Shown piece by piece: positions 1-64,000 of a stretch of DNA of 64,000 nucleotides; positions within the stretch are counted from its first letter, which is position 1, and the number at the start of each line of letters is the position of its first letter. The notes beneath the pieces are model-generated. The model saw only the letters and a program-made list of their open reading frames with translations. It had not been told where the DNA came from and made no database searches. A program made the translations under genes and the position numbers. Where the stretch lies: positions 68,299 to 132,298 of the forward strand of contig JAFQQF010000026.1 of the NCBI GenBank assembly GCA_017411385.1, read 5' to 3'. Source of the DNA: Ruminococcus sp. Lineage in GTDB: Bacteria > Bacillota > Clostridia > Oscillospirales > Acutalibacteraceae.

Positions 1-114
1 TGCTTCCGATATTGCTTGAAGTGTCTTTCTTCTGTTTGTAAGCTTTTCTGAAAACCAATGCCCCAATAAAGTTGTCGCAAAAATAAAAGCTATGGAACAA
101 ATTAGTTTATACAC
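1..114 (-). CDS. spoIIIAB: Stage III sporulation protein AB, N-terminal fragment (runs off window start)
   Basis: Hand translation from GTG at 114: MYKLICSIAFIFATTLLGHWFSEKLTNRRKTLQAISEA (hydrophobic N-terminus typical of SpoIIIAB); overlaps the spoIIIAA stop; canonical gene order. Confidence 0.8.
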   Translation of the reverse strand, partial: MYKLICSIAFIFATTLLGHWFSEKLTNRRKTLQAISEA

Positions 115-1057
115 AGCAAAGCTCCTGTATTGATATTGTATTACATATTTGTCCTGCATTTTCTCTTCCACTTAGAAAAACAACCTTATCAAAAGCGCCT
201 GTACTAATTATTTCACTAATATTTTTTCGTCTTCGCAGTTCATCCATATTACCTGCGTGCATTGAGGCTACAAATCTAACACCGCAGTTCACACCCTGCA
301 AAATAGCATTTGCATCATCCTTACTTCCGATTTCATCACAGATAATAAACTCAGGAGATAACGAGCGAATTGCCTGCTCAATACCTTGAGTGCGTGGATA
401 CAAATCAAGCACATCAGATAAACCTATATCGTTTTGAGGAACACCATTGTAAACAGAAGCAAGCTCTCCCCTTGTATCAATTAATGCAACTCTACCGCCA
501 TATTCTGTTGACAAAAGTCTTGCCATATCCCTGAGCATTGTGGTTTTACCGCTTGCAGGACTTCCGCACAGAAGCAATCCACCTGCAGATTTTAGAGCAT
601 CATTTGCGATTGATTCAGCGCATCTTTTTATTTGACGGGAAAGTCTTATGGAAACGGTGGAAACATTCCGTATATTCTGTATATCGCCTCCACAAACAAC
701 AGCGGTTCCCGAAATACCTACACGATGACCTCCGTTTATGGTTATAAATCCCTCTTTTATCTCATTCAGATGGCTGTATACTGAATAACCACAGGCAATA
801 TTAAAACACTCCAGTACGTCGGAAACGCTTGCTATTTGAAGTTCCTGCGAGTTCAAGCAATCAGTGAGGCAACCTGTCCTTGTAAGGTACATCTGATTTC
901 TTCCAAGATATACACACACAGGTTTTTCCGCACGTAAAACAATATCCTGCACAGAGTTCCAAACAACTGACAAAGCCGTTTTAAGTTTTTCTCTTAATTT
1001 TATAGGTATTACTCTCAGCACTGTTTGAATCATTACATTATTTTCATGTTCATTCAT
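107..1057 (-). CDS. spoIIIAA: Stage III sporulation protein AA (AAA ATPase)
   Basis: GFITINGGHRVGISG, Walker A GSPASGKTT, DTRGELAS, IICDEIG motifs; start adjusted to the ATG best spaced from the AAAGGA RBS. Confidence 0.93.
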   Translation of the reverse strand: MNEHENNVMIQTVLRVIPIKLREKLKTALSVVWNSVQDIVLRAEKPVCVYLGRNQMYLTRTGCLTDCLNSQELQIASVSDVLECFNIACGYSVYSHLNEIKEGFITINGGHRVGISGTAVVCGGDIQNIRNVSTVSIRLSRQIKRCAESIANDALKSAGGLLLCGSPASGKTTMLRDMARLLSTEYGGRVALIDTRGELASVYNGVPQNDIGLSDVLDLYPRTQGIEQAIRSLSPEFIICDEIGSKDDANAILQGVNCGVRFVASMHAGNMDELRRRKNISEIISTGAFDKVVFLSGRENAGQICNTISIQELCCV

Positions 1058-1077
1058 TTCAATCATCCTTTCATTAA

Positions 1078-1107
1078 CCTATATGAAGGCAAGTATCAAG
1101 TTATGAC
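1078..1107 (-). promoter_or_regulatory. Putative sigma-E promoter for spoIIIA
   Basis: Minus strand GTCATAA-cttgatacttgcctt-CATATAGG; ATA-N16-CATA spacing matches the sigma-E consensus; spoIIIA is an established sigma-E operon. Confidence 0.7.
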
Positions 1108-1123
1108 AGGCTGTCCAGAAATG

Positions 1124-1155
1124 AAAAAAGCCTGAAGCTATAAAGCTTCAGGCTT
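1124..1155 (-). terminator. Intrinsic terminator after the ligA-DUF6440 operon
   Basis: AAGCCTGAAGCT-ataa-AGCTTCAGGCTT perfect 12-bp stem followed by a T-tract on the minus strand. Confidence 0.8.
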
Positions 1156-1166
1156 AAACATAGTTG

Positions 1167-1343
1167 TTAATCCTTTGGAATTGGAGTTACCACAGGCTTG
1201 CCGTAGCTATCAAGCAAAACAGTAAGACCGCCGCTGTAACCAGAAGAATGATAAAGATAATTTACACCCGTTTCTTTATCAACCCAGATTTCTGTTGAAC
1301 CCATATCCTGCTTGTATACTCTTTCAAATCTTTTATCGCTCAT
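1167..1343 (-). CDS. Small DUF6440-like protein
   Basis: IWVDKETGVNYLYHSSGYSGGLTVLLDSYGKP pattern; GAGGTG RBS before ATG at 1343. Confidence 0.7.
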   Translation of the reverse strand: MSDKRFERVYKQDMGSTEIWVDKETGVNYLYHSSGYSGGLTVLLDSYGKPVVTPIPKD

Positions 1344-1353
1344 ATAAGTCACC

Positions 1354-3354
<2,001 letters not shown>

Positions 3355-3368
3355 TTAACCTCGCAATA

Positions 3369-3944
3369 TTACTTGTTTACGGCAGATGTGCCCTTCTCAC
3401 GCAGATATGTTGACTCCAAATCAGCAAGATGAAGCTTAACTGCAAGAGGATATTTTTCGTATGCCTGACTGAGGGTAAAGCCCTGACTGTCATCAAAGCT
3501 TCCCATATGCCAGCGGATAGCCATAGCCTCATCAAGGTGCAGTCGCATAAAACGCTCAATTAAGAAAACTGATTTTTCACCGTGTCCAAAGGGGAATTTA
3601 TCTTCGATTGAATAGAAGGGCTGTTTTTCCCACTGACCTGTAAGTTCGTTCTTAACATTTCGTGTTGATATTTTATAAAATTCTGCTTTACACACATCAT
3701 GCAAAAGTGCACAAATCGCAAAGCTTTCAACAGAGTCAACCCCCTCTTCAAAGTGCTTCTCCATCATTGTGTTGAAAACACTGACAGAATGCATAACCAA
3801 TCCGTTTTCACAAGCACAATGATATTTAGTACTTGCAGGTGCTGTAAAAAAATCTGTGTTCTGAAGCCACGAAAGTAGCTCTTTGGCACCGGGGCGCTGA
3901 ACATTTTCTGTAAAAATCTGAATAAACTCATCTCTTGCGGTCAT
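3369..3944 (-). CDS. HD-domain phosphohydrolase
   Basis: APASTKYH, GLVMHS, LLHDVCKA, GHGEKS, AIRWHMG, LHLAD motifs. Confidence 0.8.
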   Translation of the reverse strand: MTARDEFIQIFTENVQRPGAKELLSWLQNTDFFTAPASTKYHCACENGLVMHSVSVFNTMMEKHFEEGVDSVESFAICALLHDVCKAEFYKISTRNVKNELTGQWEKQPFYSIEDKFPFGHGEKSVFLIERFMRLHLDEAMAIRWHMGSFDDSQGFTLSQAYEKYPLAVKLHLADLESTYLREKGTSAVNK

Positions 3945-3954
3945 ATTTTACACC

Positions 3955-4521
3955 TCACAGAAGATTCTGATTATATATAGCGCGCTCACCGCCGATAAAT
4001 TTCGGTCGGGTGCGTGCGCAAATTACAATTGCCTCGCCGATTGTACGTGTCTGAGTTTTGACAGGCACAGCGGTTGCACGCAGGTGCATACCTATAAGGG
4101 TACCGCCTACATCCATTCCTGCATCCGCTTTTATATTTTCTACCATTACAGGGTCCTTAAATAATGAATATGCCAAGGTTGCACTTGCACCGCCTGCATG
4201 GGCGTGAGGCACAACATTAACAATATCGAGTCCTTGTCTTAGTGCTACAGTACGCTCAACCACAAGTGCTCGGTTAAGATGCTCACAGCATTGTGCCGCC
4301 AAATACACACCTCTACCCTCAAGCTCGGGGAGCAATACATCGTACAAAGCCTTTGCAGCTTCTGCACTGGAAGCAGTACCTATGTGGTTTCCGCAAATTT
4401 CGCTTGATGAGCAACCAAGCACGAACACATCGCCTTCTTTAAGCTGAGCTTTAGAAAGAAGCTCAGTAATTACAGCTTTTGCATCTGATTTAATTTTATC
4501 AACAAATGTATTTTCTAACAT
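3955..4521 (-). CDS. TIGR01440/UPF0340 (YwlG-like) protein
   Basis: GCSSSEI, AQCCEHLNRALVVE, HAGGA, IGMHL, RTRPKFIGGERA motifs. Confidence 0.88.
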   Translation of the reverse strand: MLENTFVDKIKSDAKAVITELLSKAQLKEGDVFVLGCSSSEICGNHIGTASSAEAAKALYDVLLPELEGRGVYLAAQCCEHLNRALVVERTVALRQGLDIVNVVPHAHAGGASATLAYSLFKDPVMVENIKADAGMDVGGTLIGMHLRATAVPVKTQTRTIGEAIVICARTRPKFIGGERAIYNQNLL

Positions 4522-4583
4522 AAAAAATCACCTAACAAAACAGGCATCCCCTAAAATAGAGGATGCCCGTAAATCAGCAATAA

Positions 4584-6596
4584 TTATTCCTCAGAAGCTT
4601 CCTCTGCCTCTGCAACTTCTTCTGCAACAACCTCTTCAGCAGCAACCTCTTCTACCTTTGCTTCGGGGAGAAGTGCTCTTACAGAAAGGCTTACGCGCTT
4701 CTTGTCGAAGTCGATACCAACAATCTTTGCTTCAAGCTCATCGCCAACAGCAACTACATCCTGAGGCTTCTCAACACGCTGGTTGGAAAGCTGAGAAATG
4801 TGGATAAGACCGTCGATGCCGGGGATGATTGTAGCAAATGCACCGAATGTTGTGATGCCTGCAACCTTAACATTGCATACTGTGCCTTCGGGATAATCAC
4901 GACGGAGAATCTCCCAAGGATTGTCCTCTGCCTTCTTGAAGCCGAGAGAAATCTTGCTTGTTTCTGTGTTGAAATCCTTAACGAATACTTCTACAGTATC
5001 GCCAACGTTAACAACCTCAGAAGGATGCTTGATTCTGGACCAGCTGAGCTCGGAGATGTGAATCATACCGAATACGCCGCCAAGATCAACGAATGCACCG
5101 TATGTTGTAAGGGACTTAACAGTACCTACATAAGTCTTGCCAACCTCAATGCCCTCCCAGAAAGCAGCCTTGAACTCGCTGCGCTGGTCTTTGAGAACAC
5201 TCTTGATGGAACCAACAATCTTCTTGCGTCTGCCACGCTGGGAAACCTCAAGAAGTCTGAACTCAACCTCTGTGTGGAGAAGAGGAGTAAGGTCGTCCAT
5301 ACGAACGATAGAAGCCTGAGAAGCAGGAACGAATACGCGATTGTTACGTGCAAATACGATAACACCGCCGTTAACTACCTCAATAACCTCACCTGTGAGA
5401 ACTGCATTCTCTTCAGCAAGCTTTACGAGCTCGTCCCAATCCTTCTTAGCATCTACTCTACGCTTAGAAAGCATAATTGTGCCTTCAACATCGTTAGTCT
5501 TCATAATGAGAAGCTCAATCTCATCGCCAACCTTAACGAAGTCGTTAGGGTCATTAACAGGGCCGAAGGAAAGCTCAACAGCAGGAATAAAGCCAGCCTG
5601 CTTTCTGCCAACATCAACATAAACCTCTGTGGGAGTTATGCTGATAACAGTACCCATTACCCTCTCGTTTGTATTTAAGCCTTTGAGGTTCTCTTCCAAA
5701 AGAGCCTCAAAATCTTCAGTTTCGTTTGTTACACCGGACTTGGTCATTTCTTCCATTTTATCCAGTACCTCCTTTATAATCCTTGCAGGAGTGGAAGCTC
5801 CCGCAGTTACACACGCCGAACAAACATTGCTTAATCTTTCCGGTAAAAGCTCCGAAGCTGTTTCAATCCAAAGGGTGTCAGCGCATACCTTACTGCATAG
5901 CTCATAGAGCTTTGCGGTATTGGAGCTTTTTCTGTCACCGATGACTATCATAAGCTCAGCGCTTTTCGCCAGATTTTCGGCTTCCGCCTGACGACTATGC
6001 GTAGCACTACATATTGTATCAAATATTTCCGGATTTGTACAGACCTTTTTTATGGTTTTATAACATTTTTTCCATTCTTTTTCGCTGAAAGTGGTTTGAG
6101 CAACAAAAACAGCCGAGTTATAATTCTCGGGTGGAATATTCGCAAACAAATCTAAAAGTTCTGCTTCGTTTTTATAGGTGAAACACGGAAGCTTTGAGTG
6201 TCCTATTATTCCTTGTACCTCGGGATGAGCACTATCACCAGCAATAAAAACAGACTTGTTTTTATCTTCATCTGCAGAAAAAACTATAGAATGAATTTTA
6301 GAAACAAAGGGACAGGTTGCATCACAGCAATAAATTCCGAGGGTTTCAATTTCATCCATTACTCCACGGGAAACTCCGTGTGAACGGACAACAAGAGTTG
6401 CGCCATTTGGTGTATCTGCAGGAGAAGCAACTGTAACAACTCCCCTGCTTTTGAGTTCATTTACCATTTCTGTGTTATGAATGATAGGTCCTAAGGTTGC
6501 AACCTTTTTACCTTCATCCAAAAGTGAATACACCATTTTGACAGCACGGTTTACACCAAAACAAAAGCCTGCGGTTTTAGCGAGCTTTATTTCCAT
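4584..6596 (-). CDS. ispH: Bifunctional 4-hydroxy-3-methylbut-2-enyl diphosphate reductase / ribosomal protein S1 fusion
   Basis: AGFCFGV, DATCPFV, DTICSAT, SSNT IspH motifs followed by four S1 repeats (YGAFVDLGG..GMIHISELSW). Confidence 0.95.
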   Translation of the reverse strand: MEIKLAKTAGFCFGVNRAVKMVYSLLDEGKKVATLGPIIHNTEMVNELKSRGVVTVASPADTPNGATLVVRSHGVSRGVMDEIETLGIYCCDATCPFVSKIHSIVFSADEDKNKSVFIAGDSAHPEVQGIIGHSKLPCFTYKNEAELLDLFANIPPENYNSAVFVAQTTFSEKEWKKCYKTIKKVCTNPEIFDTICSATHSRQAEAENLAKSAELMIVIGDRKSSNTAKLYELCSKVCADTLWIETASELLPERLSNVCSACVTAGASTPARIIKEVLDKMEEMTKSGVTNETEDFEALLEENLKGLNTNERVMGTVISITPTEVYVDVGRKQAGFIPAVELSFGPVNDPNDFVKVGDEIELLIMKTNDVEGTIMLSKRRVDAKKDWDELVKLAEENAVLTGEVIEVVNGGVIVFARNNRVFVPASQASIVRMDDLTPLLHTEVEFRLLEVSQRGRRKKIVGSIKSVLKDQRSEFKAAFWEGIEVGKTYVGTVKSLTTYGAFVDLGGVFGMIHISELSWSRIKHPSEVVNVGDTVEVFVKDFNTETSKISLGFKKAEDNPWEILRRDYPEGTVCNVKVAGITTFGAFATIIPGIDGLIHISQLSNQRVEKPQDVVAVGDELEAKIVGIDFDKKRVSLSVRALLPEAKVEEVAAEEVVAEEVAEAEEASEE

Positions 6597-7215
6597 ATTT
6601 ATCCCTCTCCCACATTACGGAAATCTTCTCCATAAGACGACGGGAAGCTTCGCGATATTCACGAGGACCTCCATTTTCAATTCCAAGCTCCTGCACGGTT
6701 ACAGGCTCGCCAAAGGATATGTATCTGCGTGAAAAGAAATACTTTTTCTTTGTTCTATAGGTAATTGAAACAGGAACGATTTTGCAATCCATCTGGTGTG
6801 CTATCATAACTGCACCGCTCTTGGGACGCAATAACTCACCTGTTTTTGAACGGGTGCCCTCAATAAAGATACCAAGACATTCTCCGTCATCAATAATGCT
6901 TTTTGCATAATTGACTGAATCCCAGTCACCCTTACCTCGATTCACAGGAAAAGCACCTAATTTAGTAAGTAACCAACGTAAAAAGCCTTTTTCAAAAAGT
7001 TCAGCTTTAGCCATAAAGCGGATACGTCTTTTCTGACCGATACCTACAAGTATGGGATCCGGTGCTGAGATATGGTTTCCTGCAAAAATATATCTACCCT
7101 CTTTGGGGATTTTATTTGCATTTGTGTATTTGAAGCGATATACAGGCCACAAAACAACTGCCACAATCCACTTCATAACAGTATAAAAGCTTTTACTGTA
7201 CTTTACTTCTTTCAC
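6577..7215 (-). CDS. plsC: 1-acyl-sn-glycerol-3-phosphate acyltransferase
   Basis: NHISAPD (NHxxxxD), FMAKAELF, FIEGTRS motifs; cmk-plsC-ispH gene order. Confidence 0.9.
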   Translation of the reverse strand: MKEVKYSKSFYTVMKWIVAVVLWPVYRFKYTNANKIPKEGRYIFAGNHISAPDPILVGIGQKRRIRFMAKAELFEKGFLRWLLTKLGAFPVNRGKGDWDSVNYAKSIIDDGECLGIFIEGTRSKTGELLRPKSGAVMIAHQMDCKIVPVSITYRTKKKYFFSRRYISFGEPVTVQELGIENGGPREYREASRRLMEKISVMWERDKYGNKAR

Positions 7216-7883
7216 TTGCTGTTCTCCTCAATCGTTCTGATAAGTAGGTCTATAGACTCTTCCAGATTAAGTTCTGATGTATCTACAAGGATGCTATCCT
7301 GTGCAGGCTTTAAGGGTGCAATAGGTCTGTTCATATCGTTGTTGTCACGCTCGATAACATCAGCAAGCACATCCTCGTATACTGCCTCTTCCCCTTTTGC
7401 TACAAGCTCGTCGTATCTCCTACGTGCACGGATTTCGGCAGAAGCGGTAAGAAAAATTTTAACCTTTGCATCGGGCAGAACAACAGTGCCTATATCTCTG
7501 CCGTCCATAATAACATTCTGTGCACTTGCTAAGTCACGCTGAAGATTAAGCAGGAAAGCACGCACCTCAGGAATTGCAGACACACGGGAAGCAGCCATGG
7601 AAACCTGCTCTGTGCGAATCAAAGATGATACATCCTCACCATTTAGAAGTACAAGCTGAGCCTTGTTCTCATCTCTTGCAAGGGTAACCTCGATTTCTGA
7701 AAGAAGGCTCTTAACACCCTCGACATCTGTGGCATCAACACCCTTGCGGATTGTGTAAAGACCGATTGCACGGTACATAGCGCCTGTATCAACATAAATA
7801 AAGCCAAGGTGCTTTGCGGCAGCCTTTGCAATGGTGGATTTACCTGCGCCGGCAGGTCCGTCAATAGCAATAGCAATAGACAT
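7212..7883 (-). CDS. cmk: Cytidylate kinase
   Basis: IAIDGPAGAGKST, DTGAMYRA, MDGRDIGTVVLPDA, RDNNDMNR motifs. Confidence 0.97.
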   Translation of the reverse strand: MSIAIAIDGPAGAGKSTIAKAAAKHLGFIYVDTGAMYRAIGLYTIRKGVDATDVEGVKSLLSEIEVTLARDENKAQLVLLNGEDVSSLIRTEQVSMAASRVSAIPEVRAFLLNLQRDLASAQNVIMDGRDIGTVVLPDAKVKIFLTASAEIRARRRYDELVAKGEEAVYEDVLADVIERDNNDMNRPIAPLKPAQDSILVDTSELNLEESIDLLIRTIEENSK

Positions 7884-7907
7884 AAACATTACTCCTGTCA
7901 AATTAAT

Positions 7908-9152
7908 TTAAGAATTATATACAGCCCAAGTACCTGCAAGCTTACCTGTAGAAAATGCAATCTGCAGATTAAAACCGCCTGTATAAGCATCAACATCAAT
8001 AACCTCACCACAGAAGTACAAACCCTTGCAAAGCTTACTTTCCATTGTAGTAGGATCTATCTCTGATGTTTTGACGCCTCCGCGGGTAATTATGGCTTCA
8101 TCAATTGGGCGTAGGTCTGATATATCGAATTTAAGCGCTTTAAGAAGGCTTACCAAAATATGCCTTTGCTCTTTCGTAATGCTGTTGCAACGAGTAGTGG
8201 GAGCAATTCCTGATCGCCTGATAACAACAGGAATCAAAGAGCTTGGCAACAAATCAGAAAGAGAGTTTGAAAGCTCTCTGTTTTTATATTTATCAAAATC
8301 ACGAAGTATTCGTGCGTCCAGCTTATCAAAATCAAGTGCAGGCTTTAAATCAACCAATATACTGTAGTCGCCTTTTTTTACATCTCTGATATGTGCACTT
8401 GAGCTGAGAATTGTAGGGCCAGAAAGCCCGAAATGAGTAAAAAGGAGTTCTCCGAAATCAGAATATACCTCCTTTTTGTTTTTCACAAGCTTTACTCCAG
8501 TATTACGAAGAGAAAGTCCCTGCATTTCCTTGCAATCGCGTAAATCATCGCCACTTGTGCAAAGAGGAATCAATGATGCCTCGGGCTTTATGATTGTGTG
8601 ACCTGCCTGCTGTGCAAGCTTGTAGCCGTCACCGGTTGAACCTGTGAGCGGATATGAGCATCCGCCTGTAGCTATAATCACCGCATCGCAAGGATACTCC
8701 CTGCCTGTACTATCTACAACTGACTTGACAGCACCATCAGAAATAATCAATTTTTTTGCAGTAGTTGCAGAAACAACTTTTACGTTTCCTTTATGAACGT
8801 ATCGCTCCAAAGCTGACACCACATCGGTAGCTTTATCAGACACAGGGAAAACACGGTTGCCGCGTTCTGTCTTTACAGCCAGTCCCATATTTTCAAAAAA
8901 ATCTATAGTATCTGAACAATCAAAATTGCTTATGGCACTATACATAAAGCGAGGATTTGAATTCACATTTTCGATGAAAACATTCTGGGTGCAGTTGTTT
9001 GTAATATTGCATCGGCCCTTGCCGGTAATGCAAAGCTTTCTGCCTACACGTTTGTTTTTTTCGAGAACGGTAACTGACGCGCAAAGCTCAGCCGCTGTTC
9101 CTGCGGCAATAAGCCCTGCGGCACCGCCGCCTATAACAACAATATCTGCCAT
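7908..9152 (-). CDS. HI0933/BaiN-family NAD(P)/FAD-dependent oxidoreductase
   Basis: GGGAAG, GRKLCITGKGRCNITN, GRVFP, LFTHFGLSGP, GEVIDVDAYTGGFNLQIAFSTG; start moved to ATG 9152, just after the rpiR stop. Confidence 0.92.
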   Translation of the reverse strand: MADIVVIGGGAAGLIAAGTAAELCASVTVLEKNKRVGRKLCITGKGRCNITNNCTQNVFIENVNSNPRFMYSAISNFDCSDTIDFFENMGLAVKTERGNRVFPVSDKATDVVSALERYVHKGNVKVVSATTAKKLIISDGAVKSVVDSTGREYPCDAVIIATGGCSYPLTGSTGDGYKLAQQAGHTIIKPEASLIPLCTSGDDLRDCKEMQGLSLRNTGVKLVKNKKEVYSDFGELLFTHFGLSGPTILSSSAHIRDVKKGDYSILVDLKPALDFDKLDARILRDFDKYKNRELSNSLSDLLPSSLIPVVIRRSGIAPTTRCNSITKEQRHILVSLLKALKFDISDLRPIDEAIITRGGVKTSEIDPTTMESKLCKGLYFCGEVIDVDAYTGGFNLQIAFSTGKLAGTWAVYNS

Positions 9153-9153
9153 A

Positions 9154-10026
9154 TCATTTATTACTGTTGTGAGTGCTTGTATATACACCTTGCTCGTTCC
9201 ATACAGTTTCCAAGGTTGCAAAAGTTTCCTTTACTTCCTCTTTATTCTTAATAACTGTAGCAACAATCAATGCGTTGATAAGCGACAAAGGAGCAACCAA
9301 AGAGTCAACAACAGATGCCATATCACTTCGTGCGATAAGTACAGAGTCTGCACTTTCAGCAAGAGGCGACATCATACTATCGGTGATTGCAATAGTTGAT
9401 GCACCGCGGGAAGATGCAAAATCCATAGCGCTTGCTGCAGTTTTGGAATATCTTGGGAAGCTGATACCAATAATAGCATCCTTTTCAGATATTCTGAGCA
9501 AAGCCTCATACATACCTGAACGGCTTGCTGTAGTTACAATATGAACATTGCCTAAAATTAGGTCAAAGTAATAACCCAAGAAGCCTGCAAGGGAGCTTGC
9601 CGAGCGAGTACCGAAAATATAAATATTCTCAGCTGATGTAATAGCTTCTACAGCACGATCAAAATCCTCGTGAGAGGTTTCTTCCAATGTTCTGCGGATT
9701 TTCTGGATATCCTGATTGAGAACACATTCAAGAACATCACCGTCACCGATTTTAGCGGCAGTAACCTCAATACGCTGAACAGATGTAAGCTTGTCCTTTA
9801 TCATTTCCTGCATAGCTTTCTGGAGCTGAGGATAGCCCGCATAACCAAGCTCTGTAGCAAAACGAACAACTGTGCTCTCGCTGACACCTACAATCTCTCC
9901 CAATCTGGAGGCTGTAAGAAATGCCGCTTGGTCATAGTGCTGTTCAATGAATTCGGCGATAAGCTTATGTCCCTTTGAAAGAGAGGTCATTTTTGAATCT
10001 ATTCTGACTAAAAGATGAGTTTCCAT
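9154..10026 (-). CDS. MurR/RpiR-family transcriptional regulator (HTH + SIS)
   Basis: SESTVVRFATELGYAGY HTH; SIS domain ISFPRYS, ITDSMMSPL. Confidence 0.92.
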   Translation of the reverse strand: METHLLVRIDSKMTSLSKGHKLIAEFIEQHYDQAAFLTASRLGEIVGVSESTVVRFATELGYAGYPQLQKAMQEMIKDKLTSVQRIEVTAAKIGDGDVLECVLNQDIQKIRRTLEETSHEDFDRAVEAITSAENIYIFGTRSASSLAGFLGYYFDLILGNVHIVTTASRSGMYEALLRISEKDAIIGISFPRYSKTAASAMDFASSRGASTIAITDSMMSPLAESADSVLIARSDMASVVDSLVAPLSLINALIVATVIKNKEEVKETFATLETVWNEQGVYTSTHNSNK

Positions 10027-10225
10027 AGCTATACCTCACTTAAAAATCTAAAGAAGATTTTATCACATCTGCTTTTAAAATTCAATGATTTTTGCAGGAT
10101 TTTACAAAGGAATTTGCATTTTATCACAAAATAAGTTCTAATTGAATATATTTTCTTTCATTTTCAGAAATATTTGCAGTAAAAGAAAAGACATCGTGAA
10201 AAACACGATGCCTTGTACGTAAGAA

Positions 10226-10852
10226 TTAGTCATCTTCAATTTTTACGGGTATAAGCTTGTAAACCTCAGCGACTCTATCTCTCTGCCAAAGCATTGGAGT
10301 AACACGCATAGAAAAGCCATAGCCGTTATCACAAGCCCAATCGAATGGCTTTGCCTGAGGGATTCCGTAAATAGCAAGTAAAGTCATAATAATACCGCCG
10401 TGAGTAATAATTGCACAATCGGTATTGCCCGTCTTAATAAGTCCGTCAACAATATTTTGAAAAACAAGACAGATACGTCTTGTGAAATCATCATTTGACT
10501 CACCAAGAGGAGGAGTTGCACCCTCATCTCCTGCCAGCCATCTCTCAAAGAGAGGATCACCGCGGAGCTCATCGGCGGTTTTGCCTTCCCATTTTCCAAA
10601 GTTCATTTCGGTTAGCTCATCAATAACAATAGGCTTCACATGAGGATAAAGCACCTCGCAGGTCTGAGTGCAACGCTTAAGAGGTCCTGTAAATATCACA
10701 GGAGCATAAGGATATTTATGAGTAGAATCTAGGCTCTTAAGTGCTTTTATACCATCCTCAGAAAGTGCAGGGTCAGTTACACCGATATAAGCCCCCTTAT
10801 TAGTTTCTTCAATGGCTCCGTGTCTGATAAAATGAATATAATAAGATTTCAA
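10226..10852 (-). CDS. Histidine phosphatase family protein (CobC/PhoE-like)
   Basis: FIRHG motif, LTEMNFGKWEGK, ITHGG. Confidence 0.88.
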   Translation of the reverse strand: MKSYYIHFIRHGAIEETNKGAYIGVTDPALSEDGIKALKSLDSTHKYPYAPVIFTGPLKRCTQTCEVLYPHVKPIVIDELTEMNFGKWEGKTADELRGDPLFERWLAGDEGATPPLGESNDDFTRRICLVFQNIVDGLIKTGNTDCAIITHGGIIMTLLAIYGIPQAKPFDWACDNGYGFSMRVTPMLWQRDRVAEVYKLIPVKIEDD

Positions 10853-10925
10853 AATATATCCTCCATTTTACTTTACAATATGTAGATTATATATTATACT
10901 ATGAGTATAGAAAGGCGGTAGTGAT

Positions 10926-11624
10926 ATGAACAGGGATTTTCCGAGAATAATAACAATGCTGAGAAAGGAAAGAAAGCTCAGTCAGAAAGAAGTTGCACAG
11001 GAGCTGGGAGTTTCACAAGCATTGCTATCTCATTATGAAAAAGGAATTCGTGAGTGCAGTCTTGATTTTGTTATAAAAGTTGCAGAATACTACAGAGTTT
11101 CCTGTGATTTTTTGTTGGGACGTACTCCTGAAAGGTCAGGCGCAACACTGAGCTTTGATGATATACCGGATGCAGATGAGGCATTAAACGACATAGAAAA
11201 GAACTCAAGCCTTGTTCCCTATCTGAACAAAAAGATTCTAAGCAACACTCTAAACGTAATATTTGATATGTTAGCAAAGAATAAAAACAAACAGCTTACA
11301 GCAGATGTGTCTAATTACCTGATGCTTGCCGTATACAAGGTGTTTCGTTCTTTGTACTCTGTGAATCCTAAAAACGAGCAGACAATGTTCTCTGTAAAAA
11401 GAGCTTTATATCACGGCTATTGTGATTCTTATATGGCAAGGTTTTCAGCAAAATTTGAATATGCAACAAGCCTTGAAGCAGAAAACGAAAACGCAAAGTT
11501 ATTAAGAGAATCCCAGTACTCATCTGAATTATTATCGCAGGAATACTCAAAAGAGTCAAGTTCGTTATTTAATTTAATTCAGCATGCAGAAAGTAAAATA
11601 CGTACTAAGACAAGCAAATCATAA
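10926..11624 (+). CDS. XRE-family HTH transcriptional regulator with C-terminal extension
   Basis: LRKERKLSQKEVAQELGVSQALLSHYEKG..SCDFLLGRT. Confidence 0.88.
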   Translation: MNRDFPRIITMLRKERKLSQKEVAQELGVSQALLSHYEKGIRECSLDFVIKVAEYYRVSCDFLLGRTPERSGATLSFDDIPDADEALNDIEKNSSLVPYLNKKILSNTLNVIFDMLAKNKNKQLTADVSNYLMLAVYKVFRSLYSVNPKNEQTMFSVKRALYHGYCDSYMARFSAKFEYATSLEAENENAKLLRESQYSSELLSQEYSKESSSLFNLIQHAESKIRTKTSKS

Positions 11625-11633
11625 TATACAGAT

Positions 11634-11667
11634 AAGCACTTTTGAACTTACGCTCAAAAGTGCTTTT
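11634..11667. terminator. Terminator hairpin between convergent genes
   Basis: AAGCACTTTTGA-acttacgc-TCAAAAGTGCTT, 12-bp stem. Confidence 0.7.
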
Positions 11668-11670
11668 AGT

Positions 11671-13317
11671 TTAATTAGTCTTTTCGGGGCCGGCACTTAC
11701 TACAAGATAAACAGCAGACTCAAGGGCGATTCTATCACCTGCGCTGTGTCCTTTGTATCCGATAACCTTACCCTCGGCTACTTTATCACTATGAACAACA
11801 GAGGTGTCCTGATAAACAACAAATCCAAGCTCAGTGAGCTTTGACACGGCAGATGCTAAGGACATATCCTCAACATTAGGCAAAGTTGCAGCATTGGGAC
11901 CTCGGCTTACCTTAAAGGTTACAGCAAAGCCTTTATCTGCATCTAAGGGAGTTCCCTCAGGAAAGCTCTGTGACATAATCACGCCTTCATCGTACATATC
12001 GGAATAACCATCCGATGAGCTTGTGTATGCATCCTTGTATGCAACAATACCTTTAGAAGAAAGCTCTGCACGTACCTGTTCAAAATTCTTGCCAACATAG
12101 TTTTTCAAGGTTTCACCTGTCCACTCCTCATTATTGATTGTAGGAGTTTCGGTTACCGATGTTTGAGTGGATATCTGACCGGGCTCAGGATTTTCTGTTG
12201 TTGTGTTTCTATTAATGATAAGTATACCAATCCATAAAAACAAAAGAGATGCTACAACAGTAACAATGATACCGACTGATATAGGCGACATTCCGAAGTT
12301 GCTCTTCTTAGGTCTTTCTGTTTTAGCCATACTGGCAGTGCGGCTAATTTCCTCTTGAATTGCCTTTACGGTAGGAGCAACAGAAAGCTGAGAACGCAAA
12401 TCACCAAAGTCGATGATTCTGTCTTCACGCTTAACTTGAAGTCCATTTGCAAGCGCAGAAACCACATGTGGAGGCAATCTCTTCACAGTGCTTGTGCTCA
12501 TAAAGAGTGCACCGTCAGACAGCCTCTCCTTTGCTCCTGCAGGAAGAGAGCCTGTAAGTGCATAGAACAACGTGGCGGTAAAGCCATAAATATCGGTAAT
12601 ATTATCTAAGGGAAAAGAGTTTTCATACTGCTCAGGAGCGGCACAGCCTGTAAAAAGCTGAGATTTGAGAGATGTACCCCTTCTGCGCTCATCAGCGGTA
12701 GCAAAGCCTAACAACAAAGCTTTTCCTGAGGTTGTAATATATAGGTTAGTGGGAGAAATTGCGTAGTGTCCATAGCCATGCTTGTGCAAAGCTTCAAGAA
12801 GAGAAATTACAGGCATAAAAAGAGGACGTGCTACCTCCCACTCCAAATGACCATTATTACGGGTTACATACTCCTCAAAGGAAATAAGCTCCTCATACTC
12901 TTCTACCACATAGCAGGTATTGTTTGCTCTGAAAATATCTGTAATAACATTCATAGCAGACATATCACGCAAGGTAGAAAGAAAAGAGAAAAACTGCTCA
13001 AATTCCATAAACAATCTTTCGTAATCCTCTGCTTTGGAAGCATCAGGAATAACTTTAACTGTACCCTCAGCTCGGGTATAATACCCAGCAGGTAAAAACT
13101 CACGTATAAGAACAGTATTGGAAGTTTGTCTGTCAAATCCGATGTAGAGTGTACTTTCACCGTTTGTTTCTATGTTTCTGCCTACAACATAGCGTTTGTT
13201 GAGAACCGCACCGTAAGGCAGAAAAGGTGCCGACTGAGTACGGGAATTATCAAAACCGCAATCAGGACATATAATCTCTGAGCCGATTTCATGCATACAG
13301 CCTATACAAAGTGACAT
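11671..13317 (-). CDS. Membrane Ser/Thr kinase-like protein (probable pseudokinase) with N-terminal Zn ribbon and two PASTA domains
   Basis: CIGC..CPDC; kinase scaffold (RYVVG, AAPEQY, TDIYG) with degenerate catalytic motifs; TM helix; PASTA-like repeats (LKNYVGK.., LPNVEDMS..A...L). Confidence 0.82.
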   Translation of the reverse strand: MSLCIGCMHEIGSEIICPDCGFDNSRTQSAPFLPYGAVLNKRYVVGRNIETNGESTLYIGFDRQTSNTVLIREFLPAGYYTRAEGTVKVIPDASKAEDYERLFMEFEQFFSFLSTLRDMSAMNVITDIFRANNTCYVVEEYEELISFEEYVTRNNGHLEWEVARPLFMPVISLLEALHKHGYGHYAISPTNLYITTSGKALLLGFATADERRRGTSLKSQLFTGCAAPEQYENSFPLDNITDIYGFTATLFYALTGSLPAGAKERLSDGALFMSTSTVKRLPPHVVSALANGLQVKREDRIIDFGDLRSQLSVAPTVKAIQEEISRTASMAKTERPKKSNFGMSPISVGIIVTVVASLLFLWIGILIINRNTTTENPEPGQISTQTSVTETPTINNEEWTGETLKNYVGKNFEQVRAELSSKGIVAYKDAYTSSSDGYSDMYDEGVIMSQSFPEGTPLDADKGFAVTFKVSRGPNAATLPNVEDMSLASAVSKLTELGFVVYQDTSVVHSDKVAEGKVIGYKGHSAGDRIALESAVYLVVSAGPEKTN

Positions 13318-13497
13318 AATATCATCTCCATTTGAAGCACATAATTACACTTATAACTATAGTAATTATATTATATCACGTCAAAAGCCCAAAAACAAGA
13401 ATCTGTAATGTTACACAATTTACAGTTTTGTTATTGTATTGGTAGTTTTAACAAAATCAAATTGACTTTAGCACCAAATCACAGATAATTGCAAACA

Positions 13498-13539
13498 GAA
13501 AAACGGTTGTTTCCATAACACAGGAACAACCGTTTTTTC
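13498..13539 (-). terminator. Terminator after the ABC exporter operon
   Basis: AAAAACGGTTGTT...AACAACCGTTTTT inverted repeat with T-tract. Confidence 0.7.
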
Positions 13540-13548
13540 TTATAAAGT

Positions 13549-15327
13549 TTATTTATCAGAGAACTGAGAATTGTAAAGCTTAGCGTAAAGACCGTCTTTA
13601 GCCATAAGCTCTTCGTGATTTCCTACCTCTAGGATGTCACCGTCCTGCATATACAGGATGTTTTCAGCATCTTTAATTGTAGAAAGTCTGTGAGCAATAA
13701 CAAATGAGGTCTTCCCCTTCATCATTTCGCTCATAGCTTCTTGAATCATAACCTCTGTACGGGTATCAACAGAAGACGTTGCTTCGTCAAGAATAAGTAT
13801 AGGCGGATTATTAAGCATGGCTCTTGCAATTGTTAAGAGCTGACGCTGACCCTGAGCGATATTACCTGCACCTTCTTGCAAAACAAAGTTGTAACCGCCT
13901 GGCAATGTACGGATGAAGGCGTCTGCCCTAGCTTTCTTTGCCGCCTCAATAACCTCTTCGTCGGTTGCATCAAGCTTTCCGTAACGGATGTTCTCCATAA
14001 TTGTGCCGTTGTAAAGCCATGTATCCTGCAAAACCATACCGAAGATTTCTCTCAAACGGCTTCTTTCCATATCGCGGATATCAACACCGTCAATATTAAT
14101 TGAACCGCTTCTTACATCATAGAAACGCATAATAAGGTTAATAAGGGTTGTCTTGCCTGCACCTGTGGGTCCAACGATAGCAGTCTTTTCACCTGCACCG
14201 ATCTTGATATCAAGGTCGTGAATAAGTGTCTGGTGTGGCAGATAACCAAAACGGATGTGGTTAAATGTAACCTGACCCTTGAGCTCTTTGGGGAACTGGG
14301 GATTCTCAACATCGTCAACCTCTTCCTCTTCATCAAGGAACTCGAAGATTCTTGAAGCTGCAGAGCCTGTTGACTGGATAATGTTTGTAATCTGCATTAC
14401 CTGAGTAAGAGGCTGAGAGAACTGTCTAAGATACAAAGTAAAGGACTGAATCATACCGATAGAAAGTCCACCCATTATAGCGATAATCGCACCAACAATA
14501 CAAACAAGAGCGTAGCCTAAGTTTGTCATATTCTGCATTATCGGCATAAGAGTACCGGCAAGGAACTGACCATCCTTTGAGGATTCAAAAAGGTCCTCGT
14601 TGGTTTTTTCAAATTCATCGATAACAGTATCTTCTCTGCCAAATACAGTAACTACATTGTGACCTGAATAATACTCTTCTACGAAGCCGTTCAGTTCTCC
14701 TGTTTTGCTCTGCTGTGCATCAAACTTTGCTTTTGATTTCTTAGCAATTTTTGCTGAAACATACAGGGCTACAGGAACGATAGCAAGCCCGACAAAGGTG
14801 AGAACACCGCTTATGTTGAGCATAATGATAAAGATAATCACAATGGTAAAGAAAGCGTTGAGTATCTGATAAATGCTCTGCTGTAAAGAGCTAGAAACAG
14901 TATCAACATCATTTGTAACGCGGCTCAGAATATCACCGTACGAATTTGTGTCATAGTAGTTTAAAGGAAGCTTTGAAAGCTTATGGTCAACCTTTTTTCT
15001 CAGGTCATAGATTGTGTTTTCTGTAACACCAACAATCAGCCATGTGCCAATGTAAGAAAGCAGGGAGTTTATACCATAAGCACAACCCATAAAAGCAAGG
15101 AACTTGAGGAAACTGCGAAGAGCATCGGGGTTTTTACCGCCTTCAAGGAGTATTGCAAGGAAGTTTGTAGCATTACCCATAAGCAGAGGTGCCGCCGCAT
15201 AAGCAAGGTTTGCCACCATAATCAGAAGTATTGCAAGTATCAATCTGCCGCGGTAGGGCTTCATATAAGAGAACAATCTCTTGTATGCGCCTTTTTGTTT
15301 GGAGGAACTAACGTTATTTTTCATCAC
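13549..15327 (-). CDS. ABC exporter subunit (TMD+NBD), partner of the 15324-17054 gene
   Basis: GPTGAGKTT, consensus Walker B ILDE and AHR, degenerate signature IAQGQ. Confidence 0.93.
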   Translation of the reverse strand: MMKNNVSSSKQKGAYKRLFSYMKPYRGRLILAILLIMVANLAYAAAPLLMGNATNFLAILLEGGKNPDALRSFLKFLAFMGCAYGINSLLSYIGTWLIVGVTENTIYDLRKKVDHKLSKLPLNYYDTNSYGDILSRVTNDVDTVSSSLQQSIYQILNAFFTIVIIFIIMLNISGVLTFVGLAIVPVALYVSAKIAKKSKAKFDAQQSKTGELNGFVEEYYSGHNVVTVFGREDTVIDEFEKTNEDLFESSKDGQFLAGTLMPIMQNMTNLGYALVCIVGAIIAIMGGLSIGMIQSFTLYLRQFSQPLTQVMQITNIIQSTGSAASRIFEFLDEEEEVDDVENPQFPKELKGQVTFNHIRFGYLPHQTLIHDLDIKIGAGEKTAIVGPTGAGKTTLINLIMRFYDVRSGSINIDGVDIRDMERSRLREIFGMVLQDTWLYNGTIMENIRYGKLDATDEEVIEAAKKARADAFIRTLPGGYNFVLQEGAGNIAQGQRQLLTIARAMLNNPPILILDEATSSVDTRTEVMIQEAMSEMMKGKTSFVIAHRLSTIKDAENILYMQDGDILEVGNHEELMAKDGLYAKLYNSQFSDK

Positions 15328-17054
15328 TCTTCCTCCTTACTCATCTGAGAATCTACAATTTCCTTGTAAACATCACAGGTATTGAGAAGCTCATTGTGAG
15401 TGCCTATACCTGCAACCTGACCTTTTTCGATTACAATGATTCTGTCGGCATCAATAATGGTACTGATTCGCTGAGCAACAATAACAACAGTGGCATCGCC
15501 TGTTTCTTTTGAAAGAGCCTGACGCAAAGACTTGTCGGTCTTGAAATCAAGAGCAGAGAAGCTATCGTCAAACACGTATATTTCAGGCTTGCGGACAATT
15601 GCTCTTGCAATGGCAAGGCGCTGACGCTGTCCTCCAGACACATTTGTACCGCCCTGAGAAATAGGAGAATTAAAGCCCTCCTCTTTCTTCATTACAAAGT
15701 CATAGGACTGAGCAATTTTCACAGCCTCTTCGATTCTGTCCTCATCGGCAGTTCTGTCACCAAAAGCAATGTTAGAGTCTATTGTACCTGCAAACAGCAC
15801 AGCCTTCTGAGGAACAAAACCGATTTTGTTTCTCAAGACTTCCATATCATAATCTCTTACGTCAACACCATCTACAAGCACCTGACCCTCGGTTACATCA
15901 TAAAGTCTGGGAATCAGGTTAACAATTGTGGATTTACCCATACCAGTACCGCCGATAATAGCCGTAGTTTCTCCGGGCTTTGCCTCAAAGGAGAGGTTCT
16001 CAATAGCAGGTACATCTGCACCGGGATATGTAAACGAAACATTCTTAAATGTAAGATATCCTCTCTGTGAGGTATTATCCTTTGTATTTTCACAATTTTT
16101 GATAGATGGCTCTGTTTCAAGAACCTCCTGTGCTCTGGCTGCTGCAGTTGATGCACGGGGCAGCATAACAAACACAAGAGTCAGCATAATCACAGCCATC
16201 ATAATCTGCATGATATACTGGATAATTGCCATAATTTCGCCAATGGTATAATCAATGCCTTTGTTGAGTGACTGGTTTGCTGCCATAAGCATTACCATTG
16301 ATGCTGTTAAGGCAAGTACCACAACAAGCACAGGCATAACAAGGTTTGTTGTACGCTGGAGCTTCTTATTTGTTTTCTGATAATCCTTATTAATTTCATC
16401 AAACTTCTTCGACTCAAAATCAACTGTACCGAAAGCACGGATTACCCTCACACCTGTAAGTTTTTCACGCATAACAAGGTTAATACGATCGATTTTTGTC
16501 TGAATCCTTGTAGAAAGAGGCACCGCAATCTTGGCTATTGCTACAAGAACAATTGCCATGAGAGGAACAGAAATTACAAGCACACCGGAAAGCTGAGGCG
16601 AGCTTGAGATAGCAAGAACAACACCGCAGATACACATAATAGGAGCCTGCACAGCAATTCTTAAGCACTGGTTAAGAAATACCTGTACCTGAGAAATATC
16701 GTTGTTTGTTCTTGTGATAAGAGAGGATGCAGAAAATCTGTCAATTTCAGTCTGAGAGAAATACTGCACCTTATTAAAAATTTTACTTCTTAAGTTTCTG
16801 CCGACGCCCATGGAAACAGTAGCAGAAAGTCTGCTGGTAACTACTCCGCAGAATAGTCCGAACACAACCAGAGCAATCATAAGTCCGCCAACTCTGAATA
16901 CCATAGCTTTGTCCCCTTGAGGAATAGCCACGTCAATAAGACGTGTAAGTAACGACGGCAATCCCAGTGCTGAGAGGGTTGTGCCCAAAACTGTCAGCAC
17001 TATAAGTACAAGCTGTTTTTTATAACAGCCGAGTTCTTTAAATACACTTTTCAT
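15324..17054 (-). CDS. ABC exporter subunit (TMD+NBD) of a heterodimeric multidrug-type exporter
   Basis: GGTGMGKST, VSGGQRQR, degenerate Walker B VFDD and switch AQR: the asymmetric heterodimer pattern. Confidence 0.93.
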   Translation of the reverse strand: MKSVFKELGCYKKQLVLIVLTVLGTTLSALGLPSLLTRLIDVAIPQGDKAMVFRVGGLMIALVVFGLFCGVVTSRLSATVSMGVGRNLRSKIFNKVQYFSQTEIDRFSASSLITRTNNDISQVQVFLNQCLRIAVQAPIMCICGVVLAISSSPQLSGVLVISVPLMAIVLVAIAKIAVPLSTRIQTKIDRINLVMREKLTGVRVIRAFGTVDFESKKFDEINKDYQKTNKKLQRTTNLVMPVLVVVLALTASMVMLMAANQSLNKGIDYTIGEIMAIIQYIMQIMMAVIMLTLVFVMLPRASTAAARAQEVLETEPSIKNCENTKDNTSQRGYLTFKNVSFTYPGADVPAIENLSFEAKPGETTAIIGGTGMGKSTIVNLIPRLYDVTEGQVLVDGVDVRDYDMEVLRNKIGFVPQKAVLFAGTIDSNIAFGDRTADEDRIEEAVKIAQSYDFVMKKEEGFNSPISQGGTNVSGGQRQRLAIARAIVRKPEIYVFDDSFSALDFKTDKSLRQALSKETGDATVVIVAQRISTIIDADRIIVIEKGQVAGIGTHNELLNTCDVYKEIVDSQMSKEEE

Positions 17055-17068
17055 TTTGAAGTCACCTT

Positions 17069-17614
17069 TTATTCCTTGTCTTCAAACACAGACATAATAA
17101 GCCTTACACCATACACAAGCAATTCAATACCAATCATATATCCGATGGCAAAAGCGGCATATAAAAGATGAGAGGCACCGTAAAGTCCTGTTATAATAAG
17201 TAGTATACTCATAACAAGTGTCAACACCCAGAACTTACCGCTACGTTTTTTCTGTGCTACTGCACGGAATATACCTAGAACGCCTGCATAGATTAACCAG
17301 AAAACGAACATAATGAGAATCATAATATCCAGAACACCGCGTACCCAAGGAATAAACAATGCAAGTACAGACATAACTGCAGCAGATATACCGAATATAA
17401 GCTCGATAACGCCGTTTGCAACAAGTCCTTTTCTTCCCTCTTCATTTTTTCTCTCTCGGTTTGATGCATATTCAAAAATACTGCATACACCCAGAACGCC
17501 AAGCAAAATAGCCACGATAAGACCGCTGCTCAAAAAGGTTGCACCGGGAAAACACATGCAGTAAATTGCACCGAAAATAGAAAAAACGCCTAAAATACAG
17601 TTAAAAGTTTTCAT
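17069..17614 (-). CDS. HdeD/DUF308-family membrane protein
   Basis: About six hydrophobic helices in a two-repeat arrangement; AGGAGG RBS 6 nt before ATG 17614. Confidence 0.7.
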   Translation of the reverse strand: MKTFNCILGVFSIFGAIYCMCFPGATFLSSGLIVAILLGVLGVCSIFEYASNRERKNEEGRKGLVANGVIELIFGISAAVMSVLALFIPWVRGVLDIMILIMFVFWLIYAGVLGIFRAVAQKKRSGKFWVLTLVMSILLIITGLYGASHLLYAAFAIGYMIGIELLVYGVRLIMSVFEDKE

Positions 17615-17699
17615 AAGCATCCTCCTTTTTTATTAAATAATAGCATATTTTCGACAATTATCAAGACAACATTGTAATTATCTTCAAAATTTGTTGCAC

Positions 17700-17767
17700 C
17701 GCTCGCAGAGCGATATCATATCGGAGATATATCATCCGTTGTGATAAGAACGGATATCATTGAAAAA
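17700..17767. repeat. 68-bp direct repeat, copy A (palindrome-rich)
   Basis: CGCTCGCAGAGCGATATCATATCGGAGATATATCATCCGTTGTGATAAGAACGGATATCATTGAAAAA; 67/68 identical to 17984-18051. Confidence 0.95.
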
Positions 17768-17800
17768 AGTCACCTTTGTCTGTAGACAAAAGTGACTTTT
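17765..17800. terminator. Hairpin abutting repeat copy A
   Basis: AAAAGTCACcTTTGTCT-gt-AGACAAAaGTGACTTTT. Confidence 0.75.
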
Positions 17801-17983
17801 AGTTGGCGATGCAAAACCACCACAAATGAACCTTTAAAGTTCGTATTTTTGCGTTGTTTGCAAACTACAAAAAGATATTTTCTGTAGACTTACATGCAGA
17901 TTTAAACTCTCAAATTAAATGATATATCGCTTACGCGATATGATATAATACCCGTTCCTTAATATGCCGAATGCATATATCAT

Positions 17984-18051
17984 CGCTCGCAGAGCGATAT
18001 CATATCGGAGATATATCATCCGTTGCGATAAGAACGGATATCATTGAAAAA
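17984..18051. repeat. 68-bp direct repeat, copy B
   Basis: Same sequence as copy A except GTG/GCG at one position; lies 284 bp from copy A. Confidence 0.95.
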
Positions 18052-18084
18052 GGACAAGTTTCTACTGAAACTTGTCCTTTTTCA
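18045..18084 (-). terminator. Terminator-like hairpin directly after tRNA-Ala
   Basis: TGAAAAAGGACAAGTTTC-tact-GAAACTTGTCCTTTTTCA, perfect 18-bp arms. Confidence 0.85.
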
Positions 18085-18160
18085 TGGTGGAGACGATGGG
18101 GATCGAACCCACGACCTCTTGAATGCCATTCAAGCACTCTCCCAGCTGAGCTACGCCCCC
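18085..18160 (-). tRNA. tRNA-Ala (GGC)
   Basis: GGGGGCGTAGCTCAGCTGGGAGAGTGCTTGAATGGCATTCAAGAGGTCGTGGGTTCGATCCCCATCGTCTCCACCA; G3:U70 pair, GGC anticodon, encoded CCA. Confidence 0.97.
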
Positions 18161-18270
18161 ACGAACGAATAGTATATTAACATAACTTTGTGAAAAAAGC
18201 AATACTTTTTGAGTATAAATTTAGAAAGCAAATTTAAAGGACAGATAAAAACATTATCTGTCCTTAAGCT

Positions 18271-18972
18271 TTATTTGTTTTTCATTGTATTGTAAGAAAG
18301 CTCTACTGCTTCAAAGCTTATATTACAACAGAATTTATATACAGGAACCTTTGTGAGGGTTTCATCAAGCAAGCTAAACAGTGCTGACATCTCAGCGACA
18401 TTATCAGGTCTGAGGGTTTGTTCCATAAGAACAGGAAGTGCCTCGGCAACCGAAATCTTTTTTATGCTGTTTTCCTTGCTCTGATTTAGGATGCTAATTC
18501 CGCACAAAGGAACCATAACGTTAGTGTTTATATCGTACTTGCCGGAAAAGGGTGTTCCGCAGATATAAGGGGTACCATCAATAATTCTGACCGCAGGCTT
18601 ATCATCATTTACAGAAATAACCTTATCACCAAAATACTTGCGCCAAAGTGATGCGTGAGTTGACTTACCTGCACCGCAGGGACCTGTAAAAACAAAGCCT
18701 TCTCCGTCTACAGAAAGTGCCGCGCTGTGAAGGAAGAACGCACCTTTTAGAATTATTGCCCTGTAAAACTTAATACCTGCAACCACATACTCTGCCAAAT
18801 CCTCGTTCATAGGATATTTTGCTATATGGTTTTGAATATCTTCCTCTGTAATTTCCAGAGAAAAATCAGGAGTCAAGCTCTGGTCCTCGGATAAGTACTT
18901 CTCTGAACGATTCCTAAGACGAGAAAATCGGGGTTCGTATTCAACATTAAAACCGCAAATTGAGTAAATCAT
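18271..18972 (-). CDS. HPr-kinase-related P-loop protein (ScmC / lasso-cluster kinase-like)
   Basis: LHSAA, GPCGAGKSTH, VNDDKPAVR, CGTPFSGK motifs. Confidence 0.75.
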   Translation of the reverse strand: MIYSICGFNVEYEPRFSRLRNRSEKYLSEDQSLTPDFSLEITEEDIQNHIAKYPMNEDLAEYVVAGIKFYRAIILKGAFFLHSAALSVDGEGFVFTGPCGAGKSTHASLWRKYFGDKVISVNDDKPAVRIIDGTPYICGTPFSGKYDINTNVMVPLCGISILNQSKENSIKKISVAEALPVLMEQTLRPDNVAEMSALFSLLDETLTKVPVYKFCCNISFEAVELSYNTMKNK

Positions 18973-18989
18973 TTATTCTATCCTTTTTC

Positions 18990-19886
18990 TTAGGTGTTTT
19001 TTAATTCCCAAGGCTTTAAGTCCTTAATTTCGTTGAACATTTCAACATAGGATTGATGTCTTGAAGATGATATATTTCCATCATTCACAGCTTCTATTAC
19101 TGCACATCCCTTTTCACAGGTGTGCATGCAGGAGGAAAATTTACATTCGCCTATATAATCCTCAAACTCAGGAAAACAGTACATAAGCTGTTCCTTCATC
19201 ACAAGGTGGTATCTCTCCAAATCTACTGTAGAAAAGCCCGGTGTATCTGCAATATAGCCTGTGTCAGTTTTAAAAAGCTCTACGGTTCGGGTTGTATGTC
19301 TGCCTCTGCCGAGCTTCTGGCTGATTTCTCCTGTTTTGAGCTCAAGCTCGGGATAGAGATTATTAATGAGAGTTGATTTGCCAACTCCGCTGTTGCCAAT
19401 GAAAGCCACGAGCTTACCGCAAAGAGCAGTACGGATTTTATCTACACTCTCGGCGTCCCCGTCAGAATAAGTAAATGTTGGGAAGCCAGCCTTTTCATAA
19501 ACTTCTACCAATTCATCGCAGGAGGAAAGGTCGGTTTTAGAAAAAACAATATATGGCATCGTGCCTATATCAACAGCTGCCGCCGTGAGTTTATCTATAA
19601 CTAAGGTATTAGGCAAAGGTTCAACTGTAGAGATAACAATCACAAGGGCATCGAGATTTGCAAGAGGAGGACGCACAAGAAGATTCTTTCTCTCGCAAAT
19701 TTTCTCAACACTATGATAACCGTCAGGCTTAAGGGCAACTGATACCCTGTCACCTACAACCGGTGATTCTCCCCTGTTACGGAATTTACCTCTTGCCTTA
19801 CATTCAAGAATTTCATCCTGAGTGTCAACATAGTAAAATCCTGCAGTCAGCTTGATTATTACACCTTCTTTTGTAAAGCCAGTCAT
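18990..19886 (-). CDS. rsgA: Ribosome small subunit-dependent GTPase A
   Basis: PVVGDRV, SKTDL, GNSGVGKST, GRHTTR, DTPGF, CKFSSCMHTCEKGCAV Zn site. Confidence 0.97.
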   Translation of the reverse strand: MTGFTKEGVIIKLTAGFYYVDTQDEILECKARGKFRNRGESPVVGDRVSVALKPDGYHSVEKICERKNLLVRPPLANLDALVIVISTVEPLPNTLVIDKLTAAAVDIGTMPYIVFSKTDLSSCDELVEVYEKAGFPTFTYSDGDAESVDKIRTALCGKLVAFIGNSGVGKSTLINNLYPELELKTGEISQKLGRGRHTTRTVELFKTDTGYIADTPGFSTVDLERYHLVMKEQLMYCFPEFEDYIGECKFSSCMHTCEKGCAVIEAVNDGNISSSRHQSYVEMFNEIKDLKPWELKNT

Positions 19887-21869
19887 TTATTGAGCCTCAC
19901 CGGGTGTCATTGTAGGTTCAACCTGCTCCAAGCCGGTATCAACATACTCATTCTGTGCAACAACCTCATAGGTTTTTTCTGTGAAATTAACACGGTATTC
20001 TCTGTAAAGCTGGTCATCAAGCAAAACACGAACGGTCGTGTAATCTCTGCCTGTAACGCTAAAATTGTGAGTTGCCACACCGGGGTACACGGTTACCGTT
20101 TGAGGAGATACTCCTTCTACAGCAACTGTAAACTGCATTGAATGAGTGATATTCTGAGGCAGGTCAACAGAAATTGTAACTGAGTTTTCGGGTGAAAGTG
20201 CACTTACGTAAATTGTAACAGCTGAGCCGGATTTAAGCTCACCACCTAAGGGTGACTGCGTAACTACGGTATCCTTAGCCTTAGTGCTTTCAATCGGTTC
20301 AACTATACATTCAAATCCTAGGCTCTCAATTTTTGTTATAGCATCAGCCTTTGTATAACCGATTGTATTGGGAACACTCACCTTGCGGGAGTCAGCCTCA
20401 CCTGCTGCAACATAAAGATAGATGGTTTCATTGAGAGAAACCACAGAACCCTGCTGAGGATAAGAACGAACTACAGAATCATCCTCCGCACTTGAATCTG
20501 AAACCTTGATAACCTCGATTCGATAAAAGCCTTCTTGGTTAAGAGTGGCCATAGCAGAAGCAATATTTGTACCGTAAATCGCAGGTATAGATTGGTCACT
20601 CTGTGCACTATTCACGGAAAGTGTAATTGAGCCGTTTGCTTTGATTTTTTTAGAGCCTGCTTTAGGCTGCTGATCAAGAATTATGCCAAGCTCATGCTCT
20701 TCACTATATACATAATCATATTCAAACCTAAACTGATAGTCGGTGTTCTCATTAATTTCCTGAACGGTCTTACCCACAAAGTTCGGAACCTCCACATCAG
20801 GAGCCTCTGTAATCTGACTGTTGCGGAATGCACCTAAAGGAATACAAACAATCAGAGAAATGCAAAGAGCGATAAGTATTCCAACTATTATCGGTACGGT
20901 CAAGCTATGACGTACCTTTTCATCTTCGCTGGGCTTGTTGCTCTGAGCAAACTCTTCTGCTCTGTGACTCTTACCTTTTGACACAGCATCTACATACTTA
21001 GTAGGCTGCTTATCGTAAAGATATTTATACTCAAAACGAACAGAAGGATTCATTCTGAAACGTTCGATATCATCAAGCATATCCTGTGCTGACTGATAGC
21101 GGTCACCGGGCTGCTTTTGCATAGCCTTAAGAGTAATCTCCTCAATACCTTCAGGAATTGAGGGGTTTAGTGTACGGGGAGTATCGGGAACAACCTGAAG
21201 ATGCATCAAAGCTACAGACACAGCATTATCGCCGTCAAAGGGAAGCTTTCCTGTGAGCATCTCGTACATCATAACACCGATTGAGTAAATATCGGTTTTG
21301 CCGTCTGTTATATCACCCTTTGCTTGTTCAGGGGCAATATAATGAACAGAACCGATTGCCTGCTCTGTCATAGTTCTTGTGGAATTTGAAAATCTTGCGA
21401 TACCGAAATCAGTAACCTTGATAGTACCGTCAGAAAGAAGCATCATATTCTGAGGCTTGATGTCACGGTGAACAACACCCTTGCTGTGTGCGTGAGAAAG
21501 TGCCTTAAGAATCTGGGTTACAAGGTGAACAGTTTCCTTCCAAGTGAGAACCTTTTGCTGATTGATATACTCTTTAAGAGTTATGCCGTCAATATATTCC
21601 ATAACGATATACTGAATCATATCTCCGAAGCTGACATCATAAACCTTCACAATATTGGGATGTGAAAGCACAGCAATAGCCTTGGATTCATTTTTGAATC
21701 TGCGGATAAACTCCTCGTTGTTCAGGTATTCATCTTTTAATATCTTTATAGCAACCTCACGGTCGTCTATTGTATCATAACAGCGATAAACGTTAGCCAT
21801 ACCGCCGATACCGATTAGCTCACGGATTTCATATCTGCCGTCAAGCTTTTTTCCTACGTATTTATCCAT
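19887..21869 (-). CDS. pknB: Stk1/PknB PASTA-domain Ser/Thr kinase
   Basis: GIGGMANV, VAIK, HRDIKPQN, DFG, APE all intact; TM helix; three PASTA repeats. Confidence 0.96.
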   Translation of the reverse strand: MDKYVGKKLDGRYEIRELIGIGGMANVYRCYDTIDDREVAIKILKDEYLNNEEFIRRFKNESKAIAVLSHPNIVKVYDVSFGDMIQYIVMEYIDGITLKEYINQQKVLTWKETVHLVTQILKALSHAHSKGVVHRDIKPQNMMLLSDGTIKVTDFGIARFSNSTRTMTEQAIGSVHYIAPEQAKGDITDGKTDIYSIGVMMYEMLTGKLPFDGDNAVSVALMHLQVVPDTPRTLNPSIPEGIEEITLKAMQKQPGDRYQSAQDMLDDIERFRMNPSVRFEYKYLYDKQPTKYVDAVSKGKSHRAEEFAQSNKPSEDEKVRHSLTVPIIVGILIALCISLIVCIPLGAFRNSQITEAPDVEVPNFVGKTVQEINENTDYQFRFEYDYVYSEEHELGIILDQQPKAGSKKIKANGSITLSVNSAQSDQSIPAIYGTNIASAMATLNQEGFYRIEVIKVSDSSAEDDSVVRSYPQQGSVVSLNETIYLYVAAGEADSRKVSVPNTIGYTKADAITKIESLGFECIVEPIESTKAKDTVVTQSPLGGELKSGSAVTIYVSALSPENSVTISVDLPQNITHSMQFTVAVEGVSPQTVTVYPGVATHNFSVTGRDYTTVRVLLDDQLYREYRVNFTEKTYEVVAQNEYVDTGLEQVEPTMTPGEAQ

Positions 21870-21882
21870 TTGCTACACCTCC

Positions 21883-22608
21883 TCAATAAATAACAGTTAC
21901 AGTAATATTGTCTGTTCCGCCGCCTTCTTTGGCTTTATCCACAAGCTTGTTTGTCATATCCTCACCACGATTTTCGTGGACAAGCTTTACTATATCGCCG
22001 GTGCTTACGCAGTTTGTCAGACCGTCTGTGCATATTAGCAAAACATCACCATAAGTAAAATTAGCTTCGATGTAATCAATAGTAACCTCGGGGCGGATAC
22101 CCAGAGCACGTGTAATTATGTTTTTATTGGGATGCTTCATAGCTTCCTCAGGGGTGATTTCACCGCGTCTTACCATTTCCTGAACGATGGAGTGGTCTTC
22201 GGTGAGCTGTTTAATCTTACCGCCGCGAATAGCATAGGTACGGCTGTCACCAACGTGAACCACGTGTATTGTGCGGTCTTTTACAAAAACAAACTCACAG
22301 GTTGTGCCCATTCCCTCCAGCTCAGGGTTGGAAATAGACAAATCAAAAACGTGAGCATTTGCACGCTGAACAATATCTGTAAGCAGGGTTACAAGCTGTT
22401 CTTTAGAAAGCTTTTCATCGTAAAGCTCAGATATCTGCTCACTGATAACATCAACAGCCGCGGCAGAAGCAACGTTGCCACCGTTGGCTCCGCCCATACC
22501 GTCACAAACTACAGCCCACGCACAAGAGGGCGAGAAAACTCCGAAGCGACAGTCATCTTGATTTGATGTTCTTACTAAACCTATATCACTTTTGCTGAAA
22601 ACTTCCAA
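21883..22608 (-). CDS. stp: Stp1/PrpC PP2C-family Ser/Thr phosphatase
   Basis: VCDGMGG, HVGDSR, LTEDHS, CTDGL, GGTDNIT. Confidence 0.95.
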   Translation of the reverse strand: MEVFSKSDIGLVRTSNQDDCRFGVFSPSCAWAVVCDGMGGANGGNVASAAAVDVISEQISELYDEKLSKEQLVTLLTDIVQRANAHVFDLSISNPELEGMGTTCEFVFVKDRTIHVVHVGDSRTYAIRGGKIKQLTEDHSIVQEMVRRGEITPEEAMKHPNKNIITRALGIRPEVTIDYIEANFTYGDVLLICTDGLTNCVSTGDIVKLVHENRGEDMTNKLVDKAKEGGGTDNITVTVIY

Positions 22609-22609
22609 G

Positions 22610-23656
22610 TTATACTCCTCCTTTGTTTTTAAGATTCTTACCTCTCAACTGTCCGCAGGAAGCGTTAATATCACTGCCTAAAGTACGGCGTACAGTTGCG
22701 TTTACATTATATTTTGAGAGAACGTTTACAAAAGCTGTAAGACGCTTATCTTTACTAGGATTATAGCCTGTTCCCTCCACAGGGTTCACAGGTATCAGGT
22801 TGACGTGGCAAAGGGTGCCCTTTATCTGCTGAGCCAAAAGATGTGCACACTCATCGCTGTCGTTAACCCCTGAAATCATTGCGTACTCGTATGTAATACG
22901 TCTGCCTGTGTTATCTGCATAATATCTGCAGGCTTTAAAAACCTCTTCAAGAGGATATTTTTTATTGACAGGCATAGTTTTTGAGCGAATTTCGTTGGTT
23001 GGTGCGTGAAGTGATAAGGCCAAGGTTACAGGAAGTTTAAGGTCTGCAAGCTCATAAATTTTCGGCACCAATCCGCAGGTGGAAAGCGTAATGTGACGGG
23101 TGCTTAAGTTAAGACCTTTTTCGTCACTTGCAAGACGGATAAAACGGACAACGTTATCAAAATTGTCCAGAGGCTCACCCATTCCCATCAGAACAACATT
23201 GGAAATTCGGATTGTTAAATCCTTTTGTGCTGTATAAATCTGACTGAGTATCTCGCCTGCTGTAAGGTTGCGGGTAAAACCGCCCTTTCCTGTAGCACAG
23301 AAGGTACAACCCATTTTGCACCCTACCTGAGTAGAAATGCACATTGAATAGCCGTGGTGATAATCCATAACAACAGCTTCAACATACTCTCCGTCAGGAA
23401 ATGAATACAAATATTTTATTGTATTATCATACCTTGAAACAAGCTTTTTTTCAATATTTGCAACAGAAATGTAACATATTGAAGAAAGGTCTGAGATGAG
23501 TGCTTTGGGGATATTTGTCATCTCTTCGAAGCTTTCAACGTGTTTTTGATGCAACCATGAATAAATTTGATTTGCTCGGAATCTTTGGTGACCTCTTTGA
23601 GTCAAAAGCTCTTCAAGCTCGGTTATGTTCAAAGATTTAATGTCTGTAAGGCTCAT
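22610..23656 (-). CDS. rlmN: 23S rRNA m2A2503 / tRNA methyltransferase
   Basis: CISTQVGCKMGCTFC radical-SAM motif, MGMGEP, ASCGQL. Confidence 0.97.
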   Translation of the reverse strand: MSLTDIKSLNITELEELLTQRGHQRFRANQIYSWLHQKHVESFEEMTNIPKALISDLSSICYISVANIEKKLVSRYDNTIKYLYSFPDGEYVEAVVMDYHHGYSMCISTQVGCKMGCTFCATGKGGFTRNLTAGEILSQIYTAQKDLTIRISNVVLMGMGEPLDNFDNVVRFIRLASDEKGLNLSTRHITLSTCGLVPKIYELADLKLPVTLALSLHAPTNEIRSKTMPVNKKYPLEEVFKACRYYADNTGRRITYEYAMISGVNDSDECAHLLAQQIKGTLCHVNLIPVNPVEGTGYNPSKDKRLTAFVNVLSKYNVNATVRRTLGSDINASCGQLRGKNLKNKGGV

Positions 23657-24987
23657 AAGCTTCTCCTTTCCATAGTAGCTATGAAGAAGCCGTCAGTGCC
23701 ACTTTGTGCTGGAAACAGTGTGAGCATATTGGTCTTTTCAGAGATTTTTCTAAGAACACCTGAAGGCAGTTCAATTTCTTTTGCAACAAAATTCGGATGC
23801 TCTGATAGGAACTTATCCACAATCTCGTTATTCTCTTCTGGATTCAGAGTACAAGTAGAATAAACTAAGGTACCGCCCAATTTAACCAATTTAGCAGAGT
23901 TTTCAAGGATACTGTATTGAAGCGGTGGCAAGGAGGTATAGTCTGCTTCCTTGTTATATCGTATTTCGGGCTTGCGGCGAAGTATGCCAAAACCGCTGCA
24001 GGGCACATCGCAAAGCACAACGTCTGCCTCTTTTGTAATCTCTTTATCCTCTGCAGCATCTCTAACTGATGCATTGATTATTGTGATACCAAGGCGTTTT
24101 GCACCTGAGTTTATAAGCTTTATTTTATGTGGGTGCAGGTCAAAAGAATATACCTCACCCTTGTTTTCCATATTTATTGCCATTGCAAAGGACTTGCCGC
24201 CGGGTGCACTGCACACATCATATACCCTGTCCCCTGCTTTTGGGTTCGCAATCAAAGCACAGACTGCCGAGGCTGTATCCTGAACAAAAAACTCACCTAA
24301 TTCATAGGCTCTGAGCTTATCAACTGCACCTGTATTTGTAACAGAGAGCATATTCTCTATCTGTGTTTTTTTAGCAGTTACACCTTCTTCACTCAGATTA
24401 TCAATCAGAGTGTCTGAATCTGTAAGAAGTGTGTTCACATGAATTGTCAGAGGCGGTCTGCCTGAAAGTGCATCGAGTACAGAAACAGTTATTTCCTCAC
24501 CATAAGAAGTAAGCCAGAGCTTTACCAGATACTCGGGACAGGAGTGTTTTACGGAAAGATACTTTACCTTGTCACTTTCATCAGGCATAGGCAAGCTACC
24601 CTCTGCACGAATTACTGAGCGGAGCATTCCGTTTATAAACCCTGAGGACTTGAAAAGCTTTTTCTTTTTGGCAAGGTTAACACTTTCGTTAACTGCAGCA
24701 CTAGGAGGCACCTTATCCATATAAAGTATCTGATACAAGCCCATCCGAAGTATAATAAGAGTTGAAGGCTCAATTTTACGAAAAGGTACTGAGGACAGTT
24801 TGCGGATAATGAAATCCAGAGTAATGAGTCTTTCGAGAACACCATATACAAGGGCAGTACAAAAAGCACTGTCCAGCCTGCTTAAGTTATTCTCTTTTAC
24901 TGCATTATCAAGTGCCAGATTTGAATATGCATCTTCAACAAGAACCTTTTTGAGCACATCAAAGGCAACTTCTCTGGAATTTTTCAT
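23653..24987 (-). CDS. rsmB: 16S rRNA m5C967 methyltransferase
   Basis: NusB-like N-terminus, DVCSAPGGK, DVPCSGFG, YSTCT, DGFF. Confidence 0.95.
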   Translation of the reverse strand: MKNSREVAFDVLKKVLVEDAYSNLALDNAVKENNLSRLDSAFCTALVYGVLERLITLDFIIRKLSSVPFRKIEPSTLIILRMGLYQILYMDKVPPSAAVNESVNLAKKKKLFKSSGFINGMLRSVIRAEGSLPMPDESDKVKYLSVKHSCPEYLVKLWLTSYGEEITVSVLDALSGRPPLTIHVNTLLTDSDTLIDNLSEEGVTAKKTQIENMLSVTNTGAVDKLRAYELGEFFVQDTASAVCALIANPKAGDRVYDVCSAPGGKSFAMAINMENKGEVYSFDLHPHKIKLINSGAKRLGITIINASVRDAAEDKEITKEADVVLCDVPCSGFGILRRKPEIRYNKEADYTSLPPLQYSILENSAKLVKLGGTLVYSTCTLNPEENNEIVDKFLSEHPNFVAKEIELPSGVLRKISEKTNMLTLFPAQSGTDGFFIATMERRSL

Positions 24988-25012
24988 TATAATCTCCGTA
25001 AAAAATCAAGGT

Positions 25013-25744
25013 TTATCTGCGACGTTTTGCAATTGAAATTACACGCAGAAGCTGTAAAAGCGCTGTTAAAGCCGCGGCAACATAAGTAAGTGCCGCCGCT
25101 GTGAGGGTTTGCTTTGCACCCTGATACTGTTCACCTGTGAGAAGCTGTGCATCTTTAATAACATTCAAAGCACGCTTAGATGCATTGAACTCGACAGGCA
25201 GAGTGACAAGTGTAAAAAGAAGTGATGTGCTGTAAAGGATAATACCGACTAAAAGCACAATTCCGCCCAGTTCATAGGTTACTGATGTTGTATCGACTGT
25301 GCCGTAGTACAGGTAATAGCCAGACATTGCAAAACCGATTAGTATCAGAATCCAGCCGATTCTGGAGCCGAAATTGGTTACAGGCACCAAAGCACCTCTG
25401 ATTTTATTGGGCAGGTAGCCTTCGGCATGCTGTACGGCATGACCTGCCTCATGAGCGGCAATACCTACCGCAGCAATTGTTGTTGCATTAAATACACCCT
25501 CTGAAAGGTATATAGTGTTGTTGCGAGGGTCGAAATGGTCGGTAAGCTTACCGCTCACAGGTACAACATTAACACCTGTTACATTGTTAGCCATAAGCAC
25601 CTGACGAGCCGCGTCGGCACCCGTCATACCTCGCATATTCTGAATTTTTGAGTTTTTGCTGTAGGCAGAGTTAACCATTGCCTGAGCAATTAAAGAAATT
25701 ATAAGTGCAGGAAGCATCCACATCAAATATGATAAATACCCCAT
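25013..25744 (-). CDS. Membrane zinc metallopeptidase (YugP-like)
   Basis: LTDHFDP, AAHEAGHAVQ (HExxH), LPVEFNASKRA, AALTYVAA. Confidence 0.9.
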   Translation of the reverse strand: MGYLSYLMWMLPALIISLIAQAMVNSAYSKNSKIQNMRGMTGADAARQVLMANNVTGVNVVPVSGKLTDHFDPRNNTIYLSEGVFNATTIAAVGIAAHEAGHAVQHAEGYLPNKIRGALVPVTNFGSRIGWILILIGFAMSGYYLYYGTVDTTSVTYELGGIVLLVGIILYSTSLLFTLVTLPVEFNASKRALNVIKDAQLLTGEQYQGAKQTLTAAALTYVAAALTALLQLLRVISIAKRRR

Positions 25745-25763
25745 ACCGATACCTCTTTATAGA

Positions 25764-26684
25764 TTATTTTCCGAAATAGTTTGTGCTGTCCAGTCTGTGT
25801 CCCATAAGAAAAGCCTTTGAGTCCATTGGCTTTTTGCCCTCGGGCTGAAGTGTGAGGATTTCAACTGCACCTTCACCGCAGGCAACCGTCAGAGGATTTA
25901 CTGATACCACCTGACCCGGCTTACCTGAAATTGAAGATTTACGGGTAGTGATTATCTTAACTCGCTTACCGTCAAGGGTTGTCAGCGCCATCGGCCAAGG
26001 GTTAAGCCCTCTTACAAGATTGTGGACCTCTTGTGCAGGTTTGCTCCAATCAATGACACACATTGACTTATCCAACATTGAAGCATAGGTTGCTTCAGTT
26101 TCATCCTGAGGAATACGCTCTGCTTTTCCGCTTGCAAGCAAATCGAGGGTTTCGCTGAGCAAAGCCGCACCTGAAACAGCAAGACGGTCAAAAAGCTCAC
26201 CTGAGGTTTCGTTCTCGCCGACCTCGGTTTCGTATTTTAGTATCATATCTCCTGTGTCCAGACCCTCGTTCATATACATTGTGGTGGCACCGCCAACCTT
26301 ATCACCGTTTAGAACAGTCCATTGGATGGGAGCAGCACCGCGGTATTTGGGCAGTAATGAGCCGTGAAGGTTGATACAGCCTAAGTGAGGAATCTCTAGA
26401 ACCTCCTTTGGCAAAAGCTTTCCGTATGCTACAACCACTATTACATCGGGGTTGAGAGCTTTGATTTGTTCAACAACAGCTTCATCACGAAGCGTTGCAG
26501 GCTGATAAACGGTGAGTCCCTTACTCTCGGCAAAAACCTTTACTTCGGGAGGAGTCATCACCATTTTTCTGCCACGGGGCATATCAACCTTTGTAAAGAC
26601 AGCAGAAATATTATGCCCATCATTTATGAGTCTATCAAGACTTGCTACTGCAAAATCGGGAGTTCCCATAAAAACTATGTTCAT
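25764..26684 (-). CDS. fmt: Methionyl-tRNA formyltransferase
   Basis: FMGTPDFA, NLHGSLLPKYRGAAPIQ, GLDTGD. Confidence 0.97.
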   Translation of the reverse strand: MNIVFMGTPDFAVASLDRLINDGHNISAVFTKVDMPRGRKMVMTPPEVKVFAESKGLTVYQPATLRDEAVVEQIKALNPDVIVVVAYGKLLPKEVLEIPHLGCINLHGSLLPKYRGAAPIQWTVLNGDKVGGATTMYMNEGLDTGDMILKYETEVGENETSGELFDRLAVSGAALLSETLDLLASGKAERIPQDETEATYASMLDKSMCVIDWSKPAQEVHNLVRGLNPWPMALTTLDGKRVKIITTRKSSISGKPGQVVSVNPLTVACGEGAVEILTLQPEGKKPMDSKAFLMGHRLDSTNYFGK

Positions 26685-26698
26685 AGGTAGTCCTCCTA

Positions 26699-27166
26699 TC
26701 AATCACCGATTTCTTCAGGGGTCAGCATACGCACTACATTATCCTTGAAAAGAACACCGTCGAGATGGTCTGTTTCGTGGCAGAAAGCACGTGCAAGAAG
26801 TCCTTCGCCCTCGTAGGAAACCTCGTTTCCAAATCGGTCAAAAGCTTCTACCTTAACTCGCATAGGTCGCTTTGTTATGCCATATTCACCGGGAGAGGAA
26901 AGACAACCCTCAACCTCCTCCTGATTACCTGATTTTTCTACAATCTCGGGATTTACAAGCTCAATAAGCCCTTCACCCACATCAATTACTACTACTCGGC
27001 GAAGCACTCCCACCTGATTTGCGGCAAGTCCTACACCGTTTGTGGCATACATAGTTTCCGCCATATCATCCAAAAGAGTATGCAGACGTTTATTAAATTC
27101 TATTACAGGACGAGCCTGCTTACGCAGTACGTCGTCACCTTCCTTAACAACATTTCTAATTGCCAT
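26699..27166 (-). CDS. def: Peptide deformylase
   Basis: GVGLAANQVG, EGCLS, HETDHLDG. Confidence 0.97.
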   Translation of the reverse strand: MAIRNVVKEGDDVLRKQARPVIEFNKRLHTLLDDMAETMYATNGVGLAANQVGVLRRVVVIDVGEGLIELVNPEIVEKSGNQEEVEGCLSSPGEYGITKRPMRVKVEAFDRFGNEVSYEGEGLLARAFCHETDHLDGVLFKDNVVRMLTPEEIGD

Positions 27167-27192
27167 ATATTTACCTCCTGTCAGGTGTAGCA

Positions 27193-29634
27193 TCAGAAAT
27201 TCAGAGGTTTCAAATCAACATACACCGTGACATCCTGAAAAGCCTTATCCTTGCCAAACTCACACAGAAGCTTTGACATAAGCTCCCGAAGTCGTGCACA
27301 GTTTCGGCTTTTTATTATTATTTTATATCTGTATTTATTATTTACCTTTGAAACAAGCGCAGGCGAAGGACCGAGTGCACGAATAGGCACATCCGCAAAC
27401 TCTTCCTTGCAAAGCTCTTTGAGTCTTGTGATAAAGGCATTTGAGCAGGTTATGGTCTTAGCCTTATTCTCACCCAGAAAGCCCACTAAAAGTAAATCTG
27501 CAAAAGGCGGATACATCATAGCCCTGCGGATTTCTATTTCGTCCTCATAAAACTCATCATAGCTTTGCCTTGACGACAGTTCAATTATTGGGTTTTCAGG
27601 GGTATAGGTCTGGATAATCGCTCTGCCCTTTTCCTCACCTCTGCCACTCCTGCCTACCACCTGAGTAAGCATAGAAAAGGCACGTTCGAAGCTTCGGTAA
27701 TCATCGCTGTAAAGCATCTGGTCTGCAGAAAGCACACCAACCAGAGTAACTTCGGGGAAATCCAGCCCCTTTGCTACCATCTGTGTACCCACAAGAATGT
27801 CGTACTCTCCCCTTGCAAATGCCGAAATCAGTTTTTCATGGGCATTCTTATGCATTACAGCATCAGCATCCATTCTGAGAATTCTGGCATTTGGGAAAAG
27901 CTCAGCCAAGGTTTCCTCAGCACGCTGAGTACCTGTACCACAAAACTGAATGTGTTTTTCGTGACAATTGGGACATTCCTCTGAAAGAGTCTGAGAATAT
28001 CCGCAATAGTGACACATCAGCCTGTTGTTTGCCTGATGATAAGTCAAAGATATCGAGCAGTTCGGGCAAGCAAGAGCTTCCTTACAACTGCGACAAACCG
28101 CAAAAGTATTGTATCCCCTGCGATTAAGCAGAAGTATTGACTGCTTACCAGAATTCAAGTTATCCTCAATTCCCTGCAAAAGAGCAGAGGATATACCTGT
28201 TGTATTTCCTGCCGATACCTCCTCATTCATATCAATGGTAAGAACCTGAGGAAGCTGTGCACTTCCAAAGCGATTCTTCAGAGTAAAAAGAGAATATCTG
28301 CCTGCATTTGCATAATAGTAGCTCTCTACATCGGGAGTTGCCGAAGCAAGCAACAGCATACAGTTATTGTGATTGCAACGGAACTTTGCTATATCACGGG
28401 CGTGGAAACGAGGTTTGTTTTCGGATTTATAGGTATGCTCCTGTTCCTCATCCATAATAATAAGTCCAAGGTTATTAAATGGAGCAAATACCGCACTGCG
28501 GGTTCCCACGGCGATTTTAGCCAATCCCTTCTGAACACGCTTGAACTCATCAAGCCGCTCACCCAAAGAGAGCCCGCTGTGAAAAATTGCAACATCCTCA
28601 CCGAATAGCCCTTTGAATTGATTTACAAGCTGAGGCGTGAGTGCAATCTCGGGTACCATTACTATAACGCCCTTGCCGTCATCTACAACTCGTTTGATAA
28701 GACTTAAGAATACCGAAGTTTTGCCTGAGCCTGTTACTCCGTAAAGCAAAGACACCGAGGGCTTACCTTCTTTGTATTTTTCACACAAGCCGTCAAAGGC
28801 ACTTTGCTGTTCCTTCGACAACACAGGAAATTCACGCTTAGTATATTCAGCTGTTTCGGGTGTACGGAAAACCTCTGCATCAAAATACTCTGCAAGCCCT
28901 TTTCTGACTACTGCATCCACAACCCCCTGAGTAACACCTGTGAAATAGCATACTTCTTTCACAGATACTTCCCCTGCGTCGCGGATAAGGTCAAAAACTG
29001 CCTGCTGTTTGTCTGTGAGAGTGCAAGAAAGCTCCTGTGCATCCTCGCAAAGACGAAGCATTTTGACAGACTTATCCCCAATTTTACGGCTTGCATCGTC
29101 GGATTTTGTGAGATAGCCTTCCCGAACAAGTCGCTCAAAAGGGGCAAAGCTCTCAAGTCCGAAAACACTCATAAGCTGTTCTCTTCTTACAGGCTCCTTA
29201 GAGCTGAGAAGGTAATCGTAAATACGCTTATCTTCCTCAGACAACAAAGACGAGTCTACTTTCTGAATTGCTGAATAGACAGTAGTGATATTGTAGCTAA
29301 GTCCTAATGGAAGCATGGCTTTTACAGCCTCATAAAGAGTGCAGTAATAATGCCTGTGCATATAATCTGCAAGGCTTAGCATTTCTTTTGAGAGTACAGG
29401 CTCTTTATCCAGTACCGAGGATATATATTTTAATCCTGTATTGTCACCCTCTTTAAGATACATAACCACACCCTGACGGCTTCGGTTACCCCTTGCAAAA
29501 GGGACATTGACCCTGCAACCGGCTTTGATAACAGAGCTGTCCTGTGCCTTTACAGCATAGTCAAAAGTTTTATCGAAGTGATAAACCGTACCCTCGACTG
29601 CAACACCTGCAATGAGAGTGTTATCACTCTTCAT
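27193..29634 (-). CDS. priA: Primosomal protein N' (replication restart helicase)
   Basis: GVTGSGKT, VPEIALT, DEEQE, two CxxC pairs, GTQMVAKG, QVVGRSGR. Confidence 0.97.
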   Translation of the reverse strand: MKSDNTLIAGVAVEGTVYHFDKTFDYAVKAQDSSVIKAGCRVNVPFARGNRSRQGVVMYLKEGDNTGLKYISSVLDKEPVLSKEMLSLADYMHRHYYCTLYEAVKAMLPLGLSYNITTVYSAIQKVDSSLLSEEDKRIYDYLLSSKEPVRREQLMSVFGLESFAPFERLVREGYLTKSDDASRKIGDKSVKMLRLCEDAQELSCTLTDKQQAVFDLIRDAGEVSVKEVCYFTGVTQGVVDAVVRKGLAEYFDAEVFRTPETAEYTKREFPVLSKEQQSAFDGLCEKYKEGKPSVSLLYGVTGSGKTSVFLSLIKRVVDDGKGVIVMVPEIALTPQLVNQFKGLFGEDVAIFHSGLSLGERLDEFKRVQKGLAKIAVGTRSAVFAPFNNLGLIIMDEEQEHTYKSENKPRFHARDIAKFRCNHNNCMLLLASATPDVESYYYANAGRYSLFTLKNRFGSAQLPQVLTIDMNEEVSAGNTTGISSALLQGIEDNLNSGKQSILLLNRRGYNTFAVCRSCKEALACPNCSISLTYHQANNRLMCHYCGYSQTLSEECPNCHEKHIQFCGTGTQRAEETLAELFPNARILRMDADAVMHKNAHEKLISAFARGEYDILVGTQMVAKGLDFPEVTLVGVLSADQMLYSDDYRSFERAFSMLTQVVGRSGRGEEKGRAIIQTYTPENPIIELSSRQSYDEFYEDEIEIRRAMMYPPFADLLLVGFLGENKAKTITCSNAFITRLKELCKEEFADVPIRALGPSPALVSKVNNKYRYKIIIKSRNCARLRELMSKLLCEFGKDKAFQDVTVYVDLKPLNF

Positions 29635-29827
29635 CCTGAGGCTCTAAGATATTGAACTTGTGGTTTTTGAATTCATCAATAGCAAGAAGTACAGGCTTGT
29701 CAGCAGTAACTACGCCCTCGTCCTCAAAGCCCTGTGCGATTTCTCTTGCTCTTTTTGCTACACCGATTACCAGTGCGTAACGGCTCTCCTTACCGCTTAA
29801 CATATCGTCGATAGATGCTCTAATCAT
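29624..29827 (-). CDS. rpoZ: RNA polymerase omega subunit
   Basis: SRYALVIGVAKRAREI, KPVLLAIDE; gmk-rpoZ-priA order. Confidence 0.9.
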   Translation of the reverse strand: MIRASIDDMLSGKESRYALVIGVAKRAREIAQGFEDEGVVTADKPVLLAIDEFKNHKFNILEPQDEE

Positions 29828-29905
29828 TTTATGTTCACTCCTGTAAAATAATAATAGTTTTATATTAAGCTTTCGCTTACTGACATTAATTAATATTGTG
29901 TTCGA

Positions 29906-30484
29906 TTATTCGGAAAATTCCTTTTTGAGAATTGAAATAACCTCATTGATTGCTGCTTCAAGCTCACCGTTTATAACGTTGTATTTATAAAGAGGTGCTG
30001 ACTTGATTTCTTCACGCGCCTCTGCAACACGTTTCAAGATGGTTTCCTCATCCTCGGTGCCTCTTTTGCGAAGTCGTCTTTCAAGTTCTTCTATGCTCGG
30101 AGGCAGTATAAAGATGCTGACACACTCGGGGAATTTTCTGATTACATTTGTGCCGCCTTTGACTTCAATCTCAAGGATTACGTTAGTCCCCTGTGAAAGC
30201 ATATCCTCAACAGCTTTCTTAGGTGTGCCGTATTTGTTGCCGCAGAAGGTTTCGTTTTCAAGGAAGCCGTCTTCTTCAATCATTCTGTCGAACTCTTCGT
30301 GAGAAACAAAGAAATAATGCACACCGTGAACTTCACCGGGTCTTGGTGCACGGGTTGTGGCTGATACAGAGAATTTAAGCTCGGGGAACTCTTTGAGCAG
30401 ATGCTCCATAATGGTGCCCTTGCCTACACCGGAAGAACCTGAATATACAACAAGCTTACCTCTTTTTACTGTACCTTCACTCAT
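29906..30484 (-). CDS. gmk: Guanylate kinase
   Basis: [33 protein letters not shown]. Confidence 0.96.
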
Positions 30485-30726
30485 TTTTCATCACCCTCCT
30501 CAATTCTGTTGGCAATGGTTTCGGGCGATATGGCAGAGAGAATTATATGGTCACTGTCTGTAAAAAGAACAGCTTTGCATCGTCTGCCGTATGTAGCATC
30601 CACGAGATTGCCTTTCTGCTTTGCGTCTTGAATGATTCGCTTGATAGGTGCTGAATCGGGGCTGACAACTGTTATAAGTCTGCCTGCAGCCACTACATTG
30701 CCAAAGCCGATGTTTATCAGTTTCAT
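30481..30726 (-). CDS. remA: RemA/DUF370 regulator
   Basis: [28 protein letters not shown]. Confidence 0.92.
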
Positions 30727-30736
30727 TGATAATTCC

Positions 30737-31624
30737 TCACTCTATATTCTGAATCTGTTCGCGGATTTTTTCAATTTCCGACTTGATGTTTACAACCTGA
30801 TGGGCTAAAGCTGCATCCTGCACCTTAGAGCCAATAGTGTTTGCCTCGCGGTTCATTTCCTGCACAAGGAAGTCAAGTTTTCTGCCTATGGCACCTGTGG
30901 CACCCATAATGGAATTAAGCTGGTCAAAGTGACTGCGCAGACGAACTGTTTCCTCTGCAACTGCTACCTTATCTGCAAAAATCGCAACCTCGGTAAGCAC
31001 ACGTTGACGGTCAAAGGTATCATTGCCCACAAGCTCCTCAATACGTGCACAAAGGCGTTTTTCATACTCCTCAACAATTACAGGAGAACGCTCCTCAATA
31101 ATTGCAACTATGTCAAGGATGGTCTTCGCTCTTGACATTACGTCTGAGTAAAGTCTTTCGCCTTCAACCTCACGCATTACAATAAACTTGTCAACTGCTT
31201 CCTTTGCAACTGAAAGTACATCTTCAAGCACCTGTTCTTCGTTTTCGGGAGCTTTATGCACTGTGAGTACATCAGGAAAACGTGCAACGGTTGTGGCTGT
31301 GATGTCACTCTGCACATTGTAGCTTTCTGCAATTTCAGAAAGAGCTTTGAAGTAACCTGAAGCAAGAGCATGGTTTACGTTTACTGTGCAATCCTCAGAC
31401 TCACCTGTGGAAACAACAGAAACATACATATCAATCTTACCTCTTGATACTCTGGAGCTTACATAGGATTTAAGCTTTTCTTCAAGAAAAGCATAGCCTC
31501 TGGAGGTACGGCAGGAAAACTCAAAATACTTGTGATTTACACTTTTGAGCTCAACTGTGATTTCTTTGCCGTTAAGCACAGCCTCTCCTCTGCCGTAACC
31601 TGTCATAGATTTAATCATCAACAC
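30737..31624 (-). CDS. yloC: YicC/YloC-family endoribonuclease
   Basis: [52 protein letters not shown]. Confidence 0.94.
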
Positions 31625-31764
31625 TCATCCTTTCCATAATTTAACTTGGATTTGATGGCGTTTATCCTTTGCTTTTTTGCCTTTGATAAACGTTCATAAT
31701 ATTATATCATTATGAATTTATATATACAATAGTTTTGTAACCAAATTGTAACCATTAAAATAAT

Positions 31765-31793
31765 TTGCAAATACTGTATATATGTGCTATAAT
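31765..31793 (+). promoter_or_regulatory. sigma-A promoter for the yebC-family gene
   Basis: TTGCAA-N17-TATAAT with extended -10 TG. Confidence 0.7.
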
Positions 31794-31826
31794 CTCTGTG
31801 ATAATTTTATAAAGGGATGAATTTTT

Positions 31827-32564
31827 ATGTCAGGACATAATAAATGGAGCACCATTAAACAGAAAAAAGGCAAGAACGATGCTGCTCGTGCCAAGATTTT
31901 CACTAAAATCGGCAGAGAGCTCATTGTAGCAGTTAAGGAAGGCGGAAGTGCTGACCCTGCTGTTAACTCAAAACTTCGTGATTGCATTGCTAAAGCGAAG
32001 GCAAATAACGTTCCCAACGACAACATCGACAGAATCATCAAAAAAGCCGCAGGCGAAGGCGACTCTACCAACTACGAGTCAGTTACCTATGAAGGCTACG
32101 GCGCATCAGGTGTTGCTGTTATTGTTGAAGCACTTACAGACAACCGTAACCGTACTGCAGGCGATGTTCGCCACTACTTCGATAAATTCGGCGGCAACAT
32201 GGGAACTCCCGGCTGTGTTAGCTTTATGTTTGAGCAGAAGGGTGTTATCGTAATTGACCGTGAGGACTTAGAGGCTGATGAAGATACAGTTATGGAGCAC
32301 TCACTTGAGGCCGGTGCTGCTGACTTTGAGGCTGACGAGGATGTATTCACAGTTTATACAGAAGCTTCAGATATGGGTGCAGTTCGTGATGACCTCGCCG
32401 CAAAGGGCTATACCTTCGTAACCGCAGAGGTTGCTATGGTTCCCAACACCTACGTTAAGGTTGAGGACAAGGAAATTCAGGAGAAGCTTCAGAAAATGCT
32501 TGATATGTTTGAGGATAACGACGACATCCAGAACGTATGGCACAACTGGGAAATGACTGAGTAA
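31827..32564 (+). CDS. YebC/PmpR-family protein
   Basis: MSGHNKWSTIK, YEGYG..GVA, TDNRNRT, DDIQNVWHN. Confidence 0.96.
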   Translation: MSGHNKWSTIKQKKGKNDAARAKIFTKIGRELIVAVKEGGSADPAVNSKLRDCIAKAKANNVPNDNIDRIIKKAAGEGDSTNYESVTYEGYGASGVAVIVEALTDNRNRTAGDVRHYFDKFGGNMGTPGCVSFMFEQKGVIVIDREDLEADEDTVMEHSLEAGAADFEADEDVFTVYTEASDMGAVRDDLAAKGYTFVTAEVAMVPNTYVKVEDKEIQEKLQKMLDMFEDNDDIQNVWHNWEMTE

Positions 32565-32578
32565 TCAATATATAACAG

Positions 32579-32608
32579 AAAGGTACTGAAATAATCAGTA
32601 CCTTTTTT
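32579..32608 (+). terminator. Intrinsic terminator after the yebC-family gene
   Basis: AAAGGTACTGA-aataa-TCAGTACCTTT plus T-tract. Confidence 0.75.
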
Positions 32609-32698
32609 CTTTTGCGTTTATATGTGAATTTAATTTCCAAAAGTAACCTCTCTCTCCTTTCGCAAGGTATACTTAGCGAAGGAACTGGAGGTGGCTGA

Positions 32699-33787
32699 AT
32701 GAAAACACTTAAAGTTAAAATGCTTTTAATCACTTTTACAGCTTTACTCATCTTGTTTGGAAGTACAACAAACTATGTTCAGGCTACATCCAAAGAATTC
32801 TCAGCTACTGATTATGAAACCGACAAAACATACATAATCACTCCAACAGAAAGCGGAACAAGCATCAGCTCAGACAGCTTTTACATACTTTTACCTATGA
32901 GTACCCCTGTGCTCTCATGCTGTGTTAATAAGGGAGTTGTCCATATACTGACTTATGCTGATAATGATGACAGCCATTGTGCTGCATATTATTCTGTTGA
33001 CACAAGCAATTGTAATTTTAGTTATACTATAATTCCTGAACTGCCCATTGCCGCTGATGAAATCAGATTTTCTGTTGATGCTGAAAATAATTTCTATCTT
33101 ATTGACAGGTACAACAATAGAATTGTTAACAGATATCGCAACGGTGTTATAACGTCTTTTGACCTAAACGCAACCGTGAACCAAATTCTTTGTCCGGATG
33201 GATACGCAGCTGTAATCTTAACCGAAAAAGGAATATTTAATATTAACAACACCGGTGCTTCAATAGTTTCTTCAGTTATACCGGAACCTCCCTGTGTTTA
33301 TATAGGAAATGCTATCATTGCAGATGCCGAAGGCACAAGATACGCCTATGAAAATGGTTGTCTTATCCCTTATGAAGTCGAAACTACAGCTTGCGAAACC
33401 ACCACACCAAACGTTAACAGTAACACAAGCATTGTTATAAAGGACTCCTGCATTATTGTTCCACAAGGCTTAACCGTTGCAAAGCTTTACAAAAGCCTTG
33501 GACTTTCCAAGAATGATTTGACTGTTTACAAAGCAAACGGCTCTGTGCTTTCTCAGGGGACACTAGGTACAGGAATGACGGCACGCTTTGACGGTAAAAA
33601 CTACAACGTGGTTATTTACGGAGAGCTTACGGGCGAAGGTAATATTAACTCCAGAGATTTAAAGCTTCTTATGGAGCACCTGACAGGTGAAGCAAAGCTT
33701 AACTCTGTTCAAAGACTTTCTGCTGATATAAACAAAGACGGAAATATATGCACCAAAGATTTGCTTCTTCTTTCAAGAATGTACTGA
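32699..33787 (+). CDS. Secreted protein with C-terminal type I dockerin
   Basis: Signal peptide; GELTGEGNINSRD...ADINKDGNICTKD duplicated Ca-loop motif. Confidence 0.75.
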   Translation: MKTLKVKMLLITFTALLILFGSTTNYVQATSKEFSATDYETDKTYIITPTESGTSISSDSFYILLPMSTPVLSCCVNKGVVHILTYADNDDSHCAAYYSVDTSNCNFSYTIIPELPIAADEIRFSVDAENNFYLIDRYNNRIVNRYRNGVITSFDLNATVNQILCPDGYAAVILTEKGIFNINNTGASIVSSVIPEPPCVYIGNAIIADAEGTRYAYENGCLIPYEVETTACETTTPNVNSNTSIVIKDSCIIVPQGLTVAKLYKSLGLSKNDLTVYKANGSVLSQGTLGTGMTARFDGKNYNVVIYGELTGEGNINSRDLKLLMEHLTGEAKLNSVQRLSADINKDGNICTKDLLLLSRMY

Positions 33788-33792
33788 TACAC

Positions 33793-33822
33793 AAAAAGCG
33801 ACAGTTTTTACACTGTCGCTTT
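33793..33822. terminator. Terminator between convergent genes
   Basis: AAAGCGACAGT...ACTGTCGCTTT inverted repeat. Confidence 0.7.
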
Positions 33823-33835
33823 AATTATGGATTTA

Positions 33836-34777
33836 TTACTTTTCAACCTTTGTATAACCTACTCCGTCAAGAACAAGGTTGCCCTTGTCGAGATAGTAAT
33901 GGAAGGTTCCGTCTTCTTTCTGACCACCGTAGTAATCAAGGGTAATGAGAATTTCATCCTCGTAAACAGTGTACTTGAACGTGTACTCCATGCCAAGTCC
34001 GTAGCCCATATACTCGCTGAAAGTATAGTTAGAAAGATAAGAGCCGGTGCCATCTGCATTAAAGGTATATGTACCGTACATTTCCTCGGTCCATGTGCCT
34101 ACAATACCATCAACAATGTTAAGCTCGGTGATACCAAGCTCATCTGCTGAAGCATGGGTAATATTCTCAGGCTCAACCTCGTGCTCAGGAAGCTTTGTTT
34201 TGATAAATTCCAGACTTCCTGCAGGAAATGTAAGAGTCATAATCCGCTTGTTGTCAGAATAGGTTACTTGAGCCTGACCGCCGTAAGAAGCAATGAAGTA
34301 GAAGTCAGATGTAATTATGTCAACTCCGTCTACCCTTTCTGTTTCGTAGGTTCCAAAATAACGGATACCGCCACCATCCATTGAAACATTACCGTCTTTG
34401 TCAAACACAAAATAAGTACCTGAATCGGGTGCTTCAGCAAGCACAAAAGTACCGTTAATACAGGGCTTGAAGAAAGCATTATAAACAAGCACAACAGAGC
34501 TTACAAGAATTGCTGTAACAAGAAAAGCTATAGTTGCGATAATGATAGGCTTCTGAACAATAGCTTTCTTCGCAGGCTTAAGAAGCTCTTCTGTTTCTTT
34601 TGCCACTTCTTCCTCGGAAAGATTCACACCATAGCGTGACATTTCTTCCTCAATATCCTGCTGAGTTACATCAAGGGTCGATGCTGTATCATCAGCTGCT
34701 ACATCCTCTGAAATAACTTCTGTTGTTTCCTCAGAAACGCTCTCGCCTGTAAGAATTTCTTCGTTATTTATATTCAT
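33836..34777 (-). CDS. Membrane-anchored hypothetical protein with two beta-rich repeats (DUF5640-like)
   Basis: Acidic N-terminus, one TM helix, repeated IxGT(F/W)...F..DG motif. Confidence 0.55.
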   Translation of the reverse strand: MNINNEEILTGESVSEETTEVISEDVAADDTASTLDVTQQDIEEEMSRYGVNLSEEEVAKETEELLKPAKKAIVQKPIIIATIAFLVTAILVSSVVLVYNAFFKPCINGTFVLAEAPDSGTYFVFDKDGNVSMDGGGIRYFGTYETERVDGVDIITSDFYFIASYGGQAQVTYSDNKRIMTLTFPAGSLEFIKTKLPEHEVEPENITHASADELGITELNIVDGIVGTWTEEMYGTYTFNADGTGSYLSNYTFSEYMGYGLGMEYTFKYTVYEDEILITLDYYGGQKEDGTFHYYLDKGNLVLDGVGYTKVEK

Positions 34778-34994
34778 TATTATACCTCCAAAATATAAAC
34801 TCCTATTATATTACTATTTTTTTTAAAATAAATCAACATATTTTATTTGATGATTATGTGAATACTTTCAGAGCACTTTGGCATATTTTATCCTAATTAC
34901 CTTTTTCTATTGAATTTTTCAAAAACTGATGCTAAAATATTAATAATTATTGTCTTGGATATAATTTACATTTTATATAAATGGGGATTTGATT

Positions 34995-36716
34995 ATGAAT
35001 TATATGGATATTTACAAGCAGTGGCTTGAGAATGCTACTGACGACCCTGCTCTCACAGAAGAGCTCAAAGCAATTGAAGGCAACGATAAAGAGATTCACG
35101 ACCGCTTCTACAGACAGCTTGAGTTCGGCACAGCAGGACTCAGAGGAACTCTGGGAGCAGGTACCAACAGAATGAACATTTATGTTGTACGTCAGGCTAC
35201 TCAGGGTCTTGCTAACTATGTTAACAAAAAATTCGGCGGCGGTGCTGTTGCAATTTCTCACGACAGCAGAATCAATGCTGACGTATTTATGCTTGAAGCT
35301 GCCCGTGTTCTTGCTGCAAACGGCATCAAGGTTTACATCACAAAGGAGCTTCAACCCACACCTGTGCTCAGCTACCTTGTACGTCACTTCGGCTGTCAGG
35401 CAGGTATTATGGTTACTGCAAGCCATAACCCTGCCGCTTATAACGGCTATAAAGCTTACGGCGAAGATGGCTGTCAGATGACAGACGTATCCGCAGGCAT
35501 TGTTTATGACGAAATCTGCAGTCTTGATATGTTCACAGGTGCTAAGCTTTGTGACCTTTCAGAAGCTGTACAGAGTGGTATCGTTGAATACGTTGATGAC
35601 AGCGTTTACACAGAATATCTTGCTGAGGTAAAAAAACAGCAGATTAATCCCGGCATCTGCAAAGGCTCTGACCTTTCAGTTGTATATACACCTCTTAACG
35701 GCACAGGTAACAAGCTTGTTCGCCGTGTACTTTCAGAGATAGGTATTGAGAACGTTTCTATTGTAAAAGAGCAGGAGCTTCCTGACGGCAACTTCACAAC
35801 CTGCCCCTTCCCCAACCCCGAAATTGAAGAAGCTCTGGAGCTGGGACTTAAGATGTGCAACGAGTTAAAGCCTGACCTGCTTCTTGCCACAGACCCTGAT
35901 GCTGACAGAGTTGGTATTGCCGTGCCCGATGAAGACGGAAGCTACCGCCTTATCACAGGTAACGAAACAGGCATTATGCTCACCGACTATATCCTCAGAT
36001 GCAGAAAAGAAAACGGCACTCTGCCAAAAAATCCTATTATTGTAAAAACTATCGTTTCCACCATTCTTATAAAGCGTATCTGTAAAAAGTACGGCTGTGC
36101 TATGGTTGATGTTCTCACAGGCTTCAAATATATCGGTGAGGTTATCCTTGGTCTTGAGCAGAAAGGCGAAACAGACAGATACCTCTTCGGCTTTGAGGAA
36201 AGCTACGGCTACCTTGCAGGTACCTATGTACGCGATAAGGATGCTGTAGTTGCTTCTATGCTCATTGCTGAAATGGCTGCTTACTATAAAAAGCAGGGCA
36301 AAACCCTCTCTCAGGTAATTGACGAGCTTTACCACGAGTATGGCTATTACTATAACAAAACCCTTAACTTCTACTTTGAGGGTGCAGAGGGTATGCAGAA
36401 GATGTCCGAACTTATGGATAATCTCCGTGCTGACGCTCCTAAGGAGATTGCAAGCTTCAAGGTTGAGGGTATCTGCGATTACTTTGAAAGCATCGATACA
36501 GACCTTGTAACAGGCAACACAGAAAGTATCAACCTGCCCAAGTCAAACGTGCTCTCCTACTCCCTTGAGGGTGGCAATGCGGCTATTGTACGTCCCAGCG
36601 GCACCGAACCTAAGATTAAGCTTTACCTCACCTCCGTTGGCAAAGACAAGGCTGACGCTCTGGCTATTATGGACAAACTTGAAGTATCTGCTAAGGCACT
36701 TCTGGGTGTAGACTAA
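34995..36716 (+). CDS. pgm: Phosphoglucomutase/phosphomannomutase
   Basis: FGTAGLRG, TASHNP phosphoserine loop, DPDADR metal loop, GFEESYG, RPSGTEPKIK. Confidence 0.95.
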   Translation: MNYMDIYKQWLENATDDPALTEELKAIEGNDKEIHDRFYRQLEFGTAGLRGTLGAGTNRMNIYVVRQATQGLANYVNKKFGGGAVAISHDSRINADVFMLEAARVLAANGIKVYITKELQPTPVLSYLVRHFGCQAGIMVTASHNPAAYNGYKAYGEDGCQMTDVSAGIVYDEICSLDMFTGAKLCDLSEAVQSGIVEYVDDSVYTEYLAEVKKQQINPGICKGSDLSVVYTPLNGTGNKLVRRVLSEIGIENVSIVKEQELPDGNFTTCPFPNPEIEEALELGLKMCNELKPDLLLATDPDADRVGIAVPDEDGSYRLITGNETGIMLTDYILRCRKENGTLPKNPIIVKTIVSTILIKRICKKYGCAMVDVLTGFKYIGEVILGLEQKGETDRYLFGFEESYGYLAGTYVRDKDAVVASMLIAEMAAYYKKQGKTLSQVIDELYHEYGYYYNKTLNFYFEGAEGMQKMSELMDNLRADAPKEIASFKVEGICDYFESIDTDLVTGNTESINLPKSNVLSYSLEGGNAAIVRPSGTEPKIKLYLTSVGKDKADALAIMDKLEVSAKALLGVD

Positions 36717-36810
36717 AATTTATATATTACAACGCAACAGCTCCGAGTATCTAAGGATATTCGGAGTTTTATTTTTTTCCAAAAAGTTCTCATAGAACCA
36801 ACTATTTATA

Positions 36811-36839
36811 TTGACATTTTCGAACAGCTGTTCTATAAT
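36811..36839 (+). promoter_or_regulatory. Consensus sigma-A promoter of dinB with LexA box 1 in the spacer
   Basis: TTGACA-N17-TATAAT; CGAACAGCTGTTCT at 36821-36834 fits the Firmicutes SOS box GAAC-N4-GTTC. Confidence 0.9.
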
Positions 36840-36848
36840 ACTTGTATA

Positions 36849-36862
36849 AGAACATCTGTTCT
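36849..36862. promoter_or_regulatory. LexA box 2
   Basis: AGAACATCTGTTCT, GAAC-N4-GTTC, downstream of the -10. Confidence 0.85.
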
Positions 36863-36905
36863 ATTTAGCGAATGTACGAATACGCAAAAAGCAGGATGAG
36901 GTATT

Positions 36906-38147
36906 ATGAGAGTTATATTGCACAGTGACTGCAACGGCTTCTTTGCAAGTGTTGAATGTCTTTATAATCCCGATATACGGCAAAAACCTGTGGCTGTATG
37001 CGGAGATGCAGAGGCACGCCACGGAATCATATTGGCAAAAAACGAAATAGCCAAGAAATACAAAGTACAGACAGGTGAAGCAATCTGGCAGGCAAAGCAA
37101 AAATGCCCTGAGCTGGTAGTTGCAAAGGCACACTACGACAGATACCTGAGGTTTTCTAAGATGGCAGGCAGGATATATGCAGATTACTCCGATATGATTG
37201 AACCCTTCGGACTGGATGAATCTTGGATTGACATTACCGCAAACGTTGATAACTTTGATGATGGCTACCGCATTGCAGAAGAAATCAGACAGAGAGTAAA
37301 ATATGAGCTGGGAATTACTGTCAGCATCGGAGTAAGCTTCAACAAAATATTTGCAAAGCTTGGAAGCGACTACAAAAAGCCCGATGCAGTAACGGTTATC
37401 ACACCTGAGAATTACAAGGAAATCGTCTATCCCCTGCCCGCGGAATGTCTTTTGGGTGTAGGCAAAGCTACAAAGAAAGCTCTGCACACATTGGGAATAT
37501 ACACTATCGGGGATATAGCAAAGGCATCAAGAGAGCTTCTGCACTCACACTTGGGAAAGTTCGGAGATAGCCTGCACACCTTTGCAAAGGGCTATGACAG
37601 CTCCCCCGTAAAACCTTTGGGATATGAGAGAATCCCCAAATCCATAGGCAACTCCACCACCCCTTCGCGGGATATGAAGAACACAGAGGATGCAAAAATC
37701 GTTCTGGGTGTGCTTTGTGACAGTGTTTGCCGAAGAGCAAGAGAACAGCATCTTCGTGCCAAAACAGTAAGTATAAACATCCGTGACAAGGATTTATTTA
37801 TTATAAACAGGCAAGAAAAACTAAACCGAAGTACAAATATCAATCAGGAGATTACGGCTGTGGCAATGAAGCTTCTCAGAGAAAATTACAGTTTCTCAAA
37901 GCCTGTACGAAGTATCGGTGTTACTCTTTCGGATTTTGTGCCGGACACATATTCCGAACAGACAAGTCTGTTCGTAGATGAACACAAGCGCGAACGGCTT
38001 ATGGAACTTGACAAGTCTGTTGACGTACTGAAAAAACGATTCGGAAGCTTTTGTGTAAGGCCTGCAAATATGCTGTCAGACAAGGTGCTTTCGGGATTTT
38101 CACCCAAAGAGGAAAATATTGTTCACCCAGTGGGATATTTTACGTAA
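36906..38147 (+). CDS. dinB: DNA polymerase IV (Y family)
   Basis: HSDCNGFFASVE, LDESWID, SFNKIFAKLGSD, KSIGNSTT, VRSIGV. Confidence 0.95.
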   Translation: MRVILHSDCNGFFASVECLYNPDIRQKPVAVCGDAEARHGIILAKNEIAKKYKVQTGEAIWQAKQKCPELVVAKAHYDRYLRFSKMAGRIYADYSDMIEPFGLDESWIDITANVDNFDDGYRIAEEIRQRVKYELGITVSIGVSFNKIFAKLGSDYKKPDAVTVITPENYKEIVYPLPAECLLGVGKATKKALHTLGIYTIGDIAKASRELLHSHLGKFGDSLHTFAKGYDSSPVKPLGYERIPKSIGNSTTPSRDMKNTEDAKIVLGVLCDSVCRRAREQHLRAKTVSINIRDKDLFIINRQEKLNRSTNINQEITAVAMKLLRENYSFSKPVRSIGVTLSDFVPDTYSEQTSLFVDEHKRERLMELDKSVDVLKKRFGSFCVRPANMLSDKVLSGFSPKEENIVHPVGYFT

Positions 38148-38190
38148 ATAAAAAGCCGTCGCAGATTGACGGCAGAAAGGGATTTTCACT

Positions 38191-38436
38191 ATGAAGCAAT
38201 ATGTATCTGTAACCGCAAGGTTTGACTGTGACGGAAATCTTCTGCCCATAGCAATTCATTGGAAAGACGGCAGAAGCTTCGAAATCGACAGAGTTCTTGA
38301 CATAAGATACGCCGCCTCTATGAAAGCAGGCGGCGCGGGGATTCGTTATTCCTGCAGAATTGCAGGTCAGAAGCGGTATCTTTTTTTAGAGGATAACCGC
38401 TGGTTTGTAGACAGCCGAGAGGCTGTGTGTACTTAA
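38191..38436 (+). CDS. Small conserved-looking hypothetical protein downstream of dinB
   Basis: AAAGGG RBS; beta-rich sequence WKDGRSFEIDRVLD..KAGGAGIRYSCRI. Confidence 0.75.
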   Translation: MKQYVSVTARFDCDGNLLPIAIHWKDGRSFEIDRVLDIRYAASMKAGGAGIRYSCRIAGQKRYLFLEDNRWFVDSREAVCT

Positions 38437-38440
38437 AGAC

Positions 38441-38947
38441 TTACTCCTGTGAAAATACTACATCATAGCTTCTGTGGGGCATTATTAGCTCCGTAACATT
38501 AAGGTCAGAATCCACCTTTAAAACAGTAGCAATTTCTGTTGTATCGTTGTTATAGAGCAGTTCAATCTGAGTGTCAGAAATAATTTTATAAGTTCCGCTT
38601 TCGTTATCTACATTGCCGAAAACACCGATAAAGGTTGTGAAGGTACCGTCTTCCTTAAAGCAAAGAGAGCCGCCGTAATCGCGGTAGCTTGAGCCGTATA
38701 CCAAAGAAATACCCACTTCATTTCCGTCAGCATCAAAGGCATTGACAGGAGCGTAGGAACTTAGGAGTTTTATTGTTATCTCCTCCCCTTGTGTTGTAAC
38801 CGCTTCGGTTGTTGCTTCTGAGGGCTTCTGCGTAGCAGTTGCAGAAGGCTGAGTATTGTCGGTATTACCCGGCTTGCAGGCTGTGAACACACAGCAAAGA
38901 ACCAATACAGCAAGAATTAATGCAAATAGCTTTTTCATTTTATTCAT
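38441..38947 (-). CDS. Hypothetical lipoprotein
   Basis: Lipobox VFTAC after a signal peptide, Thr/Ser/Pro linker; start overlaps the upstream stop. Confidence 0.7.
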   Translation of the reverse strand: MNKMKKLFALILAVLVLCCVFTACKPGNTDNTQPSATATQKPSEATTEAVTTQGEEITIKLLSSYAPVNAFDADGNEVGISLVYGSSYRDYGGSLCFKEDGTFTTFIGVFGNVDNESGTYKIISDTQIELLYNNDTTEIATVLKVDSDLNVTELIMPHRSYDVVFSQE

Positions 38948-39911
38948 TGTTTGCTTCCTCCAGTTTCTCAATCAAAGTTTTTCTTTTTACCATTTTTCCC
39001 TGATAGAATATATATTCCTCTCCGTCGCCTTTTTTAAGCTCATCAAGATTAACCTCAGGTTTTACAGCCTCTTCGTAAGCTTCTCCTTTAGGGCGTATAT
39101 CGGGCGCAGGAGCAGATTCATTGTTCTTTGAAATATCTTCGCCTGCTATAACCGAACGCATATTGGGATAAAGATAGTTGCTGATAATCATAGCACAAGG
39201 TGTGGGTATGAGCACAGCCAAAGCGAAAGCTCCGTAAGCAATAAGAAGAAATTTTATGGTGTCAGCAGGCAAAAGACTTGCCATATAGGAGATAATCATT
39301 ATAGGGGTAAGAACCACACAGAGGTAAGCAGCGGTGCCCAAAGTAGCGAAGAAATTCTGTTTAGCTTCACCGAATGTCATCAGAGCACTGTTTTTATAAA
39401 TATCTTTAAGCTTCAAATCAAAAGAAACAGTCATCAAAGGTACTGCGTAAAACATAAACAGAAAGAAAACACAGATTACAATAGCGATAAAAAGGAAGAT
39501 ATAGAAAAACCAACCTAATGATGTAAGTGCACTATATACGCTAACGCTGAAATAACAAATCAGATATGCCACATACAGAAGAAAACCGTTAAGTAAAAAC
39601 TTGAGTCCGTTTTCTTTAACTGCTGTAAGGTATTTTCCGAAAAGCCCCTCAGGTCTTATCCCCTGTGAAAACTCACGGGACAAAGCCACAACACCTGAGT
39701 AAAAAGGACTTGCAAGCACAAGCGAAAACGGCAACACCACAGGAACTATCGGCAAAAGATAAACACATAGTACATAAGCGATTGCAACGGAGCAAAGAAG
39801 CGGTATCGCAAAAATCAGATTAATTAGCATCATGGGCAAAAGATTAGACCAGAGATTGCTTATGAGAAGCTCAAACCCCAGTTTTTTTCTTTCCTGATTC
39901 ATATCAAACAT
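38940..39911 (-). CDS. YesL/DUF624-like membrane protein
   Basis: Multiple TM helices; NLWSNL..MLINLIF, K.IYKNSALM pattern. Confidence 0.65.
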   Translation of the reverse strand: MFDMNQERKKLGFELLISNLWSNLLPMMLINLIFAIPLLCSVAIAYVLCVYLLPIVPVVLPFSLVLASPFYSGVVALSREFSQGIRPEGLFGKYLTAVKENGLKFLLNGFLLYVAYLICYFSVSVYSALTSLGWFFYIFLFIAIVICVFFLFMFYAVPLMTVSFDLKLKDIYKNSALMTFGEAKQNFFATLGTAAYLCVVLTPIMIISYMASLLPADTIKFLLIAYGAFALAVLIPTPCAMIISNYLYPNMRSVIAGEDISKNNESAPAPDIRPKGEAYEEAVKPEVNLDELKKGDGEEYIFYQGKMVKRKTLIEKLEEANNE

Positions 39912-39927
39912 CCTATTCTTTAGTCAT

Positions 39928-40629
39928 TTAAAAAAACAATCCTGAAAAAGCAGACCACAACAGCATATCAGCTAAGGCGGCAACTGCAGTCATCATCAGC
40001 ATATACAAACTTCGCATAAGAAAGCTGCGGACATAAACAGACACTGGTTGAATATTTTCTCCCGATGTAAAAACAGACCTTGCGATTTTACACGAAAGGT
40101 AATGTGCCTGTATACATTCAAGTATCAAAGCAAAGGAGAAAATAAAGGTACCGGTAAGAACTACAAGCAGATAAAAGCCTACACCGCGAAAACCGTATGT
40201 AACAAACAAATATCCTGCAGAAAGTCCGACACCAAAGCCCTTGAAGGCAGGAGATAAAAAAGCAAGTGCCATCCCCCACGGAGCAAGTCCGCACATAAAC
40301 ACAAAGCCAAGAAAAATAAAATTAGAAGCAAACGCAGCTGCAAATGTCGAAAAGGCAGGCTGGTCAATCCTTGCACTAAGGTTAGTGGTAAACAAAAAGT
40401 TCAAGCTTTCAAGAAGCTCTTTGTCTGCACTTCTGGCATACAAGGAGCCCATAAGCAAGCCACAAGCATACACAAAGGTATAGAAGATTGTGGTTCCGTA
40501 GCGCTTAAAAAGTGCAGATACCTCTGTGTAGTTACGCGTAACAATTGCATTACGTTTTTTTGTTCTTCTTGGTAGTGTAAATACAATTCCTCTCATAAGC
40601 TCCTCCATATTACGGTTGTCCGTATTCAA
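39928..40629 (-). CDS. spoIIM: Stage II sporulation protein M-like membrane protein
   Basis: Five TM helices, FKGFGVGLSAGYL pattern; sigma-E-like promoter upstream. Confidence 0.7.
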   Translation of the reverse strand: MNTDNRNMEELMRGIVFTLPRRTKKRNAIVTRNYTEVSALFKRYGTTIFYTFVYACGLLMGSLYARSADKELLESLNFLFTTNLSARIDQPAFSTFAAAFASNFIFLGFVFMCGLAPWGMALAFLSPAFKGFGVGLSAGYLFVTYGFRGVGFYLLVVLTGTFIFSFALILECIQAHYLSCKIARSVFTSGENIQPVSVYVRSFLMRSLYMLMMTAVAALADMLLWSAFSGLFF

Positions 40630-40632
40630 TAA

Positions 40633-40661
40633 AGCTTATGAGATTAAAACAAAAATTATGC
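40633..40661 (-). promoter_or_regulatory. Putative sigma-E promoter for spoIIM, overlapping the proC stop
   Basis: GCATAA...CATAAGCT with ATA-N16-CATAnnnT spacing. Confidence 0.6.
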
Positions 40662-41468
40662 TTCAGCGCAAAGCTCAGCCGCACGCTTTGTACAGGCTGA
40701 CATTGCATCCTTTACAGCCTCCTCAAGACCGTGTGAATAAAACTTATTCAAAGCTTCAATGGTAGTGCCACCCTTGGAGCTTACTTTTTTTATTAAAGTA
40801 TCAGGGTCATCTCCTGAAGAACGAAGCATTTCAGCGCTTCCCTCCATAGCCGCACAAATAAGACTCATTGCCTTGTCGCGGTCAATGCCTACACTCTCGG
40901 CATAATCTGCCATCGCCTTTGCAAAAAGATAGAAATATGCAGGCGAAGAGCCGTTGACAGCGATGATTGCATCCATCTTGTCCTCAGAAAACTCCTCTAA
41001 TGCACCGCTTTGAGAAAACATAGAGGATGTAAGCGCTTTTGCTTGCAAGTTCACATTCTCTGAAAAACAAATAGCGGTAGCACCCTTGCCAACAAGCAAA
41101 GGTGTATTAGGCATTACGCGTACCACAGGACAATTAATTCCAAGAACATTGCGAACAAAATCAACGGTAATACCAGCTGCAATGGACACAAAAGTCTTAC
41201 TTTCATCAGCGGAAGATGCAATCTCTGAAAGCACTTCCCTATAATTCTGAGGCTTTACAGCAAGAACAATGACATCACAGTTTTTTGTTAAATCAGAGCT
41301 GTTAGCCTCTGCCACAAGTCCTTTTTGTGCAAAGACAGAAAGCTTTTCTTCATCCATATCAAAAACATGGATATTCTGAGCTTCTGTACCGCTTCGAAGA
41401 AGTCCGCCGATGATTGCAGTAGCCATATTGCCTGCACCGATAAATCCGATTTTCATATTACCCTCCAA
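40656..41468 (-). CDS. proC: Pyrroline-5-carboxylate reductase
   Basis: GFIGAGNMA, LAVKPQ, RVMPNTP, GSSPAY, VSSKGGTT. Confidence 0.96.
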   Translation of the reverse strand: MEGNMKIGFIGAGNMATAIIGGLLRSGTEAQNIHVFDMDEEKLSVFAQKGLVAEANSSDLTKNCDVIVLAVKPQNYREVLSEIASSADESKTFVSIAAGITVDFVRNVLGINCPVVRVMPNTPLLVGKGATAICFSENVNLQAKALTSSMFSQSGALEEFSEDKMDAIIAVNGSSPAYFYLFAKAMADYAESVGIDRDKAMSLICAAMEGSAEMLRSSGDDPDTLIKKVSSKGGTTIEALNKFYSHGLEEAVKDAMSACTKRAAELCAEA

Positions 41469-41479
41469 ATATAAGCAAA

Positions 41480-43918
41480 TTATAGTTTTGTTGATGAATT
41501 AACCGCACAAGTGAATTTATAGCCATATACATTGCTTGAGCCATTACGTGTATATTCACCGTAATAGAACACATCAAGCTCGTCAACACGGCGGTTAAGA
41601 AGTCCCCAAACACAAGAAGATCCTGCGTGATGGTATTGAAGAAGAAGCTTTGTGAACTTCGCTTTATCTACCCTGCCAAGGGAATAATCATCACTTGTGC
41701 TGAGTCTGCCCTTGGTAACATAGGTGGCATAGATATATCCTTCTGTGCCGTCTTTAAGCTTAACGTGATACCAACCGTCTTTTTCCTCAGTTTCAACAAG
41801 AATTAAAGCGGTTCCGTAAGCCAGCATATCCACAACTGCATCTGAGGTACTGGGACCTTTTCGTAAATTCACGTCAGAGCCGTTAACATAGGCATCCTTA
41901 TCCGAAACTGAACCTTCTGCCTTAATATTTGTATCAAGGAAAATCTTTTTGAAATCGCTATCGCCAGCAAGGATGTTGGAACCTAAGTTATAAACAAAGG
42001 AAACAAGAGCATCATACTGGTGCTGATTACGCTTAATATCATAATCGTCAAGATAATTATTAACCGAAGATGCAAAACCACCTTCGTTTACAGTTTGAAC
42101 AAGATAAGCATAAGCTTCCTTCTTTGTCATATCATTATAGAAGCTGTCGCCTAAATACACAACCTTACCGTAGCCAAGAGTTGCAACTCCGCTGGCAACT
42201 GAATCAAAATATACGCTTGAGCTGTAACCCTCAAAGTCAGCTATTAGTGACACAAGGTCGTCTGTGGGACGGCGTTTTTCTAAGGTTTCTGCTGTGAGGT
42301 CCTGAGTTTCTCTGACAAAAACGGTAGTCTTTGCATCGCCAGAAGAACAGGTCTGCCAATCCCCATCCAGCTTTGAATAAGCCACAACCTTATGTGTACC
42401 GCTTGAAGAAATGGTGGTTGTACCTGACCAGATAAAGGTGTTGCCGTCTGCAACCTTAGATGTTGCTTCAACGGTTTTGGTGCTACCTGAAACGTTAACC
42501 TCAAATTTAACCGCAGTTCGGTTTTGGTCGGTGACTGCATAAAGAGTAACTTTCTCGTTCTTTGCCGCAGTATTAGGAACACTATAAGCAAAACGCACAG
42601 GCTCCGCTGGCTTTACATTAACAAGGCAAGTCCTGACACCCTCGGAATTTTTGGCGGTGATTATAGCCATACCTTCAGACACAGCGGTAATAAAACCATT
42701 CTGAACCTTTGCGACTGAGGTGTCTGAGCTAGACCAATTAACAACATAGTTAGAGGTTGCACCATTATAGTAGGTTTTGCCTGCTGTAATGCTGACAGAA
42801 TTTCTGTAAACAGAAATACCCGACGGTGCACCTTTAACAGTAACAATACAATTTATACTCTGTGTATCTGTATACGCTGTGATAACTGCAGAACCTGTTG
42901 ACTTTGCAGTAACAAAGCCGTTGCTGACAGTAGCTACATCTGTATCGGAGCTTTGCCACTTAACAGGGATATTTGAGGTTAATTGATAATGATTACCTTT
43001 GCTGACTGTTATCTCCGTATCAGAGATAGAAATAGTATCCTCCTCCGGCTCGGTGTAGGATTCGGTTACCTCAACCTCGCACAAGGCGGTTTTATCAGTA
43101 CCCGCAAGCTTTGCAGTAATTGTTGCAGAGCCAACTGCTAGTGCCTTGACAACACCGCTTTGAGTAACAGTTGCGATACTTTTATCTGATGAGGTAAACT
43201 CAACAGCGTTCTGAACAGATTCTCCCCCTGTAATATGCACCGCAAGGGCATACTTACTGCCTCTTTCGATGGTGATGTTATCATCAGCAAGAGCAATTTC
43301 AGTAACAAGAGGAGCCTTATTCTCTGTTACAGCTTCTCCAAGAAGCTCCGATAAATCAGAGGATTCAAACCAATTTGGTGTATCCGGTAGCTGAGCAGAC
43401 TCGTTACTCAGGTTGACAGTAATATAAAGCTCTGTATAGTATCGATAAATATATCCTGTTTCAGAGTCTATGTTGACTTTAACCCAATCCTCATCACTGT
43501 TATCAACAACTACAAACTCTGTGCCTGTGTCAAGGATGCCCATAGACGTATAGTCAGTAGAGGGACCTTTGCGAAAGTTAACATCATCGGTTGTAGCTCC
43601 TGTGATTTCAACAGAGGACCCATCAGGCACATTAAGATAATCAATGGAGCAATAACCCTTAGTTCCATCCTCGCGTGCTACATAAGCCCATCCGTTGTCG
43701 CTGTCTTCAAGCAGAGTGAGAGATTCCTCCACATCAAGAACAGTTATGATATTATCATAAAAGCCTGCGGAAGAACGAAGTCTGACCGCATCGGTTGTAA
43801 CAACCTGAGCAGATAAAGCAGAAACTGAAACACCGCCTGCAATCGCCATACCTGCAAGCATAGATACTAATAGTATATATGATAATAATCTTCTGCTGAA
43901 ACGTTTCACAGCAGTCAC
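41480..43918 (-). CDS. Secreted cell-wall hydrolase: SH3b x2, Ig-like (Big_2) x3, GH24-type lysozyme with an inserted SH3b
   Basis: Signal peptide; VRLRSSAG/VNFRKGPST SH3b; SSDxxVATV Ig repeats; FEG..D..TLGYG, DALVSFVYNLG, GLLNRRVDE. Confidence 0.8.
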   Translation of the reverse strand: MTAVKRFSRRLLSYILLVSMLAGMAIAGGVSVSALSAQVVTTDAVRLRSSAGFYDNIITVLDVEESLTLLEDSDNGWAYVAREDGTKGYCSIDYLNVPDGSSVEITGATTDDVNFRKGPSTDYTSMGILDTGTEFVVVDNSDEDWVKVNIDSETGYIYRYYTELYITVNLSNESAQLPDTPNWFESSDLSELLGEAVTENKAPLVTEIALADDNITIERGSKYALAVHITGGESVQNAVEFTSSDKSIATVTQSGVVKALAVGSATITAKLAGTDKTALCEVEVTESYTEPEEDTISISDTEITVSKGNHYQLTSNIPVKWQSSDTDVATVSNGFVTAKSTGSAVITAYTDTQSINCIVTVKGAPSGISVYRNSVSITAGKTYYNGATSNYVVNWSSSDTSVAKVQNGFITAVSEGMAIITAKNSEGVRTCLVNVKPAEPVRFAYSVPNTAAKNEKVTLYAVTDQNRTAVKFEVNVSGSTKTVEATSKVADGNTFIWSGTTTISSSGTHKVVAYSKLDGDWQTCSSGDAKTTVFVRETQDLTAETLEKRRPTDDLVSLIADFEGYSSSVYFDSVASGVATLGYGKVVYLGDSFYNDMTKKEAYAYLVQTVNEGGFASSVNNYLDDYDIKRNQHQYDALVSFVYNLGSNILAGDSDFKKIFLDTNIKAEGSVSDKDAYVNGSDVNLRKGPSTSDAVVDMLAYGTALILVETEEKDGWYHVKLKDGTEGYIYATYVTKGRLSTSDDYSLGRVDKAKFTKLLLQYHHAGSSCVWGLLNRRVDELDVFYYGEYTRNGSSNVYGYKFTCAVNSSTKL

Positions 43919-44011
43919 CTCCGAAAAAAGACAAAATAAAACACGCTATACATATATTGTAACATATATGCTCGGCGTGTTCAATTTAATATTTGATTTT
44001 TTCTGTGAATT

Positions 44012-44551
44012 TTATTTGAATTTCAGCTTATTTCTCCATTTATTTACATATTCTGTAATTATTCTTGTAAGACAGAAGTCATAAAAAAGAAATATGATAT
44101 TTCCTATAAGGAGAAACACCCAAGGAAGATATACAGAGAAAAGCTCAAAACTTTCCTTCGGAACAGAAAGAACATAGATGCTTACATAGAATGCACCAAT
44201 CATACAAAGATTAAATGCAAGAAATTTCAGTATGTACTGTATCACCCTGATATTAATTCGCTCAATAACACCTTTAAACACAGGATAAAAGCCTAGGAAT
44301 GCTGTGTAATAAAGTGCCGCTTCTTTGTCTGCAACCAGAACAAATGATAATACAGAAACCACCACATATACAAGCATCGCACTTGCATAGCCGGCTTCAA
44401 TAACCACAACTGCAAGCAAGGCACCGGCAATACAAGGAAAAGCATACGTGCCCACAGGGATAAGCCCTGTAAGCAAAAGCATCACCAAAGAAAGAGCTGA
44501 AACAACAGCACACAAGGCAAGGCGATAAGATTTCTTTAAATTGCTTTTCAT
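44012..44551 (-). CDS. Membrane protein (about five TM helices)
   Basis: Hydrophobic helices, FLGFYPVFK motif; start placed at ATG 44551, just after the J-domain gene stop. Confidence 0.7.
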   Translation of the reverse strand: MKSNLKKSYRLALCAVVSALSLVMLLLTGLIPVGTYAFPCIAGALLAVVVIEAGYASAMLVYVVVSVLSFVLVADKEAALYYTAFLGFYPVFKGVIERINIRVIQYILKFLAFNLCMIGAFYVSIYVLSVPKESFELFSVYLPWVFLLIGNIIFLFYDFCLTRIITEYVNKWRNKLKFK

Positions 44552-44555
44552 AGTA

Positions 44556-45194
44556 TCAGCAACACCTGCACAAATCTGAGCCCATACACTCACAACAAGC
44601 ATCAGCACAACATAAAGCTGTACATATATCACAGCTCGAGCAACCGCATCCGGTGCTCCGTGAACGGTTGTATTCGGGAGTTGTATAGGTTCTCTGCTGA
44701 TTAATTCTGTTGAAGGTCTGTCTGAATTCTGTGTTTGAAGGGTCCATATCGCAGGCTGTCTTGAAATAACTGTAAGCCTGATCGGTCCAGCCCTTGTTGT
44801 AATTTATCATACCCTGCAGAAAGTACCATTCAGCATCTCGATTTGCGGCAGGAACACCGCTCAAAATGGTCTGAGCATCATCAAGTCTGCCGCTTCTGAT
44901 TAAATTTCTCACATCTGGGTAGTTGGTATGAGTGTATGAATTATTATAAGTGTTTGTGTTGTAACTATAGCTGTTCGCTGATGAGGAATAGCTTCTGCCT
45001 TCTTTACGCATTTTCTGAACCTCATCGTAGGCTTCGTTGATTTCCTTCATTTTCTCTGTGGCGAGGTCACGAAGAGGACTATCCTGATAATTATCAGGAT
45101 GGTATTTCTTTGCAAGCTCCCTGTATGCACTTTTAATTTGTTCATCGGTGGCGTTTTCAGCAACACCGAGCACAGCATAGGGGTTTTTGTTCAT
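44556..45194 (-). CDS. J-domain protein with TPR and Cys-rich C-terminus
   Basis: [19 protein letters not shown] domain; [11 protein letters not shown]; [31 protein letters not shown]. Confidence 0.85.
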
Positions 45195-46052
45195 TTACAT
45201 TTTCCTTTCCGAAAACAGAGATTCCTTCTGCTTTTTGGTAAGACCGAGTAAAACTATATTATCAAGTATATCCTCAAAACGTTTTTTGTCAATAAGCCTG
45301 TAAGCTGAAGACAATAGATAAAATGACTGTGATAATAAGTTATCTGCAAACTCAGCAGACTCAGCCTGTGTTTTTTTTAGCCTATTATATATGGGATTAA
45401 AGGACTTGTGCTTTATGTCGCTGTCGATATCACAAGCAGCATCCATAAGGTAAATCCACTTTCCCAAGTGATAACCAAACTGCTCATAGGCAGGACGAAT
45501 TTTGTCGCTATAGCTTTCAAGTGAAAAGAGTGTTTTAAGCAGATTTGCCGTTGGCTCTGCTGCCTCATCAACACAAGCATTTTCTTTTTCTGCTTTAATT
45601 TGTGATTCGTACATATTTTTGCAGGCATCGGCATATATCGGATACCTCTTGCGTGCTTTCTTCATCCAAGAGGAAAACAAGGGTTTTATTAAAACGCAAC
45701 CGATTTTTTCGAAAAAGCTTCCGTCACGTATATTATCAAGTAATTTATAGTAAGACATAAGCACTATTAATGCTGCACCTTTTGAAAGTGCGCCTTCCCC
45801 ACTCGTACAATAATTGCAGGACTTGAAGGGATTAAACCTGCAACGACCTTTTTTGAACACTGCACACTCATCGGAATTCGCAAGAATAAAAAGAGAAAAG
45901 AAGGTACAATCGTAGTTAAGCAAGAACCTCGTAAGAAAAGAATATTCCTTGCCGAGCTGTTTGCAGAGGGAGCAATATACTCCTTTATACGCCTCATAAT
46001 CCTTAATTTTCAACTCCGATTTATTAATGCAAACATAGCCAAACACAGGCAC
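45195..46052 (-). CDS. DUF5685-like protein
   Basis: FGYV..ELKIKDYEAYKGVYCSLCKQL, LNYDCTF, C+FNP motifs. Confidence 0.75.
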   Translation of the reverse strand: MPVFGYVCINKSELKIKDYEAYKGVYCSLCKQLGKEYSFLTRFLLNYDCTFFSLFILANSDECAVFKKGRCRFNPFKSCNYCTSGEGALSKGAALIVLMSYYKLLDNIRDGSFFEKIGCVLIKPLFSSWMKKARKRYPIYADACKNMYESQIKAEKENACVDEAAEPTANLLKTLFSLESYSDKIRPAYEQFGYHLGKWIYLMDAACDIDSDIKHKSFNPIYNRLKKTQAESAEFADNLLSQSFYLLSSAYRLIDKKRFEDILDNIVLLGLTKKQKESLFSERKM

Positions 46053-46135
46053 CCTCCTTTCTGTTTTATATCATTATAATACATCATAAAAGAAATTGAT
46101 AGATTAACAAGGTGTAAATTTTATTTTTTTAGTTA

Positions 46136-46164
46136 TTGAAATAATATGCATCAAAAGGTATAAT
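46136..46164 (+). promoter_or_regulatory. sigma-A promoter for the HAD / alkaline phosphatase pair
   Basis: TTGAAA-N17-TATAAT. Confidence 0.65.
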
Positions 46165-46191
46165 TGAAAAAGAATAACCTAGGAGAAGGCT

Positions 46192-46746
46192 ATGAACGTT
46201 TACGACTTTGATAAAACAATCTACAAAAACGACAGCACGGCAGATTTTTTTCTCTTTTGCACGAAAAGACACCCTGTGATTCTTAAACTTATCCCCTCAA
46301 TAGGTGCTTGGTTTCTAAAGCATTATGTTCTGAAAAAATGTACTAAAACTCAGTTTAAGGAAAAAATCTTTCAATTTGTAAAGTACATTGATTACGAAAA
46401 GGATATTGCTGATTTTTGGGTAAAAAACAAAAAGAAAATCAAAAGATTTTACCTTGAAAACCAGAAAGAGGATGATGTGATTATATCGGCATCTCCCCTG
46501 TTTGTTTTAGAGCCGATTTGCAAGGAGCTTGGAATAAAACATCTGCTATGCTCTAAAGTAGACATAAAAACCGGCAAATACGATGGAATAAACTGCCACG
46601 GAACAGAAAAAGTCAGAAGATACAGAGAGGTCTTTGGTGACACTTCTGTGCAGGAGTTTTACTCTGACAGCAGAAGCGACACTCCCTTGGCTGAAATTTC
46701 AGAAAAACCTTTCCTTGTAAAAGGAAATAAAATAAAACCATGGTAA
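46192..46746 (+). CDS. HAD-IB family phosphatase
   Basis: YDFDKTIY (DxD), ISASP, NCHGTEK, YSDSRSDTPL. Confidence 0.88.
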   Translation: MNVYDFDKTIYKNDSTADFFLFCTKRHPVILKLIPSIGAWFLKHYVLKKCTKTQFKEKIFQFVKYIDYEKDIADFWVKNKKKIKRFYLENQKEDDVIISASPLFVLEPICKELGIKHLLCSKVDIKTGKYDGINCHGTEKVRRYREVFGDTSVQEFYSDSRSDTPLAEISEKPFLVKGNKIKPW

Positions 46747-46760
46747 ATACGGAGGTACCT

Positions 46761-47972
46761 ATGAACAAGAAAATATTATCCTTAGTGCTCGCAATTTTAC
46801 TTTGCATATCCCTTTTTGCCTGCACAGGCAACACAGAAAGCACAGAACCTACAACAGACAGCACAGCTCCCTCAGCGGAATATGTGGAAGCTTCTACAGA
46901 AGCTCAGAGCGATGTTCTGGAGTGGGTACAGTGCAAAGAATACAAGCTTGATGAAGATGTACCTGTTAAAAACATCATTCTTATGATTGGTGACGGAATG
47001 GGCGAAAATATTATAAAGAACGCCGAGATAGTTAAGGGTTCTCCCTATGCTACAAGCTATATGCCATACAGCTGTTATGTAGGCACAGACTCCCTTTCAG
47101 GCACTACCGACAGTGCAGCTGCTTCAACTGCAATCAGCTGCGGAGTTAAAACCTTGAACAAATATATAGGTATGGATGCTGAAGAAACACCTGTAGAAAC
47201 TATTATTGAATTTGCAAAAGCAAGAGATATGAAAGCCGGTCTTGTAGCAACACATATCATTCCCCATGCTACTCCTGCAGGAATGGTAGCTCACGTAAAC
47301 TACCGTGACCTGTTCAACAACATCACAAAGCAAATGATTAAAGCTGAGGTTGATGTAATGTTCGGCGGTGGCCGTGAATATACAGACACCGAAAAAATGC
47401 AGGCCAGAATTAAAAGTGGAGATTACTCATACATAGAAAGAGCCGAAGAGCTGAGTACACTTGAAAAAGGCAAAAAGGCTATTGGTGCTTTTGCGTACTT
47501 TGATATGACCTCAAACGTAAACCCTTCGCTCACAACAATGACGCAAAAAGCTTTAGAGCTTCTTGAAGGTGACGAGGGCTTCTTCCTTATGGTTGAAGCA
47601 AGCCACATAGATATTTTTGAAGCGCAAGAGGATATGGACTCCACAATGATTGAAATGCAGGCTTTTGACAAGTGCATCGACTACACTCTCAGATGGGCAG
47701 AGGAGCATCCCGGCACACTGGTGCTTGTAACCGCTGACCACGAAACAGGCGGTGTAATAGTTCCCGAAAGCGGTTTGCCTGAGGATGTCAACAACGATTG
47801 CTTCACTTCAGAGGGCGAACACACAAGTGCCGACGTTAAGCTCTTTGCCGCAGGCGCTCAGGCCGGAAACCTCTTTACAGAATACAAAATAGAGAACACA
47901 GACATTGCCCTGATTATGAGAAAAGCTCTCAACGATACATACGGTGAGAAGCCTGTTACACTCCTCAACTAA
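46761..47972 (+). CDS. Alkaline phosphatase lipoprotein
   Basis: Lipobox LFAC; IGDGMG, TDSAAAST, HATPA, TADHETGG, GEHT. Confidence 0.88.
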   Translation: MNKKILSLVLAILLCISLFACTGNTESTEPTTDSTAPSAEYVEASTEAQSDVLEWVQCKEYKLDEDVPVKNIILMIGDGMGENIIKNAEIVKGSPYATSYMPYSCYVGTDSLSGTTDSAAASTAISCGVKTLNKYIGMDAEETPVETIIEFAKARDMKAGLVATHIIPHATPAGMVAHVNYRDLFNNITKQMIKAEVDVMFGGGREYTDTEKMQARIKSGDYSYIERAEELSTLEKGKKAIGAFAYFDMTSNVNPSLTTMTQKALELLEGDEGFFLMVEASHIDIFEAQEDMDSTMIEMQAFDKCIDYTLRWAEEHPGTLVLVTADHETGGVIVPESGLPEDVNNDCFTSEGEHTSADVKLFAAGAQAGNLFTEYKIENTDIALIMRKALNDTYGEKPVTLLN

Positions 47973-47989
47973 ACATAAGCTTAAAATTT

Positions 47990-48027
47990 AAAACGCAGGA
48001 ACATTTTGAAGTGTTCCTGCGTTTTTT
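47990..48027. terminator. Bidirectional terminator
   Basis: AAAACGCAGGAACA...TGTTCCTGCGTTTT between convergent genes. Confidence 0.8.
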
Positions 48028-48033
48028 CATTTA

Positions 48034-50781
48034 TTATTCTGTGCGCAATGCTGTGACGGGGTCTTTTCGTGCAGCTTTACCAGAGGGGAAAAGTCCTGCT
48101 ACAACTGTAAGACATACGCTGAGCAACACAAGAATGATTGCCCCACCGAGAGGTAATGAAGCACTCACCATAGCTGTTCCTGCAATCGCGTGAATAATGG
48201 CGTTGGCAGGAATGAGCAGAAGCAAGGTAATTCCGATACCGATAAGACCTGAACAAAGACCGATTATAAAAGCCTCTGAAAGGAATACCTGTGAAACATT
48301 TCTCTTTGAAGCACCGATTGCACGAAGTATTCCGATTTCCTTTGTTCGCTCCAAAACTGAAATATAGGTAATAATACCAATCATAATTGAAGAAACAACC
48401 AAAGATACACCCACAAAGGCAATGAGTACATAGGATATAACATTAACAATTGTGGTGACAGACGAAAGTAAAAGTCCCACATAGTCTGTATATGTGATTT
48501 TGTTTTCCTCTAAAGCAGTTTGATTATACTCCTCGATACAAGCAGAAATACTGTCTTTATCCTCAAAGCTGTCACAATACAGAGCTATTGATGTTGGTGC
48601 ATCAAGGCTTACAACTCCAAATGCAGTCATATTGTCATCATAGTCACCTGTGGAGATGTAGTTATCATATATTGAAAGAAGAACGTCATCCTCAGGATTC
48701 GCAAGGTAACTGTCCATCATTGCTGCAAGCTCAGCTTCACCCATAGCCATCATCTGTGTTGCGGCGGCAGGGTTTTGAGCATACATCATAGAGAGCATAT
48801 CACGACAGATTTTTGCTTTATCTGAAACTCCAAGGTTGTCAAGGAAAACCTTAGCATCAGCTATACGCTGTTCGTCGCTGTCGGGTGCAAAGGTCAGTCC
48901 GTTGAGAACGTTAACATCTTCACTATCTTTTTGCGCTACAACAACAGGGCTTTGGTCTGTGTATTCTATAAGGTAATCCGTGAGTGCTCTTGTGTATGCA
49001 AGATTACCTGAAATTATCAAGTTTTCTGCATCCTCAAGAGGTCTGATGATACCGCAGATTTCAAGAGCTAATGCTTCGTTCACAAGTTCTTCAAGCTTTT
49101 CGCTATCATCTGCTATATAATCAAAATTACCTTTTTCGTTCTCAGCATAGAAATCACAAGCAGGTATAAGCTTATAGGTTTTGTCACAGAAATCATCGTA
49201 TGATATTATTTCTGTCTTTAGCTTTACCTCTTCGCCCTCGTCTACCTTCTTCATAATTTCTTCGTAATCAGCAGAGGGTAAAACACCAAGCTGATAAAGA
49301 CTTGTTGCAGGAATCTCGTTTTTCTCGTTCATAACAAGAAGCACCTGATTGTAATCTGTGGGCCAGTCACCGTAGATAATCTCATAATTATCATAAACGA
49401 TATTACTTATAAGTTCATCACCCTGACCGGGTAAAAGCTCGTCAAAATTATTGTTGCCAAACATAGACATCATTGAGTTATCCGAAGAAAAGCCCATATT
49501 TTCATACATCTGAGCTTCCGTGTTCATCATCTCATTAGCCTTGGATGTATATAGAGTGCTTCCGTCTGTGTTTACAAGTACACCGTCAGGGTCATAGGTA
49601 TAAGCATTGAAGGACGGATTGTATGAATAAACTATGCCGTTTTCGCCGATATAGTTATGGATTTTACTATCCTTATTATCAAGATACTTCTTAAAATCCG
49701 TCAGATTATTCTCAGTAAAGCTTGTGTTAAGAGTTGACTCAAGCTCAATAGCTGTGCCATCTGAATAAACAGCGTTTCTGTCATGAGAAAGCTCATCTAT
49801 TGATGCTGCACTTACACTCATATCCATAAAGCTTGAAAGATCCATAGTCTGTGCTTCAAGTAAAATTGGATATGATGCCATTGTGCTCTTCTGAATATCG
49901 ACAATGTAATTGTTAACACCTGTGGAAAGAGAAAGAATGAGTGCGATACCAATGATACCTATTGAGCCTGCAAAGGAAGTAAGCAGGGTTCTTGCTTTCT
50001 TTGTGAGAAGATTATTGAAACTCAGGCTCAGCGACGTAAACAAAGACATAGAGGATTTACCCATATTCCTGTGTTTAGGCGCCTCAAGATTTTTTTCGTC
50101 TACTTCAAGAGGATTTGTATCCCCTACTATCTTACCGTCACGGATATTGACAATTCTTGTGGCATAATCCTGTGCAAGCTCAGGATTATGGGTTACCATT
50201 ACAACAAGGCGATCCCTTGCAACCTCCTTAAGTAGCTCCATAACCTGTAAGCTGGTTTCTGTATCAAGAGCACCTGTAGGCTCGTCTGCAAGAAGAATAT
50301 CGGGGTCATTAACAAGGGCACGGGCAATGGCAACTCTCTGCATTTGTCCGCCCGAAAGCTGATTTGGTCGCTTATGAAGCTGGTCACCGAGCCCAACCAT
50401 TTGCAAAGCCTTGCGTGCCTTTTCGCGTCGAGCCGAACGCTTTATACCTGAAATGGTGAGTGCAAGCTCAACATTACTAAGAATTGACTGGTGCTCAATC
50501 AGATTATAACTCTGAAATACAAAGCCGATGGTGTGGTTCCTGTACGAATCCCAGTCCCTGTCTTTATACTTCTTTGTTGAAATCCCGTTAATTATAAGGT
50601 CGCCGCTGTCGTAACGGTCGAGTCCACCGATAATATTAAGCAAAGTGGTTTTACCTGAGCCAGAGGGACCGAGGATTGCCACAAACTCGTTATCACGAAG
50701 GTTAAGGGAAACCTTATCCAAAGCTGTCTGTGTAAGACTGCCTGTGATATAGCGCTTGCTGACTTCTTTAACCTGAAGCAT
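48034..50781 (-). CDS. MacB-like ABC transporter ATPase/FtsX-permease fusion
   Basis: [26 protein letters not shown]; [14 protein letters not shown] FtsX motif. Confidence 0.92.
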
Positions 50782-50993
50782 ACACATACCTCCTGCAATG
50801 ATATAAATCAATTATAAAATAAAACTTTTTCTTTGTCATAAATAATCTGCAAGAAAAGTTTTAACAATATGTAAATTATTGGAAACAACACGGGTAATTA
50901 TACCACCTGAACACCACGAATACAATCATATTTTGTTATTTTACAAAAGAAAAAGAGGATAGGCTCTCACCTATCCTCAAAGTGATTAATGCT

Positions 50994-51842
50994 TCAGTCG
51001 CAATAGTTGTGGTTTTTTCTGCAGGAACAGGATGCAGAAGAGTCCCCGTTCAGCTCACCCACATTAGGGGGAAAGAATTCGTTTGTGGGGAACTCAAGAC
51101 GCGAGAACACCTCACAGGGGTTATCAGATGAATTGGTACATTCTTTCTCGGGAATGCAGAAATCATAGGAAGGCACGAGAATCTGTACGTTACGTTCAAT
51201 CTGAACAATAGAGAACATACCAAGGCTTACAAAAACATTTCTGCTGCTTGAGGTTACAAAATCTCCGCCAAAGCAACAGCAAATTTTTGAAGGAATTCTG
51301 CAGGGAGGACCAACGTGATGAGTTGGGTCACAAACCTTTGCAGAGAGCGCAATAGGCTTTGCCACCTGAACAGATACAACAGGAAGGTTACCGCACTGAG
51401 AATTCTGAACCTCAATTTCATCCGGTGAACAGTTGCCCGTAAATACCTTGACACTTCCCTCACTGCCATAAAGGATTACCTTTTTATTAAAAATAGAAAG
51501 GCCATCCACCTGAGTGGGAGCGGTACCCGGTGAAGAAAAAACATCAAGGCTTATGTCATAGAAAAAGGTCATATCCACAGAATAGAAGCCTTTGTGAAAA
51601 GGCACAGGCTCCAAATCAGTGAGAACAGAAATAACTTCCGCATCTTTGATACGTACGCTTACCGCAGAGTCGATTATACCTTGGTTTTGATCTGTAAAAT
51701 ACACCCTGAGGTCTGTCAGACAATCCTTATCCGAGCAACTGTCGTAAACTCGTAATGCATCAATGCATACGGACTGGGTACAGCCTGAGTCGGTATTTGC
51801 CTGACAAGAATTGTCATGCATTTCGTTAATATTTTCTGCCAT
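50994..51842 (-). CDS. Cys-rich hypothetical protein, possibly spore-associated
   Basis: GGAGG RBS before ATG 51842; CIDALRVYDSCSDKDC, C-terminal PEKEC..C..F..EFP; function inferred only. Confidence 0.6.
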   Translation of the reverse strand: MAENINEMHDNSCQANTDSGCTQSVCIDALRVYDSCSDKDCLTDLRVYFTDQNQGIIDSAVSVRIKDAEVISVLTDLEPVPFHKGFYSVDMTFFYDISLDVFSSPGTAPTQVDGLSIFNKKVILYGSEGSVKVFTGNCSPDEIEVQNSQCGNLPVVSVQVAKPIALSAKVCDPTHHVGPPCRIPSKICCCFGGDFVTSSSRNVFVSLGMFSIVQIERNVQILVPSYDFCIPEKECTNSSDNPCEVFSRLEFPTNEFFPPNVGELNGDSSASCSCRKNHNYCD

Positions 51843-51984
51843 AAAACTACCTCCAACTATAGATTGCAAGCACCGACTCTCCATACTCACAGGATGCTCG
51901 GTACTATGGCTTATTGGTATTTTATGCAGAATTAAGCAAAGTGTGAAAAAAGAAGCACAGATTTCTCTGTGCTCCATAAAATTA

Positions 51985-54210
51985 TCAGATTTTTTCCATT
52001 TTGCAGAAGTTAGCCATCAGAGTTTTGGTACCCACCTTATCAAAGGATACCTCAAGCATAGTGTCGCTGCCCATACGCTGAGCGCTGATAATCATACCGA
52101 CACCAAAAACCTTGTGCATAACTCTGTCGCCTGCCGAAAAGCTTGCGGTGAAGGTATTGCTTGCAGGTGCTGTACGAGCTTTATTTGTTGCAAATGGGTC
52201 AAAGCGTTTAGCACTCTGAGTTGACACACCTACAGCAGTCACACCCTGTGGCTTTTTATTACCTGTTTTTTCAAGATGCTCGTCAGATATTTCCTCGCAA
52301 AAACGTGATACGTTATTGTGCTGGGTTGAACCGAAAAGCATACGGCTCTGGGCATGAATAAGATAGAGCTTTTTCTTTGCACGGGTGATACCGACATAAG
52401 CAAGCCTGTGTTCTTCGTTTAATGCATCAGGCTCATATACAGATTGGATTGAGGGGAACATCCCCTCCTCCATTCCTGCAATGAACACCAATGGGAATTC
52501 CAGTCCCTTTGAGCTGTGAAGAGTCATCATTGTCACGCAATCCGCACCCGACTCCATATTGTCAATGTCGGTCTGCAAGGCGATTTCCTCAAGGAAGGCG
52601 GAGAGAGTAGCCTCGTCGCCGTAATCCTCCTGAAAATTGATTATATTTGACATAAGCTCGTCTACGTTTTCAATTCTCTCATCGCCATTTTCTTTTTCAG
52701 CTTTCAGGTAAGATTTGTAGTCTGTGTGTTCCAAAACCATATCATATAGCTCTGCAACTGTGTAAGTATCTGAAAGCGAGGCATCAATAAAACCCTCAAG
52801 CATATCTGCAAAGGCTGTAAGTTTTGATGCGGCACGGGTTAAATCGGGGTAATCCTGAGCACGTTTTATTACGTCAAACATACTCTCACCCAGCATTGAA
52901 GCAATACTTGCAACTTTCTGAACAGTTGAATCGCCAATAGCACGGCGGGGCTTGTTGATAATACGTGTAAGACGAACATCGTCACGAGGATTGCTGATTA
53001 CCTGCAGGTATGCCAGCATATCTTTGACTTCTTCACGGTCGAGGAAACGGTGTCCGCCGATAATACGATGAGGTATTCCTGAACGAGTAAGGGCGTTTTC
53101 TATAGCATTTGACTGGGCATTCATCCTGTAAAGCACAGCAACATCAGCAAAGGAACCGCCGCTTGCTACATATTCAAGGACAGTTTTTGCAATGAACATA
53201 CCCTCGTCACGTTCATCAGAGGCTGTATGGAGAGTAATCTTTGCACCGTCTTCGTTCTGAGTCCAAAGAGTTTTGCCCTTACGCTGTTTGTTATTCACAA
53301 TAACATCATTTGCCGCCGCAAGGATAGTCTTGGTGCTTCGGTAGTTCTGTTCAAGGCGGATAACTTTTGCTCCTGTGAATGTGTTTTCAAAAGAAAGGAT
53401 GTTTTCGATTGTAGCACCGCGAAAGCGATAGATGCTCTGGTCATCATCACCCACAACGCAGAGGTTACGGCTTTTTGCCGCAAGCATACTTACAAAACGG
53501 TACTGGACCTTGTTTGTATCCTGATACTCATCAACCATTATGTATCTGAACTGATTCTGATACATCTCGAGCACATCGGGGCAGGTTTCAAACAAGCGAA
53601 CAGTATTGAGGAGCATATCGTCAAAATCCATCGCATTGGAGGATTTCAACTGTTCTTGATACTTCTTGTATGCTCGGGCAATGGTAATCTTTCTGCTGTC
53701 AAAGCTGTCTTTTGCCTCTTGCTCCAAATCATCGGGAGTTTTCATTTCATCCTTAGCTCTGGAGATTGCAGAGAGCACCTGTCTGTGGCCGAGAATTTTC
53801 TCATCAACATTCATACCCTTGAGGATATCCTTCATAACCTTGCGCTGATCGTCAGTATCGTAAATAGTAAAATGAGCATCGTATCCGATTCTGTCGCCAA
53901 ACCTGCGGAGAATTCGTGAGCATACAGAGTGGAAGGTTGCCGCCCATATATCCTGACCGCCATCGGGAACGGTTATGCATATCCTGTCTTTGAGCTCCCT
54001 TGCGGCTTTATTGGTAAAAGTAATAGCCAATATCTGCCAAGGCTTGCAAAGGCCACACTGAAGGATGTATGCAATGCGGTTTACAAGCACTGTGGTTTTA
54101 CCTGAACCTGCACCTGCAAGAATAAGCAACGGCCCCTCAGTACAAAACACAGCCTGCTGCTGCATATCGTTCATTCTTGAATAATTCTGCTTTATACTTT
54201 CAATATCCAT
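51985..54210 (-). CDS. pcrA: ATP-dependent DNA helicase PcrA/UvrD
   Basis: AGAGSGKT, VDEYQDTN, VGDDDQSIY, LEQNYRST, HSSKGLEF, YVGITRA. Confidence 0.96.
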   Translation of the reverse strand: MDIESIKQNYSRMNDMQQQAVFCTEGPLLILAGAGSGKTTVLVNRIAYILQCGLCKPWQILAITFTNKAARELKDRICITVPDGGQDIWAATFHSVCSRILRRFGDRIGYDAHFTIYDTDDQRKVMKDILKGMNVDEKILGHRQVLSAISRAKDEMKTPDDLEQEAKDSFDSRKITIARAYKKYQEQLKSSNAMDFDDMLLNTVRLFETCPDVLEMYQNQFRYIMVDEYQDTNKVQYRFVSMLAAKSRNLCVVGDDDQSIYRFRGATIENILSFENTFTGAKVIRLEQNYRSTKTILAAANDVIVNNKQRKGKTLWTQNEDGAKITLHTASDERDEGMFIAKTVLEYVASGGSFADVAVLYRMNAQSNAIENALTRSGIPHRIIGGHRFLDREEVKDMLAYLQVISNPRDDVRLTRIINKPRRAIGDSTVQKVASIASMLGESMFDVIKRAQDYPDLTRAASKLTAFADMLEGFIDASLSDTYTVAELYDMVLEHTDYKSYLKAEKENGDERIENVDELMSNIINFQEDYGDEATLSAFLEEIALQTDIDNMESGADCVTMMTLHSSKGLEFPLVFIAGMEEGMFPSIQSVYEPDALNEEHRLAYVGITRAKKKLYLIHAQSRMLFGSTQHNNVSRFCEEISDEHLEKTGNKKPQGVTAVGVSTQSAKRFDPFATNKARTAPASNTFTASFSAGDRVMHKVFGVGMIISAQRMGSDTMLEVSFDKVGTKTLMANFCKMEKI

Positions 54211-54324
54211 AATCCATTTTCCTTTAATAAAAATCTGAGAACTATTGTACCATAAATATAAAAAAGCCGCAACCATATCCGCTAAATTTTGCAGACAGGC
54301 TACGGCTTAGTTAACAACAACATA

Positions 54325-54801
54325 TTATTCGAAATAAGAAATATACCACTCTGTTATAGCATCAAAATCTGAGCTCATAATGAGGGTTACGAAATTGCCA
54401 TTCTGAGCTACAGAGCACTCATTAACAATAGCAAGAAGCTCGGCAGAATAGCTTGCACACAAATCACGCTGAGAGTTATAGCGGATTTGCAGGGCATCGT
54501 ACACACGCTGAGCCGCCTCCTTATTCACAGCCTCAACCAAAATAATCTCGGTGATATCTGTAGCGGAATTAACTGTGGTTTCTGCGGCAAACTGCTTTAC
54601 ATCAGCAGGAGCGATATTATAATATAGCTCCAAATCATCTGCAGTTTCAAGACGCATCATTTCATCCTCAGAGATTTCGAACTTAAAGTTGATGGAATTT
54701 AGCACCTCAAAAAGGCTGACGTCCTTTGAACCTGTGCATCCTGCAAAAGAAAAAAGTAAAATCATAGAAAGCAAAAGGCTTAATAATCTGAACCTCTTCA
54801 C
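54325..54801 (-). CDS. DUF4358-like lipoprotein
   Basis: GTG start with AAAGGAG RBS; lipobox FAGC; EIILVEA, YSAELL..NGNFVTLIM. Confidence 0.7.
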   Translation of the reverse strand: MKRFRLLSLLLSMILLFSFAGCTGSKDVSLFEVLNSINFKFEISEDEMMRLETADDLELYYNIAPADVKQFAAETTVNSATDITEIILVEAVNKEAAQRVYDALQIRYNSQRDLCASYSAELLAIVNECSVAQNGNFVTLIMSSDFDAITEWYISYFE

Positions 54802-54873
54802 AAAAACCACTCCTTTGTTATATACAACTATATTATACGACAGAAAGTGATAAATTGTAAAGTGGAAGTTAAC

Positions 54874-54903
54874 AAAAAGCCGTCGTAAATACGACGGCTT
54901 TTT
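54874..54903. terminator. Terminator hairpin at the distal edge of the tRNA-Pro insert
   Basis: AAAAAGCCGTCGT-aaat-ACGACGGCTTTTT. Confidence 0.85.
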
Positions 54904-55003
54904 ATGGTAATAGTTGATAATAATGATACGGTTTCGTATGGTTGCATTAGGGTTGCATTGGAGCTGCAACCCTCGGTGAGAAAAATGCAATCCTCGTAAA
55001 AGG

Positions 55004-55845
55004 AGTTAGACAATTTGGAATTTGACTACATCTGCGTTATCTTTTTTATTTCATCAACCATATCGTTAATAACACCAGATATATTTTTTCTGAACATTCC
55101 ATCAAATAATCTGTAAAGATTTGCATCAAAATTATTTGGCAAGATATTGCATTCTTTCGAACAAATGGTTTGCATTCTTTTCTCACCAGGGTGTGTCATC
55201 TCGTTCAGAGCAAAAATAATGTCAAAATAACTTGCGAGGAATTCAGTAACCCTATGATTGACACTTACAAGGTCACCTCTATTCTCTGCCTTTTGTATCT
55301 GCATATCAAATGATGGCAACATACCGCTAAGAAGCTTTAAATTATTAGCAATAATATTCTTTTTTAACTTCTTTGGATATGGAATGCGATATTTTTCCTG
55401 TAACATATTCAGCTTGCCATTCTTATCAAGCACGATTTGGGAGGTTATTAGATTGTGCCACATACAGGTAGTATACCCATTCCATGGTATACAGTCTATA
55501 ACTACAGAGGACACCATTTTTTCAAAATCTTCCATATTTCTATATATAATGTCCATATCAATGCTATCTTTTAAGGTAACATCATCTTCCAACTCCCAAA
55601 AGGAATTGCCAATTTCCATATATCCACAATATTTTTCCAGAATACGTCTTCGTGTGTTTTCGTCAATACTGTCTGTTATATATACATACACATCGTAGTC
55701 CGATTTGGTATCATTTCGTCCAGTTGCTCTTGAACCTCCCAATGCAATTGCTTCCACCTGAGGCAGATGTCCAAGTTCATTAAATAGTTCATTGACATCG
55801 ATTATCATTGCGATTCCTCCTTGTCAAATTCAAGTTTGTCTAACT
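55004..55845 (-). mobile_element. Single-gene cassette bounded by 23-bp inverted repeats, next to tRNA-Pro
   Basis: 55004-55026 AGTTAGACAATTTGGAATTTGAC vs reverse complement of 55823-55845 AGTTAGACAAACTTGAATTTGAC (20/23); repeats abut the stop codon and the RBS; visibly AT-rich ORF. Confidence 0.65.
55026..55808 (-). CDS. Nucleotidyltransferase with DUF4037-like helical C-terminal domain
   Basis: LGGSRATG..SDYDVYVY pol-beta-type GS/DxD motif; helical C-terminus (SYFDIIFALN..HPGEKR). Confidence 0.8.
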   Translation of the reverse strand: MIIDVNELFNELGHLPQVEAIALGGSRATGRNDTKSDYDVYVYITDSIDENTRRRILEKYCGYMEIGNSFWELEDDVTLKDSIDMDIIYRNMEDFEKMVSSVVIDCIPWNGYTTCMWHNLITSQIVLDKNGKLNMLQEKYRIPYPKKLKKNIIANNLKLLSGMLPSFDMQIQKAENRGDLVSVNHRVTEFLASYFDIIFALNEMTHPGEKRMQTICSKECNILPNNFDANLYRLFDGMFRKNISGVINDMVDEIKKITQM

Positions 55846-55846
55846 A

Positions 55847-55874
55847 ATTATAACATAGTTAGGCGAGAATTCAA
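55847..55874 (-). promoter_or_regulatory. sigma-A-type promoter outside the cassette, pointing into it
   Basis: TTGAAT-N16-TATAAT with extended -10 TG; -10 ends 1 nt before the inverted repeat. Confidence 0.6.
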
Positions 55875-55932
55875 TATTAAAAATAAGACCGACCATTCAG
55901 ATACTTCTCGTATAAAAATAATCGGTCTTATA

Positions 55933-56009
55933 TGGTCGAGGTGACGGGATTCGAACCCACGACTTCTTCGTCCCGAACGAAGCGCGCTACCAAACTGCGC
56001 TACACCTCG
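55933..56009 (-). tRNA. tRNA-Pro (CGG)
   Basis: CGAGGTGTAGCGCAGTTTGGTAGCGCGCTTCGTTCGGGACGAAGAAGTCGTGGGTTCGAATCCCGTCACCTCGACCA. Confidence 0.97.
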
Positions 56010-56066
56010 ATATTTAATTGTTGAATAATTATGTATCAACAAAACTTAATATTCTGAAATATAAGT

Positions 56067-56092
56067 TCAGCCCCGAATTGCTTCGGGGCTGA
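56067..56092 (-). terminator. Hairpin between tRNA-Gln and tRNA-Pro
   Basis: TCAGCCCCGAA-ttgc-TTCGGGGCTGA. Confidence 0.6.
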
Positions 56093-56093
56093 T

Positions 56094-56167
56094 TGGCTGC
56101 GGAACTAGGATTCGAACCCAGACATACAGAGTCAGAGTCTGCTGTGCTACCCTTACACAATTCCGCA
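56094..56167 (-). tRNA. tRNA-Gln (CTG)
   Basis: TGCGGAATTGTGTAAGGGTAGCACAGCAGACTCTGACTCTGTATGTCTGGGTTCGAATCCTAGTTCCGCAGCCA. Confidence 0.95.
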
Positions 56168-56265
56168 TCGGAACAACAGATATTATTATATCCGATTCCC
56201 GAAAAAAGTCAATACTATTTTTGAAATTTTTTGAAAAATTTTCTTATTACTTTAAGAGTGTGATT

Positions 56266-57255
56266 TTATGCCTTTTGGGCACGTATATCCTTGCCCAAAA
56301 ATTCAAGTCTGTCACACTCTCCTATTATTCTGGACACAAAGCGCTGTGAATATGTGTCCTGAATTTCTCGAATTGAAAGATTTGTGTTGATAATCACAGG
56401 CTTGCGTTTCAAGATGCGGTTGTTGAAAATATTATAGATTGCGGTTTTTGAATAAGGAGTCTGAAATTCCGTACCCAAGTCATCAATAATAAGCAAATCG
56501 CAATCCGAGAGTGTCTGCATTAAATGCTCTTCTTCGTTGCTGTTGTATTCAAAGTGGGAATTTTCAAGACGTGAGAGGATTGTGGGTGCACTAACATAAA
56601 CAGCATAGTAACCCTTGTTAAGCACCTCATTTGCAATAGCAAGGGAAAGGTGAGTTTTGCCAAGACCAGTTGCACCCTGCATAAACAAGGACCTGCCCTC
56701 CCCTGTGAAGTTTTTTGCATAATTCTTGCAATAATCAAAAATTCTGCTCATTCTTGTGTAGGGAGAAACACCCTCTGTATTAGTGTCATAAGGGTAGTAA
56801 TCAAGGCTGAAAGTATCAAAGGTTGAGAGTCTAAGGGGTGAAAGCTTATTGATTTCATCACATGAGCACTCAATAAGAAGCTTCATAAAGCAATCACAGT
56901 AAAGGGTTTTGCCTTCACGCTCTATGTATGCAGTGTCATTGCAATGGGCACAGGTATACACAGGCTCCATATAATCGGCAGGATATCCTGCCTCCAAAAG
57001 GAGCTGTGCCTGACGCTTCTGTAAATCTGAGCTGATGCCTGCAAGGTGCTCCAGCTCTTCCTTGGCATTACTTCCCTTTAAAACTGCACGTGCTGCACCA
57101 AGGGAGCACGCAGTAAGCTTACGGCTGATTTTCTCGATTTCGGGAATTTTATCGTAAATCTCGTTTGTGTGCCTTTGTGCTGTGGCTTCTGCTTCGCGTC
57201 GTCTGCTGTCCATTATCTGAAATGCAGTATTAAAAATTTCTTTGCTGTATGTCAT
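56266..57255 (-). CDS. DnaC/DnaI-like helicase loader ATPase
   Basis: Zn finger CAHC..CDC; GATGLGKT; LLIIDDLGTE; next to the dnaD-type gene. Confidence 0.85.
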   Translation of the reverse strand: MTYSKEIFNTAFQIMDSRRREAEATAQRHTNEIYDKIPEIEKISRKLTACSLGAARAVLKGSNAKEELEHLAGISSDLQKRQAQLLLEAGYPADYMEPVYTCAHCNDTAYIEREGKTLYCDCFMKLLIECSCDEINKLSPLRLSTFDTFSLDYYPYDTNTEGVSPYTRMSRIFDYCKNYAKNFTGEGRSLFMQGATGLGKTHLSLAIANEVLNKGYYAVYVSAPTILSRLENSHFEYNSNEEEHLMQTLSDCDLLIIDDLGTEFQTPYSKTAIYNIFNNRILKRKPVIINTNLSIREIQDTYSQRFVSRIIGECDRLEFLGKDIRAQKA

Positions 57256-57267
57256 AGGCTGTCACCA

Positions 57268-58275
57268 TTAATCATCGAAAATACTTTTCTTTTCGTACTC
57301 GTCAATATCGTAGGAAGGTGTTTGTTCAGAGCTCTTCTGCTTTTTACTTGTTTTTGATTTTGAAGCATCTGTAGCAGAAACCTCCTGAGGATTTCTAAGT
57401 CCCTGTTCAAACCAACGACGTAGAATGCCGTTTATATAAGAAAGGTTCAACTCACCCTTTGTGTCAACACATTTTTCATAGGCAAGTCTGAGCATTGCTT
57501 CGGAGAACTTCCACTCATTAACCCAGATATCAGCATACTCAAGCTGTTTTTTAGTGGGAGTTCCGCCAAGGTGCATACCAAAAACCGCGCTAACAACGTT
57601 AAATGCCTCAGAGGACTCGCTATAACGTCTGATTTTCTCTTCGGCAAGACTTATGGTTGTGATACCTTCGCTTGCCCAACTGATACCTGTTTTTTCGATA
57701 TAGCGCATATTTCCCTTGTCAATTTGCACTGAGTGCTCCATAAGCATCAGGATAACCTCTACAGGCAATCCATCGGTATCGTGGAGCATAACAAGGGTTG
57801 CTGTATCAGAGTTTGAAAGCACCTTACCCAAGATTCGCTGAGCCTCATCCATAAGAAGTACAAGGTTTTTATCTGCACGCAGACGCTTTGCAACGTAACC
57901 GGGCTCAGGCTTGGTAACCCTTGAAACAGGGCGAGGTTTTTCTGAATGCTGTGATTCAGTTGAAGCATTCTGCACAGGTGAAACCGCAGTTACACCCTCC
58001 CCTGCTTGAGCATTTTCTGCCATTGTGACAGCATCAGTAGTTCTGAGCAATAAACCTTTATCACACCAATATGTAATTGCATCCCTGACATCCTCAGGGT
58101 GTAGGCTGAGAGCTTCAGCTACAGACTCGTCTGTAAGAGTTACACCGGAGCTTCTTAAAATATACAAGAGCACCTTCAGTTGAGCCTCACTTGCAAGCTT
58201 CAAGCCTTTATCAACTACGGATGTGGGTACAGCAAACACACTCCCCCACACACCGAAATCTATCTTATACGACAT
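57268..58275 (-). CDS. DnaD/DnaB-domain replication protein
   Basis: Winged-helix N-terminus; two DnaD-type domains (YIEKTGISW, YINGILRRW). Confidence 0.85.
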   Translation of the reverse strand: MSYKIDFGVWGSVFAVPTSVVDKGLKLASEAQLKVLLYILRSSGVTLTDESVAEALSLHPEDVRDAITYWCDKGLLLRTTDAVTMAENAQAGEGVTAVSPVQNASTESQHSEKPRPVSRVTKPEPGYVAKRLRADKNLVLLMDEAQRILGKVLSNSDTATLVMLHDTDGLPVEVILMLMEHSVQIDKGNMRYIEKTGISWASEGITTISLAEEKIRRYSESSEAFNVVSAVFGMHLGGTPTKKQLEYADIWVNEWKFSEAMLRLAYEKCVDTKGELNLSYINGILRRWFEQGLRNPQEVSATDASKSKTSKKQKSSEQTPSYDIDEYEKKSIFDD

Positions 58276-58307
58276 AAATCACCATTTCCGTTTACAGAGT
58301 CTTCAAA

Positions 58308-58682
58308 TCATTTGACACCCTTGCGAATTAAATAATCCTTAATACGTTTATCGTCATAGAGGTTAAGGTCATCACAACCTGCAAGGTATTCGTTGTGATG
58401 CCTGAGCTCATGGGACAGAATGCGTCTTAACATTTCGCAGAATCTGTCTTTGGGCAGATGCCCGTACACACGGATAATACTGCCGTAATAAAAAACTATA
58501 TATTTACCGATATTGCTGCGGTGATACTCACCGAGAATATACAAATCATTTGCAACCGCCTTGGGATGAATCTTTGCTCTCTCCACAAGCCTGAGTCCGC
58601 CCGAAAGCTCACGATAAAGTTCAAAGGGCATGGAATCCGCAATCTCGTCAAACATCAGACCACATTCTTCGTAAGAATACAT
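58308..58682 (-). CDS. Small zincin-like metallopeptidase
   Basis: YILGEY, IVFYYGS, HELRHH (HExxH). Confidence 0.7.
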   Translation of the reverse strand: MYSYEECGLMFDEIADSMPFELYRELSGGLRLVERAKIHPKAVANDLYILGEYHRSNIGKYIVFYYGSIIRVYGHLPKDRFCEMLRRILSHELRHHNEYLAGCDDLNLYDDKRIKDYLIRKGVK

Positions 58683-58686
58683 ATTA

Positions 58687-59787
58687 TCAGTCTAAGAAGT
58701 CTTTAAGCTTCTTGCTTCTGGAAGGATGGCGGAGCTTTCTAAGAGCCTTTGCCTCAATCTGGCGGATACGTTCACGGGTTACGTTAAACTCCTTGCCAAC
58801 CTCTTCAAGAGTACGGCTTCTGCCGTCTTCAAGACCAAAACGAAGTCTGAGAACCTTTTCCTCTCGGGGTGTGAGTGTATCGAGCACCTCCATAAGCTGC
58901 TCACGCAGTAGTGTATGTGACGCAGCATCTGCAGGAGCAGGAGCGTCATCATCGGGGATAAAGTCGCCAAGATGGCTGTCCTCTTCTTCACCGATAGGAG
59001 TTTCCAAGGATACAGGCTCCTGAGCTACGCGCATAATCTCTCTTACCTTATCAACGGACATATCAAGCTCTGCGGCGATTTCGTCAGCAGTAGGCTCATG
59101 GCCGTTCTGGTGAAGAAGCTGACTTGAAACCTTTTTAACCTTATTGATTGTTTCAACCATATGAACAGGAATTCGGATTGTACGTGCCTGGTCAGCGATA
59201 GCTCTGGTAATAGCCTGACGGATCCACCATGTTGCATAAGTAGAGAACTTAAAGCCCTTAGTGTAATCAAATTTTTCAACCGCTTTAATAAGACCTAAGT
59301 TACCCTCTTGAATCAAATCGAGGAACTGCATACCCCTGCCCAGATAACGCTTTGCAATACTTACAACAAGTCGAAGGTTTGCCTCAGAAAGACGTTGTTT
59401 TGCTGCAACGTCACCGTCTTTAATGCGGATTGCAAGCTCAATTTCCTCTTCAGAAGTGAGCAGAGGAACACGACCGATTTCCTTAAGATAAACCTTAACA
59501 GGGTCGTCGATTGCAATGGTTTCAACACCGTCAGACTCAAGGCTGTCACCATCAACAGAAGCCACAACCTCCAAAGCAATATCGTCAAACTGAAGGTCAT
59601 CGTTATCTTCTACAATTTCAATACCCTGACTCTCAAGTCCGTCATAGAGCTTTTCAAGCTGTTCAGGGTCAAAATCCATTTCGCCAATTGCATCAAGGAT
59701 ATCCTTATTGGTAAGCTGTCCTTTAGATTTTCCAAGCTCTGTAAGCTCTTTTACAACTGATTTTTTATCCTGAATTGTACCTGCCAT
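58687..59787 (-). CDS. rpoD: Primary sigma factor SigA
   Basis: [40 protein letters not shown]. Confidence 0.98.
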
Positions 59788-59825
59788 TTTAAAATTCCTT
59801 TCTGATATACATTGTATATGTTTAA

Positions 59826-61601
59826 TTAATTATTACTGTTTTTACGGTTTTTCTTACGCATAAGCATCGCCTGAATATCCTCAGGTGACATATCGGTGAG
59901 TTTTTCGGGCGTTAGCTTTTCTTTTTCCTCAATAATTGTTTCTATATATTCAAGCATAGCTTCTCTGGTAGCTGCCTGAGAATTATATGAGGATAGCATA
60001 CCGAAAAACCTTGATGCTTCATCTGCTGTAAAATCTCGGGTTATGGTTGATAAGGGCGATATACCCTCATCAATCTTTTGAAGCACATAAGAATAAAGCT
60101 CGGAATTAAACTTCGTGACAAAGCCTAAGGGCGAAAGCTTCTGCCGTGCAAAGGATGCCATATCATTATTATTCACCAAATAAACAATGAGCATTTCTTC
60201 TGCCTTTGCCGCACGGGTGTTCGAGGCCTTTTCCGTATTGATTTTATCCTTCTTACCGCTGAGTTCCTGAGAGAGTTGAGTAAACTCCTTGCGTGCAACG
60301 TCACCGGATTTTCGCCTTATGAGTTTTCGCAAATCTTCAAGTATTGCAGTTTTTTCGATGCCTATTTCGGAAGCCAGCTTTGACACATATATGTCCTGTT
60401 CAACAGAGCTGTCAAGAGATGCTATAATCTTTAATGCATCGGACATATACTGAGCTTTTGCATCCGGTCGTGATATATCATAACGGCTTCTGAGTTTAAA
60501 AAGACGATATTCAACATCATTGCCGCTGTTTTCAAGAATATTCCTAAAAGCAGCAGGGCCCTTATCACCCCGATTACGAATAAACTCATCAGGGTCTTTA
60601 CCGTCTGGGATATTGATAATTCGGATAGTCAGTCCTGCGTTTCTGAGAATTTCGATAGCACGGGATGTCGCCTTTTGACCTGCTTCATCAGCATCGTAGC
60701 AGATGATTACCTCATCAGCGTAACGCTTTATCAGCAACGCTTGCTCAGCAGTCAAAGCTGTGCCCAAGGTTGCCACAGTATTGCAGAAACCAGCCTGATT
60801 AAGAGCGATAACATCCATATACCCCTCGCAAAGGATGAGTGTTCTTGCCCCTGTATTCTTAGCATTATTGAGAGAAAACAGGTTTGAACTCTTTTTAAAA
60901 GCCAAAGTATCAGAGGTGTTGAGATATTTTGGCTTTTGGTCTGTGAGAATTCGTCCGCCGAAAGCTATAACATTGCCTCGTAAATCTATAATAGGAAACA
61001 TTACTCTGTCTGCAAAGCGGTCAACTATTCGCCTGCCGTCAGAGCTTTTGAAAGCAAGGTTTGCACTGACAATTTCGTTATCACTAAACCCAAGCTTTCT
61101 CAGATAATCGCATAGGGCAAATCGGCTTTTAGGCGAATAACCCAATCCAAAATGCCTTATGGTTTTGTCAGTAAGTCCTCGGTTGTGAAAGTACTCAAGC
61201 CCTTGCCTGCCCAAAGGCTCATAAAGCTGTCTGTAATAAAAACGTGCCGCTTCACGGTTGGCTTCAAGAATTCTTGTACGCATCTTAGCCATACCGTCAT
61301 TATAAGAATTTTCGGGCATTTCAAGCCCTGCACGCTGTGCCAAAAACTTGACTGCTTCTATGTAATCAAGGTTTTCAATCTTCATTATAAAGGTGATAAC
61401 GTCACCGCCTGCTCCGCAACCAAAGCAGTAGAAAGAGCCGTTTTCGGGATACAGGTTAAAGGAGGGAGTTTTTTCAGAATGGAAAGGACAAAGTCCTACA
61501 AGATTCCTGCCGCGGCGCTTCAGGTTAACATAAGACGACACAATATCGGTTATACTAGAACGTGATTTAAGCTCCTGCAGGAAGCTGTCTGGCAGAGCCA
61601 C
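59826..61601 (-). CDS. dnaG: DNA primase
   Basis: [15 protein letters not shown] Zn finger, PKYLNTS, EGYMD, YDADEAG TOPRIM; true start GTG 61601 with AAAGGAGG RBS. Confidence 0.97.
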
Positions 61602-61725
61602 ATCTACTCCTCCTTTCAAATAAGTGTTTGAATATATATACGAAAAAAAAATGAATTTTCCTGCCATAAAAACAGAAAAATTCATTATTTTAAGTAAGAA
61701 CAGTGATTTTTGAGTGTTTATGTAA

Positions 61726-62361
61726 TTAAATCTGTATTTTTTCAGGGTAGTATTGCTCAGTATCAGACTCAACTTCTACTGTGCCGCAGGTGGTTTCTGT
61801 AATAAGCTTTGAAAGTCTTGAAAGCTCACCTTTTGGTATATGAAACGCAAGCAGAACTTTATCGGAAAAATCCGCATTATCTACAGTAGCACCATTTTCA
61901 GGCAAAAGTGAGGAAAGTTTGCCATATTGATTATAGGTACATTCAAGGGTACACACAGCACAGCTTCGCATCATTATCTGGCCAGCTGCTTCAACTGCAA
62001 GGGAAGCTGAGTGTGAATAAGCACGGACCAGACCGCCACCGCCTAAGAGGATACCTCCGAAGTAACGGGTTACAACAATGCACACATCGGTAAGCCCGCT
62101 TTTGCGTATTACATCGAGTACAGGCATTCCGGCAGTACCCTGTGGCTCATTATCATCGCTATAGCGACAGGTATTCTGCTCTCTCAGCACATAGGCATAT
62201 ACGTTATGAGTCGCGTCCCAATGCTTCTGACGGATTGAATTGATAAAATCCAAAGCATCCCTTTCTGTTGTGACAGGCTTGATATATCCGATAAAGCGGG
62301 AGCGTTTCTCGACAAATTCGGGAGATGCCTCAGAGCTTATGGTCTTATAATCAGCAGGCAC
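61726..62361 (-). CDS. YigZ/IMPACT family protein
   Basis: SRFIGY, ATHNVYAY, SDDNEPQGTAG, RYFGGILLGGGGLVRAY. Confidence 0.94.
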   Translation of the reverse strand: MPADYKTISSEASPEFVEKRSRFIGYIKPVTTERDALDFINSIRQKHWDATHNVYAYVLREQNTCRYSDDNEPQGTAGMPVLDVIRKSGLTDVCIVVTRYFGGILLGGGGLVRAYSHSASLAVEAAGQIMMRSCAVCTLECTYNQYGKLSSLLPENGATVDNADFSDKVLLAFHIPKGELSRLSKLITETTCGTVEVESDTEQYYPEKIQI

Positions 62362-62453
62362 AGTATCACCTCACTCAAAAAGATTGGAAGTAAGAAAGAT
62401 AAAAACAGACGGCACTTCGGAATTGAAGTACCGTCTTTGAAGTCAAATGACTA

Positions 62454-62654
62454 TTACTCGATGCCGTAACGTTTCTTGAATCTATCTACGCGTCCGCCGG
62501 TATCAACGAGCTTCTGCTTTCCTGTGAAGAAAGGATGGCACTTTGAACAAATTTCAACACGCTGGTTGGGCTTTGTAGAGCCAGTCTCGATAACATTGCC
62601 ACAAGCACAGGTAATAGTAGTCTGCTCATAGTTAGGATGGATATTCTCCTGCAT
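62454..62654 (-). CDS. rpmE: 50S ribosomal protein L31 (Zn-binding type)
   Basis: [25 protein letters not shown]. Confidence 0.97.
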
Positions 62655-62773
62655 TTCTTTTCACCTCTTTCGCTGATGCCGTAGTAACAGATGAATTATA
62701 CTACATAACATCTTAAAATGCAAGTGTTTTTTATAAATCTTCGCAAATATTTATAAATTAATTGCCTTTATAA

Positions 62774-63547
62774 TTATCGTGAAGAAATATGATAGGAATA
62801 ATCCTCAAGAATCATATCATATCGACGCATATTGAGGGCATGCTCTTTGCCAACATATCGGTAAAGGTCAGGTGCGTAAGACATTCCTGTGCCTGCTTCT
62901 TCTTCCTCGGGGTAACGGAGAACAAAGCCGTAATTTACGCTGTATTTTAAAAGCCACTTTCCTGCCTCTGAATTTGCAAAAGCACCATCCTCGTCGGATG
63001 CAAAGCGAATAAGAAGACCTGTTTGGCTTTCACTGCAGCCAGCCTCGGGACAAATCTTCTTAGTTTCTGCCTCTGCTTTGATTTTTGAATAATCCTTATT
63101 TTTCTTAATCTCATCCAGCGTTTTCTCGTAAAGAACAGCCTGTTCAGAATAAGACACATAGCCGTCTTTAATTTTAATTTCCACCCCATCTGATGATGCA
63201 TCAGAAATCATCTTATCCAAATCATCAAAGGCAAGCTCAGAAATACGGACCGAACCAAAAGGAGTAAGCTTTGGGACATAATCTTCTTCCAAAGGATTAT
63301 GCTCATTGACTACTTCAAGAAGTATTGCATCATAGTCAACCGCCACTTCATCCGCAGTTATCGTATCATAGGGTTCAGCATTCAGCCCCACTTCAACCCA
63401 GTAAGCCACAAAGATTCCAAGTAGGATTACACCTGCTATGATAAGAGGCAAAATAAACAAAAATACAGTTTTAAGCTTTGTGCGTTCGTTGAATCTTCTG
63501 CCCCGATTATTATACTTGTTTTTTATATCATATCTGTTGTATGGCAT
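62774..63547 (-). CDS. M15B/VanY-like D,D-carboxypeptidase homolog with degenerate active site
   Basis: TM anchor; VNEHNPL, YGFVLRYP, YRYVG scaffold; catalytic residues replaced. Confidence 0.78.
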   Translation of the reverse strand: MPYNRYDIKNKYNNRGRRFNERTKLKTVFLFILPLIIAGVILLGIFVAYWVEVGLNAEPYDTITADEVAVDYDAILLEVVNEHNPLEEDYVPKLTPFGSVRISELAFDDLDKMISDASSDGVEIKIKDGYVSYSEQAVLYEKTLDEIKKNKDYSKIKAEAETKKICPEAGCSESQTGLLIRFASDEDGAFANSEAGKWLLKYSVNYGFVLRYPEEEEAGTGMSYAPDLYRYVGKEHALNMRRYDMILEDYSYHISSR

Positions 63548-63557
63548 AGCTCTCCTG

Positions 63558-64000
63558 TCAGTTGATTACCTTTGTTTCAATTTCTTCAACTGCACGTGCA
63601 ATATACTCCTCAAGAGTCATTGCACCCAAGTCACCTGCTTTACGTGCACGAACAGACACTGTGTTGTTCTCTATATCCTTATCACCCAGAATAATCATAT
63701 AGGGTACTTTTTCAAGCTGTGCTTCACGGATTTTATAGCCGACCTTTTCGGAACGGTCGTCTACCTCTACACGCATACCCTTTGCTTCCAGAGCCTTCTT
63801 AACCTCATAAGCATAATCGTGGTGTCTGTCAGCAATAGGAAGAATCTTAACCTGAGTAGGTGCAAGCCACATTGGGAAAGCACCTGCATATTTTTCGATA
63901 AGGAGAGCCAAAGTACGCTCATAGCAACCAATGGATGTACGGTGAATAATATAAGGATTCTTCTTTGTGCCATCCTTATCAACATAAACCATACCGAACT
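63558..64000 (-). CDS. thrS: Threonyl-tRNA synthetase, 3' part (gene continues beyond window)
   Basis: PYIIHRTSIGCYER, FPMWLAPTQV, EKVGYKIREAQ anticodon domain. Confidence 0.96.
   Translation of the reverse strand, partial: FGMVYVDKDGTKKNPYIIHRTSIGCYERTLALLIEKYAGAFPMWLAPTQVKILPIADRHHDYAYEVKKALEAKGMRVEVDDRSEKVGYKIREAQLEKVPYMIILGDKDIENNTVSVRARKAGDLGAMTLEEYIARAVEEIETKVIN

Follow-up and report, generated by a model that had tools for sequence, protein, structure and literature searches.

The Pseudokinase Gene and Its Surroundings

The stretch of Ruminococcus sp. DNA analyzed in this work, 64 kb in length and hereafter called the window, contains two kinase-like genes and no others: pknB, and a gene at 11671..13317 whose product joins a kinase-fold domain to PASTA repeats. 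The features of the locus that bear on the analysis are as follows.

10926..11624 (+), gene for a 232-aa XRE-family HTH protein, convergent with the pseudokinase gene (Pfam HTH_3)
11634..11665 (no strand assigned), palindromic hairpin with a 12-bp stem between the convergent pseudokinase and XRE genes (scan; fold -15.0 kcal/mol)
11671..13317 (-), zinc-ribbon/pseudokinase/TM/2x PASTA gene, 548 aa plus stop (ORF list, Pfam Pkinase and PASTA, AlphaFold2 model)
13356..13384 (-), promoter-like site TTGACG-17-TATAGT upstream of the pseudokinase gene, a consensus match only (consensus scan, 10/12)
13498..13539 (-), intrinsic-terminator hairpin and T-run after the upstream ABC exporter gene (sequence, RNA fold)
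18085..18160 (-), tRNA-Ala(GGC), end of the pknB block (ARAGORN)
19887..21869 (-), intact PknB/Stk1 PASTA kinase of 660 aa, candidate partner (NF033483; Pkinase 192 bits; three PASTA stretches)
21883..22608 (-), Stp, a PP2C phosphatase, immediately upstream of pknB (Pfam PP2C_2, PP2C)

The ORF at 11671..13317 is intact, as a preliminary description of this DNA had claimed, and is preceded by an RBS (GGAG). The 81-nt stretch 13480-13560, which contains the hairpin at 13498..13539, folds at -22.3 kcal/mol, and this predicted terminator would separate the ABC exporter gene from the pseudokinase gene; the hairpin at 11634..11665 is likely a bidirectional terminator. Between the pseudokinase gene and pknB lie a terminator, the tRNA-Ala and, in the window, five genes, and as judged from the sequence the pseudokinase gene is a transcription unit separate from pknB. 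PknB itself, earlier described as having all its motifs, does keep GxGG, VAIK, HRD, DFG and APE, and with 546.2 bits against NF033483 (cut-off 450) it is a true Stk1/PknB, whereas the pseudokinase reaches 92.2 bits against the same model, mostly derived from its PASTA repeats and below the cut-off.

Domain Architecture

Read from its N-terminus, the protein begins with a zinc ribbon of four cysteines, continues with a kinase domain of the Hanks fold and a juxtamembrane helix, crosses the membrane once through a TM helix and ends in two PASTA repeats; the boundaries are as follows.

13228..13317 (-), residues 1-30, N-terminal zinc ribbon with C4, C7, C17 and C20 (Cys conservation; pLDDT 93-95)
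12382..13227 (-), residues 31-312, pseudokinase domain (motifs, alignments, Foldseek, omega)
12292..12381 (-), residues 313-342, juxtamembrane segment (invariant alignment columns; model helix 315-328)
12208..12291 (-), residues 343-370, single TM helix (AlphaFold2 helix 345-370)
12124..12207 (-), residues 371-398, low-complexity extracellular linker, the least constrained part of the protein (pLDDT < 50; omega 0.2-0.5)
11674..12123 (-), residues 399-475 and 476-548, two PASTA repeats (PF03793 60.9 bits in two stretches; pLDDT 86-98)

The four cysteines of the N-terminal segment follow the pattern C4-x2-C7...C17-P-x-C20; none of them varies among 38 orthologues, and 318 of 322 family members have all four. 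These two CxxC knuckles define a zinc ribbon in which Zn coordination is predicted, and Pfam zinc-ribbon models gave no match to the 548-aa protein at E <= 0.1. The juxtamembrane helix AIQEEISRTAS, which includes S325, T327 and S329, is invariant within the clade and restricted to family members of at least about 45% identity; it is followed by a basic stretch and then the membrane. A hydrophobic segment occupies the position of the TM helix in nearly all homologues, and the order of a TM helix followed by extracellular PASTA repeats, as seen in the Pfam matches and the AlphaFold2 model, is that of NF033483 proteins.

The AlphaFold2 model used here was built from a 133-sequence alignment (mean pLDDT 90.1) and replaced an earlier run with 38 close orthologues only, in which pLDDT was 62 and the C-lobe was unresolved. 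The model contains a complete kinase fold, with the activation loop and the post-alphaF helices in place, together with the TM helix and two PASTA units of alpha/beta structure. The match to Pfam Pkinase (PF00069) exceeds the gathering score (36.7 bits vs a cut-off of 31.7) and the modeled domain is bilobal, which places it among Hanks-type kinase folds.

The Catalytic Residues Are Lost Throughout a Large Family

Reading of the kinase domain at exact coordinates bore out the earlier claim that its catalytic motifs are altered.

13153-13170 (-), residues 50-55, ETNGES in place of the Gly loop (sequence)
13099-13113 (-), residues 69-73, VLIRE (beta3), with R72 in place of the Lys (sequence)
12745-12768 (-), residues 184-191, HYAISPTN (catalytic loop), with A186 in place of the HRD Asp (sequence)
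12700-12708 (-), residues 204-206, GFA, with G204 in place of the DFG Asp (sequence)
12631-12639 (-), residues 227-229, APE, retained (sequence)

The alignment revealed a further loss, beyond those previously listed, in that the position of the alphaC Glu is occupied by F109. With ETNGES, R72, F109, A186 and G204 the domain lacks what is expected of an active Ser/Thr kinase, and since the VAIK Lys, the HRD Asp and the DFG Asp are all absent and their loss is conserved, it is by its sequence a pseudokinase.

Orthologues are carried by 280 species-level genomes, among them R. bromii ATCC 27255. In the orthologue alignment, all of the at least 120 orthologues listed (down to 52% identity) have R or C at beta3, A or G at the HRD Asp and G at the DFG Asp; none retains the K/HRD/DFG residues, and the possibility of strain-specific decay raised at the outset was thus not borne out. 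A census of the wider family pointed in the same direction: the K/D/D triad was found in none of 322 PASTA-bearing members, and the HRD Asp is missing in every one of them. In the wider family the residue at the beta3 Lys position varies (R, C, H, Y, I or S, usually Arg), and HRG or HLG stands at the HRD position. Of the catalytic-loop residues, H184 and P189 never vary; the clade studied here retains N191, for which most members of the family at large have Thr. In one alignment of 85 distant members, all 85 showed a Pkinase match at E <= 0.001 and all 85 carried PASTA repeats.

The pseudokinase domain gave dN of 0.06-0.13 with saturated dS (> 1.2) and omega of about 0.03-0.09. Across 49 genomes the cytoplasmic domain of the pseudokinase is 61-92% identical and the kinase domain of PknB 78-100%, against 33-83% and 27-79% for the two ectodomains. 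Three positions appear to be under family-specific constraints absent from active relatives: R42 is found in 375 of 415 pseudokinase domains vs 5 of 25 active relatives, W160 in 402 of 415 vs 5 of 25, and R211 in 395 of 415 vs none of 25. Together, the orthologue alignment, the K/D/D census and the omega estimates upheld the proposal that the degenerate state is kept by purifying selection, and showed that the whole protein, its cytoplasmic domain above all, is strongly constrained across a large family of Oscillospirales-type Clostridia. Given that the loss of the catalytic residues is conserved in hundreds of related bacteria, the protein would be a working non-enzymatic signaling protein, with a partner that is for now a candidate. 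Sequencing runs searched for evidence of expression yielded the window sequence in gut metagenome DNA runs only, and the runs matching the R. bromii orthologue had flat depth over genes and spacers, which marks them as DNA; we infer from selection only that the gene is expressed.

The Kinase Domain Is Nearer to Zinc-Ribbon Kinases Than to PknB

The preliminary description had implied a degenerate paralogue of PknB, and this picture was abandoned. In phmmer searches the pseudokinase domain scored 88-133 bits against active zinc-ribbon kinases and 40 bits against the PknB of the window, and it has in common with zinc-ribbon kinases and PpkA an insert between beta3 and alphaC that PASTA kinases lack. 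The domain thus does not descend from PknB and lies much nearer a separate zinc-ribbon-kinase/PpkA lineage. Foldseek returned PpkA (5hnv) as the best structural match with a TM-score of 0.79, and S. aureus PknB likewise scored 0.79. Zinc-ribbon Hanks kinases and PpkA-type kinases (PDB 5hnv / 5x1r) are the closest relatives of the cytoplasmic domain in sequence and structure, and have in common with it the CxxC...CPxC ribbon, the motif I-[KR]-E-[FYL]-x-P behind beta3, an insert whose R82 is invariant, and an [AP]xEQY P+1 region. They differ from the pseudokinase in keeping GxGGFG, VAIK, HRD and DFG, and are presumably active; those recovered are either cytosolic or built of several kinases in tandem, and the aligned active relatives lack a PASTA ectodomain. 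Fusions that carry a kinase and a pseudokinase in tandem (P0133, P0161, P0168 and others) might have pointed to an active partner by the Rosetta-stone argument, but were set aside, since their dead domains are less similar to the pseudokinase than their active domains are, and so probably represent independent degenerations.

Comparison with PASTA Kinases and Described Pseudokinases

In Gram-positive bacteria, PASTA kinases control how cells divide, build their wall, tolerate antibiotics and germinate from spores. The pseudokinase has in common with the PASTA Ser/Thr kinases (PknB/PrkC/StkP/Stk1; NF033483; 'KAPD' of the bacterial kinase atlas) a topology in which a juxtamembrane segment and one TM helix join a cytoplasmic Hanks fold to PASTA repeats outside the cell, probably also the ligand class and the localization cue, and in the R. 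bromii clade its gene adjoins the stp-pknB operon. It differs from them in the absence of all catalytic residues, in its additional N-terminal zinc ribbon and in having two PASTA repeats where PASTA kinases have three plus a C-terminal domain.

The best functional model is CD2148 of Clostridioides difficile, which, like the pseudokinase, is a second membrane-anchored Hanks-type protein beside a PASTA kinase in a member of the Clostridia. CD2148 lacks catalytic residues, does not autophosphorylate and is phosphorylated only by PrkC; it damps CwlA's PrkC-dependent phosphorylation, which rises when CD2148 is lost (PMC9674922, PMC8262956). The likeness is drawn from published descriptions, according to which CD2148 has no PASTA domain (PMC9674922) in contrast to the two repeats found here, and its numbering (catalytic-loop positions 134 and 139) suggests that it also has no N-terminal zinc ribbon.

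The bacterial pseudokinase families described to date are ActPs1-3 (including the MviN pseudokinase domain), GLW, CP1, DYD, DLHK and EssB/YukC (PMC12599244; bioRxiv 10.1101/2025.01.12.632604). The pseudokinase resembles them in its conserved Hanks fold, degraded VAIK/HRD/DFG motifs, membrane association and presumed non-catalytic role in signaling or scaffolding, but none of them is reported to carry PASTA repeats or a zinc ribbon. It is DYD-like in its usual Arg at beta3 and in having no alphaC Glu; DYD families, however, keep the HRD Asp and the DYD motif, and the activation segment of the pseudokinase, GFATADERRRGT, is without DYD, which at the level of motifs sets it outside that group. 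GLW families have GLW for HRD and LLLL/W for VAIK, and the HYA and V-x-I-R-E of the pseudokinase are not of this kind. Published descriptions likewise set apart the ActPs families, which are actinobacterial and have G-helix/activation-loop deletions or large inserts, whereas the present protein is from Clostridia with a complete fold, and CP1 and DLHK, which are cytosolic, occur in cyanobacteria and proteobacteria with COG3899 and thus differ from a membrane-bound protein with PASTA repeats. EssB belongs to type VII secretion. Compared by descriptions and motifs, the architecture appears to fit none of the seven described families, and a literature search that covered few subscription journals found no described PASTA or zinc-ribbon pseudokinase.

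Genomic Context Across the Family

The proximity to pknB from which a functional link had been drawn was examined in 80 loci. In 48 of these, the pseudokinase gene has stp and pknB upstream of it on its own strand, the gene order being rlmN-stp-pknB-rsgA-pseudokinase (rlmN was detected in 47 of the 80 and rsgA in 53). The order in the R. bromii clade is rlmN-stp-pknB-rsgA-thiN-tRNA-Ala, then the pseudokinase: in R. bromii ATCC 27255 thiN and the tRNA-Ala intervene after rsgA, with the tRNA-Ala directly before the pseudokinase gene, groES-groEL follow, and the XRE gene is absent. At distant homologues (31-50% identity) adjacency to pknB was not found, which limits it to one family-level clade; it may therefore be an inherited gene order and not a functional link, and we down-weighted synteny as evidence. 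The link to PknB is weaker than had been implied. Beside distant members cell-wall genes recur (Polysacc_deac_1, Amidase_3 and FtsW/RodA), as do YebC and Flavodoxin_2 genes. The most deeply conserved neighbors are the convergent XRE gene and His_Phos_1, found at 46 of 80 loci and also beside homologues of 41% and 50% identity; P0271, P0272, P0153, P0282, P0341 and P0373 have no XRE gene in their contexts.

Possible Role as a Partner of PknB and Stp

Our main reading, to which we assign a probability of roughly 0.45, is that the protein acts as a PASTA receptor with a dead kinase and modulates cell-wall signaling by PknB/Stp. Its PASTA repeats, assumed from homology to bind ligand, would direct it to where peptidoglycan is made or to lipid II/muropeptides, as for PknB, PrkC and StkP. 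The rigid pseudokinase domain, including its conserved activation segment (R211 and the P+1/APE region), would act together with the juxtamembrane Ser/Thr helix and the zinc ribbon as a module without catalysis: it would bind the cell's own PknB/Stp pair, would probably be phosphorylated by that pair and would tune its output, whether through dimerization with the kinase, competition for ligand or septal sites, or the docking of substrates. CD2148 is the functional model for such a role. A function as co-receptor, scaffold or inhibitor toward PknB, as first proposed, is only suggested by this analogy, by the clade-limited synteny downstream of stp-pknB and by the shared PASTA ectodomain. Also in favor of the main reading are that PknB is the one other kinase-like gene of the window, that cell-wall genes recur beside distant members, and that in mycobacteria a TM-PASTA construct without a kinase perturbs PknB-dependent growth (PMC4632501). 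Given that the pseudokinase domain is not PknB-derived, some zinc-ribbon kinase with its gene at another genomic site could alternatively be the natural partner.

A narrower version of the main reading, which we consider doubtful, is a receptor kinase/pseudokinase pair in which the protein, as the dead half, heterodimerizes with PknB and sets the threshold of PASTA-kinase signaling in many gut Clostridia. Contact would be made through the PASTA-TM region and/or the N-lobe of the kinase domain, and Arg42 and Asp127 are kept at positions aligning with the back-to-back interface pair of PknB. The residue equivalent to Leu33 of the PknB interface is Asp in the clade's own PknB by hand alignment, in a placement too uncertain to interpret. 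In eukaryotic receptor pseudokinases (HER3 with EGFR/HER2; plant receptor-like pseudokinases), a dead kinase pairs with an active receptor kinase. HER3-type receptors resemble the pseudokinase in layout, with an ectodomain that binds ligand, one TM helix and a kinase domain that is dead; the likeness is one of analogy, homology ending at the kinase fold, and pairing here is a proposal.

Among the alternatives, the protein might be an autonomous cell-wall scaffold, anchored by its PASTA repeats, whose dead kinase and zinc ribbon recruit divisome or wall-remodeling proteins and bypass PknB. The distinct lineage of the domain is in keeping with this, as is the recurrence of Polysacc_deac_1, Amidase_3, FtsW/RodA, YebC and Flavodoxin_2 in place of pknB beside distant members, and structural pseudokinases have precedent in Firmicutes (PMC12599244; cf. 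the EssB/YukC and MviN pseudokinase domains). Yet the neighbors vary and none is universal, the conserved Ser/Thr of the juxtamembrane helix and activation segment fit a phospho-regulated protein, and in the R. bromii clade the gene has stayed immediately behind the pknB block, so that on balance we regard a scaffold of this kind as unlikely. The deep conservation of the XRE and His_Phos_1 neighbors could instead indicate a membrane-bound regulator that sequesters or releases the 232-aa XRE protein through the zinc ribbon and pseudokinase on a cell-wall signal; this is improbable, as the two genes are convergent with a terminator between them and the XRE gene is missing from R. bromii ATCC 27255 and the six distant contexts named above. 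To our knowledge there is also no mechanism that links Hanks-fold domains to XRE repressors.

There is still less probability that the protein is a non-canonical enzyme which, as WNK, CASK and SelO, binds nucleotide and carries out phosphotransfer or another reaction with displaced residues. Invariant H184 and P189, the clade-kept N191 and the usual Arg at beta3 would suit such an enzyme, and some bacterial K-to-R families (DYD) are predicted ATP binders (PMC12599244), but here the Gly loop, beta3 Lys, alphaC Glu, HRD Asp and DFG Asp are lost together, Thr replaces N191 in most of the wider family, the beta3 residue is variable, and the compensation of the DYD type requires an HRD Asp and a DYD motif, neither of which is present. 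The notion of a strain-specific, decaying and functionless kinase copy has the motif loss itself in its favor and nothing more; it is refuted by the intact ORF here and in the 280 species-level genomes, the identical substitutions across orthologues, omega of about 0.05 and the confident AlphaFold2 model.

Significance

There is continuing debate on the mode of activation of PASTA kinases (PMC13434768). A PASTA receptor that is kinase-dead by nature would separate the functions of the ectodomain and the kinase scaffold from phosphotransfer, and would thus be a ready-made probe of that process; should the heterodimer reading be true, it would also be a prokaryotic counterpart of the HER3-type allosteric partners. 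The family spans hundreds of gut Ruminococcus, Acutalibacteraceae and relatives, including the keystone starch degrader R. bromii, and would extend the few known families of bacterial pseudokinases by a large group with an architecture of its own. On a wider reading, thousands of 'PASTA domain-containing proteins' may constitute an eighth, undescribed family of this kind. In databases its members are labeled 'PASTA domain-containing protein' or, wrongly, 'serine/threonine protein kinase'.

Gene Organization and Predicted Structure

The pseudokinase gene and its surroundings in the window comprise the following features:

10226-10852 (-), His_Phos_1 phosphatase
10926-11624 (+), XRE-family HTH protein of 232 aa, convergent with the pseudokinase gene
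11634-11665, 12-bp palindromic hairpin between the pseudokinase and XRE genes
11671-13317 (-), pseudokinase ORF, intact, 548 aa
13384-13356, promoter-like TTGACG-17-TATAGT, the pseudokinase gene's own
~13498-13539, intrinsic terminator closing the upstream ABC-exporter gene
13549-15327 and 15324-17054, two full-length ABC exporters
17069-17620, DUF308 membrane protein
18085-18160 (-), tRNA-Ala(GGC), between the pknB block and the pseudokinase gene
18271-18972 (-), 233-aa Walker A protein (GPCGAGKST), no Pfam match at 1e-4
19887-21869 (-), PknB

The pseudokinase ATG is preceded by a GGAG ribosome-binding site, and the pknB and pseudokinase genes are not co-transcribed. Pfam gave a weak Pkinase match (36.7 bits, cut-off 31.7) and two PASTA stretches. 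On the NCBIfam Stk1/PknB PASTA-kinase model (cut-off 450) the pseudokinase reached only 92 bits, and the product of 19887-21869, at 546 bits, is by this sequence match a genuine PknB. The N-terminus carries the cysteine pairs C4-x2-C7 and C17-P-x-C20, and a basic KTERPKKSNFG ahead of the hydrophobic helix fits an N-in, C-out topology, which would place the PASTA repeats outside the cell. A model from 38 close orthologues had a poor C-lobe; an AlphaFold-type model from a 133-sequence alignment (mean pLDDT 90.1) predicted the following layout:

residues 31-312, complete bilobal kinase fold
residues 315-328, juxtamembrane helix
residues 345-370, TM helix
residues 377-396, disordered linker
C-terminal to the linker, two PASTA units

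The uninterrupted reading frame, the TM helix and the two PASTA repeats of the preliminary description were all recovered, the repeats by both Pfam and the model. Foldseek against the PDB ranked the T6SS kinase PpkA best (5hnv and 5x1r, TM-score 0.79, E = 1.5e-17), followed by PknB and PknA of S. aureus and M. tuberculosis, and a PDB sequence search agreed with this ranking.

Loss of Catalytic Motifs and Its Conservation

Read at exact coordinates, the sequence has ETNGES as its Gly loop, VLIRE at beta3 with R72 at the Lys position, HYAISPTN as its catalytic loop with A186 at the Asp position, and GFA where DFG is expected, with APE retained; each of these changes had been described earlier and is confirmed here. 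Alignment with active relatives and PknB revealed a fifth loss missing from that description, F109 at the alphaC Glu position.

Throughout the best 120 database relatives (52-100% identity), the beta3 position is R or C, the HRD Asp is replaced by A or G and the DFG Asp by G, and the four Cys are all present. A scan with one genome per species yielded 280 pseudokinase loci. Most come from MAGs that carry the label Ruminococcus, Clostridia or Oscillospiraceae, and one bears the label Acutalibacteraceae; R. bromii ATCC 27255 is represented, as are two complete genomes of Ruminococcus. Nei-Gojobori estimates over 15 pairs gave omega of ~0.03-0.09 for the pseudokinase domain (dN 0.06-0.13), 0.2-0.5 for the linker and 0.05-0.18 for the PASTA region, values that are rough since dS was saturated (>1.2). 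The proposal that an orthologue alignment would tell whether the degeneration is conserved was thus answered affirmatively. Among 49 genomes with both genes, the cytoplasmic domain of the pseudokinase is 61-92% and the PknB kinase domain 78-100% identical to that of the window, and the ectodomains only 33-83% and 27-79%, respectively. Together with the omega values, this makes the dead kinase domain the best-conserved part of the pseudokinase protein. What emerges is a PASTA receptor whose cytoplasmic side carries a Hanks domain that is folded, under selection and stripped of catalytic residues. At R. bromii distance the two ectodomains diverge alike (pseudokinase ~33-41%, PknB ~27-38% identity), with the cytoplasmic domains far better kept (61-66% and 78-81%; 49 loci).

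Family and Origin

Residues 1-335, used as query in a full HMMER search, matched 2,345 cluster representatives at E <= 1e-30; at the looser threshold of E <= 1e-10 the number rose to 14,648, a figure that certainly takes in ordinary kinases. The top 150 matches are mostly of 490-700 aa with the same plan, and all 85 family members examined have PASTA and a weak Pkinase match. The family consensus is xxNGEG at the Gly-loop site, V-x-I-R-E at beta3, H-[RYLGF]-[GA]-I-S-P-[ED]-[TN] at the HRD site and G-F-[SAC] at the DFG site. Named sources are Ruminococcus, Acutalibacteraceae, Caproiciproducens, Yeguia hominis, Candidatus Scatavimonas and 'Clostridiales'. In databases the members are annotated as no more than 'PASTA domain-containing protein' or as 'serine/threonine protein kinase'; the second label very probably misdescribes every member of the family.

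Also among the matches were zinc-ribbon kinases whose GQGGFG, VAIKE, HRDISPDN and DFG motifs are intact. Compared with these kinases the pseudokinase domain reaches 88-133 bits, but with the window's PknB 40 bits, and it has in common with the zinc-ribbon kinases a 20-25-residue beta3-alphaC insert with an invariant R82, which rules out a decayed PknB copy. Three residues look like constraints gained along with a non-catalytic role, judging from their distribution in pseudokinase domains versus active relatives: R42 (375/415 vs 5/25), W160 (402/415 vs 5/25) and R211 of the activation segment (395/415 vs 0/25). Seven tandem metagenomic proteins (P0133, P0161, P0168, P0177, P0191, P0216 and P0260) have an intact zinc-ribbon kinase domain followed by 1-3 degenerate copies, several of them with a zinc ribbon of their own; the 1291-aa P0133 comprises four domains. 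They suggest that pseudokinase domains were born repeatedly and independently in the zinc-ribbon kinase lineage.

Two recent surveys describe seven bacterial pseudokinase families (ActPs1-3, GLW, CP1, DYD and DLHK), with EssB/YukC as a further example, and neither describes a PASTA-linked or zinc-ribbon pseudokinase (PMC12599244; bioRxiv 10.1101/2025.01.12.632604). At motif level the present family fails the definitions of DYD and GLW, and it differs from ActPs1-3, CP1 and DLHK in taxon and architecture. Searches of an open-access literature collection found no prior description of such a protein. We therefore describe the family as the pseudokinase counterpart of PASTA receptor kinases, a designation whose descriptive part is solid.

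Genomic Context

Around pknB the window has the classic rlmN-stp-pknB-rsgA arrangement. Of the 80 best loci, 48 have stp and pknB upstream of the pseudokinase gene and in the same orientation, the full order being rlmN-stp-pknB-rsgA followed by the pseudokinase (rlmN found in 47/80, rsgA in 53/80). In R. bromii ATCC 27255 (locus L041) a 216-aa thiamine-pyrophosphokinase-like ORF and tRNA-Ala(GGC) (L041 9758-9833) lie between rsgA and the pseudokinase gene; in the window the DUF308 protein and both ABC exporters are inserted after the equivalent tRNA. The Walker A protein, whose conservation extends to just 5 of 80 related loci, fills the slot of the R. bromii ORF (L041 9042-9692).

The convergent XRE gene is present in 46/80 loci and His_Phos_1 in 45/80, and both still adjoin homologues at 41% and 50% identity (loci L081 and L083), where pknB is no longer adjacent; their adjacency goes deeper than that of pknB. 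Six other distant members have different neighbours, including YebC, Flavodoxin_2, Polysacc_deac_1, Amidase_3, FtsW/RodA and DnaB_2. Proximity to pknB is thus real but confined to one clade. The C-terminal part of the XRE-family protein is without assigned function. Further along, the listed TTG start of an HI0933-like flavoprotein gene (7908-9221 (-)) overlaps an RpiR-family gene (9154-10026 (-)) by 68 nt, and its true start is probably further downstream.

Possible Role of the Pseudokinase

The pseudokinase would signal without catalysis, most likely by modulating PknB/Stp (probability about 0.45). This reading draws on the PASTA repeats, which would direct the two proteins to a common ligand or site; on the 64-kb window containing no further kinase-like gene apart from pknB; on the place after the pknB block, retained in the R. 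bromii clade; and on precedent. CD2148 of C. difficile, of the same bacterial class, is a substrate of PrkC that is missing catalytic residues and shows no autophosphorylation, and its inactivation raises PrkC-dependent CwlA phosphorylation more than fourfold (PMC9674922, PMC8262956). In mycobacteria a kinase-less TM-PASTA construct perturbs PknB-dependent growth, possibly via ligand competition (PMC4632501). Candidate phospho-acceptors, by residue conservation, are T215 (Thr or Ser in 273/415 aligned domains, Gly in 97/415) and the clade-invariant S325, T327 and S329 of the juxtamembrane helix.

An autonomous wall-anchored scaffold, which the members distant from pknB would suit, is a less probable but serious competitor to PknB/Stp modulation. 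Regulation of the neighbouring XRE factor, in keeping with the depth of that adjacency, appears improbable. A non-canonical enzyme is more doubtful still, with neither the K/D/D triad nor the HRD Asp found in any of 322 single-domain PASTA-bearing family members, and decay, set against uniform losses under low omega, can practically be dismissed.

One pointer to how PknB might be contacted is R42 and D127, which align with the Arg of 'GRY' and the Asp of 'VYD' in PknB, residues that make up the back-to-back contact between N-lobes of M. tuberculosis PknB; we regard this match as a lead, not as evidence. D76 and L33 are interface residues, and the back-to-back model is contested for StkP (PMC13434768). 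In PknB of the clade (window residue 35; L041 PknB) an Asp stands where M. tuberculosis PknB has Leu33, by a hand alignment that is uncertain in that turn; Leu33 is a back-to-back interface residue, and L33D is reported to disrupt the interface. B. subtilis PrkC has Leu at this position.

Follow-up and report, generated by a model that had tools for sequence, protein, structure and literature searches.

The NTase gene and its flanking sites

The window, that is, the whole 64-kb stretch of DNA that was analyzed, lies in the chromosomal core of a Ruminococcus-like Clostridium, and its genes are housekeeping genes. By ORF calling and Pfam searches, we identified on the minus strand a cargo ORF of 260 amino acids (55026..55808) encoding a nucleotidyltransferase (NTase) with a Polbeta/NTP_transf_2 N-terminal domain plus DUF4037, whose substrate is unassigned. 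Only a weak, sub-threshold MntA-like match was obtained against NCBIfam, and a search of the PDB revealed no close solved structure. The sequence of the NTase cassette was found in bovine gut metatranscriptome assemblies.

The ORF lies between inverted arms of 22 nucleotides each, located at 55005-55026 (GTTAGACAATTTGGAATTTGAC) and 55823-55844 (reverse complement GTTAGACAAACTTGAATTTGAC), which match at 19 of their 22 positions; in a repeat search of the window the arm pairing reached 30 nucleotides at 80%. A preliminary description of this DNA had reported 23-bp repeats matching at 20 positions; the inverted arms were recovered here with coordinates that differ by 1 nucleotide. The degenerate 22-mer of the arms was present in two copies in the 64 kb, with an expectation of zero from 100 shuffles. 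As that description had noted, the right arm abuts the ribosome-binding site AAGGAGG (55816-55822, minus strand), which is all that separates site A from the ATG of the NTase gene, and the left arm shares the last base of the TAG stop codon (55026-55028, minus strand). On the basis of the motif and of the comparison of copies, we delimited, both on the minus strand, site A, 5′ of the cargo, as GTTAGACAAACT-TG-AATTTGAC(AAGG) (55819..55844), and site B′, 3′ of the cargo and with the stop codon embedded in it, as (TA)GTCAAATT-CC-AAATTGTCTAAC (55001..55026). The AT-richness ascribed earlier to the ORF was borne out by a GC content of 34.4% in the cassette compared to 41.6% in the window. One low-depth X1 contig among the Logan contigs joins 55028 to 55819, an observation that is unexplained.

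Just upstream of the right arm, a consensus scan found the previously proposed promoter TTGAAT-16-(TG)TATAAT with an extended -10 box (55847..55874, minus strand; 10 of 12 consensus positions matched). This external promoter-like element was demonstrably kept in the window and in loci L155, L181, L183, L197, and L200, each of which carries a different cargo. The palindrome CTAACTA-N9-TAGTTAG around the -10 box (55840..55862) was also present as described; it can be interpreted as GTTAGAC opposed by a degenerate outer half-site, CCTAAC, and is kept only in the window's promoter variant. Since NTase copies elsewhere have different promoters, the promoter lies outside the exchanged unit. From the sequence only, we infer that the cassette is promoterless and would be read from a resident external promoter.

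A platform inserted at the CCA end of tRNA-Pro

The cassette is preceded by tRNA-Pro(cgg) (55933..56009, minus strand; ARAGORN, and 65 bits with the Rfam tRNA model), whose 3′ end at 55933 is 88 nucleotides from the arm, within the 100 bp given before. That the slot itself is situated inside an inserted platform of about 1 kb had been missed. The unit of platform plus cassette (54905..55932, minus strand, 1028 nucleotides) was recognized by its absence in relatives and by the 6-bp direct repeat ACCATA that bounds it (TATGGT on the plus strand, 54903-54908 and 55931-55936), and the CCA end of tRNA-Pro(cgg) is its docking point. The platform comprises about 250 bp of non-coding DNA in the order hairpin terminator, promoter, site, and 100-nucleotide conserved segment. 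At its left end, a long hairpin with a T-run behind it (AAGACCGA...TCGGTCTT ATTTTT; 55883..55931, minus strand, detected as an inverted repeat) is terminator-like with respect to the tRNA and is kept at 80-94% behind many different tRNA genes. The conserved segment of about 100 nucleotides, named c100 (54905..55004, minus strand), was delimited by conservation; it contains two to four GGTTGCA/TGCAACC repeats, ends in ...CAACTATTACCA, and is multi-copy in metagenomes (depth of 211 vs. 51). Within it, a consensus scan detected a promoter-like TTGATA-17-TATGGT (54914-54942, plus strand) facing back into the slot. A simple intrinsic terminator, also recognized as an inverted repeat (54874..54903, minus strand), probably served tRNA-Pro as its native terminator until the insertion displaced it: in orthologous loci a simple terminator is found right behind the CCA of tRNA-Pro. 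The promoter of the DUF4358 gene comes after the terminator at 54874..54903. A permissive scan of positions 54300-56300 assigned the arms and c100 to no Rfam 15 family; only two tRNAs were above threshold, and weak matches around the cassette were driven by the terminator.

In related loci the same platform docks behind tRNA-Pro(tgg), tRNA-Ala(ggc), and tmRNA, and whole platforms (about 90 nucleotides upstream and 100 nucleotides downstream) are 85-96% identical between genomes. Comparison of the tRNA-Pro locus, which the preliminary description had proposed, demonstrated a presence/absence polymorphism, i.e., the gene is not fixed at this place. The orthologous locus DnaC-tRNA-Gln-tRNA-Pro-DUF4358-PcrA of four related species (L217, L219, L220, and L221) has no platform of about 1 kb, and L215, which is 96% identical, carries the NTase cassette together with an extra GNAT cassette at the orthologous position. 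The insertion point of this GNAT unit directly follows the CC in site B′ of the NTase cassette, and the platform arm AATTTGTCTAAC is still beside c100.

A family of dyad-symmetric sites flanks unrelated ORFs

Motif searches established a site family with the dyad-symmetric consensus GTTAGACAAAyT-NN-AATTTGTCTAAC of about 26 bp, found in gut Clostridia on more than 120 contigs; the consensus can be extended to about 26-30 bp as (CA)GTTAGACAAAyT-NN-AATTTGTCTAAC(TG). Three site patterns matched 93, 15, and 29 genome-contig stretches, some loci being found under several patterns, and the carriers were mostly MAGs of Oscillospiraceae, Faecousia, and Acutalibacteraceae. Most loci were fetched by the site motif itself, which entails an ascertainment bias, and most are MAG or metagenome contigs, in which repeats may give rise to chimeras, as in L213. 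Viral contigs gave a single match to the site motif, which is therefore not a phage feature, and no match to the cassette was found in the plasmid database PLSDB.

We counted 117 TG-type and 96 CC-type sites. The allele CAAACT-TG is located 5′ of ORFs and CAAATT-CC 3′ of or between them; therefore, the two sites that flank a cassette differ in their centers, which in the same reading sense were TG (site A) and GG (site B) in 64 of 66 cassettes. Each flanking site has one strong and one weak arm, and in most cassettes the ribosome-binding site follows site A after 0-17 nucleotides. In arrays, complementarity runs outward from the cores, with a B′-A spacing of 1-165 nucleotides.

The search for the motif elsewhere that had been suggested for this locus showed it flanking about 75 unrelated small accessory ORFs, singly or in arrays. 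The diversity of cassettes was directly documented: 68 site-ORF-site cassettes represent 59 cargo families, and 85 A sites combine 42 promoter contexts with 75 cargo families. The tRNA-docked platform alone held 16 different cargos in its 16 copies, with figures of 8/8, 8/8, 7/6, and 5/5 in other slot families. The repertoire, which includes GNATs, the NTase, P-loop kinases, a methyltransferase, a hydrolase, and VanZ, is integron-like.

Cargo exchange has its boundaries inside the sites

Swapping of cargo was observed in both directions. The NTase cassette (99% nucleotide identity) occurs in at least five unrelated contexts, the same slot was found with other cargo, and four further cargo families likewise recur in unrelated contexts. 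The identity between NTase copies breaks inside the sites, the cores being 99.2-99.6% identical and the flanks beyond the sites 17-34% identical. A motif found nowhere else, a gene fixed at the locus, and a lack of swapped alleles would each have spoken against the preliminary description; none of the three was met.

Multi-context copies mapped the breakpoints about 12-14 nucleotides inside the GTTAGAC/GTCTAAC cores, at NN|AATTTG. These comparative data place the exchange boundary in the middle of the arm and not, as had been assumed, at the outer ends of the cores. In site A, only the inner half AATTTGAC goes together with the cargo, the outer half and the center remaining in the context; in site B′, it is the outer half that remains with the platform, the CC and the inner half going with the cargo, as is also seen in L215 compared to the window. 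Accordingly distributed, the left 14 nucleotides of A in NTase copies are context-dependent, with centers TG, GG, AG, or CC, and both AATTTGAC-AAGGAGG and TAGTCAAATTCC are constant. As judged from these alignments of sequence, the flanking sites are hybrids in which the cargo-facing half, AATTTGAC-RBS at the 5′ end and stop-GTCAAATT-CC at the 3′ end, appears to travel with the cargo and the outer half to belong to the resident context. A before/after pair, L156/L185, presents the same type of site with a non-coding REP-like module, which was inserted at an A site with duplication of the site.

Such turnover could in principle be due to homologous or microhomology recombination, e.g., after transformation or conjugation, with the arms being no more than conserved expression signals, i.e., a 5′ UTR/operator on one side and a 3′ UTR/stop module on the other. 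The position of site A between the -10 box and the ribosome-binding site, the stop codon embedded in B′, and the platforms, which at 85-96% identity might act as homology arms, are compatible with this explanation, which we nevertheless judge quite improbable. The NTase contexts share only about 6-14 nucleotides with the window outside the cargo, and this is too short for a RecA-type exchange; moreover, the sites are dyad-symmetric without this being needed for expression, the same sites are used by non-coding modules, and the lineage-specific site alleles (TG, CC, and AG) resemble protein recognition sites.

A non-autonomous transposon, either a MIC or a cargo-carrying MITE with terminal inverted repeats of 8-22 bp and a transposase acting in trans from elsewhere in the genome, would also account for inverted arms around a passenger gene without an enzyme gene. 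The long terminal inverted repeats of the REP-like element have the same half-sites at their ends, and AATT on both sides of TGAC...GTCA is readable as a 4-bp duplication. Against this explanation, no direct repeat beyond the symmetric site was seen at 10 or more independent NTase insertions. Insertions are invariably centered in a site of this family that was already there, and two hybrid sites are formed anew. In addition, the outer halves of the presumed terminal repeats depend on the context, with the inner halves moving with the cargo, and no IS with matching ends was encountered in about 200 loci. We consider a transposon of this kind unlikely.

The arms might instead form a stem between the 5′ and 3′ ends of the mRNA, with a stabilizing or regulating role, as they are complementary at 19 of 22 positions and would be inside the predicted transcript if it started at the usual distance from the -10 box. 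This stem was rejected on the basis of a partner-shuffle test: arms paired with their own partners at 17.2 of 22 positions and with shuffled partners at 17.26, without covariation, and two arm mismatches were conserved in 64 of 66 cassettes. The same arms could be the inverted repeats of a phase-variable invertible segment, and L181, where the cargo has the opposite orientation on the same platform between two TG-centered sites matching at 24 of 26 positions, is a hint in this direction. Nevertheless, neither the motif scan nor the ORF list of the window revealed an invertase gene nearby, no inverted NTase allele was present in the contigs aligned to the window, and, since the centers of A and B′ differ, an inversion of the Hin/Gin type would be blocked. 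Taken as one explanation, the RNA stem or invertible segment has very little in its favor. For the slot, described beforehand as exchangeable or invertible, exchange was substantiated by the cargo swaps and inversion is merely hinted at by L181.

A proposed route of cassette movement

The reading that we consider probable is that the NTase gene is a promoterless mobile cassette lying between two copies of a site and moved by site-specific recombination in trans. The platform is in turn inserted at the CCA end of tRNA-Pro, and the cassette would be expressed from the promoter of this platform of about 250 bp. Conservative site-specific recombination with a crossover in the center of about 6-8 bp (NN|AATTTG) would leave the hybrid sites behind. 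The recombinase may act in trans; putative candidates are tyrosine recombinases, whether Xer-like enzymes of the host or others, and small serine recombinases. The recombination chemistry, a circular intermediate, and the enzyme are inferred.

The TG center of A and the CC center of B′ do not fit a one-step integration of a circle by a site with identical overlap; one has to postulate either that single strands are exchanged or that two exchanges take place (A x A and B′ x B′). Simple integration with identical centers, of the serine type, was rejected, as it does not fit the first cassette behind the promoter with its unlike centers, TG at one end and CC at the other.

In line with the preliminary description, no recombinase was found in the window: its ORF list includes no recombinase-like ORF, and a motif-based scan of the 64 kb, which a very divergent enzyme could escape, detected no ORF with a tyrosine or serine recombinase motif. 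Neighbor clustering and motif scans of about 100 motif loci also found no recombinase recurrently linked in cis, the tyrosine integrases and large serine recombinases encountered being scattered and unrelated to one another. Of the earlier proposal of a slot acted on in trans by a site-specific recombinase, the exchangeable slot holds and the recombinase was inferred, not found. In JGI metagenome contigs, neither the circle or tandem junction of the NTase cassette (...TAGTCAAATT-CC-AATTTGAC-AAGGAGG...) nor an empty platform site (0-30 nucleotides between the arms) gave any match. The sequencing-run data were not raw reads but assembled Logan contigs, in which circles, excision, or inversion are not observable.

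Implications

The capture of gene cassettes, as in integrons and pdif modules, is a main route by which adaptive and resistance genes are assembled and exchanged. A cassette system proper to the abundant Clostridia of the gut could account for the presence of 99%-identical genes for small modifying enzymes, namely acetyl-, nucleotidyl-, phospho-, and methyltransferases, across ruminant-gut families, and, if confirmed, would represent a new mobile pool of accessory genes for resistance surveillance. The new short recombination site, and eventually its enzyme, might serve as a molecular tool, the two natural heterospecific site alleles resembling recombinase-mediated cassette exchange. The non-coding platform that docks at the tRNA CCA is a second, unexplained mobility event. 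Full-text literature searches gave no description of the motif or of the system, which is widespread in ruminant-gut Clostridia and apparently undescribed.

Comparison with known mobile systems

MIC231 of Bacillus cereus and MTnSag1, which carries lnu(C), consist of a passenger gene between inverted repeats without a transposase and are mobilized in trans; such elements have known IS ends and target duplications, and their passengers include nucleotidyltransferase-type genes. A passenger gene between inverted repeats without a transposase is common to them and to the present cassette, which differs in that no cognate IS was seen in the fetched loci, no target is duplicated, the insertion is site-specific and goes into the same palindrome, and the sites are hybrids.

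With tRNA-targeting integrative elements and genomic islands, the platform of about 1 kb shares its placement precisely at the CCA 3′ end of tRNA or tmRNA genes, a short direct repeat as border, and its absence from related genomes. Unlike them, it has no integrase and a backbone of only about 250 non-coding nucleotides, its repeat of 4-6 bp (ACCA/ACCATA) duplicates no tRNA 3′ segment, and it uses many different tRNA species.

The invertible segments of the Hin/Gin type and the Rci shufflons have, like the cassettes, 26-bp dyad-symmetric sites of 12-2-12 architecture in inverted orientation on the two sides of a segment; the inner arm is A/T-rich and the outer hexamer specific. In contrast to them, the central dinucleotides differ here (TG vs. 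GG in the same sense), neither an adjacent invertase nor an enhancer is present, and replacement of cargo, not inversion, was seen.

In integrons, attC sites of 57-141 nucleotides with complementary cores (R″-L″...L′-R′) form the 3′ end of the cassette, and intI, a tyrosine recombinase with an IntI-specific insertion, adjoins the cassette array. The present system resembles them in its promoterless and unrelated single-ORF cassettes, placed in one orientation downstream of a resident promoter, singly or arrayed, and in a cargo made up mostly of small modifying enzymes and products of unknown function. GTTAGAC and GTCTAAC, the 7-bp cores of the window, fit GTTRRRY/RYYYAAC, and the junction of adjacent cassettes, B′ followed by A, can fold into a two-box hairpin whose central mismatches are conserved and whose loop is variable. 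The preliminary wording, integron-like but not an integron, was upheld by the lack of attC architecture and of intI and by the promoter outside the exchanged unit. No intI adjoins the slot, no attC (R″-L″...L′-R′) follows the NTase ORF, the GTTRRRY-like cores are loop-proximal instead of at the base, the inferred crossover is at NN|AATTTG instead of G|TT, and many units have their own promoter module. A classical attC was rejected for this locus, where GTCTAAC is followed by c100 and the terminator, with no partner GTTRRRY and no L″/L′ pairing. Complete integrons have been reported to be absent from Firmicutes, the host phylum (PMC4889954). It is conceivable, and we suggest it only tentatively, that the integron principle was invented independently in Gram-positive gut anaerobes, with an integrase-less platform docking at CCA, ORF cassettes joined via a new two-box site with attC-like folding, and a chromosomal recombinase in trans.

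The pdif modules of Acinetobacter plasmids are likewise discrete modules between inversely oriented, two-armed short sites, without a recombinase gene of their own and with a host recombinase presumed to act in trans, and the same module occurs in different contexts. In both systems, two module types alternate along arrays; in the present one, the ORF modules have inner arms that are weak, and the strong GTTAGAC arms belong to the linker, promoter, or REP modules. As far as a comparison by eye with published dif consensus sequences can show, without binding data, the present sites have no close resemblance to dif (11-6-11, ...TTATGTTAAAT), the arms agreeing at no more than about 7 of 11 positions and the spacing being different. 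The loci are chromosomal in Clostridia and not plasmid-borne as in Acinetobacter, and each cassette consists of a single promoterless ORF joined tightly to its sites. Our best reading is thus a cassette system that is integron-like in its working and built like the pdif modules of Acinetobacter, and that is a member of neither.

Organization of the Cassette Locus

Read on the minus strand, tRNA-Pro(cgg) (56009→55933) is followed by a long hairpin with a T-run (55931→55883), a promoter-like element, TTGAAT-16-TG-TATAAT (55874→55847), and the arm GTTAGACAAACTTGAATTTGAC (55844→55823) of site A, after which come AAGGAGG and an ORF of 260 aa (55808→55026). The TAG stop of this ORF is overlapped by the inverted arm GTCAAATTCCAAATTGTCTAAC of site B' (55026→55005), and a 100-nt segment and a terminator end the order. 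The two arms match at 19 of 22 positions; a degenerate 22-mer recovered only these two in the 64 kb and none in 100 shuffles. The ORF encodes a Polbeta/NTP_transf_2 nucleotidyltransferase (NTase) with a DUF4037 domain, and the rest of the window consists of housekeeping genes. The preliminary description had claimed this succession of repeat, RBS, ORF, stop and repeat with a promoter-like element outside, an AT-rich ORF and the absence of a recombinase. All three were confirmed, the last two by a GC content of 34.4% in the cassette vs 41.6% in the window and by a motif-based scan and ORF list that revealed no recombinase-like ORF in the 64-kb window.

Metatranscriptome assemblies from the bovine gut contain the NTase cassette at high assembler depth, and DNA carry-over is not excluded there. 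One low-depth metagenome contig from sequencing run X1, seen as assembled contigs only (depth 5.9 vs about 52), fuses 55028 to 55819, skipping the ORF and keeping both arms; it may be a misplaced contig from another cassette, because its shorter side measures only 21 nt. Elsewhere, a 68-nt repeat (CGCTCGCAGAGCGATATCATATCGGAGATATATCATCCGTTG.GATAAGAACGGATATCATTGAAAAA) is present twice (17700-17767 and 17984-18051) adjoining tRNA-Ala (18085-18160), and similar 'gatatatcattgaa'-like sequences lie upstream of another slot-promoter family (L093, L147, L170 and L195; L handles denote contig stretches from other genomes or metagenomes).

The Platform at tRNA-Pro

The slot that holds the cargo is part of an insert of 1028 nt (54905-55932), which separates the tRNA-Pro CCA from a terminator that looks like the native one of tRNA-Pro. 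A 6-bp direct repeat, ACCATA (54903-54908 and 55931-55936), bounds the insert, whose backbone has four parts: hairpin terminator, promoter, site and a conserved segment (c100, 54905-55004) with two to four GGTTGCA/TGCAACC repeats, ending in ACCA. The whole hairpin-promoter-slot-c100 platform is an insertion at the tRNA-Pro CCA end, absent from four related species. The backbone was also detected behind tRNA-Pro(tgg), tRNA-Ala(ggc), a tmRNA and the 3' ends of other tRNAs, and the native-looking terminator that comes after it differs from copy to copy. Cassettes in arrays are spaced by this backbone, and platform pieces are multi-copy in metagenomes. In the c100 of L128, all repeat copies are jointly changed to GTTTCA/TGAAAC. 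The most invariant c100 stretch holds, on the opposite strand, a promoter-like TTGATA-17-TATGGT (+ strand, 54914-54942) pointing back into the slot, which would be antisense to the NTase and sense for the cargo of L181, where the platform is as in the window and the cargo is reversed.

Orthologous loci (DnaC-tRNA-Gln-tRNA-Pro-DUF4358-PcrA) were reached via homologs of the neighbouring DUF4358 protein. In L217, L219, L220 and L221 (four species, DUF4358 77-86% identical), just a simple terminator follows tRNA-Pro, and no site, platform or cassette was found at the orthologous locus. L215, 96% identical to the window over 3.7 kb, presents the NTase 3' end, a B'-A junction, an extra 179-aa GNAT cassette and then window-like c100 and terminator. 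The cassette is thus not fixed at this locus. The tRNA-Gln/tRNA-Pro spacer of L217 (2330-2650), L219 (1110-1410) and L220 (2620-2800) contains two or three tandem partial tRNA-Pro 5'-half copies, each with an upstream leader, and in each of L217 and L219 one copy is interrupted by an insert of about 140 nt; the window spacer contains a terminator alone (56067-56092).

A Family of Sites in Gut Clostridia

Scans for exact patterns, with each species represented by one genome, matched 93 stretches with the 22-mer, 15 with the full 26-bp palindrome (GTTAGACAAAyT-NN-AATTTGTCTAAC) and 29 with a promoter-plus-arm pattern, some loci matching more than one. Nearly all were gut MAGs (Oscillospiraceae, Faecousia, Acutalibacteraceae, other Clostridia); a viral collection gave one motif match and a plasmid database none. 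The rule at matched loci is site A, RBS, ORF, stop, site B'. Outside the window the motif thus flanks unrelated ORFs and forms arrays: 68 site-ORF-site cassettes, single or arrayed, with internal lengths of 95-1415 nt, represent 59 unrelated cargo families. One cassette ORF from each of 20 loci was scanned, along with the NTase and the L215 GNAT; this set includes six GNAT acetyltransferases as well as the NTase, two P-loop kinase-like proteins, a SAM methyltransferase, an alpha/beta hydrolase, VanZ, a cyclase, a peptidase S51, DUF4177 and several membrane proteins or unknowns.

The consensus of site A is (CA)GTTAGACAAACT-TG-AATTTGAC, followed by the RBS, and that of site B' is (TAG)ACAAATT-CC-AATTTGTC[T/G]AAC, often with the stop codon within it. 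Two alleles dominate, CAAACT-TG 5' of ORFs (117 sites) and CAAATT-CC between ORFs or 3' of them (96 sites). The Lachnospiraceae array L011 (Agathobacter, 1162-2550) carries a TAAATT-AG allele, its between-cassette sites reading TAAATT-AG-AATTTG. AG centres also lie upstream of 85%-identical NTase relatives in L010, L012 and L013 (Anaeroplasma/Bacillales MAGs), suggesting that the AG-centred sites of L010-L013 are lineage-specific variants. Short contigs whose bins belong to distant taxa (L004, Methanobrevibacter; L133, Aenigmatarchaeota; L159, Bacteroidaceae; L152, Thermoguttaceae) also carry the motif or the NTase cassette. Mis-binning is likely, because L004 and the Lachnospiraceae contig L006 have the same downstream flank.

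Exchange of Cargo and Inferred Position of the Crossover

Swapped alleles were found in both directions. The NTase cores of the window, L001, L002, L004 and L006 are 99.2-99.6% identical in unrelated contexts, their flanks past the sites being 17-34% identical, the random level; four other cargo families also showed the same cargo in different contexts. No two of the 16 slots of window type (tRNA, hairpin, promoter, site) hold the same cargo; other conserved chromosomal slots hold 8, 8, 6 and 5 cargos in 8, 8, 7 and 5 members, respectively, and 85 A sites divide into 42 contexts by promoter and 75 families by cargo. Context swaps, cargo diversity and locus variation support the earlier reading of an exchangeable gene-cassette slot, the recombinase being inferred only. 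A second conserved chromosomal slot, in eight Faecousia-like genomes (L091, L092, L096, L098, L108, L137, L150 and L167), has the promoter TCTTGATTTCTGTGTAGTATGGGAGTATAATTCA and contains a different cargo in each genome; at six or more of the eight loci it adjoins a gene for a Cys-rich protein of 178 aa.

Among the NTase copies, the outer 12 nt and centre of site A vary by context (GTTAGACAAACTTG, GTTAGATAAACTGG, GACAGATAAATTTG, AACCGATAAATAAG, TTCAGACAAATTCC), as does the outer arm of B', and AATTTGAC-AAGGAGG and TAGTCAAATTCC travel with the cargo. The insertion of the GNAT unit in L215 falls directly behind the CC of the B' site of the NTase and leaves the platform arm AATTTGTCTAAC adjoining c100. 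L156 and L185 constitute a before/after pair, in which a non-coding REP-like module was inserted at an A site, leaving two TG sites. From these three sets of breakpoints, every junction therefore joins the left arm plus NN to AATTTG..., and the flanking sites are hybrids. This pattern, hybrid sites without target duplication at the NTase cassette flanks compared, is not the one expected of transposition or of long-homology exchange. We read the junction pattern as the signature of conservative site-specific recombination at the centre of a dyad-symmetric site, with the chemistry inferred from these alignments alone.

Neighbour-ORF clustering and motif scans of the fetched loci revealed no recombinase or transposase recurrently linked in cis, and the predicted NTase circle or tandem junction and the empty platform site were absent from the metagenome contigs scanned. 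A non-coding REP/MITE-like palindromic element of about 200 nt (...AGTTACGCACCGCACCAAAGCCTCCC...GGGAGGCTTTGGTGCGGTG...), ending in GTCTAAC/GTTAGAC half-sites, lies between two sites of the same family in L155 (5950-7050), L163, L179, L184, L185, L093 (3600-3800), L127 and L094; its flanking sites have an identical centre (TG...TG or CC...CC) in the four cases with both readable (L155, L163, L185, L093).

Comparison with Known Systems

Rfam matched only tRNAs and no known RNA family for the sites. An RNA stem was rejected, since arms paired at 17.2/22 positions with their own partner vs 17.26/22 with shuffled partners. Two arm mismatches are conserved in 64 of 66 cassettes. An attC was likewise rejected: nothing complementary follows GTCTAAC in the window, and in arrays the complementarity runs outward from GTTRRRY-like cores. 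As ssDNA, an adjacent B'-A junction can adopt a two-box hairpin of 22 bp, with mismatches in the centre and a loop that varies, and we hypothesize that this modelled fold may echo attC architecture.

Full-text search of the literature found no account of the motif, and Firmicutes have been reported to lack complete integrons (PMC4889954). The cassette system fails defining tests of both integrons and Acinetobacter pdif modules. It resembles integrons in function, with predicted capture of promoterless cassettes behind a resident promoter, but has no attC and, in motif-based scans of the window and the fetched loci, no linked intI. The Clostridia system lacks the plasmid location of pdif modules, and its sites look little like dif by eye, with at most about 7 of 11 arm positions matching and a different spacing, but it shares their architecture of two-armed sites in inverted orientation, module types that alternate and a presumed trans-acting enzyme.
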